From: Przondovirus KP32i192
DNA length: 40,168 nt
Strand: one strand, 5' to 3'
Sequence record: OZ035748.1
In this document: piece after piece, positions 1 through 40,168 of the stretch
How the letters are laid out: each line of letters begins with the position of its first letter
Numbering within the stretch: the stretch's first letter is position 1
Made by a program: the position numbers and the translations under genes
Notes under the pieces: model-generated
The model's input: the letters and a program-made list of their open reading frames with translations, nothing else
Told to the model about the DNA's origin: nothing
The model's database searches: none

Positions 1-26
1 ACTGGAAGAAAGCTAATAAGGAGTAA
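1..26 (+). CDS. Holin (T7 gp17.5-like), 3' end of the gene that begins at 39991; window is a circular permutation
   Basis: Bases 1-26 read tgg aag aaa gct aat aag gag taa in frame with the ORF running off the window end at 40168; joined product is 67 aa and ends WKKANKE like T7 gp17.5. Confidence 0.75.
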
Positions 27-29
27 CAT

Positions 30-287
30 ATGGACCTGATTAAGTTCCTCGAAATGTTAGACACTGAGATGGCTCAGCAGATGCTCATGGACCTGAAGAA
101 CCCAGAGAAGCGAACCCCTCAGCTGTACAACGCCATTGGTAAACTACTGGAGCGCCATAAGTTCCAAATCTCTAAGCTGACCCCTGACGTTAACATCTTG
201 GGCGGACTGGCTGAGGGTCTGGAGGCTTACAACTCCAAGGTGGGTGCTGATGGTCTGACAGACGACGATAAGTTCACCCTACAGTGA
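30..287 (+). CDS. Terminase small subunit / DNA maturation protein A (T7 gp18-like)
   Basis: 85-aa ORF; strong similarity to recalled T7 gp18 (FLEMLDT..AQ.ML.DL...PQLYNAI.KLL.RHKFQI.KL.PDV.ILGGLA...GLTDDD); RBS aaggag upstream. Confidence 0.85.
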   Translation: MDLIKFLEMLDTEMAQQMLMDLKNPEKRTPQLYNAIGKLLERHKFQISKLTPDVNILGGLAEGLEAYNSKVGADGLTDDDKFTLQ

Positions 288-326
288 TATACTCAAGGTA
301 CTACTATATGTAGTGCCTTTATGGAT
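288..326 (+). promoter_or_regulatory. RNase III-type processing hairpin (R18.5-like)
   Basis: ctcAAGGTACTACtatatGTAGTGCCTTtatg: 10-bp stem with one G-U pair, flanked by conserved ctcaagg / cctttatg motifs shared with four other sites in the window. Confidence 0.55.
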
Positions 327-383
327 GTCATTGCACTACGCTAGGCGTTCCTACGTGAAATCTGAGAAACAACGGGAGGCATT

Positions 384-830
384 ATGCTGGAGTTCACAAA
401 GAGAATCGTCCCGTATCTTGTGGCTATCATGGTGTTTGCCTTCGGGTGGCACTTGGGTTCGCAATCTACGGACGCTAAATGGAAGGAGGAAGTACAGAAT
501 GAGTACGTTAAGAAGCAAACGGCTAGAGCTGAAACTCAGAAAGCGATTGACGCAGTATCGGCTAAGTACCAAGCAGACCTTGAGGGGCTGGAGGGCAGCA
601 CTGATAGGGTTATTGCTGATTTGCGTAGCGACAATAAGCGGCTGCGCGTCAGAGTCAAACCTACCAGTGTCACCGCAGGACCAGACGGTCGATGCCTCGT
701 TGATGGTTCCGTCGAACTACACGAAGCAACTGCTCGAAGTCTTATCGCAATAACCCAGAAGGCCGACCTCAAAGAGAAGGCCCTACAGGACACTATTCGC
801 AAGCTACAGAGGAAAGGAGGTGAACATTGA
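384..830 (+). CDS. i-spanin (Rz-like, T7 gp18.5-like)
   Basis: 148-aa ORF with N-terminal TM segment; near-identical blocks to recalled T7 gp18.5 ([31 protein letters not shown]). Confidence 0.85.
499..753 (+). CDS. o-spanin (Rz1-like, T7 gp18.7-like) embedded in +1 frame inside the i-spanin gene
   Basis: Internal Met of the 313..753 ORF; product MSTLRSKR...[19 protein letters not shown] has signal peptide plus lipobox (ISGC) and matches recalled T7 gp18.7. Confidence 0.7.
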   Translation: MSTLRSKRLELKLRKRLTQYRLSTKQTLRGWRAALIGLLLICVATISGCASESNLPVSPQDQTVDASLMVPSNYTKQLLEVLSQ

Positions 831-2584
831 GTAACTCTCAGCAAGCCAAGAACGCCTTAATCATTGCGCAACTGAAGGGTGACTTTGTCGCCTTTCTCTT
901 CGTGCTCTGGAAGGCCCTGAACCTGCCGGAACCAACCAAGTGTCAAATCGACATGGCCAAGTGCCTGGCGAACCCAAAGAACAAGAAGTTTATCCTTCAG
1001 GCTTTCCGTGGTATCGGGAAGTCATTCATCACGTGTGCGTTCGTAGTGTGGACCCTTTGGCGTGACCCTCAGTTAAAGATACTGATTGTCTCAGCCTCAA
1101 AGGAACGTGCGGACGCTAACTCCATCTTCATCAAGAACATCATCGACTTGTTGCCTTTCCTGAGTGAGCTTAAGCCTCGCCCCGGTCAGCGTGACTCCGT
1201 GATTAGCTTTGATGTAGGCCCTGCCAAGCCGGACCACAGCCCGTCAGTTAAGTCTGTGGGTATTACGGGTCAGCTTACTGGTAGCCGTGCCGATATCATC
1301 ATTGCGGATGACGTGGAGATTCCCGGTAACTCTGCGACTCAAGGTGCTCGTGAGAAACTCTGGACGCTGGTTCAGGAGTTCGCTGCACTGTTGAAACCCC
1401 TGCCGACTAGCCGTGTTATCTATCTGGGTACCCCTCAGACCGAGATGACGCTCTACAAGGAACTTGAGGACAACCGTGGGTACTCCACCATCATTTGGCC
1501 TGCGCAGTATCCTCGCTCCAAAGAGGAAGACCTGTACTATGGCGACCGACTGGCACCGATGCTCCGCAGTGAGTACGATGAGGACAAAGAGGGTCTCAGC
1601 AGCCAACCTACCGACCCGGTTCGATTCGACTCCATGGACCTTCAGGAGCGTGAGGTGGAATACGGTAAGGCTGGCTACACGCTTCAGTTCATGCTCAACC
1701 CGAACCTTAGTGACGCCGAGAAGTATCCTCTACGCCTCCGTGACGCTATCGTGTGCGGTCTACAGATGGACAAGGCCCCAATGCATTACCAGTGGTTGCC
1801 GAATCGTCAGAACCGCAATGAGGAGCTTCCTAACGTGGGCATGAAGGGTGACGAGATTTACTCATTCCATACGGCATCCAGTAACACTGGTACGTATCAG
1901 GGTAAGATTCTGGTCATCGACCCAAGTGGTCGCGGTAAGGATGAGACTGGCTGGTGCGTACTGTACACCCTCAACGGCTACATCTACCTGATGGACGCTG
2001 GCGGCACTCGCGGTTACGAAGAGAAGTCCCTTGAGTTCCTCGCTAAGAAAGCAAAACAGTGGCAGGTTCAGACTGTGGTCTTCGAGAGTAACTTCGGTGA
2101 CGGTATGTTCGGTAACGTCTTCCAGCCTGTGCTCCTGAAGCATCACCCAGCGCAGCTCGAAGAGATTCGTGCTCGTGGTATGAAAGAGGTACGTATCTGC
2201 GATACCCTTGAGCCTGTACTGGCAAGTCACCGCTTGGTCATCCGCGATGAGGTAATCCGACAGGACTACCAGACGGCACGGGACGCAGACGGTAAGCACG
2301 CTCTGAAGTACAGCCTGTTCTACCAGATGACCCGTATGAGCCGTGAGAAGGGTGCTGTGGCACACGATGACCGACTTGATGCATTAGCATTGGGTGTCGA
2401 GTTCCTACGCTCTACGATGCAGCAGGACGCTGTGAAGATAGAGGCTGAGGTACTTCAGGAGTTCTTGGAGCACCACATGGAGAAGCCCCTGAGTAACATC
2501 TCCCAGTTCCGGGTCACCAGTAGCAACGGTGTGGACATCCGATGGGAAGACGACGGGGACGACTCTATGTTCATCGCATGGTGA
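827..2584 (+). CDS. Terminase large subunit / DNA maturation protein B (T7 gp19-like), TTG start
   Basis: 585-aa ORF collinear with recalled T7 gp19 ([25 protein letters not shown], ATPase and nuclease blocks); start is TTG 6 nt after aaggagg. Confidence 0.9.
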
Positions 2585-2664
2585 TTATGCAAGGATTGTG
2601 CATAAGGATTCATTAGGCCACGGAAGGCCACTTTGAGGAAACTCCATGTATAACAGACACTTGG

Positions 2665-2687
2665 AATTAGGGCACACTATAGGGAGA
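2665..2687 (+). promoter_or_regulatory. Phage RNAP promoter (phiOR-like, right end)
   Basis: AATTAGGGCACACTATAGGGAGA, full match to the window consensus; +1 G at 2682. Confidence 0.75.
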
Positions 2688-2828
2688 GACCCTTGAAGAC
2701 TTACTATAAGACAACTTAAAGATTCATTCATATAGTTATTCACTTTAAGTCTCCTTAAAGGTAGAGGGTAGTGATGATAATATCACCCTCTCACTACAAG
2801 ACACTAAGAGCCAACATAAGGAGGACCT

Positions 2829-2978
2829 ATGCGCTTATTGTTAACCTTACTGCGCCATAGGACTACTTGGCGATTTCTGCTGGTACTTGCTGGTGCCCTT
2901 GGGGCTTCACTGGTTACTCAGCAGCAACTCAGTGGACTGGAGACTCTCGTGTGCTCTCTACTCACTTGTAGCGATTAG
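2829..2978 (+). CDS. Small hydrophobic protein (gp19.5-like by position)
   Basis: 49-aa ORF with aaggagg RBS 8 nt upstream; hydrophobic; lies between terminase gene and genome end as gene 19.5 does in T7. Confidence 0.4.
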   Translation: MRLLLTLLRHRTTWRFLLVLAGALGASLVTQQQLSGLETLVCSLLTCSD

Positions 2979-3039
2979 GGTCTTCCTGACGCGCTAGGGA
3001 TTCCGTAGTGATGCTTATCAGCATACACCACTCCATCCC

Positions 3040-3440
3040 TCTATAGTCAATACTTAAAGTTAACCTTAGGTGATTCACTGGGTCTACCTACGGGTCTATG
3101 CACTGACCTGAGGACTACCTGAGGTTACCTTTAAGAATTTTACATAAAGTTCTGAGTGTACATCTCACAGTTTACACTTTTGGTCATCCCCCCCGGTACC
3201 CCTCCAGTTCACCCAAAGTAACCATGGGTACCCCCCTCTTTACCTTCAGTTTAACCTTGGGTGGTACCTTGGGAGTCCTTAGGTGATACTATATGTTGTG
3301 GTGTGGGTGACCTGAGGATACTATATGTTGATGTCTCTGTGTCCCTATCTGTTGGCCCTCTTTAAGTATCCACTGAGTACCACCTGAGGTTAGACCTGAG
3401 GTAATACCGGAGACCATATACCTTAGGTTAACCATGCGGC
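3040..3440. repeat. Array of short CCT(T/G)(A/G)GG heptamer repeats flanking the terminal-repeat region
   Basis: At least 9 copies of ccttagg / cctgagg / ccttggg, plus a 20-bp imperfect direct repeat (ccttaggtgatactatatgttg at 3277-3298, cctgaggatactatatgttg at 3311-3330); analogous to the short repeats near T7 genome ends. Confidence 0.5.
3163..3350. repeat. Putative direct terminal repeat (single collapsed copy) with predicted physical left end near 3163
   Basis: TCTCACAG at 3163-3170 matches the recalled T7 left-end sequence; TCTCTGTGTCCCTATCTGTT at about 3334-3353 matches the conserved block near the inner edge of the T7 terminal repeat; boundaries inferred. Confidence 0.35.
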
Positions 3441-3492
3441 CATCTGGTGAGTCATCACTATAGGGCTATTGGTGGTCATTGTCAATCAATCC

Positions 3493-3515
3493 TATTAGGA
3501 CACACTATAGGGAGA
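3493..3515 (+). promoter_or_regulatory. Phage RNAP promoter (phiOL-like, left end)
   Basis: TATTAGGACACACTATAGGGAGA; +1 G at 3510. Confidence 0.65.
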
Positions 3516-3594
3516 CACTTAAAGTATTACTTAGGGACCATCACCATAAAGATCACCATCACTATAGGTCTAACTAAAAGTTTAACTTTAAGTG

Positions 3595-3623
3595 TTGACA
3601 TTCAGATTCCGTTATGAGACATT
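3595..3623 (+). promoter_or_regulatory. Candidate host sigma70 early promoter (A1-like)
   Basis: -35 TTGACA (3595-3600), 17-bp spacer, weak -10 GACATT (3618-3623); position and flanks resemble T7 A1. Confidence 0.35.
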
Positions 3624-3726
3624 AGCAACCGTTGAGAGACACAACGCTACCAACCACTAGCATACTTCGAGTTATCTGGTTAGACTGATGGTCTCAAGTA
3701 GTCATCAACCGGACATACGAAAGTGG

Positions 3727-3755
3727 TTGACTCAACGATGAATAAGTAGTAAGAT
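3727..3755 (+). promoter_or_regulatory. Host sigma70 early promoter (A2-like)
   Basis: -35 TTGACT (3727-3732), 17-bp spacer, -10 TAAGAT (3750-3755); same hexamers as recalled T7 A2. Confidence 0.55.
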
Positions 3756-3854
3756 GCACCACAGATTCACGAAGTACCGCTAGGCAACTAGCATTGCTCT
3801 TTAACAATATGGATTAGTCAAGCTGATATGTACACCATGATAATAGTGTTTAAC

Positions 3855-3925
3855 TAGTGGTTACATTCAGGTCTCTGGCAAGGTACGTCCTGTCACCCTG
3901 AGAGTAGCCACAATGATAACCACTA
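3855..3925 (+). promoter_or_regulatory. Candidate long-range stem-loop in gene 0.3 leader (R0.3-like)
   Basis: TAGTGGTTA (3855-3863) is perfectly complementary to TAACCACTA (3917-3925), 9-bp stem enclosing 53 nt, immediately upstream of the gene 0.3 RBS. Confidence 0.3.
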
Positions 3926-3946
3926 ATCAACTGAAGGATATACATT

Positions 3947-4414
3947 ATGATTTTCACGAAAGAACCAGCCAACAAAGTATTCGTATTTGTTACTGCATAC
4001 CGTGGCCATGAGTCGCAGGAAGTAAACGAGAAGATGCTCAAGGGTCTCATTAAGACCATTCGCACCTATCCGGGAGCATACGGCAACATTCGTGATGAAC
4101 ATGTACAGGGCTGCTTTAAAGAAGCTGGTATGCCTGAGGCAACGCAAGAGCGCACGCTTAAAGTTGAGTGTACTGAGAAGCAAGCCGCAGAGTTGACGTG
4201 GCTGGCCTGTAAGACCTACTCGCAAGATGCTGTGCTGGTGGTGAACTCACAGACCCATACAGCCGCGCTATGGTCTATCACAAGCGTGGGAGAGTATCCG
4301 CAAGCATTTCCGATGCTCAAAGAGGATGCACTAGGTGGCACGCTGCAACAAGTGGACGCACCAAAGGGCGAATGCTATTCAAGCATCGACGGGCAATACT
4401 GGGAGGTGGTCTAA
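3947..4414 (+). CDS. SAM hydrolase/lyase (T3 gp0.3-like SAMase), anti-restriction
   Basis: 155-aa first early gene; N-terminus MIFTKEPA..VFVFV and overall collinearity with recalled T3 SAMase; not Ocr-like (not acidic). Confidence 0.7.
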   Translation: MIFTKEPANKVFVFVTAYRGHESQEVNEKMLKGLIKTIRTYPGAYGNIRDEHVQGCFKEAGMPEATQERTLKVECTEKQAAELTWLACKTYSQDAVLVVNSQTHTAALWSITSVGEYPQAFPMLKEDALGGTLQQVDAPKGECYSSIDGQYWEVV

Positions 4415-4560
4415 TGATTAATTATGGCCTCACTCAGGCAGACATTAGGCATTACCGCTGGTTGCTCTCACTAGGTAAACCGCACGACTACCTAATGATT
4501 CACCTAGCGCAAACCTACCGCACACGTAAGGTAATGTATGATAACCCTGTTCGTAATTAG
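4414..4560 (+). CDS. Hypothetical early protein (48 aa)
   Basis: ATG overlaps SAMase stop (TAATG); gggagg RBS 7 nt upstream; position of T7 genes 0.4-0.6. Confidence 0.4.
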   Translation: MINYGLTQADIRHYRWLLSLGKPHDYLMIHLAQTYRTRKVMYDNPVRN

Positions 4561-4735
4561 TGTGTACGCCATGATTGTCCTGTACTTTGTGCGGGACTTT
4601 CGTAAGGGTCTCAAGGTACACAAGGCATCATTCAGTTACATGAAGTGGGGCATACTGCCTCGCTTTACTGTACGGCTACCAAATGGCCGCTTTAAGGCTA
4701 ACAAGGTAGGTATTTTCTACATCGCAACCCATTGA
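4538..4735 (+). CDS. Hypothetical early small membrane protein (65 aa)
   Basis: ORF with aagg RBS; N-terminal hydrophobic segment ITLFVISVYAMIVLYFV. Confidence 0.4.
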   Translation: MITLFVISVYAMIVLYFVRDFRKGLKVHKASFSYMKWGILPRFTVRLPNGRFKANKVGIFYIATH

Positions 4736-4760
4736 CAAACCACCATAAGGAAACAACCTA

Positions 4761-5777
4761 ATGAACTACACCGACATGCAAGAACGCTTAGACGTCATCC
4801 GTAACCTGCCAATCTGTGAACTCGACAAGCGCCAGCCGCTGCTGGTAGCACTCATCGCGGACATTGTGAACTGCGAGACGTCCGATGGTGACGACACGGA
4901 TAGCGATTGGGGTCTGGAGCGACAGGACTACTGGCAAACCCTGAAGATTAAGGCCAAAGACGCTGGGTTTAACCTGCTGGGCAATGGACACTTCAGCGCA
5001 GCGTTTAAGCACGAGCTGCTACCGGGTAGGGTCATTAAGGTTGGCTTTAAGAAAGAGGATTCAGGGGCCGCATACGTGGCTTTCTGCCGGATGCACCAAG
5101 GCCGGGCAGGCATCCCTAACGTCTATCACGTAGCGCGTCACGCTGGGTGCTATACGGTGGTACTTGATGAGTTGGAACCATGCAAGCGCAGCAGTAACCA
5201 CTTGCACGACCACTACGCAGACCTCGCGTATTATTTTGTCGAGTGTGACTATGAGCCTGAGGAGCACCACGAGAAGGACTTACCGTTCATTGAGACGTGC
5301 CAGATGATTCGGGACTTCTTCTGTGGGATTGCATCCTTCGATATGCACAGCGGTAACATCATGTTCACCAAAGACGGCAAGCCAGTGATTACCGACCCGG
5401 TGTCATTCTCGGCGGACCGGGACCGTGAGCCTTTCTCACTGGAACCTGAGGAGCTACTTGCTGAGATTGAGCAGATAGCGCACGACAAGATGATTGAACG
5501 CTGCAAGCGCAACAAGGCTAAGCGTGACCCGAACGGAGCGCTGCGCATCGCACGGCGTAAGGCCAATAAGGAGCGTCGAGCACGCCGTAAGGCGCACGCT
5601 AGGTGGCGTAAGGAGCGTGAACGTGAACGTGAGCAGTATCACGTAGACGCCCTAAAGTTAGACCTAGCGAGTGTCGAGGAGCGCATTCTGGCGTGGCAAA
5701 TGGGTCCCGGCCTAGCGATACAAATGGGCAAGCCGTTGCCAATCGACAACTACCTTCAGGGTAGACTTATGGGTTAG
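4761..5777 (+). CDS. Serine/threonine protein kinase and host transcription shutoff protein (T7 gp0.7-like)
   Basis: 338-aa ORF; long identical blocks with recalled T7 gp0.7 (LPICELDKRQ, GNGHFSAA, RVIKVGFKKEDSGAAY, GIASFDMHSGNIMF). Confidence 0.85.
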   Translation: MNYTDMQERLDVIRNLPICELDKRQPLLVALIADIVNCETSDGDDTDSDWGLERQDYWQTLKIKAKDAGFNLLGNGHFSAAFKHELLPGRVIKVGFKKEDSGAAYVAFCRMHQGRAGIPNVYHVARHAGCYTVVLDELEPCKRSSNHLHDHYADLAYYFVECDYEPEEHHEKDLPFIETCQMIRDFFCGIASFDMHSGNIMFTKDGKPVITDPVSFSADRDREPFSLEPEELLAEIEQIAHDKMIERCKRNKAKRDPNGALRIARRKANKERRARRKAHARWRKEREREREQYHVDALKLDLASVEERILAWQMGPGLAIQMGKPLPIDNYLQGRLMG

Positions 5778-5791
5778 CAAGGTGTATCTTA

Positions 5792-5813
5792 GGTGTCTCC
5801 CGCAAGAGGCACC
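5792..5813 (+). promoter_or_regulatory. RNA hairpin in gene 1 leader (candidate R1 processing site)
   Basis: GGTGTCTC ccgcaa GAGGCACC: 8-bp stem (one G-U), 6-nt loop, no following U-tract so not an intrinsic terminator. Confidence 0.3.
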
Positions 5814-5846
5814 GATAGATAAACTTTATTCACAAAGAGGCACACA

Positions 5847-8567
5847 ATGAACGCATTAAACATTGCACGTAATGACTTCTCAGAGATTGAACTGGCCGCT
5901 ATTCCGTACAACATCCTCAGCGAGCACTACGGGGACAAGCTGGCACGTGAGCAGTTAGCACTGGAGCATGAGGCGTACGAGCTGGGTGAGCAGCGTTTCC
6001 TGAAGATGTTAGAACGTCAGGTGAAAGCTGGAGAGTTCGCTGACAACGTGGCCGCTAAGCCGCTGGTCCTAACGTTGCACCCGCAGCTGACCAAGCGCAT
6101 TGACGATTGGAAGGAGGAACAAGCAAACGCTCGTGGTAAGAAGCCTCGCGCATACTACCCGATTAAGCACGGCGTGTCCTCAGAGCTGGCCCTCAGTATG
6201 GGCGCTGAGGTACTCAATGAGAAGCGCGGAGTGTCCAGTGAGGCAATCGCACTGCTGACCATTAAGGTCGTCTTAGGGACGCTCACAGACGCCTCCAAGG
6301 CAACCATCCAGCAGGTATCCTCTCAGTTAGGCAAGGCTCTTGAGGATGAGGCCCGCTTTGGTCGTATCCGTGAGCAGGAAGCCGCCTACTTCAAGAAGAA
6401 CGTAGCGGACCAGCTGGACAAGCGTGTAGGCCACGTGTACAAGAAGGCTTTCATGCAGGTCGTCGAGGCCGATATGATTTCCAAAGGGATGCTGGGTGGG
6501 GACAACTGGTCCAGCTGGAAAACTGACGAGCAGATGCATGTGGGGACCAAGCTGCTTGAGCTACTCATCGAGGGCACTGGTCTGGTGGAAATGACCAAGA
6601 ACAAGATGGCCGATGGCTCCGACGATGTGACCAGTATGCAGATGGTCCAGCTGGCTCCGGCCTTTGTGGAACTCCTGAGCAAACGAGCGGGAGCACTCGC
6701 AGGTATCAGCCCGATGCACCAACCATGCGTAGTCCCTCCGAAACCTTGGGTGGAGACCGTAGGCGGTGGCTACTGGTCAGTCGGTCGCCGCCCGCTGGCG
6801 CTGGTTCGTACCCACTCCAAGAAGGCACTGCGCCGCTACGCAGACGTGCACATGCCCGAGGTATACAAAGCGGTAAACCTCGCGCAAAACACGCCGTGGA
6901 AGGTGAACAAGAAGGTGCTGGCGGTAGTCAACGAGATTGTCAACTGGAAGCACTGCCCGGTTGCTGACGTCCCGGCGATTGAACGCGAAGAGTTACCACC
7001 ACGCCCGGACGATATCGACACCAACGAGGTGTCACGCAAGGCATGGCGCAAGGAGGCCGCAGCGGTCTACCGTAAGGACAAGGCCCGCCAGTCTCGCCGT
7101 TTGTCAATGGAGTTCATGGTCGCACAGGCCAACAAGTTCGCTAACCACAAGGCCATCTGGTTCCCGTACAACATGGACTGGCGCGGACGTGTGTACGCTG
7201 TGAGCATGTTCAACCCGCAGGGTAACGACATGACCAAGGGTATGCTGACGCTGGCCAAGGGTAAGCCAATCGGTCTCGACGGGTTCTACTGGCTGAAGAT
7301 TCACGGTGCAAACTGTGCAGGCGTCGACAAGGTTCCATTCCCTGAGCGCATCAAGTTCATCGAAGAGAACGAGGGTAACATTCTGGCGAGCGCAGCAGAC
7401 CCGCTGAATAACATTTGGTGGACACAGCAAGATTCACCGTTCTGTTTCTTGGCGTTCTGCTTTGAGTACGCAGGCGTTAAACATCATGGCCTGAATTACA
7501 ACTGCTCGCTGCCGCTGGCATTCGATGGGTCATGCTCTGGGATTCAGCACTTCAGCGCGATGCTCCGCGATTCCATCGGTGGTCGTGCGGTTAACCTGCT
7601 GCCTTCTGATACTGTGCAGGATATCTACAAGATTGTGGCCGACAAGGTTAACGAGGTGCTTCACCAGCACGCTGTCAACGGGTCTCAGACGGTGGTCGAG
7701 CAGATTGCTGATAAAGAGACTGGCGAGTTCCGCGAGAAAGTAACACTGGGTGAGTCCGTGCTGGCTGCTCAGTGGTTGCAATATGGCGTGACCCGTAAGG
7801 TGACTAAGCGTTCGGTCATGACGTTGGCGTACGGTTCCAAAGAGTTCGGCTTCCGCCAGCAAGTTCTGGAAGACACCATTCAGCCTGCTATTGACAATGG
7901 CGAGGGCTTGATGTTTACGCACCCTAACCAAGCGGCTGGCTACATGGCTAAGCTGATTTGGGACGCTGTGACCGTGACCGTAGTGGCCGCTGTCGAGGCA
8001 ATGAACTGGCTGAAGTCTGCCGCTAAGCTGCTGGCTGCTGAAGTCAAGGACAAGAAGACCAAAGAGGTGCTGCGTAAGCGCTGCGCAATCCACTGGGTAA
8101 CACCCGATGGCTTCCCGGTGTGGCAGGAGTACCGCAAGCAGAACCAAGCGCGCCTGAAGCTGGTCTTCCTCGGGCAGGCCAACGTCAAGATGACGTATAA
8201 CACTGGGAAGGACTCAGAGATTGATGCCCACAAGCAGGAATCCGGCATAGCTCCTAACTTTGTTCACTCACAGGACGGTAGTCACCTACGCATGACCGTA
8301 GTACACGCCAACGAGGTCTACGGGATTGACTCCTTCGCACTCATTCACGACTCCTTCGGGACCATTCCGGCTGACGCTGGGAATCTCTTTAAGGCAGTCC
8401 GTGAGACGATGGTCAAGACCTACGAGGACAACGATGTGATCGCTGACTTCTACGACCAGTTCGCTGACCAGCTGCACGAGTCTCAACTGGACAAGATGCC
8501 AGCTGTTCCGGCCAAAGGTGACCTGAATCTGCGAGACATCTTGAAGTCAGACTTCGCGTTTGCGTAA
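5847..8567 (+). CDS. Single-subunit DNA-dependent RNA polymerase (T7 gp1-like)
   Basis: 906-aa ORF; collinear with recalled T7 RNAP along the full length, including the active-site region (LPLAFDGSCSGIQHFSAMLRD) and C-terminal FAFA. Confidence 0.95.
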   Translation: MNALNIARNDFSEIELAAIPYNILSEHYGDKLAREQLALEHEAYELGEQRFLKMLERQVKAGEFADNVAAKPLVLTLHPQLTKRIDDWKEEQANARGKKPRAYYPIKHGVSSELALSMGAEVLNEKRGVSSEAIALLTIKVVLGTLTDASKATIQQVSSQLGKALEDEARFGRIREQEAAYFKKNVADQLDKRVGHVYKKAFMQVVEADMISKGMLGGDNWSSWKTDEQMHVGTKLLELLIEGTGLVEMTKNKMADGSDDVTSMQMVQLAPAFVELLSKRAGALAGISPMHQPCVVPPKPWVETVGGGYWSVGRRPLALVRTHSKKALRRYADVHMPEVYKAVNLAQNTPWKVNKKVLAVVNEIVNWKHCPVADVPAIEREELPPRPDDIDTNEVSRKAWRKEAAAVYRKDKARQSRRLSMEFMVAQANKFANHKAIWFPYNMDWRGRVYAVSMFNPQGNDMTKGMLTLAKGKPIGLDGFYWLKIHGANCAGVDKVPFPERIKFIEENEGNILASAADPLNNIWWTQQDSPFCFLAFCFEYAGVKHHGLNYNCSLPLAFDGSCSGIQHFSAMLRDSIGGRAVNLLPSDTVQDIYKIVADKVNEVLHQHAVNGSQTVVEQIADKETGEFREKVTLGESVLAAQWLQYGVTRKVTKRSVMTLAYGSKEFGFRQQVLEDTIQPAIDNGEGLMFTHPNQAAGYMAKLIWDAVTVTVVAAVEAMNWLKSAAKLLAAEVKDKKTKEVLRKRCAIHWVTPDGFPVWQEYRKQNQARLKLVFLGQANVKMTYNTGKDSEIDAHKQESGIAPNFVHSQDGSHLRMTVVHANEVYGIDSFALIHDSFGTIPADAGNLFKAVRETMVKTYEDNDVIADFYDQFADQLHESQLDKMPAVPAKGDLNLRDILKSDFAFA

Positions 8568-8577
8568 GGTCTCGGGC

Positions 8578-8600
8578 AATTAGGGCACACTATAGGGAAC
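8578..8600 (+). promoter_or_regulatory. Phage RNAP promoter (phi1.1A-like)
   Basis: AATTAGGGCACACTATAGGGAAC; transcript starts with a 10-bp hairpin GGGAACCTTCG/CGAGGGTTCC. Confidence 0.7.
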
Positions 8601-8660
8601 CTTCGAATGACCGAGGGTTCCATTACTTAAAGTCTTAACTTAAAGAATACTTAAAGAGGC
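8595..8660 (+). other. Candidate primary replication origin region (promoter plus AT-rich tacttaaag repeats)
   Basis: 5' hairpin followed by three copies of (t/a)acttaaag at 8624, 8637, 8648; in T7 the primary origin is the promoter/AT-rich region just downstream of gene 1. Confidence 0.3.
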
Positions 8661-8665
8661 ACACC

Positions 8666-9226
8666 ATGACTTACTCAATCGTTGTAACCATCTTGTTAAT
8701 CGTATTAATCATCCTGTTAGTAAGGGCCGTCACACGACTCGGTGCCTGCGAGTACGCCCTTGAGAAGCAAGCCAAGAGCAACGAGGAGTACACAGACGGC
8801 TTGCACGATAAGGTCTGCCGCCTGTCTGACGATAAGGTATCACTCAATAAGCAGGTGCGGTGGTTAGAGAGCGAGCTTGAACACGAGAAGCAGAAGGTAC
8901 GCGATGTGAACGAACTACGGGAACGCCAGCGGGACCGCATGAAGTTCCTCCGCAAGTCCCTCAAGGAAGCACAAGATGAGCTGATGATGGTCTCCGACCT
9001 GATTCACGTTAAGTTCACCGCTGTGTTGCCGGACGGTACCCACTCCAAGACGCTCTTTAAGTTAGGACTTGGGCCGTGTGGCCTGCACGTTAAGTCCCTC
9101 CGCTGGACCGAGCTGGATGACCGCTATCTGATAGACCAGCTGTGCACCAACGGTGAGCGCAAGCAGTTCGTTTATTACAAGAGCGAAGTAGTGGGACGCA
9201 TCGAGTTCCGCCACGGTAAGATTTAA
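8666..9226 (+). CDS. Hypothetical protein, N-terminal TM helix plus coiled coil (no T7 counterpart; gene 1.05 position)
   Basis: 186-aa ORF with aagagg RBS; hydrophobic N-terminus IVVTILLIVLIILLV followed by charged heptad-rich region; no similarity to T7 proteins I can recall. Confidence 0.6.
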   Translation: MTYSIVVTILLIVLIILLVRAVTRLGACEYALEKQAKSNEEYTDGLHDKVCRLSDDKVSLNKQVRWLESELEHEKQKVRDVNELRERQRDRMKFLRKSLKEAQDELMMVSDLIHVKFTAVLPDGTHSKTLFKLGLGPCGLHVKSLRWTELDDRYLIDQLCTNGERKQFVYYKSEVVGRIEFRHGKI

Positions 9227-9247
9227 TTAGGACCCACTATCAGGAAC
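9225..9247 (+). promoter_or_regulatory. Degenerate phage promoter-like element (phi1.1B position)
   Basis: AATTAGGACCCACTATCAGGAAC: upstream -17 to -2 matches consensus but -1/+1 is C/A instead of A/G. Confidence 0.35.
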
Positions 9248-9248
9248 A

Positions 9249-9285
9249 TACTCAAGGTCATCACGTTTGGTGGCCTTCATGAATG
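9249..9285 (+). promoter_or_regulatory. RNase III-type processing hairpin (R1.1-like)
   Basis: tactcAAGGTCATCACgtttGGTGGCCTTcatgaatg; shares ctcaaggtca / tggcctt motifs with sites at 288, 9773, 16538. Confidence 0.55.
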
Positions 9286-9315
9286 TCCCTTAATATCACA
9301 ATCAGGAGCAACACC

Positions 9316-9492
9316 ATGTATCAGAACACAATCAACTTTGAGCGCACCCGTGAACGTCAGCAGACAGAGGGTTACATCCCTAAGGGCCGCAAGCTGAACA
9401 AGACGAAGCGCGGTGGTGGGGTGAAGGGTTCCTTCCGTAACGCTAAGGGTGACAGCGTTGTTAACCAAGAGAAATACTTCGTGGGAGCGTAA
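9316..9492 (+). CDS. gp1.1-like small basic protein
   Basis: 58-aa product contains KGRKLNKTKR as in recalled T7 gp1.1; aggag RBS 7 nt upstream. Confidence 0.55.
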   Translation: MYQNTINFERTRERQQTEGYIPKGRKLNKTKRGGGVKGSFRNAKGDSVVNQEKYFVGA

Positions 9493-9495
9493 CAA

Positions 9496-9753
9496 ATGGC
9501 TACGGAAAAAAGATGGCTTTTCGATGGGAGCACCTCACAATGGTCTCGTTTAGGAGCAGCGGAGCGTAGACTACTGGATACGACAGGACTGCACGTGGTC
9601 ATGCTTGACGACCCATTCACTAACACCGTGCTGTTCAACGTATTCGAGCCACGCGGGTCACTTCTAATAAGTAAGCGGTTCAGCCACTGGTCGATTGACT
9701 CAGCGTCAGACTGGCTGGCAAAACTCGCAGCTGACTACTCAAGCTGGCAGTAA
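9496..9753 (+). CDS. gp1.2-like protein (possible host dGTPase inhibitor) by size and position
   Basis: 85-aa ORF, same length and position as T7 gp1.2; sequence similarity weak. Confidence 0.45.
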   Translation: MATEKRWLFDGSTSQWSRLGAAERRLLDTTGLHVVMLDDPFTNTVLFNVFEPRGSLLISKRFSHWSIDSASDWLAKLAADYSSWQ

Positions 9754-9774
9754 TTAGGACACACTATAGGCAGA
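9752..9774 (+). promoter_or_regulatory. Phage RNAP promoter (phi1.3-like)
   Basis: AATTAGGACACACTATAGGCAGA; +1 G at 9769. Confidence 0.65.
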
Positions 9775-9809
9775 CTCAAGGTCATCGGATTCCGGTGGCC
9801 TTTATGATT
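9773..9809 (+). promoter_or_regulatory. RNase III-type processing hairpin (R1.3-like)
   Basis: gactcAAGGTCATCGGattCCGGTGGCCTTtatgatt: 11-bp stem with two G-U pairs. Confidence 0.55.
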
Positions 9810-9853
9810 GCTTATTGCACACTAAATGAACACTACACTTCGGAGACATCGTC

Positions 9854-10918
9854 ATGATGAACATTAAGACTAATCCATTTAAGGCTGTATCATTCGTTCG
9901 CTCTGCTATCGAGAAGGCGCTGGAGACTTCCGGTTACCTCATCGCAGACACTAAGCACGATGGTGTGCGCGGTAACATCTGCGTAGACAACACGGCCAAC
10001 GCAGCGTGGCTCAGCCGGGTCTCCAAGACCATTCCGGCCCTTGAGCATCTCAACGGTTTCGACCAGCGCTGGAATAAGTTACTGAAAGATGACCGCTGGA
10101 TTTTCCCGGATGGCTTCATGCTTGATGGCGAACTCATGGTCAAAGGCGTGGACTTCAACACCGGGTCTGGTCTACTGCGCACCAAGTACCTGAAAGAAAA
10201 GAACATGAAGTTTGACACCCGCGCCCTTCTTGACTTCGATAAGAAGCTGTGGGGGACCAAAACTCCATTCCGCCTACAGACGGGCAAACTCAAAGTTGTC
10301 CTCTATGATATCATTCCGCTTGACATTATCGAGTCCGGTGATGACTACAACGTGATGACCCTCCTCCGCCTTGAGCACGTCAAGGTAGCCTTACCAGTCC
10401 TGCAAGACCACTTCCCTGAAGTCGAGTGGTGCCTCTCGGAGTCCCATGAAGTTTACGACATGGACGAACTCGATGCGCTTTACCGACAGAAACGCGAAGA
10501 AGGTCACGAAGGTCTGGTGGTTAAGGACCCTCAGGGCATCTACAAGCGCGGTAAGAAGTCCGGCTGGTGGAAACTGAAGCCAGAGAACGAGGCTGACGGT
10601 GTCGTTGTGGGACTCAACTGGGGAACTCCCGGTCTTGCCAACGAGGGCAAGGTGATTGGCTTCGAGGTACTCCTTGAGTCTGGTCGCGTGGTATCCGCCA
10701 ACAACATCTCTCAGGCACTTATGGAGGAGTTTACCTCCGCATGGCTCAACGCTAACACCGAGGACTTCACAGGAACAACAGCGCCAAACCCAGTGAACCC
10801 TTACGAAGGCTGGGCGTGCCAAATCAAGTACATGGAGGAAACTCCAGATGGCTCTCTGCGTCACCCGTCGTTCGACAAATGGCGTGGCACTGAGGCTGAC
10901 CCGACCATAAAGATGTAA
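9854..10918 (+). CDS. ATP-dependent DNA ligase (T7 gp1.3-like)
   Basis: 354-aa ORF; N-terminus MMNIKTNPFKAVSFV and adenylation motif KYDGVRG match recalled T7 ligase. Confidence 0.92.
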   Translation: MMNIKTNPFKAVSFVRSAIEKALETSGYLIADTKHDGVRGNICVDNTANAAWLSRVSKTIPALEHLNGFDQRWNKLLKDDRWIFPDGFMLDGELMVKGVDFNTGSGLLRTKYLKEKNMKFDTRALLDFDKKLWGTKTPFRLQTGKLKVVLYDIIPLDIIESGDDYNVMTLLRLEHVKVALPVLQDHFPEVEWCLSESHEVYDMDELDALYRQKREEGHEGLVVKDPQGIYKRGKKSGWWKLKPENEADGVVVGLNWGTPGLANEGKVIGFEVLLESGRVVSANNISQALMEEFTSAWLNANTEDFTGTTAPNPVNPYEGWACQIKYMEETPDGSLRHPSFDKWRGTEADPTIKM

Positions 10919-10939
10919 TTAGGACCCACTATAGGAGAC
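10917..10939 (+). promoter_or_regulatory. Phage RNAP promoter (phi1.5-like)
   Basis: AATTAGGACCCACTATAGGAGAC. Confidence 0.65.
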
Positions 10940-10944
10940 ACCAA

Positions 10945-11031
10945 ATGTCTATCAACCTGATTCTAATCATCGTGTTCATCCTCGCGGCTATCGTGTGGTC
11001 AATGAACGACGAGCCACCAAAAGGAGTATAA
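10945..11031 (+). CDS. Tiny hydrophobic ORF (28 aa)
   Basis: MSINLILIIVFILAAIVWSMNDEPPKGV; directly after promoter; no strong RBS. Confidence 0.25.
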   Translation: MSINLILIIVFILAAIVWSMNDEPPKGV

Positions 11032-11033
11032 CC

Positions 11034-11297
11034 ATGCGCTTACACTTCAATAAATCCAACGGCATCTTCTCGGTTCGCCGGGAGGACCGCAGCACTGTAG
11101 CGGCCTCTGAGCGCCACGGTAAGATTCCACGTATCGGCGATACCTTCGAGCTGGCACCTCGTGTGCACATCTTGGTTACTCGCGGTCTCTACGAATTGGC
11201 TCAAACTAAGAGCCGTCCTTTCGTACCCGTAGTGGTGACCAAGTGGCCACGCCTTCGCCTGTTCTGGGAGCGTATCAAGGAGGTGGTCAATGACTGA
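11034..11297 (+). CDS. Hypothetical protein (gp1.6-like by size and position)
   Basis: 87-aa ORF from internal ATG of ORF 10995..11297; aaggag RBS 8 nt upstream. Confidence 0.4.
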   Translation: MRLHFNKSNGIFSVRREDRSTVAASERHGKIPRIGDTFELAPRVHILVTRGLYELAQTKSRPFVPVVVTKWPRLRLFWERIKEVVND

Positions 11298-11715
11298 ACG
11301 TGAAATTCAAGTGGTGAATCTGCTGGTTGAACAAAACACTGACCGCCCAGACTCCACAACGTGCGCTGATGGCGTCATATGCTACAAGGTATCGTGCAGT
11401 GAGTGTCCGCTAGACACCAAAGGTACGACCATTGGGGAAGTCCGCGCAATGAAGGACAGCAAGGCTCCGAGTGTAGAAGACGACGGTGTTAAGCAGCCGA
11501 GCCACTACCAGCTGTTCGACGGTGTCGAGGCCATCGAGGTGATTGCTCGCAGCATGACCCAAGAGATGTTTAAGGGGTACTGCCTCGGGAACATCCTCAA
11601 GTACCGCCTTCGGGCCGGGAAGAAGTCCGAGCTGGCTACCTTAGAGAAAGACATGGCGAAGGCCGCTTTCTATCTGGAACTATACGAGAAACACAAGGGG
11701 TTGTGCCATGATTGA
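11290..11715 (+). CDS. gp1.7-like protein with DUF3310-type C-terminal motif (possible nucleotide kinase family)
   Basis: 141-aa ORF; aaggagg RBS; C-terminal HYQ..GVEAIEVI...GYCLGNILKYRLRAGKK resembles the conserved motif of T7 gp1.7 relatives. Confidence 0.45.
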   Translation: MTEREIQVVNLLVEQNTDRPDSTTCADGVICYKVSCSECPLDTKGTTIGEVRAMKDSKAPSVEDDGVKQPSHYQLFDGVEAIEVIARSMTQEMFKGYCLGNILKYRLRAGKKSELATLEKDMAKAAFYLELYEKHKGLCHD

Positions 11716-11845
11716 GTTAACACCGAGTCGTATTGAAATCCTGAAGATTTGGGCGAAGGACTTCCTCAGAATCTACCAGACTGAGGACTTCACCAAGGAG
11801 GAGCTTGAGTTCATTGAGGAGATTCTTAGCAATGAACCCGAGTGA
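11708..11845 (+). CDS. Small protein (gp1.8-like by position)
   Basis: 45-aa ORF overlapping neighbours; translated by hand. Confidence 0.3.
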   Translation: MIELTPSRIEILKIWAKDFLRIYQTEDFTKEELEFIEEILSNEPE

Positions 11846-11922
11846 CTGGTGCCGAGCGATGTACGAGAAGACGCTCGACCCTGCGTACATAACCCTGTAT
11901 AACATGTGGAAGGAGTGGGAAG

Positions 11923-12072
11923 ATGCAAAAATTCGTCGTAACGGTCGAGACAGCTAACGCATCGTATGAACTCCCGGTACACGCTGGGTCTCTTGAGGAG
12001 GCCCTAGAAGTTGCCGAGGCGGAGTACGAAGAGTTAGGCCAAGTGACTCGGGTACGCCCGGATAGTCATTAG
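11923..12072 (+). CDS. Host RNA polymerase inhibitor (T7 gp2-like)
   Basis: 49-aa ORF; aaggag RBS; YELPVHAGSLEEALEVAEAEY...VTRVRP parallels recalled T7 gp2 ([21 protein letters not shown]...VTRVRP). Confidence 0.65.
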   Translation: MQKFVVTVETANASYELPVHAGSLEEALEVAEAEYEELGQVTRVRPDSH

Positions 12073-12089
12073 GACACACTATAGGGACA
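12067..12089 (+). promoter_or_regulatory. Phage RNAP promoter (phi2.5-like)
   Basis: CATTAGGACACACTATAGGGACA. Confidence 0.65.
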
Positions 12090-12131
12090 CAGGTTGTCCC
12101 TCTTTCTGTTATAAACCAAAGGAGATTCATC

Positions 12132-12827
12132 ATGGCATTCGCTAAGAAGAAAATTTACACCACCAAGATTGGTACCTGTGAGCCGTATGCTTACTTCAAC
12201 AAGCCGGACTATGGCGGTGAGGGTTTTGAGAACCCACGCGGTACCTACAAGGGTTCCGTAACGTTCAAGAACGAAGACTGTCAGGAGCTGGTAGACCTCA
12301 TCGTTAAGACCCATGAGGAAAACTACGCGGCCCGTCTGGAAGCGCACGAAGCGAACCCGCCGAAGGTTCAGAAGGGTAAGAAACCTCTGAAGCCATATGA
12401 AGGCGACATGCCGTTCTTCGACAACGGCGATGGCACCACCACGTTCAACTTCAAGTGCTACGGCTCATACGAGGACAAGAAGACTGGCGAGACCAAGAAG
12501 ATTGTTCTGGGTGTAGTAGACGCTAAGGGCAAACGCATCCAAGACGTTCCGATTATCGGCGGTGGTTCCAAAGTGAAGATTCGCTTCTCTCTGGTACCGT
12601 ACGGCTGGTCTGCGGTAGCGGGCGCTTCCGTTAAGCTGCAACTGGAAGGTGTGATGCTGGTCGAACTGGCTACCTTTGGTGGTGGCGAAGACGACTGGGC
12701 TGACGAAGCCGTAGAAGGCGGTTACGAAGCGGACGAACCTCGCAGCCGCAAACCTCAGGAAGACCCGGAAGACTGGTCTGGTGAGGAAGAGGACGAAGGT
12801 GAAGCCGAAGAAGACGATGACTTCTAA
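12132..12827 (+). CDS. Single-stranded DNA-binding protein (T7 gp2.5-like)
   Basis: 231-aa ORF; near-identical blocks (KKPLKPYEGDMPFFDNGDGTTTF, VMLVELATFGGGEDDWADE) and acidic C-terminal tail ending DF. Confidence 0.92.
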   Translation: MAFAKKKIYTTKIGTCEPYAYFNKPDYGGEGFENPRGTYKGSVTFKNEDCQELVDLIVKTHEENYAARLEAHEANPPKVQKGKKPLKPYEGDMPFFDNGDGTTTFNFKCYGSYEDKKTGETKKIVLGVVDAKGKRIQDVPIIGGGSKVKIRFSLVPYGWSAVAGASVKLQLEGVMLVELATFGGGEDDWADEAVEGGYEADEPRSRKPQEDPEDWSGEEEDEGEAEEDDDF

Positions 12828-13276
12828 TGGCAGGCTATGGGGCCAAAGGGATTCGGAAGGTGGGTGCCTTCCGGTCTGGCCTTGAGGACAAGGTGTCCAA
12901 GCAGTTAGAAGCAAAGGGCGTCACGTTCGACTACGAATTGTGGCGCATCCCTTACGTTATTCCTGCGAGTGACCACCTTTACACTCCAGACTTCTTGTTG
13001 CCCAACGGTATCTTTGTGGAGACTAAGGGTCTCTGGGAAGCCGAGGACCGCAAGAAGCACCTACTGATTCGTGAGCAGCACCCGGAGCTAGACATCCGGT
13101 TAGTGTTCTCTTCGAGTCGCACTAAGATTTACAAAGGGTCACCAACCAGTTACGCTGAGTGGTGTGAGAAGCATAACATCTTGTTTGCCGACAAATTGAT
13201 TCCCGTAGACTGGCTGAAGGAGCCGAAGCGTGATGTACCGTTCGGCAAGTTCAAACAGAAGAAAGGAGCAAAGTAG
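12827..13276 (+). CDS. Endonuclease I, Holliday junction resolvase (T7 gp3-like)
   Basis: 149-aa ORF; N-terminus MAGYGAKGIRKVGAFRSGLEDKVSKQLE identical to recalled T7 gp3. Confidence 0.92.
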   Translation: MAGYGAKGIRKVGAFRSGLEDKVSKQLEAKGVTFDYELWRIPYVIPASDHLYTPDFLLPNGIFVETKGLWEAEDRKKHLLIREQHPELDIRLVFSSSRTKIYKGSPTSYAEWCEKHNILFADKLIPVDWLKEPKRDVPFGKFKQKKGAK

Positions 13277-13277
13277 T

Positions 13278-13733
13278 ATGGCTAAGGTTCAATTCACCAA
13301 GCGACAGGAGACCTCTCAGATTTTCGTTCACTGTTCAGCCACCAAGGCAACCATGGACGTAGGTGTCCGCGAGATTCGCCAGTGGCATAAAGAGCAGGGC
13401 TGGCTTGACGTTGGGTATCACTTCATCATCCGTCGTGATGGTACCGTTGAGGCGGGCCGTGACCAAGATGCTGTTGGTTCACACGTCAAGGGATACAACT
13501 CGACCTCTGTCGGTGTATGTCTGGTGGGCGGTATCGACGCCAAGGGTAACCCTGAGGCAAACTTCACTCCAGCCCAGATGCAGTCGCTGCGTTCACTGCT
13601 GGTAGAACTGAAGGTGCAATACTCTGGGGCCGTTCTGATGGCACACCATGACGTAGCGCCTAAAGCCTGCCCGAGCTTCGACCTGAAGCGCTGGTGGGAG
13701 AAGAACGAACTGGTCACTTCTGACAGGGGCTGA
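13278..13733 (+). CDS. Lysozyme / N-acetylmuramoyl-L-alanine amidase (T7 gp3.5-like)
   Basis: 151-aa product from internal ATG with aaaggag RBS; FVHCSATK...VGVREIRQWHKEQGWLDVGYHFII and C-terminal ACPSFDLKRWWEKNELVTSDRG match T7 lysozyme. Confidence 0.92.
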   Translation: MAKVQFTKRQETSQIFVHCSATKATMDVGVREIRQWHKEQGWLDVGYHFIIRRDGTVEAGRDQDAVGSHVKGYNSTSVGVCLVGGIDAKGNPEANFTPAQMQSLRSLLVELKVQYSGAVLMAHHDVAPKACPSFDLKRWWEKNELVTSDRG

Positions 13734-13734
13734 C

Positions 13735-13842
13735 ATGGTTACGCAGGCTCTCATCATATTCGGATTGCCAATCCTGATAGTTGGTACGCTTTACTGTACC
13801 AACAAGGAGTGGTTCAGCGACGGACAAGAGTAGATAATTAGG
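13735..13842 (+). CDS. Tiny hydrophobic ORF (35 aa)
   Basis: Hand-translated; ATG overlaps lysozyme stop; no clear RBS. Confidence 0.2.
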
Positions 13843-13859
13843 GCACACTACAGGGAGAC
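13837..13859 (+). promoter_or_regulatory. Phage RNAP promoter (phi3.8-like), variant -2 C
   Basis: AATTAGGGCACACTACAGGGAGA; transcript begins with hairpin GGGAGAC/GTTTCCC. Confidence 0.55.
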
Positions 13860-13983
13860 AATTACGTTTCCCTGTTGTCACACATTCTGTACAAATTATG
13901 GTCAGGCTAAGGTGCACTTGGCGTAGCGCTGCGCTTCATTCGGGTTCGATTCCCGGACTGACCACACCAACGGAGATTACTTT

Positions 13984-14096
13984 ATGAACAAGGTATTTGA
14001 CGTATTCTTCATGTTTGTCCTGACAGTTGCGGTCATTACCATCGCTGTACTGGTGGGTACGGTTGCAATCGGTGTATTACACGAGGTAGGTTTAAT

Positions 14097-14100
<4 letters not shown>
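13984..14100 (+). CDS. Small membrane protein (38 aa)
   Basis: MNKVFDVFFMFVLTVAVITIAVLVGTVAIGVLHEVGLI; single predicted TM. Confidence 0.3.
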
Positions 14101-15943
<1,843 letters not shown>

Positions 15944-16014
15944 ACGTAAATGCAATGGGGCGTACTGCTGGTGCGCCTCTGACCCTGATTACCAATAACG
16001 AAAGGAGAACAATC

Positions 16015-16224
16015 ATGTTTAAACTCATCGAAACTTTAGGCCGTCTGGTCATCGCGCTGTACATCCGGGAAGCCAAGGCACTGGACAAAGCGTCCAAGGT
16101 GGAAGCAGAAGCAGCCGCTAAGCTGGCTAAAGCAGCCGACAAGGCACGTCAGGCATCTCTGGATGCAACCGCAGAGGCAGCGAAAGTTGCACTTAAAGCT
16201 CAGAAACTTAAGGAGTTCTTCTAA
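16015..16224 (+). CDS. Hypothetical protein (gp4.3-like by position)
   Basis: 69-aa ORF from internal ATG; aaaggag RBS; Ala/Lys-rich helical. Confidence 0.4.
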   Translation: MFKLIETLGRLVIALYIREAKALDKASKVEAEAAAKLAKAADKARQASLDATAEAAKVALKAQKLKEFF

Positions 16225-16535
16225 TGACTACCAAAGCTAAATTCCCCGGCAACACCATTCAGCTGTCCGACACTGTAGACCAGTGGGGCCGCAAGGTTCA
16301 CATCAACGTCCGCAACGACAAGGTCACTCTGGTCTACCGCTGGAAGGCTAAGAGCGATAACCGTGCGCACACTCAGCGTGTGACCCTAGACGATACTCAA
16401 GCAGCTCGCCTGCTGGCATCAGTGGCTGTAGCAGCAGCTGTAGCTGTCGGTGAGGACAAAGTGCGTGACGCTATTCTGGGTAAAGAGGTTGGAGAAACCT
16501 CCATGCGACTGGCCGCAGCGTCAGAGCTTAAGTGA
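16224..16535 (+). CDS. Hypothetical protein (gp4.5-like by position)
   Basis: 103-aa ORF, ATG overlaps upstream stop (TAATG). Confidence 0.45.
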   Translation: MTTKAKFPGNTIQLSDTVDQWGRKVHINVRNDKVTLVYRWKAKSDNRAHTQRVTLDDTQAARLLASVAVAAAVAVGEDKVRDAILGKEVGETSMRLAAASELK

Positions 16536-16537
16536 TA

Positions 16538-16578
16538 AACTCAAGGTCATTACTATATGTAGTGGCCTTTATGATTAT
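16538..16578 (+). promoter_or_regulatory. RNase III-type processing hairpin (R4.7-like)
   Basis: aactcAAGGTCATTACTAtatgTAGTGGCCTTtatgatt; same motif family as 288-326. Confidence 0.55.
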
Positions 16579-16607
16579 CACACACAACATATTGAGAGGA
16601 CATTACC

Positions 16608-16994
16608 ATGCGTAAACCTGAAGAAATCCGTGCAGACATCGAGAAGCTGACCAAAGAGCTGGAAGCCGTTAAGATTCACGAGTCCAGACAGGTTGCTGCC
16701 GTTAACATCTTGTACAACTTAGGATGGACACATGACCCGCATAAGGGATGGCAGAAGCCTGAGCCAAAGCGGAGTGACTACAAGGCCCCTATAAAGGCTG
16801 GCGAGTTGGCAACTTGGGAGGATGGGCACATTGGTGGCACAGTCTATATCCGCAGTGTCGGCGACAAGTATGCTCAGGTGTCACATGTTCGCGGTATCAG
16901 CCGGATTGGTGCTGACGTAGTGAATGGGAGCTTTGCCATCGAGAAAAGTAAGTTAACCGTGCGTCCACGTGAGTATTTCATCGGGCGTTGTTAA
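16608..16994 (+). CDS. Hypothetical protein (gp4.7-like by position)
   Basis: 128-aa ORF with gagagg RBS. Confidence 0.45.
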   Translation: MRKPEEIRADIEKLTKELEAVKIHESRQVAAVNILYNLGWTHDPHKGWQKPEPKRSDYKAPIKAGELATWEDGHIGGTVYIRSVGDKYAQVSHVRGISRIGADVVNGSFAIEKSKLTVRPREYFIGRC

Positions 16995-17010
16995 TCAACA
17001 GGAGACCACT

Positions 17011-19125
17011 ATGTTAGTAACCGATATCGAGGCGAACAACCTCTTAGAGAAAGTCACTCAGTTCCACTGTGGGGTCATCTATGACTACAGTACGGACGAG
17101 TACGTATCGTATCGACCTTGGGACTTCTCAGCGTATCTCGATGCGTTAGAAGCTGAGGTGGCTCGTGGTGGTCTCATCGTATTCCACAACGGTCACAAGT
17201 ACGATGCCCCAGCGCTAACCAAGCTGGCCAAACTCCAGTTAAACCGAGAGTTCCACCTGCCGCGTGAGAACGTAGTGGACACTTTGGTACTTAGTCGTTT
17301 ACTGTTTGCGAACATTAAGGACACCGACATGGCCCTGCTGCGCTCCGGTAAGTTACCCGGTAAGCGCTTCGGGTCTCACGCTCTGGAGGCGTGGGGTTAC
17401 CGCTTAGGCGAGATGAAGGGCGAGTACAAGGACGACTTCAAGAAGCTCCTTGAGGAACAGGGAGAGGACTATGTGGACGGTGCTGAGTGGATTAGCTTCA
17501 ACGAGCCAATGATGGACTATAACGTTCAGGACGTTGTGGTGACCAAGGCGCTCTTAGAGAAGCTACTGAGCGACAAGCACTACTTCCCAGCTGGCATAGA
17601 CTTCACGGATGTAGGTGAGACAACATTCTGGTCAGAGTCCTGCGAGGCCGTCTGGTTGGAACACCGAGCCGCTTGGTTGCTCGCTAAGCAGGAGCGAAAC
17701 GGATTCCCGTTCAACACCAAGGCCATCGAGGAACTCTACGTTGAACTCGCGGGTCGTCGTTCTGAACTCCTTCAGACGCTCACTGACACTTTCGGTACTT
17801 GGTATCAGCCTAAAGGCGGCACTGAGTTATTCCTGCACCCGCGCACCGGGAAGCCTCTTGGTAAATACCCACGAGTGAAGTACCCGAAGCAGGGTGGTAT
17901 CTACAAGAAACCCAAGAACAAAGCTCAGCGTGAGGGTCGTGAACCCTGCGAGCTGGACACTCGGGATTACGTAGAGGGCGCTCCGTACACACCAGTAGAG
18001 CACGTTGTGTTCAACCCCAGTAGCCGAGACCACATTGCGCTCAAGCTGAAGGAAGCCGGATGGGTACCTACAGAGTTCACCGAAAAGGGTGCACCTAAGG
18101 TGGACGACGAGGTCCTTGAGCATGTGCGTGTGGAAGACCCTGAGAAGCAGCGCTGCATCGACCTCATTAAAGAGTACCTGATGATACAGAAGCGTATCGG
18201 TCAGGCGGCTGAGGGCGACAAAGCGTGGCTACGTTACGTTCAAGAGGATGGTAAAATCCATGGAAGTGTTAACCCTAATGGTGCAGTTACAGGGCGAGCA
18301 ACGCATAGCTTCCCTAACCTTGGTCAAGTTCCGGGCGTTCGTTCGCCGTATGGTGAGCCTTGTCGAGCAGCGTTCGGCGCAGAGCATCACTTGGACGGAC
18401 TTACCGGAAAGCCTTGGGTTCAAGCAGGCATCGACGCCAGCGGACTCGAACTCCGTTGTTTGGCACACTTCATGTCTAAGTACGACAACGGGGCATATGC
18501 GGATGTCATTCTCAACGGTGATATCCACACAGTCAACCAAACGGCGGCTGAGTTGCCAACACGTGATAACGCCAAGACATTCATCTACGGTTTCCTCTAT
18601 GGTGCTGGAGACGAAAAGATTGGACAGATTGTGGGCGCAGGTAAGGAACGCGGAAAGGAACTCAAGAAGAAATTCCTTGAGAACACCCCAGCAATCGCAG
18701 CGTTGCGTGAAGGAATCCAGCAGACCCTCGTCGAGTCATCCCGATGGGTTGCCGGAGAGCAGAAGGTCAAGTGGAAACGACGCTGGATTAAGGGACTGGA
18801 TGGAAGAAAGGTACACGTACGGTCACCACATGCCGCGCTCAACACGTTGCTTCAGTCAGCGGGTGCGCTCATTTGTAAGCTGTGGATTGTCGAGACTGAA
18901 GAGTTGCTTCTTAAAGCAGGATTGAAGCACGGATGGGATGGCGACTTCGCCTACATGGCGTGGGTTCACGATGAAATACAAGTGGCCTGCCGGACCCCAG
19001 AGATCGCACAGCAGGTGATTGACATAGCGCAGCAAGCTATGCGTAACGTTGGAGACCACTTTAAGTTCCGTTGCCGTCTGGATACAGAAGGTAAGATGGG
19101 TCCTAACTGGGCCGTATGTCACTAA
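17011..19125 (+). CDS. DNA polymerase (T7 gp5-like, family A)
   Basis: 704-aa product from ATG with aggaga RBS; N-terminus M.V.DIEAN.LLE.VT.FHCGVIYDYST.EYVSYRP and C-terminal MGPNWA.CH match T7 gp5. Confidence 0.95.
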   Translation: MLVTDIEANNLLEKVTQFHCGVIYDYSTDEYVSYRPWDFSAYLDALEAEVARGGLIVFHNGHKYDAPALTKLAKLQLNREFHLPRENVVDTLVLSRLLFANIKDTDMALLRSGKLPGKRFGSHALEAWGYRLGEMKGEYKDDFKKLLEEQGEDYVDGAEWISFNEPMMDYNVQDVVVTKALLEKLLSDKHYFPAGIDFTDVGETTFWSESCEAVWLEHRAAWLLAKQERNGFPFNTKAIEELYVELAGRRSELLQTLTDTFGTWYQPKGGTELFLHPRTGKPLGKYPRVKYPKQGGIYKKPKNKAQREGREPCELDTRDYVEGAPYTPVEHVVFNPSSRDHIALKLKEAGWVPTEFTEKGAPKVDDEVLEHVRVEDPEKQRCIDLIKEYLMIQKRIGQAAEGDKAWLRYVQEDGKIHGSVNPNGAVTGRATHSFPNLGQVPGVRSPYGEPCRAAFGAEHHLDGLTGKPWVQAGIDASGLELRCLAHFMSKYDNGAYADVILNGDIHTVNQTAAELPTRDNAKTFIYGFLYGAGDEKIGQIVGAGKERGKELKKKFLENTPAIAALREGIQQTLVESSRWVAGEQKVKWKRRWIKGLDGRKVHVRSPHAALNTLLQSAGALICKLWIVETEELLLKAGLKHGWDGDFAYMAWVHDEIQVACRTPEIAQQVIDIAQQAMRNVGDHFKFRCRLDTEGKMGPNWAVCH

Positions 19126-19143
19126 TAATACAGGAGATTTACC

Positions 19144-19446
19144 ATGGCTATTACCAAGCGTTTCAAGGTTACTTTCGAGGTGACCAGCATTATCGATAGT
19201 GAGTCCGAGAAGAACCTCGGCGAGACCGTTCTACGTGTTGCACGTATGGTTGCCAATGGCGAGAAGGTGGACAACTTCAAACTGGGCTTCCTTGAGGCAG
19301 CGCTCAGCGGTGGACCAGACGAAGCCGCAGCATACTGCATCCGACACGGTCTGCGCTCAATGGTCAAAGAGGCACACGACGACCTTTCGTTTAACGAGAA
19401 GAAACTTATGCGCTTCTCTCCGGCTATCGTGAGGGTAACCAAGTGA
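19144..19446 (+). CDS. gp5.5-like protein (T7 gp5.5 binds host H-NS)
   Basis: 100-aa ORF; MA.TK.FKV.F.VT and similar length to recalled T7 gp5.5. Confidence 0.6.
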   Translation: MAITKRFKVTFEVTSIIDSESEKNLGETVLRVARMVANGEKVDNFKLGFLEAALSGGPDEAAAYCIRHGLRSMVKEAHDDLSFNEKKLMRFSPAIVRVTK

Positions 19447-19652
19447 GTGAGTACCTCAAAGTTCTGGCGGCCCTCAAGGGCTGCCCTAAGTCCTTCCAGT
19501 CGAACTACGTGCGCAATAACGCTGCGTTAGTCGCTGAGGCTGCGAGCCGTGGTCACATTTCGTGTCTGACCATGAGTGGTCGTAACGGTGGCGCTTGGGA
19601 AATTACCAGTGCCGGAGTGAAATTCCTTAAGACACACGGAGGTTGCCTGTGA
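19443..19652 (+). CDS. gp5.7-like protein, GTG start
   Basis: 69 aa; MSEYLKVLAALKGCPKSFQSNYVRNNAALVAEAASRGHISCLTMSGRNGGAWEIT nearly identical to recalled T7 gp5.7; GTG overlaps gp5.5 stop. Confidence 0.7.
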   Translation: MSEYLKVLAALKGCPKSFQSNYVRNNAALVAEAASRGHISCLTMSGRNGGAWEITSAGVKFLKTHGGCL

Positions 19653-20554
19653 GTAAGCACACATTGTTATCCTTCAGCGACTACCGGGCAACCCAGAAGA
19701 TTGCCAAGGGTGTCCTTGTGATGGACGGTGACTGGCTGGTATTCCAAGCCATGAGTGCCGCTGAGTTCGATGCCTCTTGGGAGGAGGAGATTTGGCACCG
19801 TTGCTGTGACCACGCCAAGGCCCGAGAGATTCTGGAGAACTCCATCGAGTCCTACAAGGGCCGCAAGAAGGCGTGGAAGAATGCAGACGTCGTCCTAGCG
19901 TTCACTGACCGTGTCAACTGGCGCAAGCTGCTGGTGGACCCAACGTACAAAGAGAACCGCGCAGTCGTCAAGAAGCCTGTGGGCTACTTCGAGTTCCTTG
20001 AGTATGTCTTCGAAACCTACACGTGCGTCCTTGAGCCTCAGCTCGAAGGCGATGACGTGATGGGCATCATCGGGTCTAACCCTCTCGTATACAACTACGA
20101 GAAGGCCGTACTGGTCTCCTGTGACAAGGACTTTAAGACCATCCCGGATTGTGACTTCCTGTGGTGTACGACTGGTAACATCCTCGTGCAGACTCAGGAG
20201 ACAGCCGACTACTGGCACCTCTTCCAGACTATCAAAGGTGACATCACCGATGGTTACGGTGGCATCCCCGGATGGGGCGATACCGCTGAGGACTTCCTCA
20301 AGGAACCCTTCATTGTGGAGCCTGTAACGACCGTGCTGAAGTCCGGCAAGAACAAGGGCCAAGAGGTAACCAAGTGGGTGAAACGTGCTCCTGAGCCGGG
20401 AGAGACGCTCTGGGACTGCATTAAGTCCATTGGTGCCAAAGCAGGGATGACCGAAGCGGAAGTAATCAAGCAGGGCCAGATGGCTCGCATCCTCCGTTCT
20501 GATGAGTACAACATCGAGACTGGGGAGATTACTCTATGGCAACCGGGCAGCTGA
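19649..20554 (+). CDS. 5'-3' exonuclease (T7 gp6-like), probable GTG start
   Basis: GVLVMDGDWLVFQAMSAAEFDASWEEEIWHRCCDHAKAR identical to T7 gp6 block; GTG at 19649 lies 8 nt after ggagg and overlaps gp5.7 stop (ORF track starts at TTG 19643). Confidence 0.9.
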   Translation: MSKHTLLSFSDYRATQKIAKGVLVMDGDWLVFQAMSAAEFDASWEEEIWHRCCDHAKAREILENSIESYKGRKKAWKNADVVLAFTDRVNWRKLLVDPTYKENRAVVKKPVGYFEFLEYVFETYTCVLEPQLEGDDVMGIIGSNPLVYNYEKAVLVSCDKDFKTIPDCDFLWCTTGNILVQTQETADYWHLFQTIKGDITDGYGGIPGWGDTAEDFLKEPFIVEPVTTVLKSGKNKGQEVTKWVKRAPEPGETLWDCIKSIGAKAGMTEAEVIKQGQMARILRSDEYNIETGEITLWQPGS

Positions 20555-20646
20555 TTCTCATCGTACTGACCATGGGCTTAGTCGCTCGTGGTCTCTGGAT
20601 GTTAGCCTTGATTATCAAGCAGATAGTCGAGCATAAACCAGAGTGA
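20536..20646 (+). CDS. Tiny hydrophobic ORF (gp6.3-like by position)
   Basis: 36-aa hand-translated ORF overlapping gene 6 end. Confidence 0.25.
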   Translation: MATGQLILIVLTMGLVARGLWMLALIIKQIVEHKPE

Positions 20647-20647
20647 T

Positions 20648-20697
20648 AAACTCATGGGCACAATTAGGACCCACTATAGGGAAGTGCCCATTATGAT
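20648..20697 (+). promoter_or_regulatory. RNase III-type hairpin enclosing a promoter (R6.5-like)
   Basis: ATGGGCAC (20654-20661) pairs with GTGCCCAT (20684-20691); the promoter sits in the loop; flanks actcatgg / ccattatgatt resemble the other sites. Confidence 0.4.
20662..20684 (+). promoter_or_regulatory. Phage RNAP promoter (phi6.5-like)
   Basis: AATTAGGACCCACTATAGGGAAG. Confidence 0.65.
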
Positions 20698-20731
20698 TAT
20701 TACTTAAAGATTACTTAAAGAGGAGACTCAA

Positions 20732-20977
20732 ATGTTAAAACCTATAGAGCACATCCTTAACAATCCTAATGACCTTCCTGATGTACCGCGAGCTGTTAAG
20801 GAGTACCTACAGTCTCGCTTCAATGCTGACTACCTATATCAGAGAGAGGTCCGTAGGCTACAGGAGCGCGGCCACAGTGAGGAGTTCATCTCCGGTGTAC
20901 TGTATGGTCACTACATGGCTTCTCGTGTCCTTGACGAGATGGAGGGCCGTCAGCGTGCACTCAAAGAAGGAGATTGA
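20732..20977 (+). CDS. Hypothetical protein (gp6.5-like by position)
   Basis: 81-aa ORF with aagaggag RBS. Confidence 0.5.
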   Translation: MLKPIEHILNNPNDLPDVPRAVKEYLQSRFNADYLYQREVRRLQERGHSEEFISGVLYGHYMASRVLDEMEGRQRALKEGD

Positions 20978-20979
20978 TT

Positions 20980-21201
20980 ATGTGTTTCTCACCTAAAATG
21001 AAAGCACCTAAGGTCGACACAACGACTGTCCCTGAGCCAGCACCACTGACGGAGGAACCCAAGGGTATCCAGTATGGTGGTGACGAAGATTCAAACAGCA
21101 CCACTCCTGAGGTGTCAGGGCGTAAGTCACTCAAGGTGGCCAAGACGACCGAGCCTACAGGGTCCGTCAGTAAAATCCGTAAGTCAGCTTTAGGAGGCTA
21201 A
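20980..21201 (+). CDS. Virion protein gp6.7-like
   Basis: MCFSPKMKAPK...EPAPLT...EVSGRK.LKV...IRKSA.GG matches recalled T7 gp6.7; aaggag RBS 8 nt upstream. Confidence 0.65.
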   Translation: MCFSPKMKAPKVDTTTVPEPAPLTEEPKGIQYGGDEDSNSTTPEVSGRKSLKVAKTTEPTGSVSKIRKSALGG

Positions 21202-21202
21202 C

Positions 21203-21463
21203 ATGGGACTGTTCAAGAAAATCAAGAAGGCTATCTCCAAGGTAGTCAAGGCACCACTCAAGGCCGTGGGGCTGGCAGCAGATGCACCAAACGTGCAGAC
21301 AGCCGCTGAGACGCCTGTGGCCGCACCTCAGGAAGCACCGAAAGAGGTCGTGGAGGACGTTGAGTCTTCGGCAGACACTGAGTCTGGTAAGAAGAAAACT
21401 CGTGCCTCCGGTAAGAAGTCCCTCTCAGTTTCCCGCAGCTCAGGCGGTGGGATTAACTTATGA
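21203..21463 (+). CDS. Tail/host-range protein gp7.3-like
   Basis: 86-aa ORF; C-terminus SGKKKTRASGKKSLSVSRSSGGGINL close to T7 gp7.3 C-terminus. Confidence 0.65.
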   Translation: MGLFKKIKKAISKVVKAPLKAVGLAADAPNVQTAAETPVAAPQEAPKEVVEDVESSADTESGKKKTRASGKKSLSVSRSSGGGINL

Positions 21464-21486
21464 TTGGTTACGGGGAGGGCTAACAA

Positions 21487-23094
21487 ATGGCAGAAGTTAA
21501 ACTCGAAGGCTTCGCAGAGGAGGGAGCCAAGGCGGTATACGACCGTCTGAAGAATGACCGACAGCCTTACGAGACACGAGCAGAGTCCTGTGCGCAGTAC
21601 ACGATTCCCTCACTGTTCCCTAAGGACTCCGATAACGCATCAACCGATTACACGACTCCGTGGCAATCCGTAGGTGCTCGCGGCCTGAACAACCTAGCGT
21701 CCAAGCTGATGCTGGCCCTGTTCCCGATGCAGTCATGGATGAAGTTGACCATTAGTGAATACGAAGCGAAGAACCTTCTGGGTGACGCTGAGGGTCTCGC
21801 TAAGGTCGATGAGGGCCTCTCAATGGTAGAGCGCATCATCATGAACTACATCGAGTCCAACAGTTATCGAGTGACTCTCTTTGAGTGCTTGAAGCAACTG
21901 TGTGTGGCCGGGAACGCGCTGCTGTACTTACCGGAGCCTGAGGGTTATACCCCGATGAAGCTCTATCGACTGAACTCGTATGTGGTCCAGCGAGACGCTT
22001 TCGGTAACGTACTCCAGATTGTCACCCTCGACAAGATTGCGTTCAACGCTCTCCCTGAGGATGTCCGCAGCCAAGTGGAAGCAGCCCAAGGTGAGCAGAA
22101 GGAAGACGCTGAGATTGACGTCTACACCCACGTGTATCTGAACGAAGCCGGGGATGGCTACTCGAAGTACGAAGAGGTCGCCGAAGCGGTGGTTCCGGGA
22201 AGTGAGGCTGAGTACCCGCTCGAAGAGTGTCCGTACATTCCGGTCCGCATGGTCCGCATCGACGGTGAATCCTACGGTCGTTCCTACGTGGAAGAGTATC
22301 TGGGCGACCTCAAGTCCCTAGAGAACCTCCAAGAGTCCATCGTGAAGATGGCGATGATTACCGCGAAGGTCATCGGTCTGGTAGACCCGGCAGGCATCAC
22401 TCAGGTCCGCCGACTAACGGCAGCACAGTCTGGTGCGTTCGTACCGGGCCGTAAGCAGGACATTGAGTTCCTCCAGCTGGAGAAGTCCGGTGACTTTACC
22501 GTAGCGAAGAACGTAAGCGACACCATTGAGGCTCGCCTCTCGTATGCCTTTATGCTCAACAGTGCGGTACAACGTACAGGTGAGCGAGTCACAGCTGAAG
22601 AGATTCGGTATGTGGCATCAGAGCTGGAAGATACCCTTGGCGGTGTCTACTCGATTCTCTCGCAGGAACTCCAGCTGCCTCTGGTAAGAGTGCTCTTGAA
22701 GCAACTACAAGCCACGCAGCAAATCCCGGAGTTACCTAAAGAGGCCGTCGAGCCAACCATCAGCACTGGCCTTGAGGCTATCGGACGTGGCCAGGACCTT
22801 GACAAGCTGGAGCGGTGTATTGCCGCATGGTCAGCACTTAAGGCACTCGAAGGTGATGACGACCTCAACTTGGCTAACCTCAAGTTACGTATCGCTAACG
22901 CTATCGGACTCGACACAGCTGGTATGCTTCTCACTCAGGAGCAGAAGAACGCTCTTATGGCACAGCAAGGCGCTCAGATTGCTACACAGCAAGGGGCCGC
23001 AGCGCTGGGTCAAGGGATGGCCGCACAGGCCACTGCAAGTCCTGAAGCTATGGCAGCAGCGGCTGATTCAGTGGGTATGCAACCGGGCATGTAA
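21487..23094 (+). CDS. Portal (head-tail connector) protein (T7 gp8-like)
   Basis: 535-aa ORF; long near-identical stretches to recalled T7 gp8. Confidence 0.95.
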   Translation: MAEVKLEGFAEEGAKAVYDRLKNDRQPYETRAESCAQYTIPSLFPKDSDNASTDYTTPWQSVGARGLNNLASKLMLALFPMQSWMKLTISEYEAKNLLGDAEGLAKVDEGLSMVERIIMNYIESNSYRVTLFECLKQLCVAGNALLYLPEPEGYTPMKLYRLNSYVVQRDAFGNVLQIVTLDKIAFNALPEDVRSQVEAAQGEQKEDAEIDVYTHVYLNEAGDGYSKYEEVAEAVVPGSEAEYPLEECPYIPVRMVRIDGESYGRSYVEEYLGDLKSLENLQESIVKMAMITAKVIGLVDPAGITQVRRLTAAQSGAFVPGRKQDIEFLQLEKSGDFTVAKNVSDTIEARLSYAFMLNSAVQRTGERVTAEEIRYVASELEDTLGGVYSILSQELQLPLVRVLLKQLQATQQIPELPKEAVEPTISTGLEAIGRGQDLDKLERCIAAWSALKALEGDDDLNLANLKLRIANAIGLDTAGMLLTQEQKNALMAQQGAQIATQQGAAALGQGMAAQATASPEAMAAAADSVGMQPGM

Positions 23095-23115
23095 TTAGGG
23101 CACACTATAGGGAGA
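23093..23115 (+). promoter_or_regulatory. Phage RNAP promoter (phi9-like)
   Basis: AATTAGGGCACACTATAGGGAGA. Confidence 0.75.
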
Positions 23116-23197
23116 CACATCCAGATTGAATGAGGTCTGGTCAGAAGGTTCGAGTCCTTCGTGTTTCCCTCCTAGTCTTAACTTTAAGGAGATTGAA

Positions 23198-24151
23198 ATG
23201 GCTGGCGAATCTAACGCAGACGTATACGCATCCTTCGGTGTTAACAGTGCTGTACTGACTGGTAGTACACCTGAGGAGCACCAAGAAAACATGTTGGCTC
23301 TTGATGTTGCTGCCCGTGATGGCGATGATGCAATCGAGCTGAACACCAACAGTGATGACCCGTATGGCTCCGATGTGGACCCGTTCGGTGAACCTGAAGA
23401 GGGCCGTATGCAGGTCCGTATCTCCGCTGACGGTTCAGATGAACAGGACGGCGAAGAGGGTTCTGAAGAAGAACAGCAGGGCGACGAAGGGAGTCAGCCG
23501 GAGGAAGTAACCGATGAAGGTGAACCTGAAGAGTTCAAACCTATTGGTGAAACTCCGGCTGACATCAACGAAGCCTCTCAGCAGCTGGAAGAACACGAAG
23601 CTGGCTTTAACGACATGGTTGCTACTGCAATCGAACGCGGTCTCTCACAGGATGCTGTGACCCGTATTCAGCAGGAGTACCAGAACGAAGATAGTTTGTC
23701 CGATGAATCTTACCGAGAGCTGGCCGAGGCTGGTTACAGCAAGGCGTTCGTCGATGCGTACATTCGTGGTCAGGAAGCTCTGGTCAACCAGTACGTAGAG
23801 AAAGTGATGGACTTCGTGGGAGGCCGTGAGCGCTTCCAGCAGGTATACAGCCACATGAAGACCAATAACCCTGAGGGTGCCGAGGCGCTCATCAAGGCGT
23901 TTGAGTCTCGTGATGTAGCCACCATGAAGACGATTCTGAACCTAGCGGGACAGTCTCGTGATAAAACCTTTGGTAAGAAAGCCGAGCGCTCTATTGCCAA
24001 GCGCGCAACCCCAGCGAAACCTGCTCCCCGCAAGGCTGTAGGCTTCGAGTCTCAAGCTGAGATGATTAAGGCGATGTCCGACCCGCGCTACCGCACCGAT
24101 TCTAAGTATCGTCGTGAAGTAGAGCAAAAGGTAATCGACTCAACGTTCTAA
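23198..24151 (+). CDS. Capsid assembly / scaffolding protein (T7 gp9-like)
   Basis: 317-aa product from ATG after aaggag; MAGESNADVYASFGVNSAV and C-terminal MIKAMSDPRYRTD match T7 gp9; acidic. Confidence 0.9.
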   Translation: MAGESNADVYASFGVNSAVLTGSTPEEHQENMLALDVAARDGDDAIELNTNSDDPYGSDVDPFGEPEEGRMQVRISADGSDEQDGEEGSEEEQQGDEGSQPEEVTDEGEPEEFKPIGETPADINEASQQLEEHEAGFNDMVATAIERGLSQDAVTRIQQEYQNEDSLSDESYRELAEAGYSKAFVDAYIRGQEALVNQYVEKVMDFVGGRERFQQVYSHMKTNNPEGAEALIKAFESRDVATMKTILNLAGQSRDKTFGKKAERSIAKRATPAKPAPRKAVGFESQAEMIKAMSDPRYRTDSKYRREVEQKVIDSTF

Positions 24152-24153
24152 TG

Positions 24154-24176
24154 AATTAGGGCACACTATAGGGAGA
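24154..24176 (+). promoter_or_regulatory. Phage RNAP promoter (phi10-like)
   Basis: AATTAGGGCACACTATAGGGAGA, then a long leader with strong RBS aaggag. Confidence 0.75.
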
Positions 24177-24331
24177 ACGCACAATCCGACAAGGAGCGAA
24201 GGCACCTCCCTTCGAGTTACACAATGAGTATCACCTCGTTTCAAGTAGTACCTCAACAGCTTGGCAACGATAGGCCCGTTTGGTCAGCGTAATGACTAAT
24301 TCTATTCTTAAACAACATAAGGAGATTCAAC

Positions 24332-25363
24332 ATGGCTAACATGCAAGGTGGACAGCAGCTCGGTACTAACCAAGGTAAAGGTCAATCCGCAGCAGACAAG
24401 CTGGCGCTATTCCTGAAAGTATTCGGCGGTGAAGTCCTGACCGCATTCGCTCGTACCTCTGTGACCTCTAACCGTCACATGCAGCGTCAAATCAGCTCCG
24501 GTAAGTCCGCACAGTTCCCTGTGATTGGTCGCACCAAGGCTGCTTACCTGCAACCGGGCGAGTCTCTGGATGACAAACGCAAAGACATCAAGCACACCGA
24601 GAAGACCATTAACATTGATGGCCTGCTGACCGCTGACGTGCTGATTTACGACATCGAAGACGCGATGAACCACTATGACGTGCGCTCCGAGTACACCTCT
24701 CAGATTGGTGAATCTCTGGCGATGGCAGCTGATGGCGCGGTTCTGGCTGAGCTGGCTGGTCTGGTTAACCTCGCTGATTCCGTCAACGAGAACATCGCTG
24801 GTCTGGGCAAACCGTCCCTGCTGGAAGTTGGTGCTAAGGCTGACCTGACCGACCCGGTTAAACTGGGCCAAGCGGTTATCGCACAGCTGACCATTGCTCG
24901 TGCGGCTCTGACCAAGAACTACGTCCCGGCTAACGACCGTACGTTCTACACCACCCCGGACGTGTACTCTGCGATTCTGGCAGCTCTGATGCCTAACGCT
25001 GCGAACTATGCGGCTCTGATTGACCCTGAGCGTGGTTCTATCCGTAACGTGATGGGCTTCGAAGTCGTTGAGGTTCCGCACCTGACCGCTGGTGGTGCTG
25101 GTGATGACCGCCCGGACGAAGATGCAGAAGCGACCAACCAGAAGCACGCCTTCCCGGCAACTGGTGGTAAAGTCAACAAAGAGAACGTTGTGGGCCTGTT
25201 CCAGCACCGTTCCGCTGTCGGTACCGTCAAGCTGAAAGATCTGGCTCTGGAGCGTGCTCGTCGTACCGAGTATCAGGCTGACCAGATTGTTGCTAAGTAC
25301 GCGATGGGTCACGGTGGTCTGCGTCCAGAATCTGCTGGTGCACTGGTTTTCACAGCAGCCTAA
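24332..25363 (+). CDS. Major capsid protein 10A (T7 gp10A-like)
   Basis: 343-aa ORF; near-identical to recalled T7 gp10A over long blocks. Confidence 0.95.
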   Translation: MANMQGGQQLGTNQGKGQSAADKLALFLKVFGGEVLTAFARTSVTSNRHMQRQISSGKSAQFPVIGRTKAAYLQPGESLDDKRKDIKHTEKTINIDGLLTADVLIYDIEDAMNHYDVRSEYTSQIGESLAMAADGAVLAELAGLVNLADSVNENIAGLGKPSLLEVGAKADLTDPVKLGQAVIAQLTIARAALTKNYVPANDRTFYTTPDVYSAILAALMPNAANYAALIDPERGSIRNVMGFEVVEVPHLTAGGAGDDRPDEDAEATNQKHAFPATGGKVNKENVVGLFQHRSAVGTVKLKDLALERARRTEYQADQIVAKYAMGHGGLRPESAGALVFTAA

Positions 25364-25641
25364 GCGTAAATACCTTTAGTGCTCGGACGGTGACTCCGTC
25401 TGAGTACGAGGTACAGACTGTGACCATTGCTGGTGATTCACTTAAGGTGACACTTGATGGGCTGGAGGGAGTAACGGACTGGTCAACCCTTGAGGTAACT
25501 TATGGTACTTCCGGGATTGCCAGCCACACTCGCCGGACCAACACGCTGTACTTCAAAGGAATCGCTGTGGGCGAAACCCTAGTGACTGTCGGCTTTGACG
25601 GGTCTGAAAGGAAGTCCTTTAAGCTGGTCGTGACTAATTAA
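24332..25641 (+). CDS. Minor capsid protein 10B via programmed -1 frameshift at GGTTTTC (25345-25351)
   Basis: Slippery heptamer G GTT TTC in the 10A zero frame, 4 codons before the 10A stop; -1 frame is open from there to 25641 and continues as the 25390..25641 ORF. Confidence 0.55.
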
Positions 25642-25650
25642 ACTAAGCCA

Positions 25651-25692
25651 AACCCCTTGGGGACCACTCACGGTCTCTGAGGGGTTTTTTCG
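25651..25692 (+). terminator. Tphi-like intrinsic terminator downstream of capsid gene
   Basis: CCCCTTGGGGACC actcac GGTCTCTGAGGGG followed by TTTTTT; closely resembles the recalled T7 Tphi. Confidence 0.7.
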
Positions 25693-25707
25693 TTAGGAGC
25701 TTACATT

Positions 25708-26286
25708 ATGAACATGCAAGATGCTTACTTTGGGTCTGCCGCTGAGCTGGATGCTGTCAACGAGATGCTCGCAGCCATCGGTGAATCCCCGGTGACCACC
25801 CTTGACGAAGATGGTAGCGCAGACGTAGCGAACGCTCGTCGTATCCTCAACAGGATTAACCGCCAGATTCAGTCTAAAGGTTGGGCCTTCAACATCAACG
25901 AGTCGGCCACACTGACCCCGGATGCCAGCACTGGGCTTATCCCATTCCGTCCGGCCTACCTGTCAATCCTTGGTGGCCAGTACGTCAACCGTGGTGGATG
26001 GGTGTACGATAAGTCCGCTGGGACAGACACCTTCTCTGGGCCAATCACTGTGACCCTGATTACCCTTCAGGACTACGATGAGATGCCTGAGTGTTTCCGC
26101 CAGTGGATTGTCACCAAGGCCAGCCGCCAGTTCAACTCTCGGTTCTTCGGAGCGGAGGACGTAGAGAACTCTCTGGCACAGGAAGAGATGGAAGCGCGTA
26201 TGGCGTGCAACGAGTACGAGATGGACTTCGGACAGTACAACATGCTTGACGGTGACGCATACGTTCAGGGTCTCATCGGTCGTTAA
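25708..26286 (+). CDS. Tail tubular protein A (T7 gp11-like)
   Basis: 192-aa ORF; [20 protein letters not shown] and C-terminal blocks match T7 gp11. Confidence 0.9.
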
Positions 26287-26308
26287 TCAGAAACTTAAGG
26301 AGGACCAA

Positions 26309-28684
26309 ATGGCTCTCGTATCACAATCAATCAAGAACCTCAAGGGAGGCATTAGCCAGCAGCCTGAAATCCTACGGTACCCAGAGCAGGGTTCGCTTCA
26401 GGTCAACGGTTGGTCCTCCGAGACTGAGGGTCTCCAGAAGCGACCACCTATGGTGTTCATCAAGTCCCTTGGCCCTCGTGGCTACTTGGGGGAAGACCCA
26501 TACATCCACCTCATCAACCGTGATGAATACGAGCAGTATTACGCCGTGTTCACAGGGAATGACGTTAGGGTGTTCGACCTGTCCGGCTATGAGTATCAGG
26601 TCCGAGGAGACCGCTCATACGTGACCGTCAATAACCCCAAGGACAACTTGCGGATGGTCACCGTGGCCGACTACACGTTCATCGTGAACCGAACCAGACA
26701 GGTCCGGGAGAACCAGAACATGACCAACGGTGGAACCTTCCGAGATAACGTTGACGCCCTCATTAACGTTCGTGGTGGTCAGTATGGCCGTAAGCTCGAA
26801 GTGAACCTTAACGGTGTATGGGTAAGCCACCAGCTCCCTCCGGGTGACAACGCTAAGGAGGACCCACCAAAGGTCGACGCACAGGCTATCGCTGAGGCCC
26901 TAGCGACTCTTCTCAGAGCGGCACACCCTACGTGGACGTTTAACGTTGGAACAGGGTTCATTCACTGTATCGCTCCCGCAGATACCGCCATCGACATCTT
27001 GGAGACAAAGGATGGCTACGCGGACCAGCTGATTAACCCAGTGACCCATTACGTCCAGAGCTTCTCTAAGTTGCCTCTGAACGCCCCAGATGGGTACATG
27101 GTGAAGATTGTCGGGGACACATCCAAGACCGCCGACCAGTATTACGTTAAGTACGACAAAAGTCAGAAGGTCTGGAAGGAAACTGTCGGTTGGAACATCT
27201 CGGTCGGCCTTGAGTACCACACGATGCCTTGGACACTGGTTCGTGCAGCTGACGGTAACTTTGACCTCGGGTATCACGAGTGGAAGGACCGCCGAGCTGG
27301 TGATGACGATACCAACCCTCAACCATCCTTTGTGAACTCGACGATAACTGACGTGTTCTTCTTCAGGAACCGATTAGGGTTCATCTCTGGGGAGAACATT
27401 GTGATGTCCCGTACCAGCAAATACTTCGAGTTCTACCCGCCGTCAGTGGCCAACTACACGGACGATGACCCACTGGATGTTGCTGTGAGTCATAACCGAG
27501 TGTCGGTCCTGAAGTACGCTGTGAGCTTCGCTGAAGAGCTTCTGCTGTGGTCTGATGAGGCACAGTTCGTGCTGTCGGCAAACGGTGTGTTATCCGCTAA
27601 GACTGCACAGCTGGACCTGACCACTCAGTTCGATGTGTCAGACCGTGCGCGTCCTTACGGTATCGGCAGGAACATCTACTATGCATCCCCTCGCAGCTCC
27701 TTTACGTCCATCATGCGCTACTATGCGGTACAGGATGTAAGCTCTGTGAAGAATGCAGAGGACATGACGGCCCACGTCCCGAACTACATCCCGAACGGTG
27801 TGTACAGCATCAACGGGTCTGGTACGGAGAACTTCGCGTGTGTGCTGACAAAAGGTGCTCCCAGCAAGGTGTTCATCTACAAGTTCCTCTACATGGACGA
27901 GAACATTCGGCAGCAGTCGTGGTCCCACTGGGACTTCGGGGATGGTGTGGAGGTGATGGCGGCAAACTGTATCAACTCGACGATGTACATGCTGATGCGG
28001 AACGCCTACAACGTGTGGATAGCTGCTGTGGACTTTAAGAAGGAGTCGACTGACTTCCCGTTCGAGCCTTACCGATTCCACGTGGACGCCAAGCGGTCTT
28101 ACCACATCTCAGAGACAGCGTACGACGTTGAGACGAACCAGACGGTAGTGAACGTCAAGGACATCTACAGCGCATCGTTCTCTAAAGGCACTGTGGCAAT
28201 CTGCGAGAGTGACGGTAAAATCACCGAGTATGAGCCTATGGGTGACTCTTGGGATTCAACCCCAGACATCCGCATTAGCGGTGACGTCTCTGGTAAGAAC
28301 ATCGTCATCGGGTTCCTATACGACTTCCAGTATGTGTTCAGTCGGTTCCTCATCAAGCAGGAGCAGAATGACGGCACAACGTCCACTGAGGACTCTGGTC
28401 GTCTCCAGCTGCGTAGAGCGTGGGTGAACTATCAGAACACCGGAGCGTTCACTGTGAGCGTCGACAACGGTAGCCGTGAGTTCAACTATCTGGTCAACGC
28501 CCGAGTGGGTTCTACTGGTCTACGTCTGGGCCAGAAGGCCACGACCACTGGTCAGTATCGTTTCCCGGTGACAGGTAACGCACTGTATCAGAAGGTGTCC
28601 CTGAGTTCCTTCAACGCTTCCCCGGTGTCAATCATTGGGTGTGGCTGGGAGGGTAACTACAGCAGACGCGCCAACGGTATTTAA
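26309..28684 (+). CDS. Tail tubular protein B (T7 gp12-like)
   Basis: 791-aa product starting MALVSQSIKNLKGGISQQP after aaggagg; collinear with T7 gp12. Confidence 0.92.
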   Translation: MALVSQSIKNLKGGISQQPEILRYPEQGSLQVNGWSSETEGLQKRPPMVFIKSLGPRGYLGEDPYIHLINRDEYEQYYAVFTGNDVRVFDLSGYEYQVRGDRSYVTVNNPKDNLRMVTVADYTFIVNRTRQVRENQNMTNGGTFRDNVDALINVRGGQYGRKLEVNLNGVWVSHQLPPGDNAKEDPPKVDAQAIAEALATLLRAAHPTWTFNVGTGFIHCIAPADTAIDILETKDGYADQLINPVTHYVQSFSKLPLNAPDGYMVKIVGDTSKTADQYYVKYDKSQKVWKETVGWNISVGLEYHTMPWTLVRAADGNFDLGYHEWKDRRAGDDDTNPQPSFVNSTITDVFFFRNRLGFISGENIVMSRTSKYFEFYPPSVANYTDDDPLDVAVSHNRVSVLKYAVSFAEELLLWSDEAQFVLSANGVLSAKTAQLDLTTQFDVSDRARPYGIGRNIYYASPRSSFTSIMRYYAVQDVSSVKNAEDMTAHVPNYIPNGVYSINGSGTENFACVLTKGAPSKVFIYKFLYMDENIRQQSWSHWDFGDGVEVMAANCINSTMYMLMRNAYNVWIAAVDFKKESTDFPFEPYRFHVDAKRSYHISETAYDVETNQTVVNVKDIYSASFSKGTVAICESDGKITEYEPMGDSWDSTPDIRISGDVSGKNIVIGFLYDFQYVFSRFLIKQEQNDGTTSTEDSGRLQLRRAWVNYQNTGAFTVSVDNGSREFNYLVNARVGSTGLRLGQKATTTGQYRFPVTGNALYQKVSLSSFNASPVSIIGCGWEGNYSRRANGI

Positions 28685-28709
28685 CTGAAGGAATCCTTAT
28701 GGTGTGCTC

Positions 28710-28732
28710 AATTAGGGCACACTATAGGGAGA
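28710..28732 (+). promoter_or_regulatory. Phage RNAP promoter (phi13-like)
   Basis: AATTAGGGCACACTATAGGGAGA. Confidence 0.75.
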
Positions 28733-28757
28733 CCACACTAAGAGGGGGACTTAAAGC

Positions 28758-29168
28758 ATGCACATAAGAAACACTGTAAGTAATGACTTCGAGTTATTCA
28801 TCCCGGCCTACCATGACGTACTTGAGGCACAGGCCATGGGTATAGAACCATCGTTCCCAGCGGTTACTGAGTGTGTCACGTTAGACCACGATGGTTTTCC
28901 TTTGGCTATAGGTGGACATTGCGGAGACCAGTGCTGGTTCGTCACGAGTGACCAAGTGTGGAGACTCGACAGGGCTGGCAAGCTGGAGTTCCGTGAGAGA
29001 ATCATGGAGTACAGGGACATGTTATTAAATGTTTACCCATCCCTGTGGAACTTCGTGTGGGTCGGTAATGGTCCCCACAAGCGGTTCCTTAAGTCCATCG
29101 GTGCTGTATTCCACGAGGAGTACACTCAGGATGGGAAGTTCCAACTGTTCACCATAACGAGGAGGTAA
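28758..29168 (+). CDS. Internal virion protein A (T7 gp13-like)
   Basis: 136-aa ORF at the conserved position between gp12 and gp14; weak sequence recall. Confidence 0.7.
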   Translation: MHIRNTVSNDFELFIPAYHDVLEAQAMGIEPSFPAVTECVTLDHDGFPLAIGGHCGDQCWFVTSDQVWRLDRAGKLEFRERIMEYRDMLLNVYPSLWNFVWVGNGPHKRFLKSIGAVFHEEYTQDGKFQLFTITRR

Positions 29169-29170
29169 CT

Positions 29171-29761
29171 ATGTGCTGGATGGCAGCCATTCCTATCGCA
29201 ATGACGGCAGTGCAAGCTATCGGTCAGTCACGCAATGAAGCCAAGATGATTGGCCTTCAGAATGACCAGATGCGCCGACAGTCTGCCCAGATGATTAAAG
29301 AGTCAAACATTCAGAACGCTAACGCCAGTCTTGAGCAGAAGCAGAAGCTGGAAGAAGCCAGTGCGGACCTGACCGCTAAGAATCTCGATAAGGTTCAGGC
29401 CATGGGTACAATCCGTGCAGCAATCGGAGAGGGAAACCTTGAGGGTGCCAGCATGGACCGTATCAGTCGAATCGAGGAGGGCAAGTTCATTCGGGAGGCC
29501 AACGCGGTCACCGATAACTACCGTCGAGATTATGCGTCACTGTTCGCTCAGCAGCTGGGTAACTCTGAGTCCACTATCGACCAAGTTAAGTCCATGCAGA
29601 AAGCTGAGGGCAAAGGTAAGTCCAAGCTGGAACAGGTGCTGGACCCGCTGGCATTGATGGGTTCACAAGGTGCCTCAGCGTATGCCTCTGGTGCATTCGA
29701 CAGTAAGGGAACCAAGGCACCAATTAGTCAGGCCCAAGGTACTAAGGTAGGAGGTAAGTAA
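29171..29761 (+). CDS. Internal virion protein B (T7 gp14-like)
   Basis: 196-aa ORF; MCW.AAIPIA and VLDPLA.MGS..ASAYASGAFDSK match T7 gp14. Confidence 0.85.
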   Translation: MCWMAAIPIAMTAVQAIGQSRNEAKMIGLQNDQMRRQSAQMIKESNIQNANASLEQKQKLEEASADLTAKNLDKVQAMGTIRAAIGEGNLEGASMDRISRIEEGKFIREANAVTDNYRRDYASLFAQQLGNSESTIDQVKSMQKAEGKGKSKLEQVLDPLALMGSQGASAYASGAFDSKGTKAPISQAQGTKVGGK

Positions 29762-32016
29762 TGGCCAGTAAATTAGAACAAGCATTAAGCCAACTGCCGC
29801 AGGCCGGGTCTACCCGCATCCGTGGTGGCTCAGCGTCTATGCAGTATCGCCCAGTAACCATTCAACAGGAAGGGTTCCGTCAGTCCAACCTAGTGCAGTC
29901 CTTGGCGAAGTTTGGTACTGCGGTGGGTGAGGCAGCGGATGCCTACGACAAGCGTCAACGGGACAAGGCCGATGAGCGGTCCGACGAGATTATCCGTAAG
30001 TTGACCCCAGAGCAGCGCCGGGAGGCAATCAAGAACGGGACCCTGCTGTATCAGGATGACCCGTACGCTATGGAGGCCCTACGGTTCAAGACTGGTCGTA
30101 ACGCTGCGTTCCTCATTGATGATGAAGTGGCACAGCGTGTTCAGAACGGTGAGTTCCGTACTCGCGCTGAGATGGAAGAGTACCGCCACAAGCGGTTGAC
30201 CGAAGGTGCCAATGAGTTCGCTGAACAGTTCATGATTAACCCTGAGGACTCTGAGTTTCAGAGAGGGTTCAACGCGAACATCACTGAGCGCAACATCTCG
30301 CTGTACGGTAAGCACGATACGTTCCTTAGTGAGCAAGCCCAGAAGGGAGCCATACTGGCATCGAAGGTGGAGCTGTCAGGCGTACTCAAAGACCCAGCCG
30401 TTCTAGCGCGTCCAGAGTCCGGTGAGTTCTTCCAGCGCTACATTGACAATGCGCTTAAGACTGGGAGTATCCCTAGCGACGCTCAGGCCCAGCAGGTCAT
30501 CATCGGGTCCCTTAATGACGTCATTCAGCGTCCGGGTGCTACCAACTTCCTCCAGAGCCTTGCAGACCGTCCGGTGACCCTCAACGGGAAGACCTCGACC
30601 TATAAGGAGCTGATGGGAGAGGAGCAGTGGAACGCCCTGATGGTCAAGGCCCAGTCGACTCAGTTCGACAATGACGCTAAGTTGTCCGAAGGTTTCCGCC
30701 TTGGGATTACCAGCGCGTTGAACCAAGACGACACCAGTAAGGGCTGGGAGATGCTTCAGGGTGCCAAAGCGGAACTTGACCGTCTACAGCCCGGTGAGCA
30801 GATGACCCCAGAGCGTGAGCGTTTGATTCAGGCTGAGGAGCAGATGCAGGCCCGTTTCCGTCAGGAGGCTCAAGCGGCAGCCAAGGAGATGGACAAGCGT
30901 CAGAAGACCATCAACAAGAATCAGGTCATCGACCAGCAGTTCACCAAGCGTATCAACGGTCAGTACGTGTCCACCAGCTACAAGGATATGCCGACCAACG
31001 AGAACACCGGAGAGTTCACTCACAGTGACATGGTGAACTACGCTAACGGTAAGCTGGCCGAGATTGACCAGATGCAGCTCACGGAGCAGCAGAAGGACCG
31101 CATGAAGCTGAGCTACCTACGGGCAGACTCAGAGGGTGGAGCCTTCCGTACCGTTGTGGGCCAGATGGTAACCGACGCTGGGTCTGAATGGTCTGCCGCT
31201 GTGATTAACGGTAAGTTACCGGAGGACACCACAGCGTTGAACAAACTGCGCACCATGCGTAACACCGACCCTGACCTCTTCGCTGCACTGTACCCCGACA
31301 AGGCTGACTTGTTCCTGACGATGGACATGATGGATAAGCAGGGCATTGACCCGCAGATTCTCATCGACGCTGACCGTTCTCGCCGCAGTCTCACCAAGGA
31401 GATGCAGTACGAGGATGATAAGGCGTGGGCGTCCCTGAAGAACAACTCAGAGTCACCAGAGCTGTCCCGCATTCCGGCTAGTCTGGATGGCATGGCCCGT
31501 AAGATTTACGACAGCGTCAAGTACCGTACAGGTAACAGCGACATGGCGATGCAGCAGACCGACAAGTTCCTCAAGGAATCCACTGTGACCTTCAAAGGTG
31601 ATGACGTGGATGGTGATACCATTGGTATTATCCCGAAGAACATCCTACAGGTCAGTGATGACCCTAAGAGCTGGGAGCAGGGCCGAGACATCCTCGAAGA
31701 AGCCCGTAAGGGAATCATAGCGGCTAACCCTTGGGTGACCAACAAGCAGCTGACGATGTACCAGCAGGGCGACTCTATCTACATGATGGACACCACTGGT
31801 ACTGTACGCATCCGCTACGACAAGGAGCTACTGACTCGCACCTATCAGGAACAGCAGCAGCGACTGGCCAAGGAAGCCGAAGAGAAGGCTCTGAAGGAAG
31901 CCACCAAGCGTGCTCCTATCTCCGCAGCCACTCAGGCCCGTAAGGCCGCTGGTGAGCGTGTCCGTGCGAAACGTAAAGCCACTCCGAAGTTCATCTATGG
32001 AGGTGGTGACCAATAA
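29761..32016 (+). CDS. Internal virion protein C (T7 gp15-like)
   Basis: 751-aa ORF, start overlaps gp14 stop (TAATG); size and position match T7 gp15. Confidence 0.85.
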   Translation: MASKLEQALSQLPQAGSTRIRGGSASMQYRPVTIQQEGFRQSNLVQSLAKFGTAVGEAADAYDKRQRDKADERSDEIIRKLTPEQRREAIKNGTLLYQDDPYAMEALRFKTGRNAAFLIDDEVAQRVQNGEFRTRAEMEEYRHKRLTEGANEFAEQFMINPEDSEFQRGFNANITERNISLYGKHDTFLSEQAQKGAILASKVELSGVLKDPAVLARPESGEFFQRYIDNALKTGSIPSDAQAQQVIIGSLNDVIQRPGATNFLQSLADRPVTLNGKTSTYKELMGEEQWNALMVKAQSTQFDNDAKLSEGFRLGITSALNQDDTSKGWEMLQGAKAELDRLQPGEQMTPERERLIQAEEQMQARFRQEAQAAAKEMDKRQKTINKNQVIDQQFTKRINGQYVSTSYKDMPTNENTGEFTHSDMVNYANGKLAEIDQMQLTEQQKDRMKLSYLRADSEGGAFRTVVGQMVTDAGSEWSAAVINGKLPEDTTALNKLRTMRNTDPDLFAALYPDKADLFLTMDMMDKQGIDPQILIDADRSRRSLTKEMQYEDDKAWASLKNNSESPELSRIPASLDGMARKIYDSVKYRTGNSDMAMQQTDKFLKESTVTFKGDDVDGDTIGIIPKNILQVSDDPKSWEQGRDILEEARKGIIAANPWVTNKQLTMYQQGDSIYMMDTTGTVRIRYDKELLTRTYQEQQQRLAKEAEEKALKEATKRAPISAATQARKAAGERVRAKRKATPKFIYGGGDQ

Positions 32017-32032
32017 CCATTAAGGAGACAAC

Positions 32033-35000
32033 ATGAGCTACGACAAGTCCAAACCTAGCGACTACGATGGTATCTTTCAGAAGGCAGCAGACTCTCACGG
32101 AGTTAGCTATGACCTCCTGCGTAAGCTATCGTTTAACGAATCATCCTTCAACCCTAAGGCCGTCTCTAAGACTGGCCCTAAGGGCATCATGCAGTTCACC
32201 CGCAACACGGCCCGAGCGATGGGCCTTAACGTGACCGATGGTGACGACGATGGGCGATACAACCCAGAGTTAGCCATTGACGCTGGCGCTAAACTGCTTG
32301 CGAGCCTCGTTAAGAAGTACAATGGGGATGAGCTGAAAGCAGCCCTAGCGTACAACCAAGGGGAAGGCCCATCGGGTGCCCCTCAGCTCCAAGCGTACGA
32401 CAAGGGAGACTTCGGGTCTATCTCTGAGGAAGGCCGTAACTACATGCGCAAGCTGCTGGATGTGGCCAAGAGTCCGAACTCAGGCGCACTGGAGGCGTTC
32501 GGTGGTATCACCCCAAAGGGTAAAGGGATTCCCGCAGAGGATGCCTTCAAGGGCATCGCTAAGGCTGGCAAGGTAGGTACTGAGCTGCCGGAGTCCCATG
32601 GGTTCGACGTTGAAGGTGTAGCACAGGAAGCACCCAACACTCCGTACGCTAAGGACTTCTGGGAGAAGACCGGGACGACTCTCGACGAGTATAACTCTCG
32701 GTCAACCTTCTTCGGTTTCGGTGATGCTGCTGAGGCTCAGATTCAGAACTCCACATTAGGTGTGGCCTTCCGTGCTGCGCGTGCTGATGATGGGTACGAT
32801 GTGTTCAAGGACACGTTGACCCCGACTCGCTGGAACTCCTATGTCCCGTCTAAGGAGGACTTACAGAAGCTGCGAGACTCCGGGTTACCTCCGAGTTACT
32901 ACGGTGTGGTGACTGGTGGCGACGGCGAGAACTGGGATGCGCTCATCAAGCTGGCCAAGGATAACTTCGAGGCTGACCAACGGGCCGCTGAGGCTGGTAC
33001 TGGGGCGAAACTCGCCGCTGGTATCGTTGGTGCTGGTGTAGACCCACTCAGTTATGTACCGCTGGTCGGTGTGGCCGGGAAGGGACTCAAGGTGGTCAAT
33101 AAGGCCCTGCGAGTAGGTGCACAGGCTGGAGCGCTCAGTGTTGCCTCTGAAGGTATCCGTACGTCAGTCGCTGGTGGCGAAGCTCACTACGCTGATGCGG
33201 CACTTGGTGGGTTACTGTTCGGTGCTGGCATGTCTGCCCTTAGTGACGCTGTGGCCGCTGGCATTCGTAAGGCTCGTGGAGTGGACTCCGTAAATGAGTT
33301 CGCTGGTCCAGCACTCCGCATGGAAGCACGAGAGACTGCCATCAACACTGGCGGTCACGACACCTCGACGCTACCTCCAGAGAACTTCTCGTTCGAGCAG
33401 GACCACAGAGGTGTTCCGTTCGCCGACCACCCGACCGAAGAGGGCGCAGTGGTTCTGGCCAATGGTTCCATCCTGAGCGATACCAACCCGCTTAACCCAA
33501 GGACTCAACGTGACTTCGCAGAGATTGACCCAGAGCGTGCAGCTCCCGGTATCAAACTCGGTGGGTTCACTGAGATCGGCCTGAAGACCTTAGGGTCCAA
33601 GGATGCTGGTGTTCGTGCAATTGCTCAGGACCTCGTTCGCTCGCCTACAGGGATGCAATCAGGGTCTAGCGGTAAGTTCGGTGCCACCGCTTCGGATATC
33701 CACGAGCGTCTCCACGCGACTGACCAGCGGATGTATAACCAGCTGTATGACGCTGTTGACCGTGCCATGAAGGACCCAGAGTTCTCCGTGGGCGAGCAGA
33801 AGATGTCACGCAGAGCCATCCGTCAGGAAGTCTACAAGCGTGCCGCCTTGGCGATTGAGCGTCCAGAGTTACAGGCTGATTTGACCAAAGGTGAACGTGA
33901 GGTGATGGACCTGCTGAAAGAGCACTTCGACACCAAGCGTGAACTGATGGAACAGCCGGGTATCTTCGGTAACGCTAACGCCGTGAGCATCTTCCCCGGT
34001 AGTCGACACAAGGGTACCTACGTTCCTAACGTGTACGACAGGGGCGCTAAGGAACTGATGATGCAGAAGCTGGGTGGACCTGAAGGACTCCAACAGGCAA
34101 TCGCTCAGAGCTGGCTCACCAGTTACCGAGTGCGGCCTGAGGTCAAGGCACGTGTCGACGAGTACCTGATGGAACTTAACGGCTACAAGTCGGTAGACCA
34201 AGTGACACCTGAGGTGGTCCAGAAGCACGCCATGGACAAGGCTTACGGTATCAGTCACACAGAGGACTTCACAGCGTCCAGCGTCATTGACGACAACATC
34301 ACAGGTCTGGTCGGTATCGAGAACAACTCGTTCCTTGAAGCCCGTAACATGTTCGACAGCGACCTCCCGGTCACCTTGCCGGACGGGTCAACCTTCAGTG
34401 TAAACGACCTGAGGGACTTCGACATGGCACGGATTATCCCAGCGTACGACCGTCGAGTTAACGGTGATATCTCCATCATGGGCGGCAGCGGTAAGACCAC
34501 GAAGCAGCTCAAGGACGAAATCATGGCGCTGGACAAGAAGGCCGAACGCAAGGGACAACTGAAGGGTGAAGTGGAAGCACTGAAGGACACCGTTAAGATT
34601 CTCACTGGACGTGCTCGTCGTAACAACGATACAGCCTTTGAGACCGCTATGCGCACCCTGAATGACCTAGCGTTCTTCGCTAAGAACTTCTACATGGGTC
34701 CGCAGAACCTCACAGAGATTGCTGGGATGTTGGCCAAGGGTAACGTTAAGGCGATGCTCCACGGCATCCCAACGTTGCGTGACCTAGCCACCAGAACCTC
34801 TCCGGTGTCCGGTAGTGAACTCCGTGAACTCCATGGGGCGCTGTTCGGTAAGGAACTCGACCAGTTAATCCGTCCGGGGCGTGAGGATATCGTGCAGCGA
34901 ATCCGTGAGGCTTCCGATACCAGTGGGGCCATGGCGTCAGTCATTGGTACCATTAAGTTTGGCACTCAGGAGTTGTCAGCGCGCTCTCCTTGGACCAAGA

Positions 35001-35998
35001 TGCTGAACGGTACGGCTAACTACATTCTGGACACTGCCCGTCAGGGTGTGCTAGGTGATGTGGCTGGTGCGGCCCTAGGCGGCAAGGGTTCCAAGTTTGG
35101 CAAAGAGAACTTCCTCAAAGCTGCCTCTATCAGTCCTGAGCAGTGGAAGGGAATCAAGCAACTCTTTGTCGACCACGCGACTCGGGACGCTAACGGCCAG
35201 TTCACCATCAAGGACAAGAAGGCTTTCAGTCAGGACCCGAGAGCGATGGACCTGTGGCGTCTTGCTGATAAGGTTGCAGACGAGACCATGCTGCGACCTC
35301 ATAAGGTATCCCAGCAGGATTCCAAGGCGTACGGTGCTGGCGTCAAGATGGCTATGCAGTTCAAGAACTTCACCATCAAGTCACTCAACGCCAAGTTCAT
35401 TCGGTCCTTCTACGAGGGCTACAAGAACAACCGCGCTATCGACATGGCACTGACCCACATCCTGTCGCTTGGTATCGCCGGGACTTACTTTGCGATGCAG
35501 GCCCATGTGAAGGCTTACGGCCTCCAAGAGTCTCAGCGTAAGGACTACCTGAAGAAAGCCCTGAACCCTACCATGCTGGGCTACGCAGCGTTGACTCGAA
35601 GTTCCCACACTGGTGCCCCGCTGTCCATCGCCTCGATGATTGCTGGTGCCGCTGGGTTCCAAGACGCCAACATGCTGCGCTCCACCATCCTACCTAAGGA
35701 GGAACAGTTCCAGAAGAAAGACGGAGCGTCCAAAGGTCGAGCCGAGTCGAGCAACCTTGCAGGCAACTTGGGGTCTCAGGTCCCGGCTCTGGGTTACGTA
35801 GGGAACGTCATTGCTACCGCCAAGAACGCTTATGGTGTTGCTACAGCACCTAACAAGCCGACTGAGCGTGACTATATGACTGGCCTGATGAACTCCACCA
35901 AGGAGCTTGTTCCAAACGACCCGCTGACCCAGCAGCTCATCATGAAAATCTATGAGGCTAACGGGGTAACCATCAAGCAACAGCCGAAGCCTAACTAA
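32033..35998 (+). CDS. Internal virion protein D with N-terminal lytic transglycosylase domain (T7 gp16-like)
   Basis: 1321-aa ORF; N-terminal SLT-like motif (FNESSFNP...GPKGIMQF); size matches T7 gp16 (1318 aa). Confidence 0.9.
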   Translation: MSYDKSKPSDYDGIFQKAADSHGVSYDLLRKLSFNESSFNPKAVSKTGPKGIMQFTRNTARAMGLNVTDGDDDGRYNPELAIDAGAKLLASLVKKYNGDELKAALAYNQGEGPSGAPQLQAYDKGDFGSISEEGRNYMRKLLDVAKSPNSGALEAFGGITPKGKGIPAEDAFKGIAKAGKVGTELPESHGFDVEGVAQEAPNTPYAKDFWEKTGTTLDEYNSRSTFFGFGDAAEAQIQNSTLGVAFRAARADDGYDVFKDTLTPTRWNSYVPSKEDLQKLRDSGLPPSYYGVVTGGDGENWDALIKLAKDNFEADQRAAEAGTGAKLAAGIVGAGVDPLSYVPLVGVAGKGLKVVNKALRVGAQAGALSVASEGIRTSVAGGEAHYADAALGGLLFGAGMSALSDAVAAGIRKARGVDSVNEFAGPALRMEARETAINTGGHDTSTLPPENFSFEQDHRGVPFADHPTEEGAVVLANGSILSDTNPLNPRTQRDFAEIDPERAAPGIKLGGFTEIGLKTLGSKDAGVRAIAQDLVRSPTGMQSGSSGKFGATASDIHERLHATDQRMYNQLYDAVDRAMKDPEFSVGEQKMSRRAIRQEVYKRAALAIERPELQADLTKGEREVMDLLKEHFDTKRELMEQPGIFGNANAVSIFPGSRHKGTYVPNVYDRGAKELMMQKLGGPEGLQQAIAQSWLTSYRVRPEVKARVDEYLMELNGYKSVDQVTPEVVQKHAMDKAYGISHTEDFTASSVIDDNITGLVGIENNSFLEARNMFDSDLPVTLPDGSTFSVNDLRDFDMARIIPAYDRRVNGDISIMGGSGKTTKQLKDEIMALDKKAERKGQLKGEVEALKDTVKILTGRARRNNDTAFETAMRTLNDLAFFAKNFYMGPQNLTEIAGMLAKGNVKAMLHGIPTLRDLATRTSPVSGSELRELHGALFGKELDQLIRPGREDIVQRIREASDTSGAMASVIGTIKFGTQELSARSPWTKMLNGTANYILDTARQGVLGDVAGAALGGKGSKFGKENFLKAASISPEQWKGIKQLFVDHATRDANGQFTIKDKKAFSQDPRAMDLWRLADKVADETMLRPHKVSQQDSKAYGAGVKMAMQFKNFTIKSLNAKFIRSFYEGYKNNRAIDMALTHILSLGIAGTYFAMQAHVKAYGLQESQRKDYLKKALNPTMLGYAALTRSSHTGAPLSIASMIAGAAGFQDANMLRSTILPKEEQFQKKDGASKGRAESSNLAGNLGSQVPALGYVGNVIATAKNAYGVATAPNKPTERDYMTGLMNSTKELVPNDPLTQQLIMKIYEANGVTIKQQPKPN

Positions 35999-36019
35999 TT
36001 AGGACACACTATAGGGAGA
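35997..36019 (+). promoter_or_regulatory. Phage RNAP promoter (phi17-like)
   Basis: AATTAGGACACACTATAGGGAGA. Confidence 0.75.
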
Positions 36020-36059
36020 CCCGACGGTTTCCCTTCTCATCCAACTAAAGGAGGTCACA

Positions 36060-38393
36060 ATGGACCAAGACATTAAAACAGTCATTCAGTACCCAGTAGG
36101 GGCCACTGAGTTCGACATCCCGTTCGACTACCTGTCCCGCAAGTTTGTCCGCGTGTCGTTGGTGTCAGACGACAACCGCAGACTGCTGAGCAACATCACT
36201 GAGTACCGCTACGTGTCTAAGACCAGAGTGAAACTGCTGGTAGCAACCACTGGTTTCGACCGTGTAGAGATTCGTCGGTTCACATCTGCGTCAGAGCGAG
36301 TGGTGGACTTTAGTGACGGTTCTGTATTACGCGCCAACGACCTTAACGTCTCACAGCTGCAATCTGCACATATCGCCGAAGAAGCACGCGATGCGGCACT
36401 TCTGGCAATGCCGGAGGATGATGCTGGCAACCTAGACGCCCGTAACAGAAAGATTGTTCGACTGGCTCCCGGAGAGACTGGTACAGACGCTGTCAACAAG
36501 AATCAACTGGACACAACCTTAGGTGAGGCTGGCGGTATTCTCAGTGAAGTTAAGGACCTCCAGAAAGACATTGAGGATTACCTACAGAACTGGGGAGATG
36601 ACACCACAGCTATTCGCGGCGTTCTCTGGGTATACAACCAAGGGTCCGCAGTGGGCGGTGAGACCTCCTTCGTGATTACCAAAGAGGGGCCTGTCCTTGC
36701 GGTTCCGTACATCGAGATTAACGGCAGCCGTCAATACCGTGGGTGGCACTACGAGTATGACTTAGGGTCCAAGACAATCACGCTGGCGAAACCGCTTTCT
36801 GCTGGGGATTTGGTCGTATGCACCACCGCTGAGACTACACTGCCACTGGCGGATTCACTCGCAGGTCCGACTGGTGCTTCTCAGATTGGTACCGCCAACG
36901 GGCTGAATGTACAGATTGCACTGGACAATCTACGCTCAGGGGTTAACGTTCTGGACTTTATGACCTTTGCTGAGCGAGCCGCTGTCCTGAACTACACAGG
37001 AACCAATGACAACTCTGAGGCATTCCGAAAGGCATTCGCCACCGGGACACGCCAAATAATTGTCCCTCCGGGAAGATATCACGTAAAAGACGTTGTAATA
37101 CCCGCTAAGGTGAAACTGTTTGGTACGTACTCCTACAAGCCTTATAACGTGACAAGTGATGCATCCTTTGGTACAGACGGTACGATTATTCGTAAAGTGG
37201 CTGGCGCAGATAACATGTTTCTGTGGAATACTGCATGTGCCGCTGAGGGTGTGATGTTCGATGGTCGTGACCGCACGTCCCCAGCCATTCAGTCACAGTC
37301 TGGTGGTAAAATAACTGTAGGGTTCTTCAAGTGCGGGTTCTATCGCTTCGACCGAGTAGGTAACCGCCGGGGCGCATACATCGGGTGCTCCTTCCAGTTC
37401 TGTAACTTCAACCAGAACAACATTGGGATTTACAATACGGTAGATGGGAACCACATCGGGTGTACCATCAACGCCAACAAGTCCCACGGTGTTATGCTCG
37501 AAACAGGCGCGAACTCCAACACGTTCACTAACTGTCGAAACGAGTGGAACGAAGGTGACAACTGGAACTTCTACGGTGCTACTTCGATTCAGGTAATCAA
37601 CGAACTGTGCGACCGTGCGTTCGGCTATGGGTTCCGTATCAGCAACTCCTCGGTGACACTGATTAACGTCAACATTAGGCGTTCTGCGAGAACAGCCGCA
37701 TCGGGGGCAGCAAGCGCTCAGATTTACTTTGAGTCGTCTACCCTCAAGATGATTGGGGTGAACAGCTCCGTGGGCGGTGATGACACTGGCGGTTCTATCA
37801 CTGAGCCTTCGCCTGATTACTTCTTCAGGATGGCAGGTACCAGCGAGGGTCGCCTTGAGATTAGTGACAGTCGCCTCACAGGCTATACTGTTGGGCTAAT
37901 CTCGGGTACAGCACGTCCTTCAGTTATCCGTGTGATAAACTCTCCGGGTTGGGAGGACACGATTAACGAGGGGGTCGCTCGCATATCAGGAGGCAGGCCG
38001 TACATTGGTACAATGCCAACAGCGACTGGTCCGGCAAACGTTAGCCCAGCTGTATTGGGACTGTCCTGTGGTGGAGTAAACACCTACGATAACGACATGT
38101 TTGATATTCACCTGACTATCCGAAATACCAATAACGGAGGCCATAATGGTGCAATCCTCACTGTGTTGCTTTACCGTGAGGGCGGAGCCGCTCGTGCGAC
38201 AATCGTACGAGTAGACAGTCGGTCCAATGCCGTGGGTGAGGGAGATGTGAATAGCACCTCAGCAGACCCTCAGCAGACCTATCAAGTGTCCGTGGAGGTT
38301 ACGTCAAACGATGCGTCTACTTTCAACCTACTGGTCTCCACCAAGTCGGACAACAACGCATCCTACCGCTTCAGGGCGAAAGTTAAACCATAA
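36060..38393 (+). CDS. Tailspike / tail fiber: T7 gp17-like N-terminal anchor fused to a beta-helix (capsule depolymerase-like) domain
   Basis: First ~150 aa match T7 gp17 N-terminal domain (FDIPFDYLSRKFV...RLVDF.DGS.LRA.DLNV.Q); the rest is unrelated to T7 and has a pectate-lyase-like motif (LDFMTFAERAAVLNYTGTNDNSEAFRKAFATG...IIVPPGRYHV) and Gly/Asn/Ser/Thr-rich repeats. Confidence 0.8.
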   Translation: MDQDIKTVIQYPVGATEFDIPFDYLSRKFVRVSLVSDDNRRLLSNITEYRYVSKTRVKLLVATTGFDRVEIRRFTSASERVVDFSDGSVLRANDLNVSQLQSAHIAEEARDAALLAMPEDDAGNLDARNRKIVRLAPGETGTDAVNKNQLDTTLGEAGGILSEVKDLQKDIEDYLQNWGDDTTAIRGVLWVYNQGSAVGGETSFVITKEGPVLAVPYIEINGSRQYRGWHYEYDLGSKTITLAKPLSAGDLVVCTTAETTLPLADSLAGPTGASQIGTANGLNVQIALDNLRSGVNVLDFMTFAERAAVLNYTGTNDNSEAFRKAFATGTRQIIVPPGRYHVKDVVIPAKVKLFGTYSYKPYNVTSDASFGTDGTIIRKVAGADNMFLWNTACAAEGVMFDGRDRTSPAIQSQSGGKITVGFFKCGFYRFDRVGNRRGAYIGCSFQFCNFNQNNIGIYNTVDGNHIGCTINANKSHGVMLETGANSNTFTNCRNEWNEGDNWNFYGATSIQVINELCDRAFGYGFRISNSSVTLINVNIRRSARTAASGAASAQIYFESSTLKMIGVNSSVGGDDTGGSITEPSPDYFFRMAGTSEGRLEISDSRLTGYTVGLISGTARPSVIRVINSPGWEDTINEGVARISGGRPYIGTMPTATGPANVSPAVLGLSCGGVNTYDNDMFDIHLTIRNTNNGGHNGAILTVLLYREGGAARATIVRVDSRSNAVGEGDVNSTSADPQQTYQVSVEVTSNDASTFNLLVSTKSDNNASYRFRAKVKP

Positions 38394-38403
38394 GGAGAAC
38401 CAC

Positions 38404-39978
38404 ATGTTAGACAGACTGAATCAGCCGAAAGGCTCAACCATTGGTGTGCTCAAGGATGGGCGCACTATCCAAGAGGCTATTGATGACTTGTATGTGTTTA
38501 AGGATTCTCAAGGATTCATAAACGTGGACATGCAGACTGGTGCCACCCTTGAGGAGAAGCTGCGCAATTCTTTTACGATAGCCAATACGCTACTTGTGGG
38601 CGTACGCCTGACGGCTGGTAAGGTATACCCGCTGACTGGCACAACTCCGCTTGAGGTGAACCTAGCTAAGTTCTCGCTGTTCACTTCAGGAGGCCGTGCT
38701 ACGATTGACGCCTCAGAGTTCACTGGGCCGACTGCGTTGTGGATTCACGCCACAGGCTCCTATCCGACACCCATGTATCGAAACACGACCAACTACATGG
38801 AGTCCATCGAGCTTGTGGGTGGGCTTAAGGCTGGCGTCGACGGGTGGACTTGGGGTAACCGTGGGATGACCACCGGAACCGAGTACAACGGTCAGTGTAT
38901 AATCCGTGGGTGCAGCGTTTACAAGTTCGACAACTGCATCAAATGTACTGACTCGTCTTGGCGCTACAAGGTATCTGACTGCATGATCTCTACGGGAATC
39001 ACCTCTGTGTTCAACGCCCCTGCTGGACTGATTGACTCCGGCGAGTCCATAACCTTCAGCGACACTCAGTTCTCCGACTCGAACGGGGCTAAGTTCATCA
39101 TTGCGTGTGCAAACTTCAGTGTAGGCATGTCCGGCACAAGTGTGCTCAATACCCCGGTTGTTATCTCTGGGAATGGTGCTTCACTGCTCATCGACGGCAT
39201 GGGGAACAACGAGAACCCCGGTAAAACTTCTTGGATGCGCTACGTCGAGGTGACTGGAATCGGAGCACGCTTCATCCTACAGTCCTCAACGCTCGTGTGT
39301 AACGGCCCATCTTCTCAGACCAGACCGCTTGTGCTTGTTGGGGCGAAAGCTCGCGCAATCTTCATTGCCGTCAAGTTCCCCGGTAACCTCTATATGTTCC
39401 ATGTGAATAACCCAGAGAAGGTGCGAACATTCTGTGAAGGCGAGGGTATCGTTAAGACAATCGCGTGTACATACGACATTGAATCGGGGGCTGGTAACAT
39501 TCCAGTCCACCGCTCACTTAACCGATTCTACAATAACGGGTTCGAGCAGGACTTGGCTGGATGGGCGCTTAACGTTGGTGGCGACCCAGCACAGACGGCT
39601 ACAATCGTCACGGATGATACCAACAGCGGTGGTAAGGCGGTTAAGGTTGCCTCTCTGGATGGTAAGAGTGTGTTCCTTACCCAGAATGTCAGAGTGTCTT
39701 CTGGAGAGGAGTTTGCATCGTTCGTGGCCTACAAGGTCAATAAGGCGGCATCCGGCTCAACACCGGGTAACCTGACAGTAACCTTTAAGTCCGAGAATGG
39801 TACCACTATCGGTACAGGCTCGACGTCTAACTTCTCGAACACTGTCGGGGCGTGGCAGCAAGGTGGCCTGTTCTGCCGAGGCGTTGCCCCAGTAGGTGCT
39901 GTATCCGCTGAGATATCTCTCCGTGTTCGTGATGGTGCTGAGGTTATCCTTGATGACGTTATCGTAAACTTCTTGTAA
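38404..39978 (+). CDS. Second tailspike / receptor-binding protein lacking the gp17 anchor domain (putative second depolymerase)
   Basis: 524-aa product from ATG with taaggag RBS 10 nt after gp17 stop; no T7 counterpart; Gly/Thr/Ser/Asn/Val-rich composition suggests beta-rich fold. Confidence 0.6.
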   Translation: MLDRLNQPKGSTIGVLKDGRTIQEAIDDLYVFKDSQGFINVDMQTGATLEEKLRNSFTIANTLLVGVRLTAGKVYPLTGTTPLEVNLAKFSLFTSGGRATIDASEFTGPTALWIHATGSYPTPMYRNTTNYMESIELVGGLKAGVDGWTWGNRGMTTGTEYNGQCIIRGCSVYKFDNCIKCTDSSWRYKVSDCMISTGITSVFNAPAGLIDSGESITFSDTQFSDSNGAKFIIACANFSVGMSGTSVLNTPVVISGNGASLLIDGMGNNENPGKTSWMRYVEVTGIGARFILQSSTLVCNGPSSQTRPLVLVGAKARAIFIAVKFPGNLYMFHVNNPEKVRTFCEGEGIVKTIACTYDIESGAGNIPVHRSLNRFYNNGFEQDLAGWALNVGGDPAQTATIVTDDTNSGGKAVKVASLDGKSVFLTQNVRVSSGEEFASFVAYKVNKAASGSTPGNLTVTFKSENGTTIGTGSTSNFSNTVGAWQQGGLFCRGVAPVGAVSAEISLRVRDGAEVILDDVIVNFL

Positions 39979-39990
39979 CACGGAGGTATC

Positions 39991-40168
39991 ATGTTATCCC
40001 TAGACTTCAACAACGAAGTTATCAAGGCGGCTCCCATTGCGGGGGTCGCTGGGGCTGATGGCGTAGCGAGGCTCTTCTGGGGCCTCTCACTCAACGAGTG
40101 GTTCTACGTCGCGGCAATCGCCTACACAGTGGTTCAGATTGGTGCCAAGGTAGTCGACAAAATCATTG
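39991..40168 (+). CDS. Holin (T7 gp17.5-like), 5' part; continues at window positions 1-26
   Basis: MLSLDFNNEVIKAAPIAGVAGADGVARLFWGLSLNEWFYVAAIAYTVVQIGAKVVDKII nearly identical to recalled T7 gp17.5; ORF runs off the window end. Confidence 0.8.
   Translation, partial: MLSLDFNNEVIKAAPIAGVAGADGVARLFWGLSLNEWFYVAAIAYTVVQIGAKVVDKII

What the first reader, a model, noticed from the sequence alone, without database searches (positions are those of the whole stretch)
8666..9226. Uncharacterised membrane-anchored coiled-coil protein inserted between RNA polymerase and gp1.1
T7 has only origin and promoter sequence between gene 1 and gene 1.1. Here a 186-aa ORF with a good RBS, one N-terminal TM helix and a long charged coiled-coil region is inserted, flanked by a consensus promoter upstream and a degenerate promoter-like element at its 3' end. 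Early-region inserts in T7-like phages are typical sites for host-takeover or anti-defence genes, but I recognise no homolog.
Basis: partly seen in the sequence, partly recalled or inferred. Interest (0 to 1): 0.6.

Follow-up and report, generated by a model that had tools for sequence, protein, structure and literature searches.

The report
Gene 1.05 of a K11-like phage
The ORF is real, but it is the already catalogued gene 1.05 of T3/K11-type phages: a dispensable, probably membrane-anchored coiled-coil protein that ends in a conserved small beta-barrel found only in phages, and whose function nobody has tested.

Summary
**Observation: confirmed.** Window 8666-9226 (+) is a 186-aa ORF with a good ribosome-binding site. 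It has one N-terminal membrane helix and a 90-residue stalk with unbroken heptad periodicity. A consensus phage promoter lies upstream and a second promoter overlaps the stop codon.

**Interpretation: only partly right.**
- The window is a Przondovirus (K11-like Klebsiella phage), 99.7% identical over the queried 1-kb stretch (8500-9500) to Kp_Pokalde_002.
- The ORF is gene 1.05, annotated "gp1.05 fusion protein" in K11 and KP32.
- Its C-terminal 75 residues are Pfam PF25755 (T3 gene 1.05 protein).
- The "degenerate" 3' element is identical to K11's annotated phi1.1 promoter.

**What the family looks like.**
- It is phage-only.
- It has three architectures: membrane helix + coiled coil + barrel, coiled coil + barrel, and barrel alone (as in T3).
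- Charge distribution predicts N-out/C-in, so the barrel faces the cytoplasm.
- Within Przondovirus the barrel is 94% conserved. Stalk residues 20-60 form a mosaic cassette of at least 8 alleles, while total length stays at 186-187 aa.
- Assemblies with frameshifts and one with a 393-nt in-frame deletion suggest the gene is dispensable.

**Function.** No functional study was found. My best inference, at low confidence, is a membrane tether that holds a conserved cytoplasmic partner through the invariant GPCG loop.

**Verdict.** The gene is already known and its function is open. Interest is modest.

The parts
8578..8600 (+). Phage RNA-polymerase promoter phi1.05 (AATTAGGGCACACTATAGGGAAC); transcription start (+1 G) at about 8595.
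   Evidence: The core has 0 mismatches to the consensus, with 11 sites in the window against 0 expected. The sequence is identical to the K11 promoter annotated phi1.05.
8596..8621 (+). 5' stem-loop at the start of the phi1.05 transcript (10-bp stem, GGAACCUUCG/CGAGGGUUCC).
   Evidence: The 71-nt leader (8595-8665) that contains this stem folds at -20.6 kcal/mol, z = -3.6, and 0 of 200 shuffles fold as well. DNA conservation is 95-99% across 42 Przondovirus loci.
8622..8665 (+). AT-rich leader with three ACTTAAAG repeats (8625-8632, 8638-8645, 8649-8656) and the ribosome-binding site AAGAGG (8654-8659). Probable counterpart of the T7/T3 primary replication origin.
   Evidence: GC content is 37% at 8600-8699, and conservation is 96-99%. 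T3 annotates its primary origin at the equivalent place, overlapping the start of gene 1.05. The T7 phi1.1B leader carries similar AACTTTAAG/CTTAAG motifs. Origin function is inferred, not shown.
8666..9226 (+). Gene 1.05 coding sequence, 186 aa plus stop.
8672..8725 (+). N-terminal membrane helix (residues 3-20). Predicted N-out/C-in signal anchor.
   Evidence: Hydropathy is 3.26. All 53 membrane-helix-bearing family representatives have an uncharged N flank of about 2.6 aa and about 2.9 K/R in the 15 residues after the helix.
8726..8995 (+). Coiled-coil stalk (residues 21-110; about 13 heptads).
   Evidence: A single heptad register runs throughout, matched by 1 of 500 shuffles. AlphaFold2 gives one continuous helix over residues 2-108.
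8702..8890 (+). Mosaic, hypervariable cassette (about residues 13-75: the end of the membrane helix plus the membrane-proximal half of the stalk).
   Evidence: DNA majority identity is 0.60-0.72 in most 15-nt blocks here (up to 0.82), against 0.9-1.0 in the flanks, across 42 loci. Residues 20-60 have mean pairwise identity of 46% (minimum 5%) and form 8 clusters at 60% identity, while protein length stays at 186-187 aa.
8996..9223 (+). C-terminal gp1.05 domain (residues 111-186): a six-stranded small beta-barrel with an invariant GxGPCG loop (G134-G139).
   Evidence: PF25755 at 92.7 bits against a cutoff of 27. The AlphaFold2 domain model has pLDDT 92.7. Invariant residues are listed. Mean pairwise identity within Przondovirus is 94%.
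9225..9247 (+). Promoter phi1.1 (AATTAGGACCCACTATCAGGAAC), overlapping the stop codon of gene 1.05.
   Evidence: Identical to K11's annotated phi1.1. T3-group phages have promoters with the same -1 C / +1 A start, such as CTAACAGGAGA. T3 phi1.1 likewise overlaps the gene 1.05 stop.
9242..9290 (+). Hairpin in the gene 1.1 leader, at the position of the T3 R1.1 RNase III site. It likely marks the 3' end of processed gene 1.05 mRNA.
   Evidence: The 71-nt stretch 9242-9312 that contains this 10-bp stem folds at -17 kcal/mol; z is only -1.6. T3 annotates R1.1 at the equivalent place. The T7 phi1.1A leader has a similar CTCAAGGTCAT...GTGGCCTT hairpin.

Best explanation
**Shown.** This is gene 1.05 of a K11-like Przondovirus. 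It is transcribed from the consensus promoter phi1.05, and its leader occupies the place of the T3/T7 primary replication origin. The protein has three modules:
- an N-terminal membrane helix;
- a stalk of about 90 residues with unbroken heptad periodicity;
- a C-terminal 75-residue small beta-barrel (Pfam PF25755) with an invariant GxGPCG loop.

The barrel family was found only in phages. It also occurs without the membrane helix, and as the bare domain (T3).

**Inferred.**
- The helix inserts N-out/C-in.
- The stalk forms a parallel homo-oligomeric coiled coil that holds the barrels roughly 13 nm into the cytoplasm.
- The barrel is the effector. It binds a partner present in essentially every T7-like infection, either a phage replication/transcription component or a universally conserved host factor.
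- In Studiervirinae the added anchor and stalk localise or sequester that partner at the inner membrane.
- The protein improves infection but is not essential.

The closest functional analogy is the membrane-anchored, coiled-coil early protein p16.7 of phage phi29, which organises replication at the membrane.

**How likely.** Identity is about 0.97, cytoplasmic topology about 0.75, and the tether/sequestration mechanism about 0.4.
For: **Identity**
- PF25755 at E=1.4e-26; full-length PHROG 6440 at E=5e-93.
- Annotated as gene 1.05 in K11, KP32, Kvp1 and T3, at the same locus with the same flanking promoters.
- 100% protein identity to a deposited Klebsiella phage.

**Architecture**
- AlphaFold2 full-length model at pLDDT 95: helix 2-108 plus six strands 112-183.
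- Unbroken heptad register.

**Cytoplasmic orientation**
- 53 of 53 membrane-helix forms obey the positive-inside rule for N-out/C-in.
- 38 short and 11 long family representatives have no membrane helix or signal peptide at all, so the domain works in the cytoplasm.

**The barrel is the effector**
- It is the only part shared by all 108 family clusters, with invariant F, G, G, P, C, G, Q, K, F, Y, G, R positions.
- It is 94% conserved within Przondovirus while the stalk varies.

**The partner is common to T7-like infections**
- The domain occurs in T7-like phages of Klebsiella, Escherichia, Pseudomonas, Ralstonia, Delftia, Aeromonas and Sphingobium.
- In every related locus inspected it lies in an early or DNA-metabolism module. 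It sits directly after the RNA polymerase gene, directly before it in another lineage, or between DNA polymerase and 5'-3' exonuclease.

**Dispensable**
- T7 lacks the gene.
- Assemblies with a frameshifted gene and one with an in-frame deletion exist.
Against: - No experiment exists for any family member.
- No partner has been identified.
- The domain is not consistently basic: median pI is 7.8-8.5, and a third of the short forms are acidic. This weakens a nucleic-acid-binding version.
- Topology, oligomeric state and stalk length in nanometres are predictions only.
- The mosaic cassette is not explained by a pure spacer role.
- Cassette alleles show no linkage to alleles of the neighbouring genes 0.7, 1.2 or 1.3 that could point to a phage-encoded partner.
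- The frameshifts could be sequencing errors.
Confidence: 0.4

Rival explanations
1. Strain-specific host-takeover or anti-defence factor. The protein neutralises or evades a variable, membrane-associated host component (for example an abortive-infection or exclusion protein at the inner membrane). The hypervariable juxtamembrane cassette is the arms-race interface.
For: - It lies in the early region next to gp1.2, which is annotated in T3 and T7 as dGTPase inhibitor and target for F exclusion.
- It is probably non-essential and variably present. Kvp1 and Berlin differ at gene 1.05.
- Residues 20-60 fall into at least 8 deeply diverged alleles inside otherwise roughly 95%-identical genomes. 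Such a pattern points to recombinational exchange of old alleles, as is usual for loci under diversifying selection.
Against: - The effector-like barrel is the most conserved part and is shared by phages of very different hosts. That is atypical for anti-defence proteins.
- The whole early region is mosaic: gp1.2 identity to the window protein ranges 61-100% and gp0.7 ranges 77-97%. The cassette may therefore reflect general recombination plus tolerance of a coiled coil to substitution.
- The only match to defence-system models is a weak one of the helical part to ZorB (E=4.5e-4), best explained by the shared membrane-helix-plus-helical composition rather than homology.
- No anti-defence library was available to search.
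Confidence: 0.25
2. Superinfection exclusion. An early inner-membrane protein whose cytoplasmic domain blocks genome entry by a second T7-like phage, for example at the cytoplasmic exit of the ejection channel or at transcription-driven internalisation.
For: - Early expression from the consensus phi1.05 promoter.
- The predicted bitopic inner-membrane topology resembles that of some known exclusion proteins of other phages (my own knowledge, not tested here).
- A target common to T7-like phages would explain conservation of the barrel within this phage group.
Against: - Many family members lack any membrane anchor (49 of 104 representatives), including T3.
- In the Sphingobium-type phages the gene sits inside the replication module.
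- There is no similarity to any described exclusion protein.
Confidence: 0.1
3. Periplasmic or lysis-related protein. An N-in/C-out anchor with a periplasmic coiled coil, like the i-spanin Rz, or a lipoprotein processed at the LGAC sequence (residues 25-28).
For: - Weak PHROG hits of the helical part to an Rz-like spanin (E=0.2) and to an endolysin family (E=0.003).
- The sequence L25-G-A-C28 resembles a lipobox.
Against: - The charge distribution is the opposite of N-in in 53 of 53 homologues.
- The gene is in an early or DNA-metabolism module, not a lysis cassette, in every related locus inspected.
- The domain exists without any export signal.
- The LGAC motif is absent from most cassette alleles.
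- The weak hits are coiled-coil composition matches.
Confidence: 0.03
4. The reading frame is incidental. The region is kept for its cis-acting elements (origin, promoters, RNase III site), and the protein has no function of its own.
For: - The promoter, the leader and the first 30 nt of the gene are conserved at 94-99% at the DNA level, including synonymous positions.
- T3 annotates its origin as overlapping the 5' end of the gene.
- The gene tolerates disruption.
Against: - The barrel is conserved as a protein down to about 30% identity, with invariant residues, in 108 clusters and in other genomic positions.
- It gives a confident fold.
- The ORF length is held at 186-187 aa across unrelated cassette alleles.
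Confidence: 0.02

Closest known systems
gp1.05 'fusion protein' of Klebsiella phages K11 (YP_002003794) and KP32 (gp05, YP_003347523)
   Same: An orthologue. It sits at the same locus between gene 1 and gene 1.1, with the same phi1.05 and phi1.1 promoters (phi1.1 is identical), the same length (186 aa) and the same three modules. The C-terminal half is nearly identical.
   Different: Only the mosaic cassette (about residues 13-75) differs. This window carries the 'VRAVTRLGACEYALEKQAKSNEEYTD' allele, whereas K11 and KP32 carry others. No function is known for any of them.
Phage T3 gene 1.05 protein (NP_523302; Pfam PF25755 Phage_T3_1_05)
   Same: The C-terminal barrel is homologous (34.7% identity over query residues 84-180; FKLGLGPCG motif). 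The locus is the same, after phi1.05 and the annotated primary origin, and the stop codon likewise overlaps phi1.1.
   Different: The T3 protein is 90 aa. It has no membrane helix and no coiled coil, only a roughly 20-residue amphipathic-looking N-terminus. The window protein is the long form.
Phage phi29 early protein p16.7 (analogy only; from my own knowledge of the literature, not checked with tools)
   Same: An early, non-essential phage protein with an N-terminal membrane anchor, a coiled coil and a C-terminal functional domain facing the cytoplasm. It organises phage DNA replication at the membrane. It is the nearest described 'works like' model.
   Different: There is no sequence or fold relationship: the p16.7 C-domain is helical, whereas this one is a beta-barrel. 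DNA binding is not supported here. phi29 uses protein-primed replication.
Sm/Hfq-like and WYL small beta-barrels (Hfq, Gemin6/7, BrxR/CapW/DriD WYL domains, SspB)
Rz-type i-spanins and ZipA-type bitopic anchors
   Same: A single N-terminal membrane helix followed by a long helical or linker region and a distal domain.
   Different: Spanins are N-in/C-out and sit in lysis cassettes, paired with an o-spanin. Here the predicted topology is the opposite and the gene is early. ZipA shares only the predicted N-out/C-in topology (my own knowledge); there is no homology.

Membership tests
Pfam PF25755 (Phage_T3_1_05) / gene 1.05 of T3-K11-type phages | Profile score above the curated gathering threshold. 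| tested here: met
   92.7 bits against a cutoff of 27, E=1.4e-26, residues 112-182 covering profile positions 2-72 of 73.
Pfam PF25755 (Phage_T3_1_05) / gene 1.05 of T3-K11-type phages | Conserved core motif F-x-L-G-x-G-P-C-G plus Q...K-x-F-x-Y...G-R. | tested here: met
   The window has F131-K-L-G-L-G-P-C-G139, Q158, K166, F168, Y170, G177 and R178. These positions are invariant or nearly so in alignments of long and short forms.
Pfam PF25755 (Phage_T3_1_05) / gene 1.05 of T3-K11-type phages | Position directly downstream of the phage RNA polymerase gene, between promoters phi1.05 and phi1.1 and ahead of genes 1.1, 1.2 and 1.3. | tested here: met
   Gene order in the window is 0.7, 1, 1.05, 1.1, 1.2, 1.3. 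The promoters are identical to the K11 annotations. The same order holds in the roughly 50 related loci that carry the RNA polymerase gene upstream of the match.
Przondovirus long-form gp1.05 (PHROG 6440) | Full-length match including the membrane helix and the stalk. | tested here: met
   phrog_6440 at E=5.3e-93 over residues 1-186 of 186. 120 listed homologues of 186-187 aa (apart from a few fragments or variants) share the MTYSIVVTILLI start.
phi29 p16.7-like membrane organiser of replication | N-terminal membrane anchor plus coiled coil, with the C-terminal domain in the cytoplasm. | tested here: met
   Predicted only: hydropathy and the positive-inside rule, heptad analysis and the AlphaFold2 model.
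phi29 p16.7-like membrane organiser of replication | C-terminal domain binds DNA and replication proteins. | tested here: inconclusive
phi29 p16.7-like membrane organiser of replication | Sequence or fold homology to p16.7. | tested here: not met
Rz-type i-spanin | N-in/C-out topology with a periplasmic coiled coil. | tested here: not met
   53 of 53 homologues have an uncharged N flank of about 2.6 aa and a K/R-rich C flank.
Rz-type i-spanin | Location in the lysis cassette with a partner o-spanin. | tested here: not met
   The gene lies in an early or DNA-metabolism module in every related locus inspected. The PHROG spanin hit has E=0.2.
Known anti-phage defence components (PADLOC) | Profile match to a defence-system protein. 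| tested here: not met
   Only weak matches to the helical part, the best being ZorB at E=4.5e-4 and 17.9 bits over residues 5-101.

The most novel reading that the evidence does not exclude
gp1.05 is a length-calibrated membrane tether that recruits the T7-type transcription/replication machinery, or the replicating origin next to which it is encoded, to the inner membrane. That would make it a T7-group counterpart of phi29 p16.7. Its freely reassorting juxtamembrane cassette would then adapt the tether to variable host membrane partners or let it escape membrane-associated exclusion systems. If so, this would reveal a spatial-organisation layer in the best-studied phage family that T7 itself has lost.
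Probability: 0.15. Interest if true: 0.6.

Novelty: already known. Interest (0 to 1): 0.3.

Why it matters
Gene 1.05 is one of the few genes in the early/DNA-metabolism region of T3/K11-type phages for which I found no functional study. It sits on the presumed primary replication origin, and tblastn finds a match in 504 deposited phage records, including 336 from Klebsiella phages, many of them being developed for therapy.

Knowing what a membrane-anchored, phage-only beta-barrel does early in infection could explain differences between T7 and its relatives in replication organisation, exclusion or host range.

The anatomy worked out here makes the question directly testable:
- predicted cytoplasmic topology;
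- an invariant GPCG loop;
- a fixed-length stalk with an exchangeable cassette;
- assemblies that already carry deletions or frameshifts in the gene.

As a scan finding, however, it is a rediscovery of an annotated gene family.

Tried and rejected
3. **Foldseek against viral models.** It returned only uncharacterised proteins of T7-like phages.
4. **AlphaFold database library.** It was not installed.
5. **Sequence and profile searches of PDB chains.** Nothing appeared below E of about 0.2 for the single sequence or about 1 for the profile.
6. **NCBIfam and PADLOC.** Only coiled-coil composition hits.
7. **Second word-indexed protein search with the domain alone.** It returned only 9 truncated Przondovirus proteins and added little, apart from exposing the disrupted variants.
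8. **Walker-A reading of GLGPCGK(T).** Rejected, because the K is L in this window and R/Q/L elsewhere, and the T is not conserved.
9. **Lipobox reading of L25-G-A-C28.** Rejected, because it is absent from most cassette alleles and is preceded by arginines.
10. **Nucleic-acid binding judged from charge.** Not supported consistently.
11. **Phage-encoded co-evolving partner.** Tested by allele linkage between the cassette and gp0.7, gp1.2 and gp1.3. The adjusted Rand index was about 0, so there is no signal. The first attempt timed out.
12. **Cellular homologues.** A pattern scan of 185,579 species genomes found 5 matches. Only 2 are real: a phage-like Sphingobium contig and a 549-bp contaminant scaffold.
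13. **Rfam scan of 8300-10000.** Nothing relevant.
14. **Seven literature searches.** They found only genome-annotation tables that mention gp1.05; none reports a function.
Full report
**1. What the window is**

The 1-kb stretch around the finding (8500-9500) is 99.7% identical to Klebsiella phage Kp_Pokalde_002. It is 92-98% identical to the other Klebsiella phages among the best matches, which belong to the genus Przondovirus (K11-like, Studiervirinae). The local gene order is protein kinase 0.7 (4761-5777), RNA polymerase gene 1 (5847-8567), the ORF in question (8666-9226), gene 1.1 (9316-9492), gene 1.2 dGTPase inhibitor (9496-9753) and ligase 1.3 (9854-10918).

**2. Check of the observation**

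- The ORF runs from ATG 8666 to TAA 9224-9226 and encodes 186 aa.
- AAGAGG lies 6 nt upstream of the ATG.
- Residues 3-19 are strongly hydrophobic, with a mean hydropathy of 3.26.
- Residues 21-110 keep one unbroken heptad register with L/V/I/M at the a and d positions. Only 1 of 500 shuffles does as well.
- AlphaFold2 models residues 2-108 as one helix at very high confidence.
- The upstream promoter core at 8581-8598 is a perfect copy of the phage consensus. It is one of 11 sites in the window; none are expected by chance.
- The 3' element at 9225-9247 has four mismatches to that core. It is nevertheless identical to the promoter annotated phi1.1 in K11. Its CACTATCAGG start resembles promoters listed for T3-type phages, such as CTAACAGGAGA.
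- T7 has only 184 bp with phi1.1A and phi1.1B between genes 1 and 1.1. These two promoters are the T7 primary origins (PMC8373140).

**3. What it is**

The ORF is gene 1.05.

- K11 annotates the orthologue as "gp1.05 fusion protein" between promoters phi1.05 and phi1.1. KP32 annotates it as "fusion protein, other name gp1.05". Kvp1 annotates it as gene 1.05, "similar to C-terminus of T3 gene 1.05 protein".
- Pfam PF25755 (Phage_T3_1_05) matches residues 112-182 at 92.7 bits against a threshold of 27. PHROG 6440 matches the full length.
- tblastn finds a match to the protein in 504 phage records. One Klebsiella phage encodes a protein 100% identical over 185 residues.

Among relatives of T3, K11, Berlin and others the gene is the rule, and T7 is the one without it.

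The T7 leaders look like the same parts in a different arrangement:
- The T7 phi1.1A leader hairpin resembles the window's phi1.1 leader hairpin.
- The AT-rich T7 phi1.1B leader (AACTTTAAG, CTTAAG) resembles the window's phi1.05 leader (ACTTAAAG three times).

**4. Anatomy of the protein**

The AlphaFold2 model built on 44 diverse homologues has a mean pLDDT of 95. It shows one helix over residues 2-108, followed by six beta-strands over residues 112-183. A domain-only model built on 46 sequences has a pLDDT of 92.7.

An exhaustive profile-free search of 1.84 billion representative proteins found 108 family clusters. They fall into three architectures:

| Architecture | Clusters | Length |
|---|---|---|
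| Membrane helix + coiled coil + barrel | 53 | 120-220 aa, most 160-200 |
| Long form without a membrane helix (mostly coiled coil + barrel) | 11 | 120 aa or more |
| Barrel alone | 38 | about 75-105 aa (T3 gp1.05 is 90 aa) |

Two further short proteins (under 120 aa) carry an N-terminal membrane helix directly ahead of the barrel.

Conserved across all of them is F-x-L-G-x-G-P-C-G, then Q, K-x-F-x-Y and G-R.

All 53 membrane-helix forms have an N-terminal flank of about 2.6 uncharged residues and about 2.9 Lys/Arg in the 15 residues after the helix. By the positive-inside rule this predicts N-out/C-in. Together with the many export-signal-free forms, this places the barrel in the cytoplasm.

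**5. Fold**

- Foldseek against viral models returns only uncharacterised proteins of T7-like phages of Klebsiella, Dickeya, Pectobacterium, Salmonella, Pseudomonas, Ralstonia, Delftia and Aeromonas.
- PDB sequence and profile searches are empty.
- The domain is not consistently basic.

The fold class is therefore clear, a small SH3/Sm-type barrel, but no ligand can be inferred from it.

**6. Genomic context across the family**

- In Studiervirinae the gene follows the RNA polymerase gene directly.
- In another lineage, whose RNA polymerase is 50-56% identical, a short form lies directly upstream of the polymerase gene. Some of these carry an insertion of about 50 aa inside the barrel.
- In high-GC contigs of 44-46 kb, one of which is binned with a Sphingobium genome, a short form lies between a family-A DNA polymerase and a 5'-3' exonuclease.
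- It was not seen in a lysis or structural module in any locus inspected.
- A pattern scan of 185,579 bacterial and archaeal species genomes found only that Sphingobium phage-like contig and a 549-bp contaminant scaffold. On this evidence the domain is phage-only.

**7. Variation within Przondovirus**

Across 42 loci, DNA conservation is as follows:

| Region | Majority identity |
|---|---|
| Promoter core, leader hairpin, ACTTAAAG repeats and first 30 nt of the gene | 0.94-0.99 |
| 8695-8889 | 0.60-0.82 (most blocks 0.60-0.72) |
| 8890-9219 | 0.83-1.0 (most blocks 0.9 or above) |

At protein level, across 120 sequences:

| Residues | Mean pairwise identity |
|---|---|
| 111-186 | 94% |
| 20-60 | 46% (minimum 5%), 8 clusters at 60% |

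Total length stays at 186-187 aa in all but a few of the listed homologues. Diverged alleles this old, sitting inside otherwise roughly 95%-identical genomes, point to recombinational exchange of a cassette. The fixed length points to a constraint on stalk length and heptad register.

Cassette alleles are not linked to alleles of gp0.7, gp1.2 or gp1.3 (adjusted Rand index about 0). Those genes are themselves mosaic.

The near-perfect DNA conservation of the leader and first codons fits a cis-acting element. T3 annotates its primary origin at exactly this position.

**8. Dispensability**

- One assembled genome of about 41 kb splits the gene by a frameshift (L083). Another locus has a homopolymer frameshift (L069).
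- A genome of about 40 kb carries a 393-nt in-frame deletion between two GAGCGCAAG repeats. It leaves a 55-aa remnant while keeping both promoters (L084).
- T7 lacks the gene altogether, and T3 keeps only the barrel.
- The Kvp1 paper lists gene 1.05 among the regions that differ from phage Berlin (PMC2579914).

The gene therefore looks like an accessory gene, although some of the frameshifts could be sequencing errors.

**9. Mechanism**

*Shown:* identity, architecture, conservation pattern and context.

*Inferred:*
- a parallel coiled-coil homo-oligomer anchored N-out/C-in in the inner membrane;
- a barrel acting as the effector through the invariant GPCG loop;
- a partner common to T7-like infections, because the barrel is conserved across phages of gamma-, beta- and alpha-proteobacteria and always lies in an early or replication module;
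- an anchor and stalk, added in Studiervirinae, that localise or sequester this partner at the membrane.

I put this tether model at about 0.4.

The main rival, at about 0.25, is a strain-specific anti-defence or takeover factor in which the variable cassette is the interface. Superinfection exclusion (about 0.1), a periplasmic or lysis role (about 0.03) and an incidental ORF (about 0.02) are less likely, for the reasons given in the rival entries. The remaining probability is for functions not listed.

**10. Comparison with known systems**

Membership in PF25755/gene 1.05 is met on every testable criterion. The phi29 p16.7 analogy concerns architecture and timing only. Fold homology was tested and not met, and DNA binding is unsupported. 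Spanin membership fails on both topology and location. Affiliation with Sm/WYL barrels is inconclusive.

**11. Literature**

Searches for gene 1.05, gp1.05 and the Pfam name found only annotation tables. Broader searches on accessory genes of T7-like phages, on Przondovirus and on the T3 origin found no functional study.

**12. Verdict**

The object is an already annotated, widespread gene family of unknown function.
- the three-architecture picture;
- the predicted cytoplasmic topology;
- the invariant GPCG loop;
- the fixed-length mosaic stalk cassette;
- assemblies in which the gene is disrupted or deleted.

Interest is modest (0.3). The most novel reading not excluded is a T7-group membrane organiser of replication/transcription with an arms-race cassette. 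It has a probability of about 0.15 and would deserve an interest of about 0.6.

Noticed in passing
window 8625-8656: There are three direct ACTTAAAG repeats in the AT-rich phi1.05 leader, conserved at 96-99% across 42 Przondovirus loci. They resemble the AACTTTAAG/CTTAAG motifs in the T7 phi1.1B leader (the T7 primary origin) and sit where T3 annotates its origin. This is probably the K11-type primary origin, but it is unannotated in the records seen.
   Followed up: partly
window 9496-9753 (gene 1.2) and 4761-5777 (gene 0.7): Across closely related Przondovirus loci, gp1.2 (dGTPase inhibitor) is 61-100% identical to the window protein and the gp0.7 kinase is 77-97% identical. The RNA polymerase and gp1.1 between them stay at 97-99% and mostly 93-100% respectively. 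Alleles of the gene 1.05 cassette, gp1.2 and gp0.7 reassort independently (adjusted Rand index about 0). The early region is therefore a fine-grained mosaic.
   Followed up: partly
L084 1501-1668; L083 1263-1821; L069 about 5460-6090: Natural gene 1.05 variants exist in assembled genomes of about 40 kb. One is a 393-nt in-frame deletion between two GAGCGCAAG repeats, leaving a 55-aa remnant. Two others are frameshifted copies. They may be real knock-outs or sequencing errors.
   Followed up: partly
L075, L080, L082 (about 5850-6410); also L067, L073, L076-L079, L081: In a lineage of T7-like contigs whose RNA polymerase is 50-56% identical to the window's, the gene 1.05 domain gene lies directly upstream of the polymerase gene rather than downstream. 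In L075, L080 and L082 the barrel carries an insertion of about 50 residues between strands.
   Followed up: no
L010 8181-8681; L018 / L087 (Sphingobium sp. CCH11-B1 contig, 19,089 bp): High-GC podophage-like contigs carry a short gene 1.05 domain between a family-A DNA polymerase and a 5'-3' exonuclease. L010 also encodes a protein with the dATP/dGTP diphosphohydrolase N-terminal domain (PF18909), a family known from phages with modified purines. One such contig sits in a Sphingobium genome assembly.
   Followed up: no
L089 (Flammeovirga aprica JL-4 scaffold419, 549 bp); proteins P0128 and P0053: Przondovirus gene 1.05 sequence appears in assemblies labelled Flammeovirga aprica, Pseudomonas aeruginosa and Escherichia coli. 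For the 549-bp scaffold, phage DNA contaminating the bacterial assembly is the likely explanation. For the E. coli record the contig is a whole phage genome of about 41 kb.
   Followed up: no
window 9283-9492: The longest ORF for gene 1.1 starts at 9283 (69 aa). However, the start annotated in the near-identical GenBank record is ATG 9316 (58 aa), which has the ribosome-binding site CAGGAG at 9303-9308. The mechanical ORF start is probably not the real one.
   Followed up: partly
window 8666-9226, residues 134-139: The invariant loop G-x-G-P-C-G contains the G-P-C of the thioredoxin active-site motif C-G-P-C, and thioredoxin is the host processivity factor of T7-type DNA polymerase. The folds are unrelated, so this may be coincidence. 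It was not tested.
   Followed up: no

What the first reader, a model, noticed from the sequence alone, without database searches (positions are those of the whole stretch)
9225..9247. Degenerate promoter copy with altered -1/+1 (CACTATC AGG)
The upstream recognition region is intact, but the initiation region has C at -1 and A at +1 instead of A and G. It overlaps the stop codon of the inserted 186-aa gene and sits just before an RNase III-type hairpin. It may be a weakened or decayed promoter (T7-type RNAPs strongly prefer +1 G), possibly a scar of the insertion.
Basis: partly seen in the sequence, partly recalled or inferred. Interest (0 to 1): 0.35.

Follow-up and report, generated by a model that had tools for sequence, protein, structure and literature searches.

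The report
Phage promoter phi1.1 with A start
This is the already annotated phi1.1 promoter of K11-like Klebsiella phages, a conserved copy of the phage RNA polymerase promoter that carries one extra C and so probably starts its RNA with A rather than G; it is not a decaying scar.

Summary
Window 9225-9247 (AATTAGGACCCACTATCAGGAAC) is one of 13 same-strand copies of the K11-type phage promoter. Its -17..-2 part is identical to two other copies, and it alone has C at -1 and A at +1. The interpretation as a decayed promoter or insertion scar is not supported.

- The identical 23-mer is annotated as "promoter phi1.1" in the phage K11 GenBank record.
- The upstream 186-aa gene is gene 1.05, shared with T3 and most relatives.
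- The downstream hairpin is the homologue of the T7/T3 RNase III site R1.1.
- Every K11-type relative examined keeps the C (29/29 aligned loci; exact 28-mer in 106 phage records).
- The sister clade, which has a different polymerase specificity loop, has the canonical CACTATA|GG (203 records). No hybrids were found.
- The C is present with or without gene 1.05.
- The 23-mer varies only at -17, -10 and -8, which also vary among the other copies, while neighbouring third codon positions vary freely.
- Natural precedents exist: T3 phi1.3/phi1.5 (CACTAAC|AGG) and T7 phi2.5 (CACTATT|AGG).

Most likely it is a functional, probably weaker, class II-type promoter initiating with ATP at 9242. No transcription data exist, so its strength is untested. 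The interest is low.

The parts
9225..9247 (+). Promoter phi1.1 for the phage single-subunit RNA polymerase, positions -17 to +6 (AATTAGGACCCACTATC|AGGAAC).
   Evidence: It is one of 13 promoter copies. The identical 23-mer is annotated 'promoter phi1.1' in K11 EU734173 at 6428-6450. It is conserved in 29/29 K11-type loci and the core 28-mer is exact in 106 phage records.
9241..9242 (+). C at -1 and A at +1. Relative to the sister clade and to Kayfunavirus this is a 1-nt C insertion between CACTAT and AGG. The predicted transcription start is A 9242.
   Evidence: Alignments show K11-type CACTAT-C-AGGAACATA against sister-clade CACTAT-AGGAACATA. The start nucleotide is inferred from the annotated T7 phi2.5 and T3 phi1.3/1.5 promoters; it has not been measured.
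8666..9226 (+). Gene 1.05 (186 aa, called 'gp1.05 fusion protein' in K11). Its TAA stop (9224-9226) overlaps -17/-16 of the promoter.
   Evidence: ORF list. Residues 112-182 match Pfam PF25755 Phage_T3_1_05 with E 1.4e-26. K11 and KP32 annotations agree.
9242..9290 (+). R1.1-type RNase III hairpin. The lower stem is 9242-9244 + 9246-9249 paired with 9283-9286 + 9288-9290. The upper stem is 9254-9263 paired with 9268-9277, and the loop is 9264-9267. The +1 A is the closing base pair of the lower stem.
   Evidence: The fold has MFE -17 kcal/mol and z -2.9. The sequence is homologous to T7 R1.1 (after phi1.1A) and to the annotated T3 R1.1. In the alignment 96% of cells are paired against 28-48% in slid controls, and 6 pairs show compensatory change.
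9316..9492 (+). Gene 1.1 (58 aa), the first gene downstream of phi1.1/R1.1. A Shine-Dalgarno sequence AGGAG lies at 9304-9308.
   Evidence: Pfam PF08200 Phage_1_1, E 2e-10. K11 annotates it as gp1.1.
9496..9753 (+). Gene 1.2 (85 aa; dGTPase inhibitor family).
   Evidence: phrog_6515 'dGTPase inhibitor', E 3.8e-47. K11 annotates it as gp1.2.
8578..8600 (+). Promoter phi1.05 (AATTAGGGCACACTATA|GGGAAC), the canonical upstream partner. Together with phi1.1 it brackets the gene 1.05 cassette as a direct repeat.
   Evidence: K11 annotates it as phi1.05. The same sequence was used as the KpnP promoter, with +1 G mapped.
9752..9812 (+). Promoter phi1.3 (9752-9774, canonical A|GG) followed by the R1.3 hairpin. 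This is a paralogous promoter-plus-RNase III module.
   Evidence: K11 annotates it as phi1.3. It aligns with T7 and T3 R1.3.

Best explanation
The site is promoter phi1.1 of a K11-type Przondovirus. It is the positional and sequence orthologue of T3 phi1.1 and T7 phi1.1A, and it lies directly in front of the RNase III processing hairpin R1.1 and genes 1.1/1.2.

Proposed mechanism:
- The phage RNA polymerase binds the intact -17..-5 recognition element.
- It melts TATC/A and starts at the fixed distance from that element, which here is an A (9242). The transcript therefore begins pppAGGAACAU..., and this 5' end is at the same time the 5' arm of the R1.1 lower stem.
- Relative to the sister clade and to outgroups, the K11-type clade carries a fixed 1-nt C insertion. 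This moves the conserved A from -1 to +1.
- The promoter is probably of the weaker, class II kind, but it is maintained by selection.

Shown here: identity with the annotated K11 phi1.1, orthology, conservation, the clade-specific insertion, and the hairpin structure. Inferred, not shown: that the polymerase initiates here, that it initiates with ATP, and how strongly.
For: 1. It is a family member: 13 copies against 0.01 expected, and -17..-2 is identical to the copies at 10917 and 20662.
2. The identical 23-mer is annotated 'promoter phi1.1' in K11. KP32 has AATTAGGGCACACTATC|AGGAAC at the same place.
3. The layout gene 1 - phi1.05 - 1.05 - phi1.1 - R1.1 - 1.1 - 1.2 - phi1.3 - R1.3 - ligase is the same as in the annotated T3 record. 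T7 phi1.1A is followed by the homologous R1.1.
4. In an alignment anchored downstream of the promoter, 29/29 K11-type loci have CACTATCAGGAAC and all sister-clade loci have CACTAT(C)-AGGAAC.
5. In 50,697 phage records, 106 carry the C-form 28-mer, 203 carry the sister-clade canonical form, and none carries a hybrid in either direction.
6. Among 28 distinct K11-type sequences only -17, -10 and -8 vary, and these positions also vary among the window's other promoters. That is 3/23 polymorphic columns, against 75/117 flanking third codon positions (Fisher p = 6e-6).
7. The C is independent of gene 1.05: L017 and L056 lack 1.05 and keep the C, while sister-clade phages with 1.05 lack it.
8. There are precedents with the same -1 pyrimidine/+1 A/GG: T3 phi1.3 and phi1.5 CACTAAC|AGGAGA and T7 phi2.5 CACTATT|AGGGAA. 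T7 phi2.5 is used as an A-initiating promoter (PMC3683919).
9. The KP32 polymerase accepts non-G initiating dinucleotides better than the T7 polymerase (PMC13580328). In T7, a -1T or a +1A single variant keeps about 40% of wild-type output (Komura S2).
Against: There is no 5'-end mapping or in vitro transcription for this site in any phage. I found none in the searchable literature, and the K11 annotation may be purely sequence-based.

Fixation of the C in one clade could reflect descent alone. Conservation of +1..+8 is also explained by the R1.1 stem, and -17/-16 by the stop codon. Only about -15..-1 speaks specifically for polymerase binding. Sequence exchange with other promoter copies could help to keep the recognition half intact without selection on this copy.

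C:G at -1 in the melted region and a non-G start are expected to lower activity. Genes 1.1/1.2 would in any case be transcribed by read-through from phi1.05 and earlier promoters, so the promoter may be dispensable.
Confidence: 0.66

Rival explanations
1. It is an inactive or nearly inactive relic. On this view the C insertion killed initiation in the ancestor of the K11-type clade. The sequence then persists only because it overlaps the gene 1.05 stop codon and the R1.1 stem, and because of exchange with other promoter copies.
For: It is the only one of 13 copies with non-A at -1 and non-G at +1. The +1..+8 part is constrained by the R1.1 lower stem and -17/-16 by the TAA stop. Upstream promoters can supply read-through transcripts. 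PhagePromoter-based annotation of the 99.8% identical phage does not call this site.
Against: Positions -15..-2 are under neither of those constraints. They vary only at -10 and -8, and only between states seen in the other promoter copies, while adjacent third codon positions and the last sense codon of 1.05 vary freely. No relative has lost or degraded the site (29/29 loci, 106 records). Exchange with other copies would be expected to restore A|G at least sometimes, yet no hybrids were found. In L017 and L056 it is the only phage promoter between gene 1 and gene 1.1. The same -1C/+1A configuration is annotated as a promoter in T3.
Confidence: 0.15
2. It is a functional promoter, but initiation slips by one base to the G at 9243 and uses GTP. 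The transcript would then be pppGGAACAU..., the same as in the sister clade. On this view the C simply lengthens the spacing by one base, and there is no A start.
For: T7-type polymerases prefer GTP as the initiating nucleotide, and 5' heterogeneity is seen when +1 is not G (PMC3683919). The G at 9243 is the exact homologue of the sister clade's +1 G.
Against: T7 phi2.5 has the same architecture (CACTATT|AGG). It is annotated with +1 at the A and is used as an A-initiating promoter, with only about 6-11% 5' heterogeneity for AGG starts. The T3 record places +1 on the A of CACTAAC|AGG.
Confidence: 0.12
3. It is a polymerase-binding or recombination element with no role in mRNA synthesis. Examples would be a module boundary used for homologous exchange of gene cassettes, or a site that primes DNA replication as the T7 phi1.1A/B promoters do at the primary origin.
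For: Homology between relatives breaks exactly at -17. The 1.05 cassette is present or absent between the two direct promoter repeats, and L011/L015 carry an extra insert that ends at -17. In T3 the primary origin is annotated just after phi1.05. That T7's primary origin lies at phi1.1A/B is recalled from my own knowledge and was not checked here.
Against: Recombination needs only sequence identity and would not explain retention of the specific -1C/+1A. Origin priming is itself transcription from the promoter, so it is an added role and not a true alternative. The AT-rich, origin-like sequence lies after phi1.05 and not after phi1.1.
Confidence: 0.05

Closest known systems
Promoter phi1.1 of Klebsiella phage K11 (GenBank EU734173, 6428-6450)
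   Same: The 23-mer AATTAGGACCCACTATCAGGAAC is identical. It has the same position, overlapping the stop of gene 1.05, and the same downstream hairpin and gene 1.1.
   Different: Nothing differs in the site itself. The window is another phage, 99.8% identical to Kp_Pokalde_002, whose record does not annotate the site. I could not establish whether the K11 annotation rests on experiment.
T3 promoters phi1.3 and phi1.5 (AJ318471)
   Same: They have the same initiation configuration, C at -1, A at +1 and GG at +2/+3 (CACTAAC|AGGAGA). They are class II-region promoters, and phi1.3 is also followed directly by an RNase III hairpin.
   Different: Their recognition sequence is that of T3 (AACCCT), and they sit at different genomic positions. 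The positional orthologue, T3 phi1.1, has C at -1 but G at +1.
T7 promoter phi2.5
   Same: It has a pyrimidine at -1 and A at +1 followed by GG (CACTATT|AGGGAA). It is the single A-start promoter among the promoters of its genome, and it can be read as a 1-nt pyrimidine insertion into CACTAT|AGG. It is documented as A-initiating.
   Different: It has T and not C at -1. It lies in front of gene 2.5 and not gene 1.1, and no RNase III hairpin follows it.
T7 phi1.1A + R1.1 and T3 phi1.1 + R1.1 (promoter followed by an RNase III site, between gene 1 and gene 1.1)
   Same: They are the positional orthologues. The hairpin core is homologous (ACTCAAGGTCAT...GTGGCCTTnATGA), and in each the 5' end of the promoter's transcript forms the base of the lower stem.
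   Different: T7 and T3 start with G (A|GAGGGA and C|GGGAGA). T7 has a second promoter, phi1.1B, and no gene 1.05.

Membership tests
Promoters of T7-group (Studiervirinae) single-subunit RNA polymerases, K11 specificity type | A recognition element at -17..-5 that matches the genome's own repeated promoter consensus. | tested here: met
   -17..-2 is identical to the copies at 10917 and 20662. There are 13 copies against 0.01 expected.
Promoters of T7-group (Studiervirinae) single-subunit RNA polymerases, K11 specificity type | Same orientation as the genes, at a gene boundary upstream of a transcription unit. | tested here: met
   The site is on the + strand between gene 1.05 and gene 1.1. It is syntenic with the annotated K11 and T3 phi1.1.
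Promoters of T7-group (Studiervirinae) single-subunit RNA polymerases, K11 specificity type | A consensus initiation element, TATA at -4..-1 and G at +1. | tested here: not met
   The site has TATC and A at +1. This feature is not universal in the family: T7 phi2.5 and T3 phi1.3/phi1.5 also lack it.
Promoters of T7-group (Studiervirinae) single-subunit RNA polymerases, K11 specificity type | Conservation among relatives beyond the neutral expectation. | tested here: met
   3/23 columns are polymorphic against 75/117 third codon positions, p = 6e-6. 29/29 loci keep the site. Caveat: the rows were selected with a pattern covering -7..+6, so invariance of those positions rests.
Promoters of T7-group (Studiervirinae) single-subunit RNA polymerases, K11 specificity type | Specific initiation by the cognate polymerase. 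| not testable with these tools
   No TSS or in vitro data were found.
A-initiating class II promoters (T7 phi2.5 type) | Pyrimidine at -1, A at +1 and G at +2/+3, with an otherwise consensus promoter. | tested here: met
   The site reads CACTATC|AGG, against T7 CACTATT|AGG and T3 CACTAAC|AGG.
A-initiating class II promoters (T7 phi2.5 type) | The transcript 5' end is pppA. | not testable with these tools
   This needs gamma-labelled NTP incorporation or 5'-end sequencing.
RNase III processing sites of T7-group early/class II mRNAs (R1.1 type), for the adjacent hairpin | An irregular hairpin (upper stem, internal loop, lower stem) homologous to T7/T3 R1.1. | tested here: met
   Fold z -2.9. 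In the alignment with T7 and T3 R1.1/R1.3, 96% of cells are paired and 6 pairs show compensatory change. T3 annotates the homologue as R1.1.
RNase III processing sites of T7-group early/class II mRNAs (R1.1 type), for the adjacent hairpin | Cleavage by host RNase III. | not testable with these tools
   There is no Rfam model for it (one search returned no hits). Experiment is needed.
   Only -17, -10 and -8 vary, and they toggle between states used by the other promoter copies. No relative lacks the site.
   The C is present without gene 1.05 (L017, L056) and absent with gene 1.05 in the sister clade.

The most novel reading that the evidence does not exclude
The fixed one-base C insertion could be an adaptive retuning specific to the K11-type polymerase clade. 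By moving the start from G to the A that closes the R1.1 stem, phi1.1 transcripts would begin with an ATP-derived, fully base-paired 5' end. This could make the promoter respond to ATP instead of GTP levels. It could allow capping with adenine-containing cofactors such as NAD, for which the T7 phi2.5 type is used in vitro. It could also change the stability or RNase III processing of the short leader. Any of these would give genes 1.1/1.2 a regulation that the sister clade lacks.
Probability: 0.1. Interest if true: 0.45.

Novelty: already known. Interest (0 to 1): 0.15.

Why it matters
The main value is for annotation. Promoter finders and manual searches that require G at +1 miss this site. 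Examples are the PhagePromoter-based annotation of Kp_Pokalde_002 and the promoter search in the KP32 polymerase paper, even though more than 100 sequenced Klebsiella phages carry the site.

It also offers a natural A-start promoter for K11/KP32-type polymerases, which are being developed for RNA manufacture with non-G 5' ends.

The strict split is a tidy natural experiment on start-site selection. The C form occurs only with the K11-type specificity loop and the canonical form only with the sister loop, and the two forms differ by a single base. The split is not surprising in kind.

Tried and rejected
- An Rfam scan of 8500-10000 at E<=1 gave no family.
- A sigma-70 promoter and intrinsic terminator scan of 8500-9900 found nothing at or near the site. 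A host promoter or a terminator reading was therefore dropped.
- Literature searches found no transcription start mapping in K11-like phages.
- Han/Kyung et al. 2002 on K11 genomic promoters and Coleman et al. 2004 on T7 phi2.5 are not held.
- The supplement of the KP32 paper, which holds the dinucleotide table, is not held.
- The stored part of the Komura et al. T7 variant table has no -1C or -1C/+1A variant, only -1T and +1A singles.
- One accession slip: GQ413938 is KP34 and unrelated. KP32 is GQ413937.
- The insertion-scar idea was tested against the presence or absence of gene 1.05 and rejected.
- Chance resemblance was rejected.

Full report
**What the window is.** The window is a T7-supergroup Klebsiella phage of the genus Przondovirus. 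The 1.5 kb around the finding is 99.8% identical to Klebsiella phage Kp_Pokalde_002 and 90-95% identical to several hundred other Klebsiella phages. The local gene order is: RNA polymerase gene 1 (5847-8567), a promoter, a 186-aa gene (8666-9226), the site in question, a hairpin, gene 1.1 (9316-9492), gene 1.2 (9496-9753), a promoter, a second hairpin, and DNA ligase (9854-10918).

**Checking the observation.** The sequence at 9225-9247 is AATTAGGACCCACTATCAGGAAC. A search for the K11-type consensus with up to three mismatches finds 13 sites, all on the + strand, against 0.01 expected from dinucleotide-preserving shuffles. The upstream part of this copy, -17 to -2, is identical to the copies at 10917 and 20662, so the C at -8 is a normal variant. 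It is the only one of the 13 with C at -1 and A at +1; all the others read A|GG. The register is supported by experiment on a related enzyme. For the polymerase of Klebsiella phage IME321, 5'-end deep sequencing placed +1 on the G after CACTATA in CAATTAGGGCACACTATAGGGAAC, which is the sequence of the window's promoter at 8578 (PMC12272871). The TAA stop of the 186-aa gene (9224-9226) overlaps -17/-16.

**What it is.** The GenBank record of phage K11 (EU734173) annotates the identical 23-mer at 6428-6450 as "promoter phi1.1". It lies between "gp1.05 fusion protein" and gp1.1, with phi1.05 upstream and phi1.3 downstream. KP32 has the same site with the GGGCAC recognition variant, AATTAGGGCACACTATC|AGGAAC. 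The 186-aa gene is not a private insertion. Its C-terminal domain matches Pfam PF25755, "phage T3 gene 1.05 protein" (E 1.4e-26). The annotated T3 genome also has the same order: gene 1, phi1.05, origin, gene 1.05, phi1.1, R1.1, 1.1, 1.2, phi1.3, R1.3, ligase.

**The hairpin.** In T7, phi1.1A is followed by ACTCAAGGTCAT...GTGGCCTTTATGATTG, which is recognisably the same element as the window's ACTCAAGGTCATC...GGTGGCCTTCATGAATG. RNA from 9242 onward folds into an irregular hairpin (-17 kcal/mol, z -2.9). I aligned 20 R1.1 and R1.3 sequences from Przondovirus, Kayfunavirus, Apdecimavirus, T3 and T7. In that alignment 96% of cells are paired, against 28-48% when partners are slid. Six pairs show changes on both sides, four of them in the lower stem. 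The lower stem is formed by +1..+8 of the phi1.1 transcript, and the A at 9242 pairs with U in 17 of 18 sequences. Cleavage itself cannot be tested here.

**The comparison with relatives.** A pattern scan of IMG/VR gave 56 loci. I aligned them using an anchor downstream of the promoter, so that the promoter itself did not influence selection. They fall into two clades.
- All 29 loci with K11-type recognition sequences (AATTAGG[G/A]C[A/C]CACTAT) read CACTAT-C-AGGAACATACTCAAGG.
- All loci of the sister clade (GATTAGGTAGCACTAT) read CACTAT-AGGAACATACTCAAGG, which is the canonical A|GG. Two of them have CACTAC.
- Five Kayfunavirus outgroups also have the canonical CACTATA|GG.

The window's state is therefore a derived one-base C insertion that moves the conserved A from -1 to +1.

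The two clades also have different polymerase specificity loops (...NVKMTYNTGKDS against ...NVFMTYNKGEAK). The residue aligned with T7 Q758 is K in one clade and F in the other.

Counts in 50,697 deposited phage genomes agree. The C-form 28-mer is exact in 106 records and the sister-clade canonical form in 203. No record combines a K11-type -8 base with the canonical start, and none combines the sister-clade recognition sequence with the C.

**Is the C a scar of the gene 1.05 insertion?** It is not. L017 and L056 are K11-type. They lack the whole phi1.05-1.05 cassette, with the gene 1 stop lying 13 nt before -17, and they still have the C. L010 and L051 are sister-clade phages without 1.05 and lack the C. 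Sister-clade phages with 1.05 also lack it. L011 and L015 have about 325 extra bases between 1.05 and phi1.1 and keep it. The C therefore tracks the polymerase clade and not the neighbouring gene.

**Is the site decaying?** Among 28 distinct K11-type sequences the 23-mer is polymorphic only at -17 (one sequence), -10 (A/G) and -8 (C/A). These are the positions that also vary among the window's other promoter copies. By contrast, 73% and 54% of third codon positions in the flanking genes 1.05 and 1.1 are polymorphic, and the last sense codon of 1.05, just upstream of the promoter, is hypervariable. Three of 23 columns against 75 of 117 gives Fisher p = 6e-6.

Three caveats apply.
- The rows were picked with a pattern covering -7..+6. 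For those positions the independent evidence is.
- +1..+8 is also constrained by the R1.1 stem, and -17/-16 by the stop codon. Only about -15..-1 speaks specifically for polymerase binding (2 of 15 columns polymorphic; p about 1e-3 to 2e-6).
- Exchange with other promoter copies could help to maintain the recognition half. Such exchange should sometimes restore A|G, and that is never seen.

**Is a C(-1)/A(+1) promoter plausible?** Within the T3 region examined here (5500-8000), all four annotated promoters have C at -1. Two of them, phi1.3 and phi1.5, read CACTAAC|AGGAGA, which is the same -1C/+1A/GG as here. T7 phi2.5 reads CACTATT|AGGGAA with +1 annotated on the A. It is used as an A-initiating promoter, reported to give yields similar to class III promoters in vitro and 6-11% 5' heterogeneity for AGG starts (PMC3683919). 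In a T7 variant library, the -1T and +1A single variants kept about 40% of wild-type output. The polymerase of KP32, which carries this very site, outperformed the T7 polymerase on all initiating dinucleotides except UU, including A starts (PMC13580328). Within the K11-type loci the -1C/+1A form occurs only at phi1.1, 29 of 162 promoter matches. This parallels T7 phi2.5, which is documented as the A-initiating class II promoter of T7; that phi2.5 is the only A-start promoter in the whole T7 genome comes from my own knowledge and was not tested here.

**Best explanation.** The site is promoter phi1.1. It is a conserved, probably weaker, class II-type promoter that most likely starts with ATP at 9242. 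It produces a short leader that is itself the R1.1 hairpin in front of genes 1.1 and 1.2. Transcription from the site, the start nucleotide and the strength are inferred and not shown.

The rivals are:
- an inactive relic kept by overlapping constraints (about 0.15);
- a functional promoter that slips to the G at 9243 (about 0.12);
- a non-transcriptional role as a recombination boundary or origin element (about 0.05).

**Verdict.** The feature is real. It is already annotated in the type phage of the group, and it has close natural precedents. Interest is low. The modest points of value are three: common annotation approaches miss the site, it marks a strict one-base difference between two polymerase/promoter clades, and it is a natural A-start promoter for enzymes now used in RNA production.

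Noticed in passing
window 5847-8567 (RNA polymerase); loci L005-L058: Przondovirus-like loci split into two promoter/polymerase specificity clades. One has AATTAGG[G/A]C[A/C]CACTAT with the polymerase loop ...QANVKMTYNTGKDSE. The other has GATTAGGTAGCACTAT with ...QANVFMTYNKGEAKE. The residue aligned with T7 Q758, which contacts -8, is K in one and F in the other.
   Followed up: partly
window 8578-9247; L017, L056, L010, L051, L011, L015: The phi1.05-gene 1.05 cassette is bracketed by two direct promoter repeats. Four loci lack it: their gene 1 stop is followed by one promoter with the phi1.05 upstream context and the phi1.1 downstream context. Two loci carry about 325 extra bases that end exactly at -17 of phi1.1. 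Promoters appear to act as module boundaries for cassette gain and loss.
   Followed up: partly
window 8595-8657: Directly after phi1.05 there is a hairpin, GGGAACCTTCGAATGACCGAGGGTTCC, followed by three CTTAAAG repeats (8626, 8639, 8650) in an AT-rich stretch. T3 annotates its primary origin of DNA replication at the same relative place, so this is possibly the origin of this phage.
   Followed up: no
window 3456-3464 and 3560-3568: Two orphan CACTATAGG initiation halves, without a recognisable -17..-8 element, flank the full promoter at 3493.
   Followed up: no
L042 (- strand, about 8249) and L053 (+ strand, about 1892): Two sister-clade phages have AATTAGGTATCACTATA|AGGAGACACT at the homologue of the window's promoter 3493. 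This is an A at +1 with a normal A at -1, so A-start variants also arise at other promoters in the genus.
   Followed up: no
L001 2881-2906 (MT425185 6951-6976), which corresponds to window about 9780-9805: The record of the 99.8% identical phage Kp_Pokalde_002 labels the hairpin after phi1.3 as a 'terminator'. By homology with T7 and T3 R1.3 it is an RNase III-type site. The same record does not annotate phi1.1.
   Followed up: partly
L061 about 690-720 (Yersinia phage AP10, NC_028655): AP10 (Apdecimavirus) has the identical AGGAACATACTCAAGG... R1.1 leader, but it is preceded by ATAACGACTCACCAGT. This suggests a different promoter type joined to the same downstream module.
   Followed up: no

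What the first reader, a model, noticed from the sequence alone, without database searches (positions are those of the whole stretch)
13862..13980. Structured leader after the phi3.8-like promoter containing a tRNA T-arm-like motif
The transcript start forms a hairpin (GGGAGAC/GTTTCCC), followed by a branched structure whose outer stem GGTCAG(13900)/CTGACC closes a region containing CGGGTTCGATTCCCG, a near-canonical tRNA T-stem-loop. The element is about 64 nt and lacks plausible D and anticodon arms, so it is not a functional tRNA. It may be a tRNA-derived fragment or an RNase P / RNase III processing signal.
Basis: partly seen in the sequence, partly recalled or inferred. Interest (0 to 1): 0.35.

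Follow-up and report, generated by a model that had tools for sequence, protein, structure and literature searches.

The report
Mini tRNA-like cloverleaf in phage leader
About a third of the T7-like Klebsiella phage records searched carry an optional 90-base insert in the messenger leader ahead of the DNA primase operon; it folds into a shrunken, non-decoding tRNA look-alike that has not been annotated and may recruit the host's tRNA-processing enzymes.

Summary
The window is a K11/KP32-like Klebsiella phage (Przondovirus). After the phi3.8-equivalent promoter (+1 = 13853) comes the usual 5' hairpin (13853-13872). It matches the hairpin in the T7 phi3.8 leader, where the R3.8 RNase III site lies.

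A 66-nt cloverleaf follows at 13900-13965:
- a 7-bp acceptor-like stem;
- a 3-bp D-like stem;
- a 5-bp anticodon-like stem with a 6-nt loop;
- a canonical T arm (UCGGG-UUCGAUU-CCCGG);
- discriminator A, but no CCA.

It is not a decoding tRNA: ARAGORN at default and Rfam at gathering thresholds find nothing.

The cloverleaf sits in a clean 90-nt indel (13882-13971). The insert is present in 144 phage records and absent from 24 very close relatives and from T7 and T3-like phages.

Among 15 variants every stem substitution keeps pairing, including a full U:A -> U.G -> C:G series. Loops are invariant. Diversity is about 8-fold (whole cloverleaf) to 25-fold (its 3' half) below synonymous sites of the adjacent gene.

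Best reading, untested: a tRNA mimic in the mRNA that host RNase P cuts at U13899/G13900, leaving a structured 5' end on the gene-4 operon mRNA.

Rivals are a passive stabiliser, a protein-binding mimic or decoy, and a neutral relic.

A second T-loop-like leader lies after phi9 and is conserved in T7 itself.

The parts
13836..13858 (+). Phage (K11-type) RNA polymerase promoter, phi3.8 equivalent; +1 = G13853
   Evidence: Matches the window's promoter consensus with 1 mismatch; 10 such sites against 0 expected. K11 carries an annotated promoter at the same place after gene 3.5. T7 phi3.8 is at the same map position.
13853..13872 (+). 5'-terminal hairpin GGGAGAC-AAUUAC-GUUUCCC; in read-through RNA it extends into a longer irregular hairpin. 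Counterpart of the hairpin in the T7 phi3.8 leader, where the R3.8 RNase III site lies
   Evidence: RNAfold. The T7 phi3.8 leader folds the same way. In T7 the R3.8 cleavage site lies just downstream of the phi3.8 start (PMC6938266). Present in carriers and non-carriers alike.
13882..13971 (+). 90-nt optional insert, replaced by UUGA in relatives that lack it: an 18-nt A/U-rich 5' part, the cloverleaf, and the CACCAAC tail
   Evidence: Leaders of 24 K11-type relatives read ...CUGUUGUCGC-UUGA-GGAGAUUACUUUAUG, and T7 and T3-like leaders also lack the insert. Carriers were aligned.
13900..13965 (+). 66-nt tRNA-like cloverleaf (non-decoding)
   Evidence: RNAfold; tRNA-clan covariance-model hit 13899-13964; cloverleaf drawing by ARAGORN -ps80 (a drawing aid only); own covariance model scores 103.7 bits and finds a single copy in the window.
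13900..13906 (+). Acceptor-like stem, 5' strand GGUCAGG. It pairs with 13957-13963; G13906.A13957 is a mismatch, and U13899:A13964 could extend the stem
   Evidence: All 15 variants are paired. Pair T13902:A13961 shows U:A (13 variants), U.G (1) and C:G (1, locus L128).
13907..13919 (+). D-like arm: 3-bp stem AAG/CUU (longer in the RNAfold model) with loop GUGCA
   Evidence: The stem covaries: AAG/CUU, CAG/CUG and UAG/CUG. One variant (K5, CAG/CUU) breaks a pair. This is the most variable part of the element, pi 0.091.
13920..13935 (+). Anticodon-like arm: stem GGCGU/GCGCU with an invariant, palindromic 6-nt loop AGCGCU
   Evidence: ARAGORN -ps80 drawing. Pair G13921:C13934 shows G:C (4 variants), G.U (9) and A:U (2), and is never unpaired.
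13940..13956 (+). Canonical T arm UCGGG-UUCGAUU-CCCGG, directly abutting the acceptor 3' strand
   Evidence: Sequence. The loop is invariant in all variants. Stem changes U.G->C:G and C:G->U.G keep pairing.
13957..13964 (+). Acceptor 3' strand ACUGACC plus discriminator-like A13964, followed by CAC rather than CCA
   Evidence: Sequence. 140f-type variants read A-CCU or A-CCC instead.
13972..13986 (+). Shine-Dalgarno GGAG and the ATG (13984) of the first small ORF of the gene-4 operon, 8 nt after the cloverleaf's discriminator-like A13964
   Evidence: ORF list. GGAGAUUACUUUAUG is shared by carriers and non-carriers.

Best explanation
What it is (well supported): an accessory 90-nt cassette in the phi3.8 mRNA leader of a subset of K11/KP32-like Klebsiella phages. 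Its core is a 66-nt miniaturised cloverleaf with a true tRNA acceptor/T-arm half but stunted D and anticodon arms. It is an RNA-level tRNA mimic, not a decoding tRNA.

How it most likely works (inferred):
1. It is transcribed by the phage polymerase, from phi3.8 and by read-through from upstream class II promoters.
2. The acceptor/T-arm stack is recognised by host RNase P. The stack is 7 + 5 bp, with a canonical T loop, U at -1 and G+1:C72.
3. RNase P cuts between U13899 and G13900. This removes the leader, including the hairpin that corresponds to the T7 R3.8 region.
4. All transcripts then share a uniform, fully base-paired 5'-monophosphate end.
5. That end shields the mRNA for the small ORFs and the gene-4 primase/helicase from 5'-end-dependent decay.

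A stable ~66-75 nt tRNA-like RNA could also be released if a second cut occurs 3' of the stem.
For: Anatomy:
- The T arm is canonical and abuts a 7-bp acceptor-like stem with no linker. U is at -1 and G1:C72 is present.
- The only Rfam resemblance is to the tRNA clan.

Constraint:
- All 255 pair cells in 15 variants are paired.
- Pair 3:70 shows the full series U:A -> U.G -> C:G.
- The anticodon-like stem pair shows G:C / G.U / A:U, and the T-stem changes are wobble-preserving.
- The D-like stem covaries.
- The T loop, the AGCGCU loop and the variable region never change.
- Diversity among 28 carriers: pi = 0.032 for the cloverleaf and 0.011 for its 3' half, against 0.272 at third codon positions of the adjacent amidase gene.
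- The 140f lineage has a T3-like promoter and flanking genes about 72% identical, yet keeps the 3' 47 nt with 2 changes, both pair-preserving.

Context:
- The element lies 27 nt after the leader's 5'-terminal hairpin and 8 nt before the SD.
- In T7 the RNA downstream of R3.8 is depleted (PMC6938266), so a 5' stabiliser at this spot has a plausible benefit.

Not coding: the type-B variants carry +1 nt, which puts a stop after 9 codons of the overlapping ORF.
Against: - No cleavage or RNA-end data exist; none were found in the literature library.
- There is no CCA after the discriminator (A-CAC). CCA is a positive RNase P determinant in enterobacteria.
- U-1 can pair with A73, and G7.A66 is a mismatch.
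- The element is dispensable. It is absent from 24 near-identical relatives, and only 142 of the 418 Klebsiella phage records that match the region carry it.
- The whole leader is also very conserved (pi 0.016-0.072). Low diversity could therefore reflect recent spread by recombination rather than selection on the element.
- Covariation statistics are weak because diversity is low: 43 of 500 shuffles reach the observed score.
Confidence: 0.4

Rival explanations
1. Passive structural module. The compact four-way junction acts simply as a stable 5'-proximal structure. It would block RNase E entry or scanning after RNase III cleavage at the upstream hairpin, or insulate the SD from upstream sequence, without any recognition by tRNA enzymes.
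For: The domain is stable and independent in every context folded. It lies between the leader's 5'-terminal hairpin and the SD. T7 shows RNA depletion downstream of R3.8. Pairing is conserved.
Against: It does not explain why the 7-nt T loop, the AGCGCU loop and the variable region are invariant. It also does not explain why the fold copies tRNA geometry and the exact UUCGAUU T-loop sequence, when any hairpin would do.
Confidence: 0.2
2. Neutral relic. The element is a decayed fragment of an acquired tRNA gene, or another hitch-hiking insertion, spread among Klebsiella phages by recombination in a highly conserved leader, with no function.
For: It is optional, and the indel is polymorphic among phages whose amidase is 99-100% identical. 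The arms are degenerate and there is no CCA. The flanking leader is equally homogeneous. The downstream ORFs are modular and mosaic, which indicates frequent recombination here.
Against: Every stem substitution preserves pairing, and there are two complete compensatory series. No loop substitutions occur. The element is retained at about 96% identity in a lineage whose flanks are about 72% identical. No intact tRNA occupies this site in any of 217 loci. No donor tRNA was found by an exact 21-mer scan of 185,579 species genomes, nor in E. coli genomes, phages or plasmids.
Confidence: 0.2
3. tRNA mimic that binds a tRNA-binding protein. Candidates are (a) a translational operator next to the SD, like the E. 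coli thrS leader; (b) a substrate or chaperone site for TruB or TrmA; or (c) a decoy for a host tRNA-directed defence enzyme.
For: The T loop and AGCGCU loop are invariant. The element is 8 nt from the SD. Accessory, patchy distribution is typical of host-range or counter-defence modules.
Against: There is no 7-nt anticodon loop to mimic a particular tRNA. No partner protein can be named. Nothing in the flanking genes points to defence. This reading is pure inference.
Confidence: 0.15
4. RNase III processing site, small protein-coding ORF (13898-13987), or host sigma-70 promoter (TTGTCA-16-TATGGT at 13875-13902, annotated as 'promoter' in phage KpV763).
For: T7 has an RNase III site in this leader. 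An ATG-initiated 29-codon ORF overlaps the element. There is a 9/12 sigma-70 match.
Against: RNase III: no long duplex exists in the cloverleaf, and the hairpin that matches the T7 phi3.8 leader hairpin is the upstream one, which non-carriers also have.

ORF: it has no SD and is frameshifted to a 9-codon stop in type-B variants.

Promoter: most variants read TTGTCG, which weakens the -35. Three such matches occur in 700 nt against 0.8 expected in shuffles. The predicted start would fall inside the acceptor stem.
Confidence: 0.04

Closest known systems
Canonical bacterial/phage tRNA (Rfam RF00005 / clan CL00001)
   Same: Four-arm cloverleaf. 7-bp acceptor stem stacked on a 5-bp T stem. T loop UUCGAUU. 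G1:C72. Discriminator A.
   Different: 66 nt long. 3-bp D stem with a 5-6 nt loop. 6-nt 'anticodon' loop without U33. No CCA. Below all detection thresholds. Embedded in an mRNA leader 8 nt from an SD.
mascRNA / MEN-beta tRNA-like elements of MALAT1 and NEAT1 (eukaryotic; own knowledge)
   Same: A ~60-nt degenerate cloverleaf inside a long non-tRNA transcript. It has a poorly tRNA-like anticodon loop and acts as an RNase P cleavage signal that defines an RNA end.
   Different: Those are eukaryotic nuclear lncRNAs, where the element defines the 3' end of the upstream RNA. There is no sequence homology and no Rfam hit here. Processing of the phage element is unproven.
Non-tRNA RNase P substrates in bacteria and phages (own knowledge): C4 antisense RNA of P1/P7, phi80 M3 RNA, 4.5S and tmRNA precursors, intercistronic sites in his/tna/rbs operon mRNAs
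   Same: An acceptor/T-arm-like coaxial helix embedded in another transcript and used by host RNase P.
   Different: None is described in T7-group phages, whose mRNA processing is attributed to RNase III. This one is a full four-way cloverleaf.
T7 R3.8 RNase III site
   Same: Same leader, immediately after the phi3.8 start. It is a processing element of class II transcripts.
   Different: The counterpart of the T7 leader hairpin is the 5' hairpin at 13853-13872, present in carriers and non-carriers. The cloverleaf is an extra module downstream and lacks an RNase III-type duplex.
tRNA-mimicking translational operators (E. coli thrS leader) and tRNA-mRNA co-transcripts (thrU-tyrU-glyT-thrT-tufB); own knowledge
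   Same: A tRNA or tRNA-like structure directly upstream of a translated gene on the same transcript.
   Different: thrS mimics an anticodon arm, and here the anticodon arm is the least tRNA-like part. The tufB operon carries real tRNAs.
phi9 leader three-way junction of T7-group phages (this study; window 23110-23168)
   Same: It follows a phage promoter and contains a T-loop-like hairpin (GAAGG-UUCGAGU-CCUUC) abutting the 3' strand of a closing stem.
   Different: It starts at +1, has three arms, is not an indel, and is conserved in T7, T3-like and K11-like phages with 8 compensatory pairs. No sequence homology to the phi3.8 cloverleaf is evident.

Membership tests
Canonical tRNA | 7-bp acceptor stem coaxial with a 5-bp T stem, and a 7-nt T loop UUCRANY | tested here: met
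   GGUCAGG/ACUGACC (one G.A mismatch at 7:66) abuts UCGGG-UUCGAUU-CCCGG.
Canonical tRNA | 5-bp anticodon stem with a 7-nt loop (U33, 3-nt anticodon, R37) | tested here: not met
   The stem exists, but the loop is 6 nt (AGCGCU) with no U33. ARAGORN reports a 2-nt 'anticodon'.
Canonical tRNA | D arm with a 3-4 bp stem and a 7-11 nt loop carrying G18G19 | tested here: not met
   3-bp stem with a 5-6 nt loop (GUGCA or GUGCCA), read.
Canonical tRNA | Detected by tRNA finders or covariance models at their thresholds | tested here: not met
   ARAGORN at default finds 0 genes. Rfam at gathering finds 0. Best hit is tRNA-Sec at 18.2 bits against 47. ARAGORN calls it only at -ps85/-ps80, where shuffled sequence gives 4 and 24 hits per 40 kb.
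Canonical tRNA | Encoded 3' CCA after the discriminator (rule in enterobacteria; own knowledge) | tested here: not met
   A13964 is followed by CAC. The 140f type has A-CCU or A-CCC.
Bacterial RNase P substrate | About 12-bp acceptor/T-stem stack with an intact T loop | tested here: met
   7 + 5 bp, or 7 + 6 in the RNAfold model. The T loop is invariant.
Bacterial RNase P substrate | Favourable cleavage-site context: U at -1 and G+1:C72 | tested here: met
   U13899, and G13900:C13963.
Bacterial RNase P substrate | 3' RCCA that pairs with the P15 loop of the RNase P RNA | tested here: not met
   The window has ACAC; ACC is present only in 140f-type variants.
Bacterial RNase P substrate | Actual cleavage by RNase P | not testable with these tools
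   No end-mapping data were found.
mascRNA-type tRNA-like element (Rfam mascRNA-menRNA) | Match to the family model | tested here: not met
   No hit at E <= 10 in 13700-14150.
mascRNA-type tRNA-like element (Rfam mascRNA-menRNA) | Degenerate cloverleaf embedded in a longer transcript | tested here: met
   The element lies in the leader between the promoter and the first ORF, with no terminator. This is resemblance in kind only, not homology.
T7-type RNase III site | Irregular hairpin of about 20 bp or more with an internal loop | tested here: not met
   The longest helix in the cloverleaf is 7 bp. The upstream promoter/hairpin region does form such a structure in both T7 and the window.
Viral 3' tRNA-like structure / tmRNA tRNA-like domain | Located at an RNA 3' end with CCA, and aminoacylatable; for tmRNA, paired 5'/3' ends plus a tag reading frame | tested here: not met
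   The element is internal and has no CCA. ARAGORN's tmRNA search finds nothing.

The most novel reading that the evidence does not exclude
T7-group phages use tRNA-shaped modules in their late and middle mRNA leaders as a second processing or recognition system that depends on the host tRNA machinery, alongside RNase III. The optional phi3.8 cloverleaf of Klebsiella phages would be an RNase P 'punctuation' signal, or a decoy for a tRNA-directed host factor. The universally conserved phi9 leader, with its T-loop hairpin, would be a related tRNA-elbow mimic present even in T7 itself.
Probability: 0.2. Interest if true: 0.75.

Novelty: new variant of a known kind. Interest (0 to 1): 0.5.

Why it matters
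T7-type phages are the textbook case of mRNA processing by host RNase III only. They are also chassis for engineered Klebsiella phage therapeutics.

A conserved but optional tRNA mimic sits in front of the primase/helicase operon. None of the GenBank records whose annotation was inspected lists an RNA feature there; the features under the match were none, 'hypothetical protein' or 'promoter'. This suggests an unrecognised link between these phages and the host tRNA machinery (RNase P, and possibly TruB or TrmA).

It would also be a natural, compact 5' processing and stabilising cassette. The natural presence/absence alleles (90 nt against UUGA) make the question directly testable with existing phage isolates.

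Tried and rejected
- **ARAGORN default and Rfam gathering thresholds:** nothing found.
- **ARAGORN at relaxed thresholds:** it draws a cloverleaf, but this is not evidence. At -ps85/-ps80 the window gives 10/28 hits and shuffles give 4.1/24.1. One -ps95 'tRNA-Arg' at 40044-40122 lies inside the holin gene.
- **Donor tRNA search, all negative:**
  - An exact 21-mer (T arm plus acceptor 3' strand) in 185,579 species genomes gave 3 chance hits inside protein-coding sequence and no tRNA.
  - E. coli genomes gave only a 34-nt tRNA-Glu T-arm match at E = 7.
  - The phage database outside Klebsiella/Raoultella gave only short T-arm matches to real tRNAs.
  - Plasmids gave nothing.
- **Intact tRNA at this site in relatives:** none in 217 loci.
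- **Extra copies in the window:** none with the covariance model, filters off.
- **Coding ORF 13898-13987:** rejected because it is frameshifted in type-B variants.
- **Sigma-70 promoter at 13875-13902:** weak, and degraded in most variants.
- **Intrinsic terminator:** none.
- **T7 class II pause signal (ATCTGTT-like CATTCTGT):** the matching positions vary among carriers, so it is rejected.
- **Long-range pairing UCUGU / ACGGA that would hide the SD:** not conserved in ZX10, HJK2 or 140f variants.
- **Target-site duplication or terminal inverted repeats at the insert ends:** none seen by eye.
- **Literature:** no description of a tRNA-like element in Przondovirus or Autographiviridae leaders, and no transcript-end mapping for these phages.

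Full report
**Identity of the window.**
A 1.4-kb query around the finding matches 651 phage records. The best are Klebsiella/Raoultella phages of the K11/KP32 group (Przondovirus, Studiervirinae) at 95-99% identity.

The element lies between the gp3.5 amidase (13278-13733) plus a 32-codon ORF, and two small ORFs followed by the gp4 primase/helicase (14213-15943). K11 carries an annotated phage promoter at the same place, and T7 has phi3.8 there. The window holds 10 copies of the K11-type promoter. The copy at 13836-13858 puts +1 at G13853.

**The observation.**
All the features described are present.

The transcript starts with GGGAGAC-AAUUAC-GUUUCCC (13853-13872). The T7 phi3.8 leader folds the same way, and in read-through RNA both extend into a longer irregular hairpin. 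In T7 the RNase III site R3.8 lies just downstream of the phi3.8 start (PMC6938266). This first hairpin is therefore an ordinary, ancestral feature and the likely RNase III element.

Downstream, 13899-13964 folds as a four-way junction at -28.4 kcal/mol (z = -2.87). Its parts are:
- acceptor-like stem GGUCAG(G)/(A)CUGACC;
- a D-like hairpin;
- a small middle hairpin;
- a T arm UCGGG-UUCGAUU-CCCGG that abuts the acceptor 3' strand.

**Is it a tRNA?**
It is not a decoding tRNA.
- ARAGORN at default and Rfam at gathering thresholds find nothing.
- A permissive Rfam scan gives only the tRNA clan: tRNA-Sec, 18.2 bits against 47, E = 0.55.
- With thresholds lowered, ARAGORN draws a 66-nt cloverleaf (13900-13965). 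It has a 3-bp D stem, a 5-bp anticodon-like stem closing a 6-nt loop AGCGCU, a 4-nt variable region, discriminator A, and then CAC instead of CCA.

The relaxed ARAGORN call serves only as a drawing. At those thresholds shuffled sequence yields 4-24 'tRNAs' per 40 kb. T-arm-like hairpins alone are also not rare enough to be significant (3 observed against 1.07 expected).

**Distribution.**
The 101-nt stretch occurs in 144 phage records, 142 Klebsiella and 2 Raoultella, at 90-100% identity and nowhere else in the phage database. It occurs in 28 IMG/VR contigs and 13 metagenome contigs, all at the same genomic position.

Of 80 IMG/VR loci retrieved through the amidase, 28 carry it. Another 24 K11-type relatives lack it, including phages whose amidase is 99-100% identical to the window's. 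Their leader reads ...CUGUUGUCGC-UUGA-GGAGAUUACUUUAUG. T7, T3-like and other relatives lack it too.

The element is therefore a clean 90-nt indel (13882-13971). It consists of:
- an 18-nt A/U-rich 5' part;
- the cloverleaf;
- a CACCAAC tail.

It was most simply inserted in an ancestor of some Klebsiella phages and has since been shuffled by recombination.

No intact tRNA occupies this site in any of 217 fetched loci. No donor tRNA was found in species-representative genomes, E. coli genomes, plasmids or other phages. The covariance model built from the variants finds a single copy in the window.

**Evidence for constraint.**
Fifteen distinct variants were collected. For the acceptor, anticodon-like and T stems, all 255 pair cells are standard pairs. 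Every stem substitution preserves pairing:
- Pair 3:70 goes U:A -> U.G (9 loci) -> C:G (locus L128).
- The second pair of the anticodon-like stem shows G:C, G.U and A:U.
- Pair 49:65 goes U.G -> C:G.
- Pair 50:64 goes C:G -> U.G.
- The D-like stem reads AAG/CUU, CAG/CUG or UAG/CUG. One variant (K5) mixes the 5' strand of one type with the 3' strand of another and breaks a pair.

The T loop, the AGCGCU loop and the variable region never change.

The shuffle control is weak because the sequences are so similar: 43 of 500 shuffles reach the observed score.

Among the 28 IMG/VR carriers, nucleotide diversity is:

| Region | pi |
|---|---|
| Amidase, third codon positions | 0.272 |
| Whole cloverleaf | 0.032 |
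| Cloverleaf 3' half | 0.011 |
| D-like arm | 0.091 |
| Rest of the leader | 0.016-0.072 |

 Because the whole leader is similarly uniform, homogenisation by recombination cannot be excluded.

The strongest single datum is the 140f lineage. It has a T3-like promoter, flanking genes about 72% identical, and a different 3' junction leading straight to gene 4. Yet the 3' 47 nt of the cloverleaf differ at 2 positions, both pair-preserving.

**Excluded readings.**
- The overlapping 29-codon ORF is frameshifted to a stop after 9 codons in type-B variants.
- The sigma-70-like match that one GenBank record annotates as 'promoter' is weak and is degraded in most variants.
- There is no terminator.
- There is no RNase III-type duplex in the cloverleaf.

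**Mechanism.**
Shown: a conserved, optional tRNA-shaped RNA domain sits in the mRNA leader. It lies 27 nt after the leader's 5'-terminal hairpin and 8 nt before the SD of the gene-4 operon.

Inferred: the acceptor/T-arm half meets most sequence determinants of a bacterial RNase P substrate. It has a 12-bp stack, a T loop, U-1 and G1:C72, but it lacks CCA. RNase P would then cut at 13899/13900 and leave a base-paired 5' end. In T7 the RNA downstream of R3.8 is depleted, so a protective 5' structure here would plausibly raise expression of the primase/helicase operon.

Rival readings are a passive structure, a protein-binding mimic or decoy, and a neutral relic. The invariant loops and the compensatory changes argue against the relic and against a purely structural role. 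The dispensability and the lack of CCA argue for caution.

**Comparison with known systems.**
The element works like a mascRNA-type or RNase P 'punctuation' element and like other non-tRNA RNase P substrates. It fails membership of the tRNA family on four tested features and has no Rfam family.

No paper in the library describes it. In the GenBank records whose annotation was listed or inspected, the features under the match were none, 'hypothetical protein' or 'promoter'.

I rate it a new variant of a known kind and of moderate interest.

**Side finding.**
The phi9 leader (window 23110-23168) is a three-way junction that starts at +1. Its second hairpin is a T-arm look-alike (GAAGG-UUCGAGU-CCUUC) abutting the closing stem.

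The same architecture is present in T7 (GAGG-UUGGAGU-CCUC), T3-like and other relatives. The first loop is conserved (UUUGAAAUGAG), and 8 of 17 pairs show compensatory changes.

Two of the three T-arm-like hairpins in the window thus lie within 100 nt of phage promoter starts.

Noticed in passing
window 23095-23170 (promoter 23095-23115, leader 23110-23168); T7 locus L093 166-230: The phi9 leader upstream of the scaffold gene is a three-way junction that starts at +1. It has a closing stem GGGAGACAC/GUGUUUCCC, a hairpin with a conserved loop UUGAAUGAGG, and a T-arm-like hairpin GAAGG-UUCGAGU-CCUUC abutting the closing stem. The architecture is conserved in T7, T3-like and other Studiervirinae, with 8 of 17 pairs showing compensatory double changes. 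The window has no Rfam hit at gathering thresholds. ARAGORN at -ps85 even calls it 'tRNA-Leu'.
   Followed up: partly
window 13984-14216 and the homologous positions in L009-L058: The small ORFs between the conserved SD (GGAGAUUACUUUAUG) and gene 4 are modular. At least five unrelated first ORFs (MNKVFDVF..., MNKFKEHF..., MSKDHII..., MNNLKDF..., MRKMDLV...) follow the same leader in near-identical phages. SH-Kp152410 adds an HNH endonuclease gene. This is a recombination hot spot flanked by conserved 'linker' sequence.
   Followed up: no
window 13735-13833: A 32-codon ORF (MVTQALIIFGLPILIVGTLYCTNKEWFSDGQE, hydrophobic) lies between the amidase and the promoter. It is present in KpV763-type phages and absent in K11, where the promoter follows gene 3.5 directly. 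It is a second indel polymorphism in this intergenic region.
   Followed up: no
window 13875-13902: GenBank record KX591654 (KpV763) annotates a 'promoter' here. It is a 9/12 sigma-70 match (TTGTCA-16-TATGGT) whose -10 overlaps the start of the cloverleaf. Most relatives read TTGTCG, so it is probably a prediction artefact.
   Followed up: partly
window 40044-40122: ARAGORN at -ps95 calls a 'tRNA-Arg(tct)' here. It lies inside the holin-like ORF that starts at 39991, so it is a false positive.
   Followed up: yes
window 1-3600: The window is circularly permuted relative to the standard T7-type map. It starts in the terminase (gene 19) region, and strong phage promoters at 2667 and 3495 precede the early region and the RNA polymerase gene (around 7300).
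   Followed up: no
window 13890-13930: Three 6-bp palindromes lie within 40 nt of the insert: TGTACA at 13889-13894, GTGCAC at 13912-13917 and AGCGCT at 13925-13930. About 1.4 are expected by chance in 90 nt. Only AGCGCU, the anticodon-like loop, is invariant; a self-complementary loop could in principle mediate kissing dimerisation.
   Followed up: no

What the first reader, a model, noticed from the sequence alone, without database searches (positions are those of the whole stretch)
25340..25641. Conserved -1 programmed frameshift site extending the capsid gene into 10B
The heptamer G GTT TTC sits in the zero frame of gene 10A four codons before its stop, and the -1 frame is open for a further ~97 codons that encode a Thr/Val/Gly-rich domain. 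This matches the known T7 10A/10B mechanism. The 10B extension is displayed on the capsid surface in T7.
Basis: partly seen in the sequence, partly recalled or inferred. Interest (0 to 1): 0.5.

Follow-up and report, generated by a model that had tools for sequence, protein, structure and literature searches.

The report
Capsid gene frameshift adding Ig-like domain
A T7-like Klebsiella phage very probably uses the known T7 ribosome slip near the end of its capsid gene to add an antibody-like surface domain to some capsid subunits; the mechanism is ordinary, but public records list this piece as a separate small gene or omit it.

Summary
The window is a K11/KP32-like Klebsiella phage (Przondovirus). 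Gene 10A (24332-25363) carries G GTT TTC at 25345-25351 in the X XXY YYZ phase. TTC is the fourth codon before the stop. The -1 frame then runs 96 codons to a stop at 25639-25641, just before a Tphi-like terminator.

- In about 65 related loci, GTT TTC sits at this position wherever this domain follows gene 10A. T3, with a different Big_2 extension, uses C CCA AAG.
- The extension is always open in the -1 frame. Linker lengths differ by whole codons.
- The domain part has dN/dS of 0.2-0.35 in that frame only.
- No start codon is conserved and no phage promoter lies inside.

The extension is not homologous to T7 10B. It is a disordered linker of about 19 residues plus a seven-strand Ig-like beta-sandwich (phrog_7473, no Pfam match), shared with some Kayfunavirus, Pectobacterium, Dickeya and Erwinia phages.

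Databases list it as a separate 73-84 aa ORF. No fused protein was found.

A new detail is an 18-bp hairpin at 25371-25413, supported by covariation. It lies 19 nt after the slip site, so its role as a stimulator is unproven.

Verdict: new member of a known kind, modest interest.

The parts
24159..24172 (+). Core of a K11-type phage promoter upstream of gene 10 (phi10 equivalent)
   Evidence: Exact match to GGGCACACTATAGG. The next match on the + strand is at 28715, so there is none inside gene 10 or the extension. The K11 record annotates phi10 at the homologous place.
24332..25363 (+). Gene 10A, major capsid protein (343 aa, 36.5 kDa), zero frame, including the TAA stop at 25361-25363
   Evidence: ORF listed. 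Pfam Gp10A-like, E 1.1e-102. 99.6% nucleotide identity to Klebsiella phages Kp_Pokalde_002 and KP32 isolate 192. SD-like site with dG -9.3. Mass.
25345..25351 (+). Slippery heptamer G GTT TTC (codons ctG GTT TTC): proposed site of the -1 ribosomal shift
   Evidence: Phase checked. It is identical, at the homologous codons, in T7, K1F, SH4, Dev2, PP74 and all Przondovirus loci. It reads C GTT TTC in Ninurta-like loci and A GTT TTC in L063.
25367..25369 (+). Second in-frame TAA for 10A, used in relatives whose first stop is TCA, CAA or CGA
   Evidence: 10A ends two codons later in 21 of the loci listed there (20 of the Przondovirus-like set, including L001, L012, L021 and L033, plus L041), and one locus (L066). 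This TAA is invariant.
25363..25386 (+). Nucleotide block that is nearly invariant in Przondovirus-like relatives (AGCGTAAATACCTTTAGTGCTCGG). It has the lowest synonymous-site diversity in the whole of gene 10.
   Evidence: Only 2 of 428 windows of 8 consecutive wobble positions have zero diversity. Both lie at 25365-25389. Alignment.
25371..25413 (+). Conserved RNA hairpin: 6-bp lower stem, 2-nt bulge, 12-bp upper stem, 5-nt loop. It is a candidate frameshift stimulator or another mRNA element. It starts 19 nt after the heptamer and 7 nt after the first UAA.
   Evidence: The 69-nt segment 25352-25420 has MFE -28.1 kcal/mol, z -4.06, and 0 of 200 shuffles fold as well. 98-99% of cells are paired against 35-52% when the partner is slid. 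Compensatory changes occur at 2 pairs (A-U to G-C in 13 sequences and C-G to U-A in 11 of 39), and at a third pair when L066 is added. No Rfam match.
25351..25407 (+). -1 frame linker of 10B (residues 341-359 of the fusion: HSSLSVNTFSARTVTPSEY), predicted disordered
   Evidence: Translation. pLDDT is 47-59 for residues 1-20. It is open in the -1 frame in every relative. Total extension length (93-103 aa) varies by whole codons.
25408..25641 (+). -1 frame Ig-like beta-sandwich domain of 10B (77 residues) plus the TAA stop at 25639-25641. Family phrog_7473.
25650..25693 (+). Tphi-like intrinsic terminator (stem-loop 25650-25687, then a T run), 9 nt after the 10B stop. The 5' arm contains CCCC, as in T7 Tphi.
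   Evidence: Terminator scan. K11 and Kp_Pokalde_002 annotate a terminator at the homologous place. Atkins et al. 2016 (PMC5009743) report that a CCCC in the T7 terminator is involved in T7 gene 10 frameshifting.
25708..26286 (+). Gene 11 (tail tubular protein A), the next gene. It bounds the locus.
   Evidence: ORF. Annotated as tail protein or tail tubular protein A in relatives.

Best explanation
Proposed mechanism. This is the gene 10A/10B programmed -1 ribosomal frameshift of T7-like phages, in a K11/KP32-like Klebsiella phage. Most ribosomes read 10A to UAA at 25361 and make the 343-aa major capsid protein. A minority slip one base back with GUU in the P site and UUC in the A site (G GUU UUC, 25345-25351). 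They continue with CAC at 25351 and make a 436-aa, 46.5-kDa 10B. That protein is capsid residues 1-340, a linker of about 19 residues, and a 77-residue Ig-like beta-sandwich. Because the capsid body is identical, 10B would co-assemble into the shell with the Ig-like domain on the outside. There it probably gives weak adhesion to surface glycans such as capsule or mucus.

Shown here:
- the site, its phase and the open frame;
- conservation of the site and of the frame relationship;
- purifying selection on the domain in the -1 frame;
- the Ig-like fold of the model;
- absence of a conserved start codon or an internal phage promoter;
- a conserved downstream hairpin.

Inferred:
- that shifting actually occurs, and at what rate;
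- that the hairpin or the terminator stimulates it;
- that the domain is on the capsid surface, and what it binds.
For: 1. The heptamer is in the correct phase, four codons before the stop.
2. The same heptamer lies at the homologous codons of T7, whose RefSeq record has a joined 10A/10B CDS. T3 has a joined CDS with C CCA AAG two codons later. For Kvp1, -1 shifting at TTTTCA was shown by mass spectrometry (PMC2579914). G_GU is an accepted X_XX variant for T7 gene 10 (PMC5009743).
3. In 50 loci, 15 more and L066 and L067, the domain always lies in the -1 frame relative to 10A. The frame is always open from N GTT TTC. Extension lengths of 93, 94, 96 and 103 aa differ by whole codons.
4. Domain codons 14-96 have dN/dS of 0.22-0.35 in the -1 frame and 1.1-3.2 in the other two frames. 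Variable columns at codon positions 1, 2 and 3 number 24, 19 and 44.
5. No start codon is conserved. Candidate GTG or ATG codons fall at codon 13, 14, 21 or 24 depending on the genome, which explains the 84, 76 and 73 aa gene calls. The GTG at 25390 has no SD (dG -1.1). The first predicted strand (residues 20-26) begins upstream of the GTG at codon 24.
6. K11-type promoters lie at 24159 and 28715 only. The terminator follows the 10B stop, so the extension is transcribed only as part of the gene 10 mRNA.
7. The model is Ig-like, the same kind of domain that T3 adds to its capsid protein by frameshift.
Against: - No proteomic or reporter evidence was found for this phage group. The SH4 virion MS used a database of predicted ORFs only.
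- P-site re-pairing on GGU is imperfect. The first base is C or A in some relatives, so the shift may rest mainly on tRNA-Phe slipping on U UUC.
- The conserved hairpin starts 19 nt after the heptamer, outside the usual 5-9 nt. No canonical stimulator was identified.
- A GAGG lies 8 nt upstream of the GTG at 25420 and gives a plausible SD (dG -7.2), so some independent initiation cannot be excluded in this genome.
- Two relatives carry a disrupted domain (L042 and L060). This shows either dispensability or assembly error.
Confidence: 0.85

Rival explanations
1. The extension is a separate small gene, as most records annotate it ('minor capsid protein' or 'hypothetical protein', 73-84 aa). It would be translated from its own GTG or ATG, either de novo or by reinitiation after termination at the 10A stop.
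For: Gene callers and submitters annotate it this way. In this window, the GTG at 25420 has GAGG 8 nt upstream (dG -7.2). Kp_Pokalde_002 annotates an RBS there. Every relative has some GTG or ATG within the first 24 codons. The 10A stop lies only 27 nt before the GTG at 25390, so coupling is conceivable.
Against: - The start position is not conserved. Codon 24 is GTA or GTC in many relatives, and codons 13 and 14 are GCG GTA or GCG GCA in several.
- The GTG at 25390 has no SD.
- The GAGG belongs to the 3' arm of the conserved hairpin.
- A start at codon 21 or 24 would truncate the first predicted strand.
- The frame is always -1 relative to 10A and always open back to the heptamer. Linker indels are whole codons. 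An independent gene would have no need for any of this.
- The heptamer is conserved even where neighbouring synonymous sites vary.
Confidence: 0.08
2. The fusion is made by transcriptional slippage of the phage RNA polymerase on the T run, which deletes one base from the mRNA, rather than by ribosomal frameshifting.
For: The product would be nearly the same. The site contains T4. Transcriptional slippage is a known alternative route to such fusions (PMC5009743).
Against: A run of four T is far shorter than the homopolymers that usually support slippage (general knowledge). According to the literature read here, the homologous T7 and Kvp1 events are attributed to ribosomal frameshifting. The conserved feature is the codon-phased GTT TTC, not a longer run.
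Confidence: 0.03
3. The -1 ORF is not expressed at a meaningful level. It would be a relic, and the heptamer is kept only because it encodes Val-Phe of the capsid protein.
For: Two relatives carry broken versions (L042 and L060). T7 10B is reported to be dispensable (general knowledge). Val-Phe is conserved at the protein level.
Against: Purifying selection acts in the -1 frame. The frame stays open in lineages down to 45-50% identity in the domain. The domain model is well folded. The codons GTT and TTC are fixed, although synonymous alternatives exist and neighbouring wobble sites vary.
Confidence: 0.03

Closest known systems
Bacteriophage T7 gene 10A/10B -1 programmed ribosomal frameshift (Condron, Atkins and Gesteland 1991, as cited in PMC5009743 and PMC1635266)
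   Same: The capsid protein is homologous (78% identity over 10A). The heptamer G GUU UUC is identical and lies at the same codons, three sense codons before the stop. The -1 extension ends just before a Tphi terminator that contains CCCC.
   Different: The extension is 96 codons rather than 56, and it does not align with the T7 or K1F tail. It is a folded Ig-like domain rather than a low-complexity tail. No GGGG run follows the site, unlike T7. Instead there is a strong conserved hairpin 19 nt downstream.
Bacteriophage T3 10B: an Ig-like (Big_2) capsid extension made by -1 frameshift
   Same: A T7-like capsid protein is extended by about 90 residues that form an Ig-like domain reached by a -1 shift near the end of 10A.
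   Different: T3 uses C CCA AAG two codons further on. Its domain matches Pfam Big_2 (E 4e-10). The window's domain matches no Pfam family, and a profile comparison with T3 finds nothing.
Phage Ig-like domains appended to structural proteins, often by frameshift (Fraser et al. 2006, as summarised in PMC5009743): the C-terminal domain of lambda gpV, T4 Hoc, and N4 and other decoration proteins
   Same: The domain has a seven-strand beta-sandwich fold and a C-terminal position on a virion protein. It has a patchy distribution among related phages, which suggests domain shuffling.
   Different: The sequence family (phrog_7473) is not among the Pfam Ig-like families. Binding to any ligand is untested.
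'Minor capsid protein' ORFs annotated downstream of gene 10 in KP32, CR8 and Pectobacterium phages (PMC7693777)
   Same: This is the same sequence family. PP81 'minor capsid protein' is the top BFVD match, with 42% identity. PP74, pEp_SNUABM_12 and Ninurta are homologs.
   Different: Those annotations treat it as a free-standing gene 'with no homologs in T7'. The evidence here indicates it is the frameshift extension of 10A.

Membership tests
T7-type gene 10 -1 programmed ribosomal frameshift (10A/10B) | The upstream ORF is a T7-like major capsid protein | tested here: met
   Pfam Gp10A-like, E 1.1e-102. 78% identity to T7 10A.
T7-type gene 10 -1 programmed ribosomal frameshift (10A/10B) | An in-phase slippery heptamer (G GUU UUC type) lies a few codons before the 10A stop | tested here: met
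   25345-25351, phase verified. Conserved in relatives.
T7-type gene 10 -1 programmed ribosomal frameshift (10A/10B) | The -1 frame is open from the site to a stop before the terminator, and it evolves as coding sequence | tested here: met
   96 codons. dN/dS is 0.2-0.35 in the -1 frame only. The frame is open in all 67 related loci, apart from two with disrupted domains.
T7-type gene 10 -1 programmed ribosomal frameshift (10A/10B) | Two capsid proteins share an N-terminus in virions, and a junction peptide is present | not testable with these tools
   No proteomic data for this group were found. No fused protein is present in the protein database.
T7-type gene 10 -1 programmed ribosomal frameshift (10A/10B) | A distal stimulatory element in the terminator (CCCC), as reported for T7 | tested here: inconclusive
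   The terminator with CCCC is present at 25650-25687. Its role cannot be tested. The spacer shows no complementarity to downstream sequence beyond what shuffles give.
T7 10B protein (orthology of the extension) | The extension is homologous to the T7 10B tail (...EETLTPAQEAARTRAAN...) | tested here: not met
   No alignment with the T7 or K1F extensions.
Phage Ig-like domains (Big_2, I-set or FN3 on virion proteins) | Ig-like beta-sandwich fold | tested here: met
Phage Ig-like domains (Big_2, I-set or FN3 on virion proteins) | Sequence membership of a Pfam Ig-like family | tested here: not met
   No Pfam hit at E up to 1. hhalign against the T3 Big_2 extension gives probability 0.1. Only a weak phmmer hit (E 4e-4) to an Ig-repeat lipoprotein.
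Canonical -1 PRF 3' stimulator (hairpin or pseudoknot) | A stable structure supported by covariation | tested here: met
   z -4.06. 98-99% of cells paired. 2-3 pairs with compensatory changes.
Canonical -1 PRF 3' stimulator (hairpin or pseudoknot) | A spacer of about 5-9 nt between the slippery site and the structure | tested here: not met
   The spacer is 19 nt to the lower stem and 27 nt to the upper stem. A weak alternative hairpin with a 5-nt spacer is no better than shuffles (z -0.79), and substitutions in relatives break its pairs (sequences, read by eye).
Independent small gene | A conserved start codon with a ribosome-binding site | tested here: not met
   The start position shifts among codons 13, 14, 21 and 24. 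SD is absent at 25390 and moderate at 25420.

The most novel reading that the evidence does not exclude
The conserved 18-bp hairpin at 25371-25413, which lies 19 nt after the slip site and 7 nt after the 10A stop, would be the frameshift stimulator of the K11/KP32 lineage. It would act at a non-canonical distance and replace the unexplained long-range terminator element of T7. The Ig-like domain it helps to express would be a new capsid-borne adhesin family for capsule or mucus glycans, exchanged as a module among Studiervirinae behind a fixed slip site.
Probability: 0.3. Interest if true: 0.45.

Novelty: new member of a known kind. Interest (0 to 1): 0.3.

Why it matters
Annotation. Hundreds of therapeutic-candidate Klebsiella phage genomes, and related Escherichia, Salmonella, Enterobacter, Pectobacterium and Dickeya phages (451 phage records hold the domain), list this region as a free-standing hypothetical or 'minor capsid' ORF, or as nothing. 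The K11 RefSeq record has nothing there. A joined 10B CDS would be the correct annotation.

Biology. It would mean these virions carry an Ig-like domain on the capsid. That is relevant to adherence to capsule or mucus, to immunogenicity, and to use of the C-terminus as a display site, as with T7 10B.

Evolution. T7-like phages have placed at least three unrelated extensions behind essentially the same slip site, sometimes within one genus (K1F against SH4).

Mechanism. The hairpin, supported by covariation, gives a testable handle on how gene 10 frameshifting is tuned. The review read here says this is still unexplained for T7.

Tried and rejected
- **Pfam on the extension:** no hit.
- **Remote homology search over 1.84 billion representatives:** only short phage ORFs, one Ig-repeat lipoprotein and two repetitive spurious hits. 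No in-frame capsid fusion.
- **Junction-spanning protein search:** no fused protein anywhere.
- **Homology with the T3 Big_2 extension:** none by hhalign.
- **Rfam on 25200-25800:** nothing relevant.
- **Long-range pairing of the spacer or the hairpin loop with downstream mRNA and the terminator:** no better than shuffles, 43% of which do as well. This idea, including the by-eye AGCG/CGCU and CCUUU/AAAGG pairing, was dropped.
- **A small hairpin with a 5-nt spacer (25357-25383):** not significant, and not maintained in relatives (sequences, read by eye).
- **An upstream SD-like GGTG:** it is only 4 nt from the site and is not conserved in Kayfunavirus. Rejected as a stimulator.
- **A downstream hairpin as a universal feature:** T7 has one (z -2.3). 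Kayfunavirus hairpins at the homologous codons are not significant (z about -1.4). K1F, T3 and L063 have none.
- **Literature searches for proteomic proof of 10B in the KP32/K11 group:** nothing found.
- **The two Condron 1991 papers:** not held in the library.
Full report
**Identity of the window.** The 1369 bases around the finding are 99.6% identical to Klebsiella phages Kp_Pokalde_002 and KP32 isolate 192, and 97.6% identical to K11 (genus Przondovirus, Studiervirinae). In all, 658 phage records match. The ORF 24332-25363 encodes a 343-aa protein that matches Pfam Gp10A-like at E 1.1e-102. It is gene 10A, the major capsid protein of a T7-like phage.

**The observation.** GGTTTTC lies at 25345-25351. 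Its first base is the third position of codon CTG, so the reading is ctG GTT TTC ACA GCA GCC TAA. TTC is therefore the fourth codon before the stop.
- After a -1 shift, the next codon is CAC at 25351. The frame then runs 96 sense codons to TAA at 25639-25641.
- The product would be 340 + 96 = 436 aa and 46.5 kDa, against 36.5 kDa for 10A.
- The stop is followed 9 nt later by a Tphi-like terminator at 25650-25687, and then by gene 11 at 25708.
- K11-type promoter cores occur at 24159 (phi10) and next at 28715. None lies inside gene 10 or the extension.

**Is it more than chance?**
- The heptamer alone is not rare: 2 copies against 4.0 expected.
- Long -1 frames past a stop also occur elsewhere in this compact genome, because the next gene is often in that frame.
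- Among 8 in-phase slippery-type heptamers in 29 crude genes, this is the only one whose -1 frame runs beyond the gene's stop. The others end after 0-29 codons.
- The decisive evidence is comparative, and follows.

**Conservation of the site.** I collected 67 related loci from IMG/VR, GenBank and Logan/JGI assemblies.
- G GTT TTC lies at the homologous codons in every Przondovirus-like locus. It is also there in Pectobacterium phage PP74 (L041), T7, K1F, and the Kayfunavirus phages SH4 and Dev2.
- Ninurta-like loci have C GTT TTC, and L063 has A GTT TTC.
- T3 has C CCA AAG two codons later.
- The invariant core is therefore GTT TTC. This fits the view that X_XX = G_GU is already an imperfect P-site re-pairing in T7 (PMC5009743). 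It also fits the mass-spectrometric demonstration of -1 shifting at TTTTCA in the T7-like phage Kvp1 (PMC2579914).
- The RefSeq records of T7 and T3 carry joined 10A/10B CDS features.

**Conservation of the frame and coding signature.**
- Wherever the domain occurs, it is in the -1 frame relative to 10A, and the frame is open all the way back to the heptamer. Extensions of 93, 94, 96 and 103 residues differ by whole codons.
- Over 44 unique Przondovirus-like sequences, the domain part (codons 14-96) varies at 24, 19 and 44 columns at codon positions 1, 2 and 3.
- Pairwise dN/dS against the window is 0.22-0.35 in the -1 frame and 1.1-3.2 in the other two frames.
- Diversity at wobble positions equals that of 10A (0.13). 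Diversity at positions 1 and 2 is twice that of 10A (0.046 against 0.023). The domain is constrained, but less so than the capsid body.

**Against an independent gene.**
- Public records annotate the region as a separate ORF of 73, 76 or 83-84 aa, called 'minor capsid protein' or 'hypothetical protein'. The K11 RefSeq record annotates nothing there. None of the records inspected has a join.
- The differing lengths reflect the absence of a conserved start. Candidate GTG or ATG codons fall at codon 13, 14, 21 or 24 depending on the genome. Several genomes have GCG GTA or GCG GCA at codons 13 and 14, and GTA or GTC at codon 24.
- In the window, the GTG at 25390 has essentially no SD (dG -1.1). 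The GTG at 25420 has GAGG 8 nt upstream (dG -7.2, against -9 to -13 for most late genes). That GAGG, however, is part of a conserved hairpin arm.
- A product starting at codon 24 would lose most of the first predicted beta-strand.
- A query spanning the junction (39 aa of 10A plus the extension) found no protein covering both parts among 5.8 billion clusters. The fusion is neither annotated anywhere nor present as a natural in-frame variant.
- A paper on Pectobacterium Studiervirinae describes the ORF as a putative minor capsid protein 'with no homologs in T7' and similar to that of KP32. It does not mention frameshifting (PMC7693777).

**What the extension is.**
- It does not align with the T7 or K1F 10B tails. 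Those two are related to each other (...EETLTP.Q.AARTRAAN...). It also does not align with the T3 extension.
- T3's extension matches Pfam Big_2 (E 4e-10). The window's extension matches no Pfam family. It matches only phrog_7473, of unknown function. hhalign against T3 finds nothing.
- tblastn finds the domain in 451 phage records. About 300 are at 80% identity or more, mostly Klebsiella phages. 149 are below 60%; those listed are at 44-56%, mostly from Escherichia, Salmonella, Enterobacter, Citrobacter and Cronobacter phages (Kayfunavirus among them), and one from Pectobacterium.
- Invariant residues include VTDW, RR.N and Y.K.
- An AlphaFold2 model built on a 15-sequence alignment has residues 1-19 disordered. 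Residues 20-96 form a seven-strand sandwich with pLDDT about 90 (mean 81.9, pTM 0.65).
- Foldseek finds the phage N4 capsid protein chain 9e99_J and lambda gpV in the PDB. In BFVD it finds PP81 'minor capsid protein' (42% identity), BIG2-domain proteins, capsid-decorating proteins and a T7M gp10B fragment.
- The extension is therefore an Ig-like domain of a sequence family not yet in Pfam. It is functionally analogous to the T3 10B extension and to the Ig-like domains that phages often attach to virion proteins by frameshift (review PMC5009743).
- Surface exposure and glycan binding are inferences from those precedents.

**A conserved RNA element.**
- The stretch 25363-25386 (AGCGTAAATACCTTTAGTGCTCGG) is nearly invariant in the 39 unique Przondovirus-like sequences.
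- In a scan of 428 windows of eight consecutive wobble positions across 10A and the extension, only two windows have zero diversity. Both lie at 25365-25389.
- The block forms the 5' arm of a hairpin at 25371-25413: a 6-bp lower stem, a 2-nt bulge, a 12-bp upper stem and a 5-nt loop.
- The 69-nt segment folds at -28.1 kcal/mol, with z -4.06, and none of 200 shuffles folds as well.
- On the alignment, 99% of cells form standard pairs, against 35-52% when partners are slid by 1-3 columns.
- Two adjacent pairs show compensatory double changes: A-U to G-C in 13 sequences and C-G to U-A in 11 of 39. These changes alter the encoded amino acids (Thr to Val, Ser to Pro).
- Wobble-compatible changes occur at two further pairs.
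- Adding the more distant L066, which has seven substitutions in the arms, keeps 16 of 18 pairs and adds a third compensatory pair.
- Caveat: the sequences are closely related, so the shuffle control overstates significance. Several intermediate haplotypes do suggest more than one event.
- No Rfam family matches.

**What the hairpin might do.**
- Its base lies 19 nt after the heptamer, outside the usual 5-9 nt spacing. It lies 7 nt after the first UAA and 1 nt after the second, invariant UAA at 25367.
- A weaker hairpin with a 5-nt spacer is not significant, and substitutions in relatives break its pairs (sequences, read by eye).
- T7 has a hairpin 13 nt downstream (z -2.3).
- Kayfunavirus loci and L067 have different GC-rich hairpins at the homologous codons, about 30 nt downstream, but these are not significant. 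K1F, T3 and L063 have none.
- I therefore record the hairpin as real and selected. Its function is open: frameshift stimulation at an unusual distance, modulation of termination at the 10A stop, or mRNA processing or stability.
- For T7, the review states that a CCCC in the terminator more than 200 nt downstream is involved in frameshifting and that this remains unexplained. The window's terminator also has CCCC. I found no complementarity between the spacer and downstream sequence beyond chance.

**Conclusion.**
This is the T7-type gene 10 -1 frameshift.
- The added value has three parts. First, the extension is a distinct Ig-like domain and not the T7 tail. Second, current records mis-annotate it as a separate ORF or omit it. 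Third, a hairpin supported by covariation accompanies the site in this lineage.
- Frameshifting itself, its efficiency and the function of the domain remain untested.
- I rate it a new member of a known kind, with modest interest.

Noticed in passing
window 25361-25369; relatives L001, L012, L021, L033 and others: 10A has two alternative C-termini in the population (343 or 345 aa). The first TAA is replaced by TCA, CAA or CGA in 21 of the loci listed, and in L066. An invariant second TAA two codons on then terminates. In the -1 frame the change is silent or conservative (Leu CTA/CTC, or Pro).
   Followed up: partly
L040 and L045 (Dickeya Ninurta-like) 1495-1501; L063 1399-1405: The first base of the heptamer is C or A instead of G (C GTT TTC, A GTT TTC), while the extension stays open and conserved. 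P-site re-pairing at that position therefore seems dispensable.
   Followed up: partly
L047 (K1F) against L049 and L050 (SH4, Dev2); L048 (T3); L046 (T7): At least three unrelated extension types sit behind the same or an adjacent slip site: a T7/K1F low-complexity tail (48-56 aa), T3 Big_2 (89 aa), and the phrog_7473 Ig-like domain (93-103 aa). K1F and SH4 are in the same genus but carry different types, which suggests modular exchange between the slip site and the terminator.
   Followed up: partly
L042 about 1483-1782; L060 about 1495-1779: Two relatives have a disrupted domain. In L042 a deletion removes the last strand and runs the frame into the terminator. L060 has a mid-domain frameshift that gives a hydrophobic tail. 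These are either assembly errors or evidence that the domain is dispensable.
   Followed up: no
window 25539-25566: This is the second stretch of nearly invariant wobble positions (pi 0.005), over the codons for RRTNTLYFKG. A by-eye long-range pairing with 25363-25377 was not supported by the duplex test against shuffles. It may simply reflect the most conserved peptide motif.
   Followed up: partly
window 2670, 3498, 8583, 9757, 10922, 12072, 13841, 20667, 23098, 24159, 28715, 36002 (+ strand): Twelve + strand matches (0-2 mismatches) to the K11-type promoter core GGGCACACTATAGG. In total there are 16 matches with up to 3 mismatches, against 3.3 expected by chance. This fits a complete K11-like genome with its own RNA polymerase promoters.
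   Followed up: no
protein P0019: A partial 'hypothetical protein' attributed to Flammeovirga agarivorans is 93% identical to the extension, on a 562-bp contig. It is probably phage contamination in a bacterial assembly.
   Followed up: no
NC_011043 (K11 RefSeq) 22507-22793, equivalent to window 25364-25649: The reference K11 record annotates nothing between 10A and the terminator. Neither 10B nor a separate ORF is listed, although the sequence is 97.6% identical to the window.
   Followed up: yes

What the first reader, a model, noticed from the sequence alone, without database searches (positions are those of the whole stretch)
36060..39978. Dual tailspike locus: gp17 anchor-depolymerase fusion plus an anchorless second receptor-binding protein
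The sequence shows a T7 gp17-like N-terminal anchor fused to a non-T7 domain with a pectate-lyase-like motif, followed 10 nt later by a second large ORF with its own RBS and no anchor. By established knowledge of K11/KP32-like Klebsiella podophages, two tailspikes with different capsule depolymerase specificities occur in this arrangement and set host range. These are the only large genes in the window without a T7 counterpart, and the middle of gp17 looks more AT-rich than the backbone by eye, hinting at modular exchange (inference).
Basis: partly seen in the sequence, partly recalled or inferred. Interest (0 to 1): 0.65.

Follow-up and report, generated by a model that had tools for sequence, protein, structure and literature searches.

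The report
Known Klebsiella phage dual tailspike locus
This is the ordinary, already characterised two-tailspike host-range cassette of a KP32-like Klebsiella podophage: an anchored capsule depolymerase (KL111, probably also K22/K37) that carries a second, piggy-backed K2-capsule depolymerase.

Summary
ORF1 (36060-38393, 777 aa) has a T7 gp17 N-terminal domain followed by non-T7 sequence. Ten nucleotides after its stop codon, ORF2 (38404-39978, 524 aa) starts behind its own TAAGGAG ribosome-binding site.

The locus is 99.8% identical in DNA to Klebsiella phage KP32_isolate 192 (KP192). The proteins differ from tspA192 and tspB192 by one residue each. They are 98.5% and 97.9% identical to Kp9 gp42 (solved structure 7XY1/7Y1C) and gp43.

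Published experiments assign KL111 to tspA192 and K2 to tspB192. Near-identical KLEO13gp10 and gp09 were typed as K22/K37/KL111 and K2/K13.

My models give right-handed beta-helix tailspike folds for both proteins. ORF2 superposes on the K2-2 K2-capsule hydrolase (TM 0.84) and keeps both catalytic glutamates (E214, E270).

Two corrections:
- ORF2 is not anchorless. It has the conserved ~29-residue N-terminal docking peptide found in 219 phage records, and ORF1 has a matching branching domain (aa ~186-258).
- The AT-richness is slight (GC 0.514 against 0.531 +/- 0.022). Modular exchange is shown by comparison with relatives, not by composition.

Verdict: already known, low interest.

The parts
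36000..36019 (+). Phage-RNA-polymerase promoter (K11/KP32-type, TAGGACACACTATAGGGAGA) upstream of tspA. It probably drives tspA, tspB and the downstream lysis and packaging genes.
   Evidence: The consensus has 11 copies in the window, all on the + strand, against 0 expected in shuffles. No sigma-70-like site or intrinsic terminator lies in 35900-40168.
36048..36055 (+). Ribosome-binding site AAGGAGGT of tspA, 4 nt before the ATG.
   Evidence: Read directly from the sequence.
36060..38393 (+). tspA (gene 17 homologue, 'type A / type I' tailspike), 777 aa. It is an anchored capsule depolymerase.
   Evidence: 776/777 identical to KP192 AWN07083 and 765/777 to Kp9 gp42. PDB 7xy1/7y1c matches with E=0. 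phrog_6518 matches full length. dN/dS against Kp9 is 0.029.
36060..36521 (+). tspA aa 1-154: T7 gp17-like N-terminal anchor/adapter domain, which plugs into the tail.
   Evidence: Pfam PF03906, E 3.2e-36, aa 3-154. It aligns to T7 gp17 7boz aa 4-160 and to other T7-like fibre N-domains, 8e4g and 8dsp.
36615..36833 (+). tspA aa ~186-258: branching (T4gp10-like) domain, the inferred docking site for tspB.
   Evidence: phmmer gives E 2e-13 to 2.5e-21 against the N-terminal assembly regions of multi-tailspike phage proteins (7rfo/7rej aa 263-329, 9d80, 9d83, 6w4q aa 21-81). Many PHROG tailspike families match aa 185-256 only. The T4gp10 assignment itself comes from Latka 2019 (PMC6872550).
37008..38015 (+). 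tspA aa ~317-652: right-handed beta-helix catalytic/receptor-binding domain. Conserved acidic residues are D401, D404, D462, E495, E515, D518 and D575.
   Evidence: AF2 model pLDDT is 82, and above 90 through the helix. Foldseek top hit is 7xy1 (E 1.9e-67), followed by beta-helix tailspikes and polysaccharide-active enzymes. Conserved residues come from 24 homologues. Domain limits are those given for KLEO13gp10 in DepoCatalog supplementary dataset 3.
38016..38390 (+). tspA aa 653-777: C-terminal beta-sandwich domain. It is kept in the natural beta-helix deletion variants such as Kp11 gp45.
   Evidence: The model shows all-beta strands at model residues 515-627, which correspond to protein aa ~664-776. 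Kp11 gp45 joins aa 277 directly to aa 651.
38391..38397 (+). Ribosome-binding site TAAGGAG of tspB. It overlaps the tspA stop codon and lies 6 nt before the ATG.
   Evidence: Read directly from the sequence.
38404..39978 (+). tspB ('type B / type II' tailspike), 524 aa. It is a K2 (probably K2/K13) capsule depolymerase.
   Evidence: 523/524 identical to KP192, 513/524 to Kp9 gp43 and 393/399 to KLEO13gp09. phrog_4217 matches at E 3.8e-161. dN/dS against Kp9 is 0.041.
38404..38490 (+). tspB aa 1-29: conserved N-terminal docking peptide (MLDRLNQPKGSTIGVLKDGRTIQEAIDDL).
   Evidence: tblastn finds it in 219 phage records, nearly all Klebsiella Przondovirus-type. Most matches stop at aa 27-33. It is shared with KP32gp38 (6tku aa 1-42, E 1.4e-8), K5 RBP2 and K5-4 ORF38. 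In Kund-ULIP54, DNA homology ends at window 38486 and a different receptor-binding domain follows.
38545..39516 (+). tspB aa 48-371: beta-helix hydrolase domain. The catalytic pair is E214 (39043-39045) and E270 (39211-39213).
   Evidence: The model superposes on K2-2 TSP 8iq9/8iq5 with TM 0.84 and E 1.6e-33. K2-2 Glu267 and Glu323 (PMC10936425) align to E214 and E270, and both are invariant in 27 homologues.
39517..39975 (+). tspB aa 372-524: C-terminal beta-sandwich domain, like a carbohydrate-binding module.
   Evidence: Foldseek matches to CBM16, CBM61, CBM22 and CBM4 modules cover about 155 residues. It is equivalent to the K2-2 C-terminal domain, aa 421-577 (PMC10936425).

Best explanation
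The locus encodes the anchor-branch dual receptor-binding apparatus of a KP32-like (Przondovirus, 'group A') Klebsiella podophage.

Expression. Both genes are most likely transcribed from the phage promoter at 36000-36019, and each is translated from its own RBS.

tspA. tspA trimers insert into the tail through the T7 gp17-like N-domain (aa 1-154). A branching domain follows (aa ~186-258). The rest is a beta-helix plus a C-terminal domain that binds and cleaves KL111 capsule, and by near-identity to KLEO13gp10 probably also K22 and K37.

tspB. tspB trimers have no gp17 domain. They dock on the tspA branching domain through their conserved ~29-aa N-terminal peptide. Their beta-helix is a K2-2-type retaining glycosidase (E214/E270 in an inter-subunit groove) that depolymerises K2 capsule, and probably K13.

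Consequence. Host range is the union of the two specificities. The receptor-binding parts behave as exchangeable cassettes bounded by the conserved adapter sequences.

What is shown here: gene anatomy, domain homologies, folds, conservation of the catalytic residues, near-identity to characterised proteins, and the cassette boundaries.

What is taken from the literature on >=98%-identical proteins: trimer state and capsule specificities.

What is inferred: the physical tspB-on-tspA docking, the catalytic chemistry of tspA, and co-transcription of the two genes.
For: Identity to characterised phages:
- The locus is 99.8% identical to KP192 over 4 kb. The proteins are 776/777 and 523/524 identical.
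- Kp9 gp42 (98.5% identical) is solved as 7XY1/7Y1C.
- Kp9 gp43 (97.9%) robustly digests purified K2 capsule, while gp42 does not (bioRxiv 10.1101/2024.05.19.594906).
- Synthetic tailspike swaps assign KL111 to tspA192 and K2 to tspB192 (PMC12295037, PMC12692247).
- Recombinant KLEO13gp10 (398/399 identical over the 399 aa available) acts on K22/K37/KL111. KLEO13gp09 (393/399) acts on K2/K13 (PMC13385381).

Domains and folds:
- Pfam PF03906 covers aa 3-154 of tspA.
- The branching domain has homologues in multi-tailspike phages.
- The docking peptide occurs in 219 phage records, mostly ending at aa ~29.
- The tspB model matches K2-2 TSP at TM 0.84. E214 and E270 are invariant.
- The tspA model is a beta-helix.

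Selection and natural variants:
- Purifying selection acts on both genes (dN/dS 0.03-0.04).
- Kund-ULIP54 keeps tspA and the tspB peptide but has a different tspB body.
- Kp11 keeps the adapter part of tspA plus tspB but has deleted the tspA beta-helix.
Against: - Nothing was measured on this exact sequence. One substitution in each protein separates it from KP192 (E596K, T275S).
- tspB residues 274-276, next to catalytic E270, differ in every relative compared. Fine specificity could therefore differ.
- K2-2's K2-recognition residue Arg331 aligns to M278; R279 is adjacent.
- T4 gp10 itself was not retrieved by sequence search, only other phages' branching domains.
- Docking of tspB on tspA has not been visualised for this lineage, as far as the tools show.
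- Kp9 gp42 had no activity on K2 capsule. tspA's enzymatic activity therefore rests on the KLEO13gp10 and KP192 work.
- The tspA catalytic residues and its chemistry (hydrolase or lyase) are unknown.
Confidence: 0.93

Rival explanations
1. ORF2 is a gp17-associated chaperone or assembly factor rather than a second receptor-binding enzyme.
For: It is encoded immediately downstream of the fibre gene, as tail-fibre chaperones often are. Pfam and NCBIfam give no significant family.
Against: It is a full-length homologue of a crystallised K2 capsule hydrolase, with both catalytic Glu conserved. The 97.9%-identical Kp9 gp43 is a virion protein that digests K2 capsule. At 524 aa it has a beta-helix plus a CBM-like domain.
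Confidence: 0.01
2. tspA is a non-enzymatic fibre or adapter. Its only essential role is to carry tspB, and its beta-helix is a binding module or is decaying.
For: Kp9 gp42 showed no activity on K2 capsule. Natural variants (Kp11, H5, EKp2, P6169) have deleted the beta-helix and still grow on K2 hosts. No catalytic residues have been defined.
Against: dN/dS across the beta-helix is 0.016. Seven acidic residues are conserved across 24 homologues. KLEO13gp10, nearly identical, degrades K22/K37/KL111 as a recombinant protein. KP192 infects KL111 strains through tspA192.
Confidence: 0.04
3. The two tailspikes act together on one capsule type rather than extending host range.
For: Huang et al. suggest synergy for Kp7, where both fibres act on K2.
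Against: For this lineage the specificities are disjoint: gp42 is inactive on K2, tspA192 is assigned KL111 and tspB192 K2. The deletion variants lacking the tspA beta-helix still infect K2 hosts.
Confidence: 0.02

Closest known systems
Klebsiella phage KP32_isolate 192 (KP192; MH172261 / NC_047968) tspA192 and tspB192
   Same: Same genes, order, spacing and regulatory signals. DNA is 99.8% identical over 36000-40000. The proteins are 776/777 and 523/524 identical. Published specificities are KL111 (A) and K2 (B).
   Different: One substitution in each protein (E596K in tspA, T275S in tspB). The rest of the genome is a mosaic 91-99% identical to KP192, so this is a close relative rather than the same isolate. 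The GenBank record starts tspB at an upstream ATG (555 aa).
Klebsiella phage Kp9 gp42 (type I tail fibre, PDB 7XY1/7Y1C) and gp43 (type II tail fibre/depolymerase)
   Same: 98.5% and 97.9% protein identity, with the same lengths and arrangement. gp43 digests K2 capsule.
   Different: About 93% DNA identity, mostly synonymous changes. Substitutions cluster at tspB aa 219-319, including 275 and 276.
Klebsiella phage KLEO13 gp10 and gp09 (DepoCatalog, PMC13385381)
   Same: 398/399 and 393/399 identical over the part of each sequence available. Lengths are the same (777 and 524 aa). Recombinant enzymes were typed K22/K37/KL111 and K2/K13.
   Different: Only the first 399 residues could be compared. 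The tripeptide at 274-276 is RSA in gp09 and KTS here.
K2-2 tailspike of phage VLC6 (PDB 8IQ5/8IQ9; retaining hydrolase, Glu267/Glu323)
   Same: Same fold (TM 0.84), same domain order (beta-helix then beta-sandwich), both catalytic glutamates conserved, and K2 specificity in the close relatives.
   Different: Only about 24% identity in the structural alignment. The N-terminal particle-binding domain differs: K2-2 has a barrel domain for a Drulisvirus adapter, tspB a 29-aa peptide. Arg331 is not aligned to an Arg.
KP32 gp37/gp38 and K11 gp17/second RBP (KP32viruses group A anchor-branch system, Latka 2019)
   Same: Same architecture. The N-terminal ~300 aa of the first RBP and the 29-aa peptide of the second RBP are shared.
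   Different: The receptor-binding bodies are unrelated in sequence and specificity (KP32: K3 and K21).
T7 gp17 tail fibre
   Same: The N-terminal tail-attachment domain (aa 4-156; PF03906).
   Different: Everything distal differs. T7 has a coiled-coil shaft and a tip domain that binds LPS. It has no branching domain, no enzyme and no second fibre.

Membership tests
KP32viruses group A dual-RBP 'anchor-branch' system (Latka et al. 2019) | Two RBP genes sit directly after the internal virion protein D (gp16) gene and before the holin. | tested here: met
   gp16 homologue 32033-35998, tspA 36060-38393, tspB 38404-39978, holin from 39991.
KP32viruses group A dual-RBP 'anchor-branch' system (Latka et al. 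2019) | The first RBP has a T7 gp17 N-terminal domain (pfam03906, aa 1-154). | tested here: met
   PF03906, E 3.2e-36, aa 3-154, 124.8 bits against a cut-off of 25.2.
KP32viruses group A dual-RBP 'anchor-branch' system (Latka et al. 2019) | The first RBP has a T4gp10-like branching domain at about aa 190-256. | tested here: inconclusive
   aa 186-258 are clearly homologous to N-terminal assembly domains of other multi-tailspike phage proteins (7rfo/7rej, 9d80, 9d83, 6w4q; E down to 2.5e-21). T4 gp10 itself was not retrieved by phmmer. The gp10 link rests on HHpred results reported by Latka 2019 for KP32.
KP32viruses group A dual-RBP 'anchor-branch' system (Latka et al. 2019) | The second RBP lacks the anchor but carries the conserved ~29-aa N-terminal peptide. 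| tested here: met
   No PF03906 hit. The peptide matches KP32gp38 aa 1-42 and is found in 219 phage records, mostly ending at aa 27-33. Alignment.
KP32viruses group A dual-RBP 'anchor-branch' system (Latka et al. 2019) | Both RBPs have beta-helical enzymatic domains. | tested here: met
   AF2 models plus Foldseek.
KP32viruses group A dual-RBP 'anchor-branch' system (Latka et al. 2019) | The second RBP is physically attached to the first RBP on the virion. | not testable with these tools
   Inferred from the architecture.
K2-2-type K2 capsule hydrolase (PDB 8IQ5) | Right-handed beta-helix followed by a C-terminal beta-sandwich. | tested here: met
   Foldseek TMq 0.84, E 1.6e-33 to 8iq9/8iq5. 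CBM-like matches for the C-terminus.
K2-2-type K2 capsule hydrolase (PDB 8IQ5) | Catalytic pair Glu267/Glu323. | tested here: met
   They align to E214 and E270, which are invariant in 27 homologues.
K2-2-type K2 capsule hydrolase (PDB 8IQ5) | Arg331 forms a salt bridge to the K2 glucuronate. | tested here: inconclusive
   It aligns to M278, while R279 aligns to K2-2 Arg332. A one-residue shift in the loop cannot be excluded.
K2-2-type K2 capsule hydrolase (PDB 8IQ5) | Depolymerises K2 capsule. | not testable with these tools
   Shown for Kp9 gp43 (97.9% identical), for KLEO13gp09, and for tspB192 by phage swaps.
Pectate lyase superfamily, sequence families (e.g. Pfam PF12708 Pectate_lyase_3) | Significant match to the Pfam model. 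| tested here: not met
   No such hit at E<=1 for either protein. Only the general beta-helix fold is shared.
T7 gp17 tail fibre | Coiled-coil shaft and C-terminal tip domain of T7 gp17. | tested here: not met
   Only aa 4-156 align with 7boz (553 aa).

The most novel reading that the evidence does not exclude
Two modest readings remain open.
1. The hypervariable tripeptide at tspB aa 274-276 sits four residues after catalytic E270, in the loop that contacts substrate in K2-2. It reads KTS here, KSS in KP192, KRT in Kp9 and RSA in KLEO13. It could be a site of diversifying selection that tunes K2 versus K13 (or O-acetyl variant) preference.
2. This genome may be a natural recombinant that holds the KP192-type cassette (99.8% identical over ~5 kb) in a more diverged mosaic backbone.
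Neither reading would change the known picture of the system.
Probability: 0.2. Interest if true: 0.25.

Novelty: already known. Interest (0 to 1): 0.1.

Why it matters
The locus sets the phage's host range (K2 and KL111, probably also K13, K22 and K37 capsule types). That is useful for phage-therapy matching and for depolymerase engineering. All of this is already published for proteins differing by one residue, so the finding adds only a further natural allele. It also illustrates the cassette boundaries and recurrent rearrangements in this lineage.

Tried and rejected
- Pfam and NCBIfam gave no enzymatic family for either protein. The only sub-threshold hits were chance ones (BOF, Tc5 transposase, YgiW).
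- The first literature query, on 'Kp9 / type I tail fiber', returned nothing. Searching PDB codes and the isolate name found the papers.
- Composition as evidence of horizontal transfer was rejected. GC of the tspA body is within 1 sd of the genome mean, and the only strongly low-GC stretch is the non-coding genome end at 2.6-3.9 kb.
- A search for an internal promoter or terminator between the two genes found none.
- The chaperone hypothesis for ORF2 was rejected on fold and catalytic residues.
- The upstream ATG at 38311 as the tspB start was rejected. It has no RBS logic, it overlaps tspA by 83 nt, and the conserved peptide begins at 38404.
- A direct T4 gp10 hit was not obtained by phmmer.


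Full report
**Observation**

The region holds two large + strand ORFs.
- ORF1 runs from 36060 to 38393 (777 aa). It is preceded by AAGGAGGT, and by a perfect copy of the phage promoter consensus TAGGACACACTATAGGGAGA at 36000-36019. That consensus occurs 11 times in the window, always on the + strand, against none in shuffles.
- ORF1's stop codon is at 38391-38393. The sequence TAAGGAGAACCACATG places the start of ORF2 at 38404, exactly 10 nt downstream and 6 nt after the GGAG.
- ORF2 ends at 39978 (524 aa). The holin gene starts at 39991.
- The mechanical ORF list, and the KP192 GenBank record, extend ORF2 to an upstream ATG at 38311. The RBS, the Kp9 annotation and the fact that N-terminal homology to other phages' second tailspikes begins at residue 1 all favour 38404.
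- No sigma-70-like promoter or intrinsic terminator is predicted in 35900-40168. The two genes are therefore most likely co-transcribed (inference).

**What the window is**

The locus is 99.8% identical to Klebsiella phage KP32_isolate 192 (KP192, MH172261/NC_047968). It is 93-99% identical to about 20 other Przondovirus genomes, including Kp9 and KpV763.

The window as a whole is a circular permutation of a complete genome.
- The holin ORF runs off the window end and finishes at window position 26.
- Window 3163-3346 matches both ends of the KP192 record, so it is the collapsed terminal repeat.

Against KP192 the backbone is a mosaic of blocks 91-99% identical. The stretch from about 35.2 kb to the window end is 99.4-100% identical. 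At protein level ORF1 is 776/777 identical to KP192 tspA and ORF2 is 523/524 identical to KP192 tspB. Against Kp9 gp42 and gp43 they are 765/777 and 513/524 identical.

**ORF1 (tspA)**

- *Anchor domain.* Pfam finds the T7 tail-fibre N-terminal domain at aa 3-154 (E 3.2e-36). Only aa 4-156 align with T7 gp17 (7boz).
- *Branching domain.* Residues about 186-258 are homologous to N-terminal assembly domains of tailspikes from multi-tailspike phages (7rfo/7rej, 9d80, 9d83, 6w4q), and to that segment only of many PHROG tailspike families. This is the segment that Latka et al. 2019 call the T4gp10-like branching domain. T4 gp10 itself was not retrieved here.
- *Full-length matches.* The whole protein matches PDB 7xy1/7y1c with E=0.
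- *Fold.* An AlphaFold2 model of aa 150-777 has pLDDT 82, and above 90 through the helix. It matches 7xy1 (E 1.9e-67), then right-handed beta-helix tailspikes and polysaccharide-active enzymes.
- *Family and residues.* No pectate-lyase Pfam family is detected. Seven acidic residues in the helix are conserved in 24 homologues. The catalytic chemistry is unknown.

**ORF2 (tspB)**

Curated family libraries give nothing significant. PHROG 4217 (tail) matches at E 3.8e-161. phmmer finds Kp7 gp52 (7xyc) and the K2-2 tailspike (8iq5/8iqe) at E 1e-41 to 1e-45.

The AlphaFold2 model (pLDDT 82.8) superposes on K2-2 with TM 0.84. It also matches Kp7 gp52 and CBA120 TSP4. The C-terminal ~150 residues match carbohydrate-binding-module beta-sandwiches.

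K2-2 is a K2-capsule depolymerase whose catalytic residues Glu267 and Glu323 were established by mutagenesis (PMC10936425). DepoCatalog lists it as a retaining hydrolase.
- In the alignment these residues correspond to E214 and E270 of ORF2. Both are invariant in a 27-sequence alignment.
- K2-2's Arg331 aligns to M278, with R279 next to it.

ORF2 is therefore an enzyme homologue, not a chaperone.

**'Anchorless' needs qualification**

The first ~29 residues of ORF2 (MLDRLNQPKGSTIGVLKDGRTIQEAIDDL) recur in 219 phage records, almost all Klebsiella Przondovirus-type. Most matches end at residue 27-33. The peptide is shared with KP32gp38, K5 RBP2 and K5-4 ORF38, whose bodies are unrelated to tspB. 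Latka 2019 proposed that this peptide docks on the branching domain of the first RBP, and lists KP32-192 AWN07083/AWN07084 in 'group A'.

**Modularity**

Composition is weak evidence.
- GC of the tspA body is 0.514 against 0.531 +/- 0.022 genome-wide, the 11th percentile.
- GC3 is lower than in the neighbouring late genes gp12, gp15 and gp16 (0.56 against 0.64-0.68).

Comparison with relatives is decisive.
- Kund-ULIP54 shares tspA and the first ~28 codons of tspB (homology ends at 38486). It then has an unrelated 536-aa body, and homology resumes at 39982, just after the stop codon.
- Kp11 (and, from the and one search hit patterns, probably H5, EKp2 and P6169) has a 1119-nt in-frame deletion between two ATTGGTAC repeats (36885-36892 and 38004-38011). 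This removes the tspA beta-helix but keeps the anchor, the branching domain, the C-terminal domain and tspB.
- K37PH164C1 carries a 127-bp tandem duplication that splits tspA.

dN/dS against Kp9 is 0.029 for tspA and 0.041 for tspB, so both are under purifying selection.

**Published function of near-identical proteins**

- Huang et al. (bioRxiv 10.1101/2024.05.19.594906): Kp9 gp43 robustly digests purified K2 capsule, while gp42 does not.
- Baykov et al. (PMC12295037, PMC12692247): KP192 infects K2 and KL111 strains. Synthetic tailspike transplantation gives specificity consistent with tspA192 = KL111 and tspB192 = K2. tspB is described as attached to the T4gp10-like domain of tspA.
- DepoCatalog (PMC13385381): recombinant KLEO13gp10 (777 aa; 398/399 identical to ORF1 over the text available) acts on K22/K37/KL111. 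KLEO13gp09 (524 aa; 393/399 identical to ORF2) acts on K2/K13.

**Verdict**

1. ORF2 has a docking peptide rather than no anchor.
2. There is no detectable pectate-lyase sequence family, and hydrolase chemistry is likely for tspB.
3. The composition signal is weak.

The system, and these very proteins to within one residue, are already described structurally, genetically and biochemically. Novelty is 'already known' and interest is low.

Noticed in passing
window 39991-40168 joined to 1-26; window 3163-3346: The window is a circular permutation of a complete Przondovirus genome. The holin ORF is split across the window ends. A ~184-bp stretch matches both termini of the KP192 record, so it is the collapsed direct terminal repeat.
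   Followed up: partly
window 39223-39231 (tspB aa 274-276): This tripeptide is hypervariable and lies four residues after catalytic E270. It reads KTS here, KSS in KP192, KRT in Kp9 and RSA in KLEO13gp09. It sits in the loop equivalent to the substrate-contacting Pro325-Arg331 loop of K2-2.
   Followed up: partly
window 36885-36892 and 38004-38011; L006 (Kp11) 1562-2776: Kp11 carries a 1119-nt in-frame deletion between two ATTGGTAC direct repeats. It removes the tspA beta-helix (aa 278-650) and leaves the anchor, branching domain and C-terminal domain. H5, EKp2 and P6169 show similar hit patterns, suggesting related deletions in a K2-host lineage.
   Followed up: partly
window 37078-37204; L007 (K37PH164C1) 1061-3521: K37PH164C1 has a 127-bp tandem duplication inside tspA that splits it into two annotated ORFs. 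It could be a real frameshifting duplication or an assembly artefact. Notably, the phage is named for a K37 host, which fits the K22/K37/KL111 specificity of this tspA type.
   Followed up: no
L005 (phi1_146052) 38045-39517: The tspB homologue of phi1_146052 lacks aa 47-80 (a 34-aa in-frame deletion at the start of the beta-helix cap region). It is otherwise about 99% identical.
   Followed up: no
window 38311-38403: The GenBank annotation of KP192 and KP32_194 starts tspB at an upstream in-frame ATG. This gives a 555-aa product that overlaps tspA by 83 nt. The evidence favours the 524-aa product starting at 38404.
   Followed up: yes
window 29200-31500 and 34000-35100: Blocks inside the internal virion protein genes (gp14-gp16 region) are only 93-95% identical to KP192, between flanks that are 98-100% identical. 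This is a fine-scale recombination mosaic in the structural module.
   Followed up: partly
window 2600-3900: This is the lowest-GC stretch of the window (0.44-0.46). It is largely non-coding, lies between the terminase large subunit gene and the first early gene, and contains two phage promoters (2668, 3496) and the terminal repeat.
   Followed up: no
PDB entry 23sh (chains r and B), seen: One solved entry contains a 307-aa 'tail fiber gp9' that aligns with tspA aa 12-256. It also contains a 577-aa 'tail spike gp1' that is homologous to tspB and the same length as the native K2-2 protein. This may be an adapter-plus-tailspike assembly and could serve as a structural template for the docking step.
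   Followed up: no
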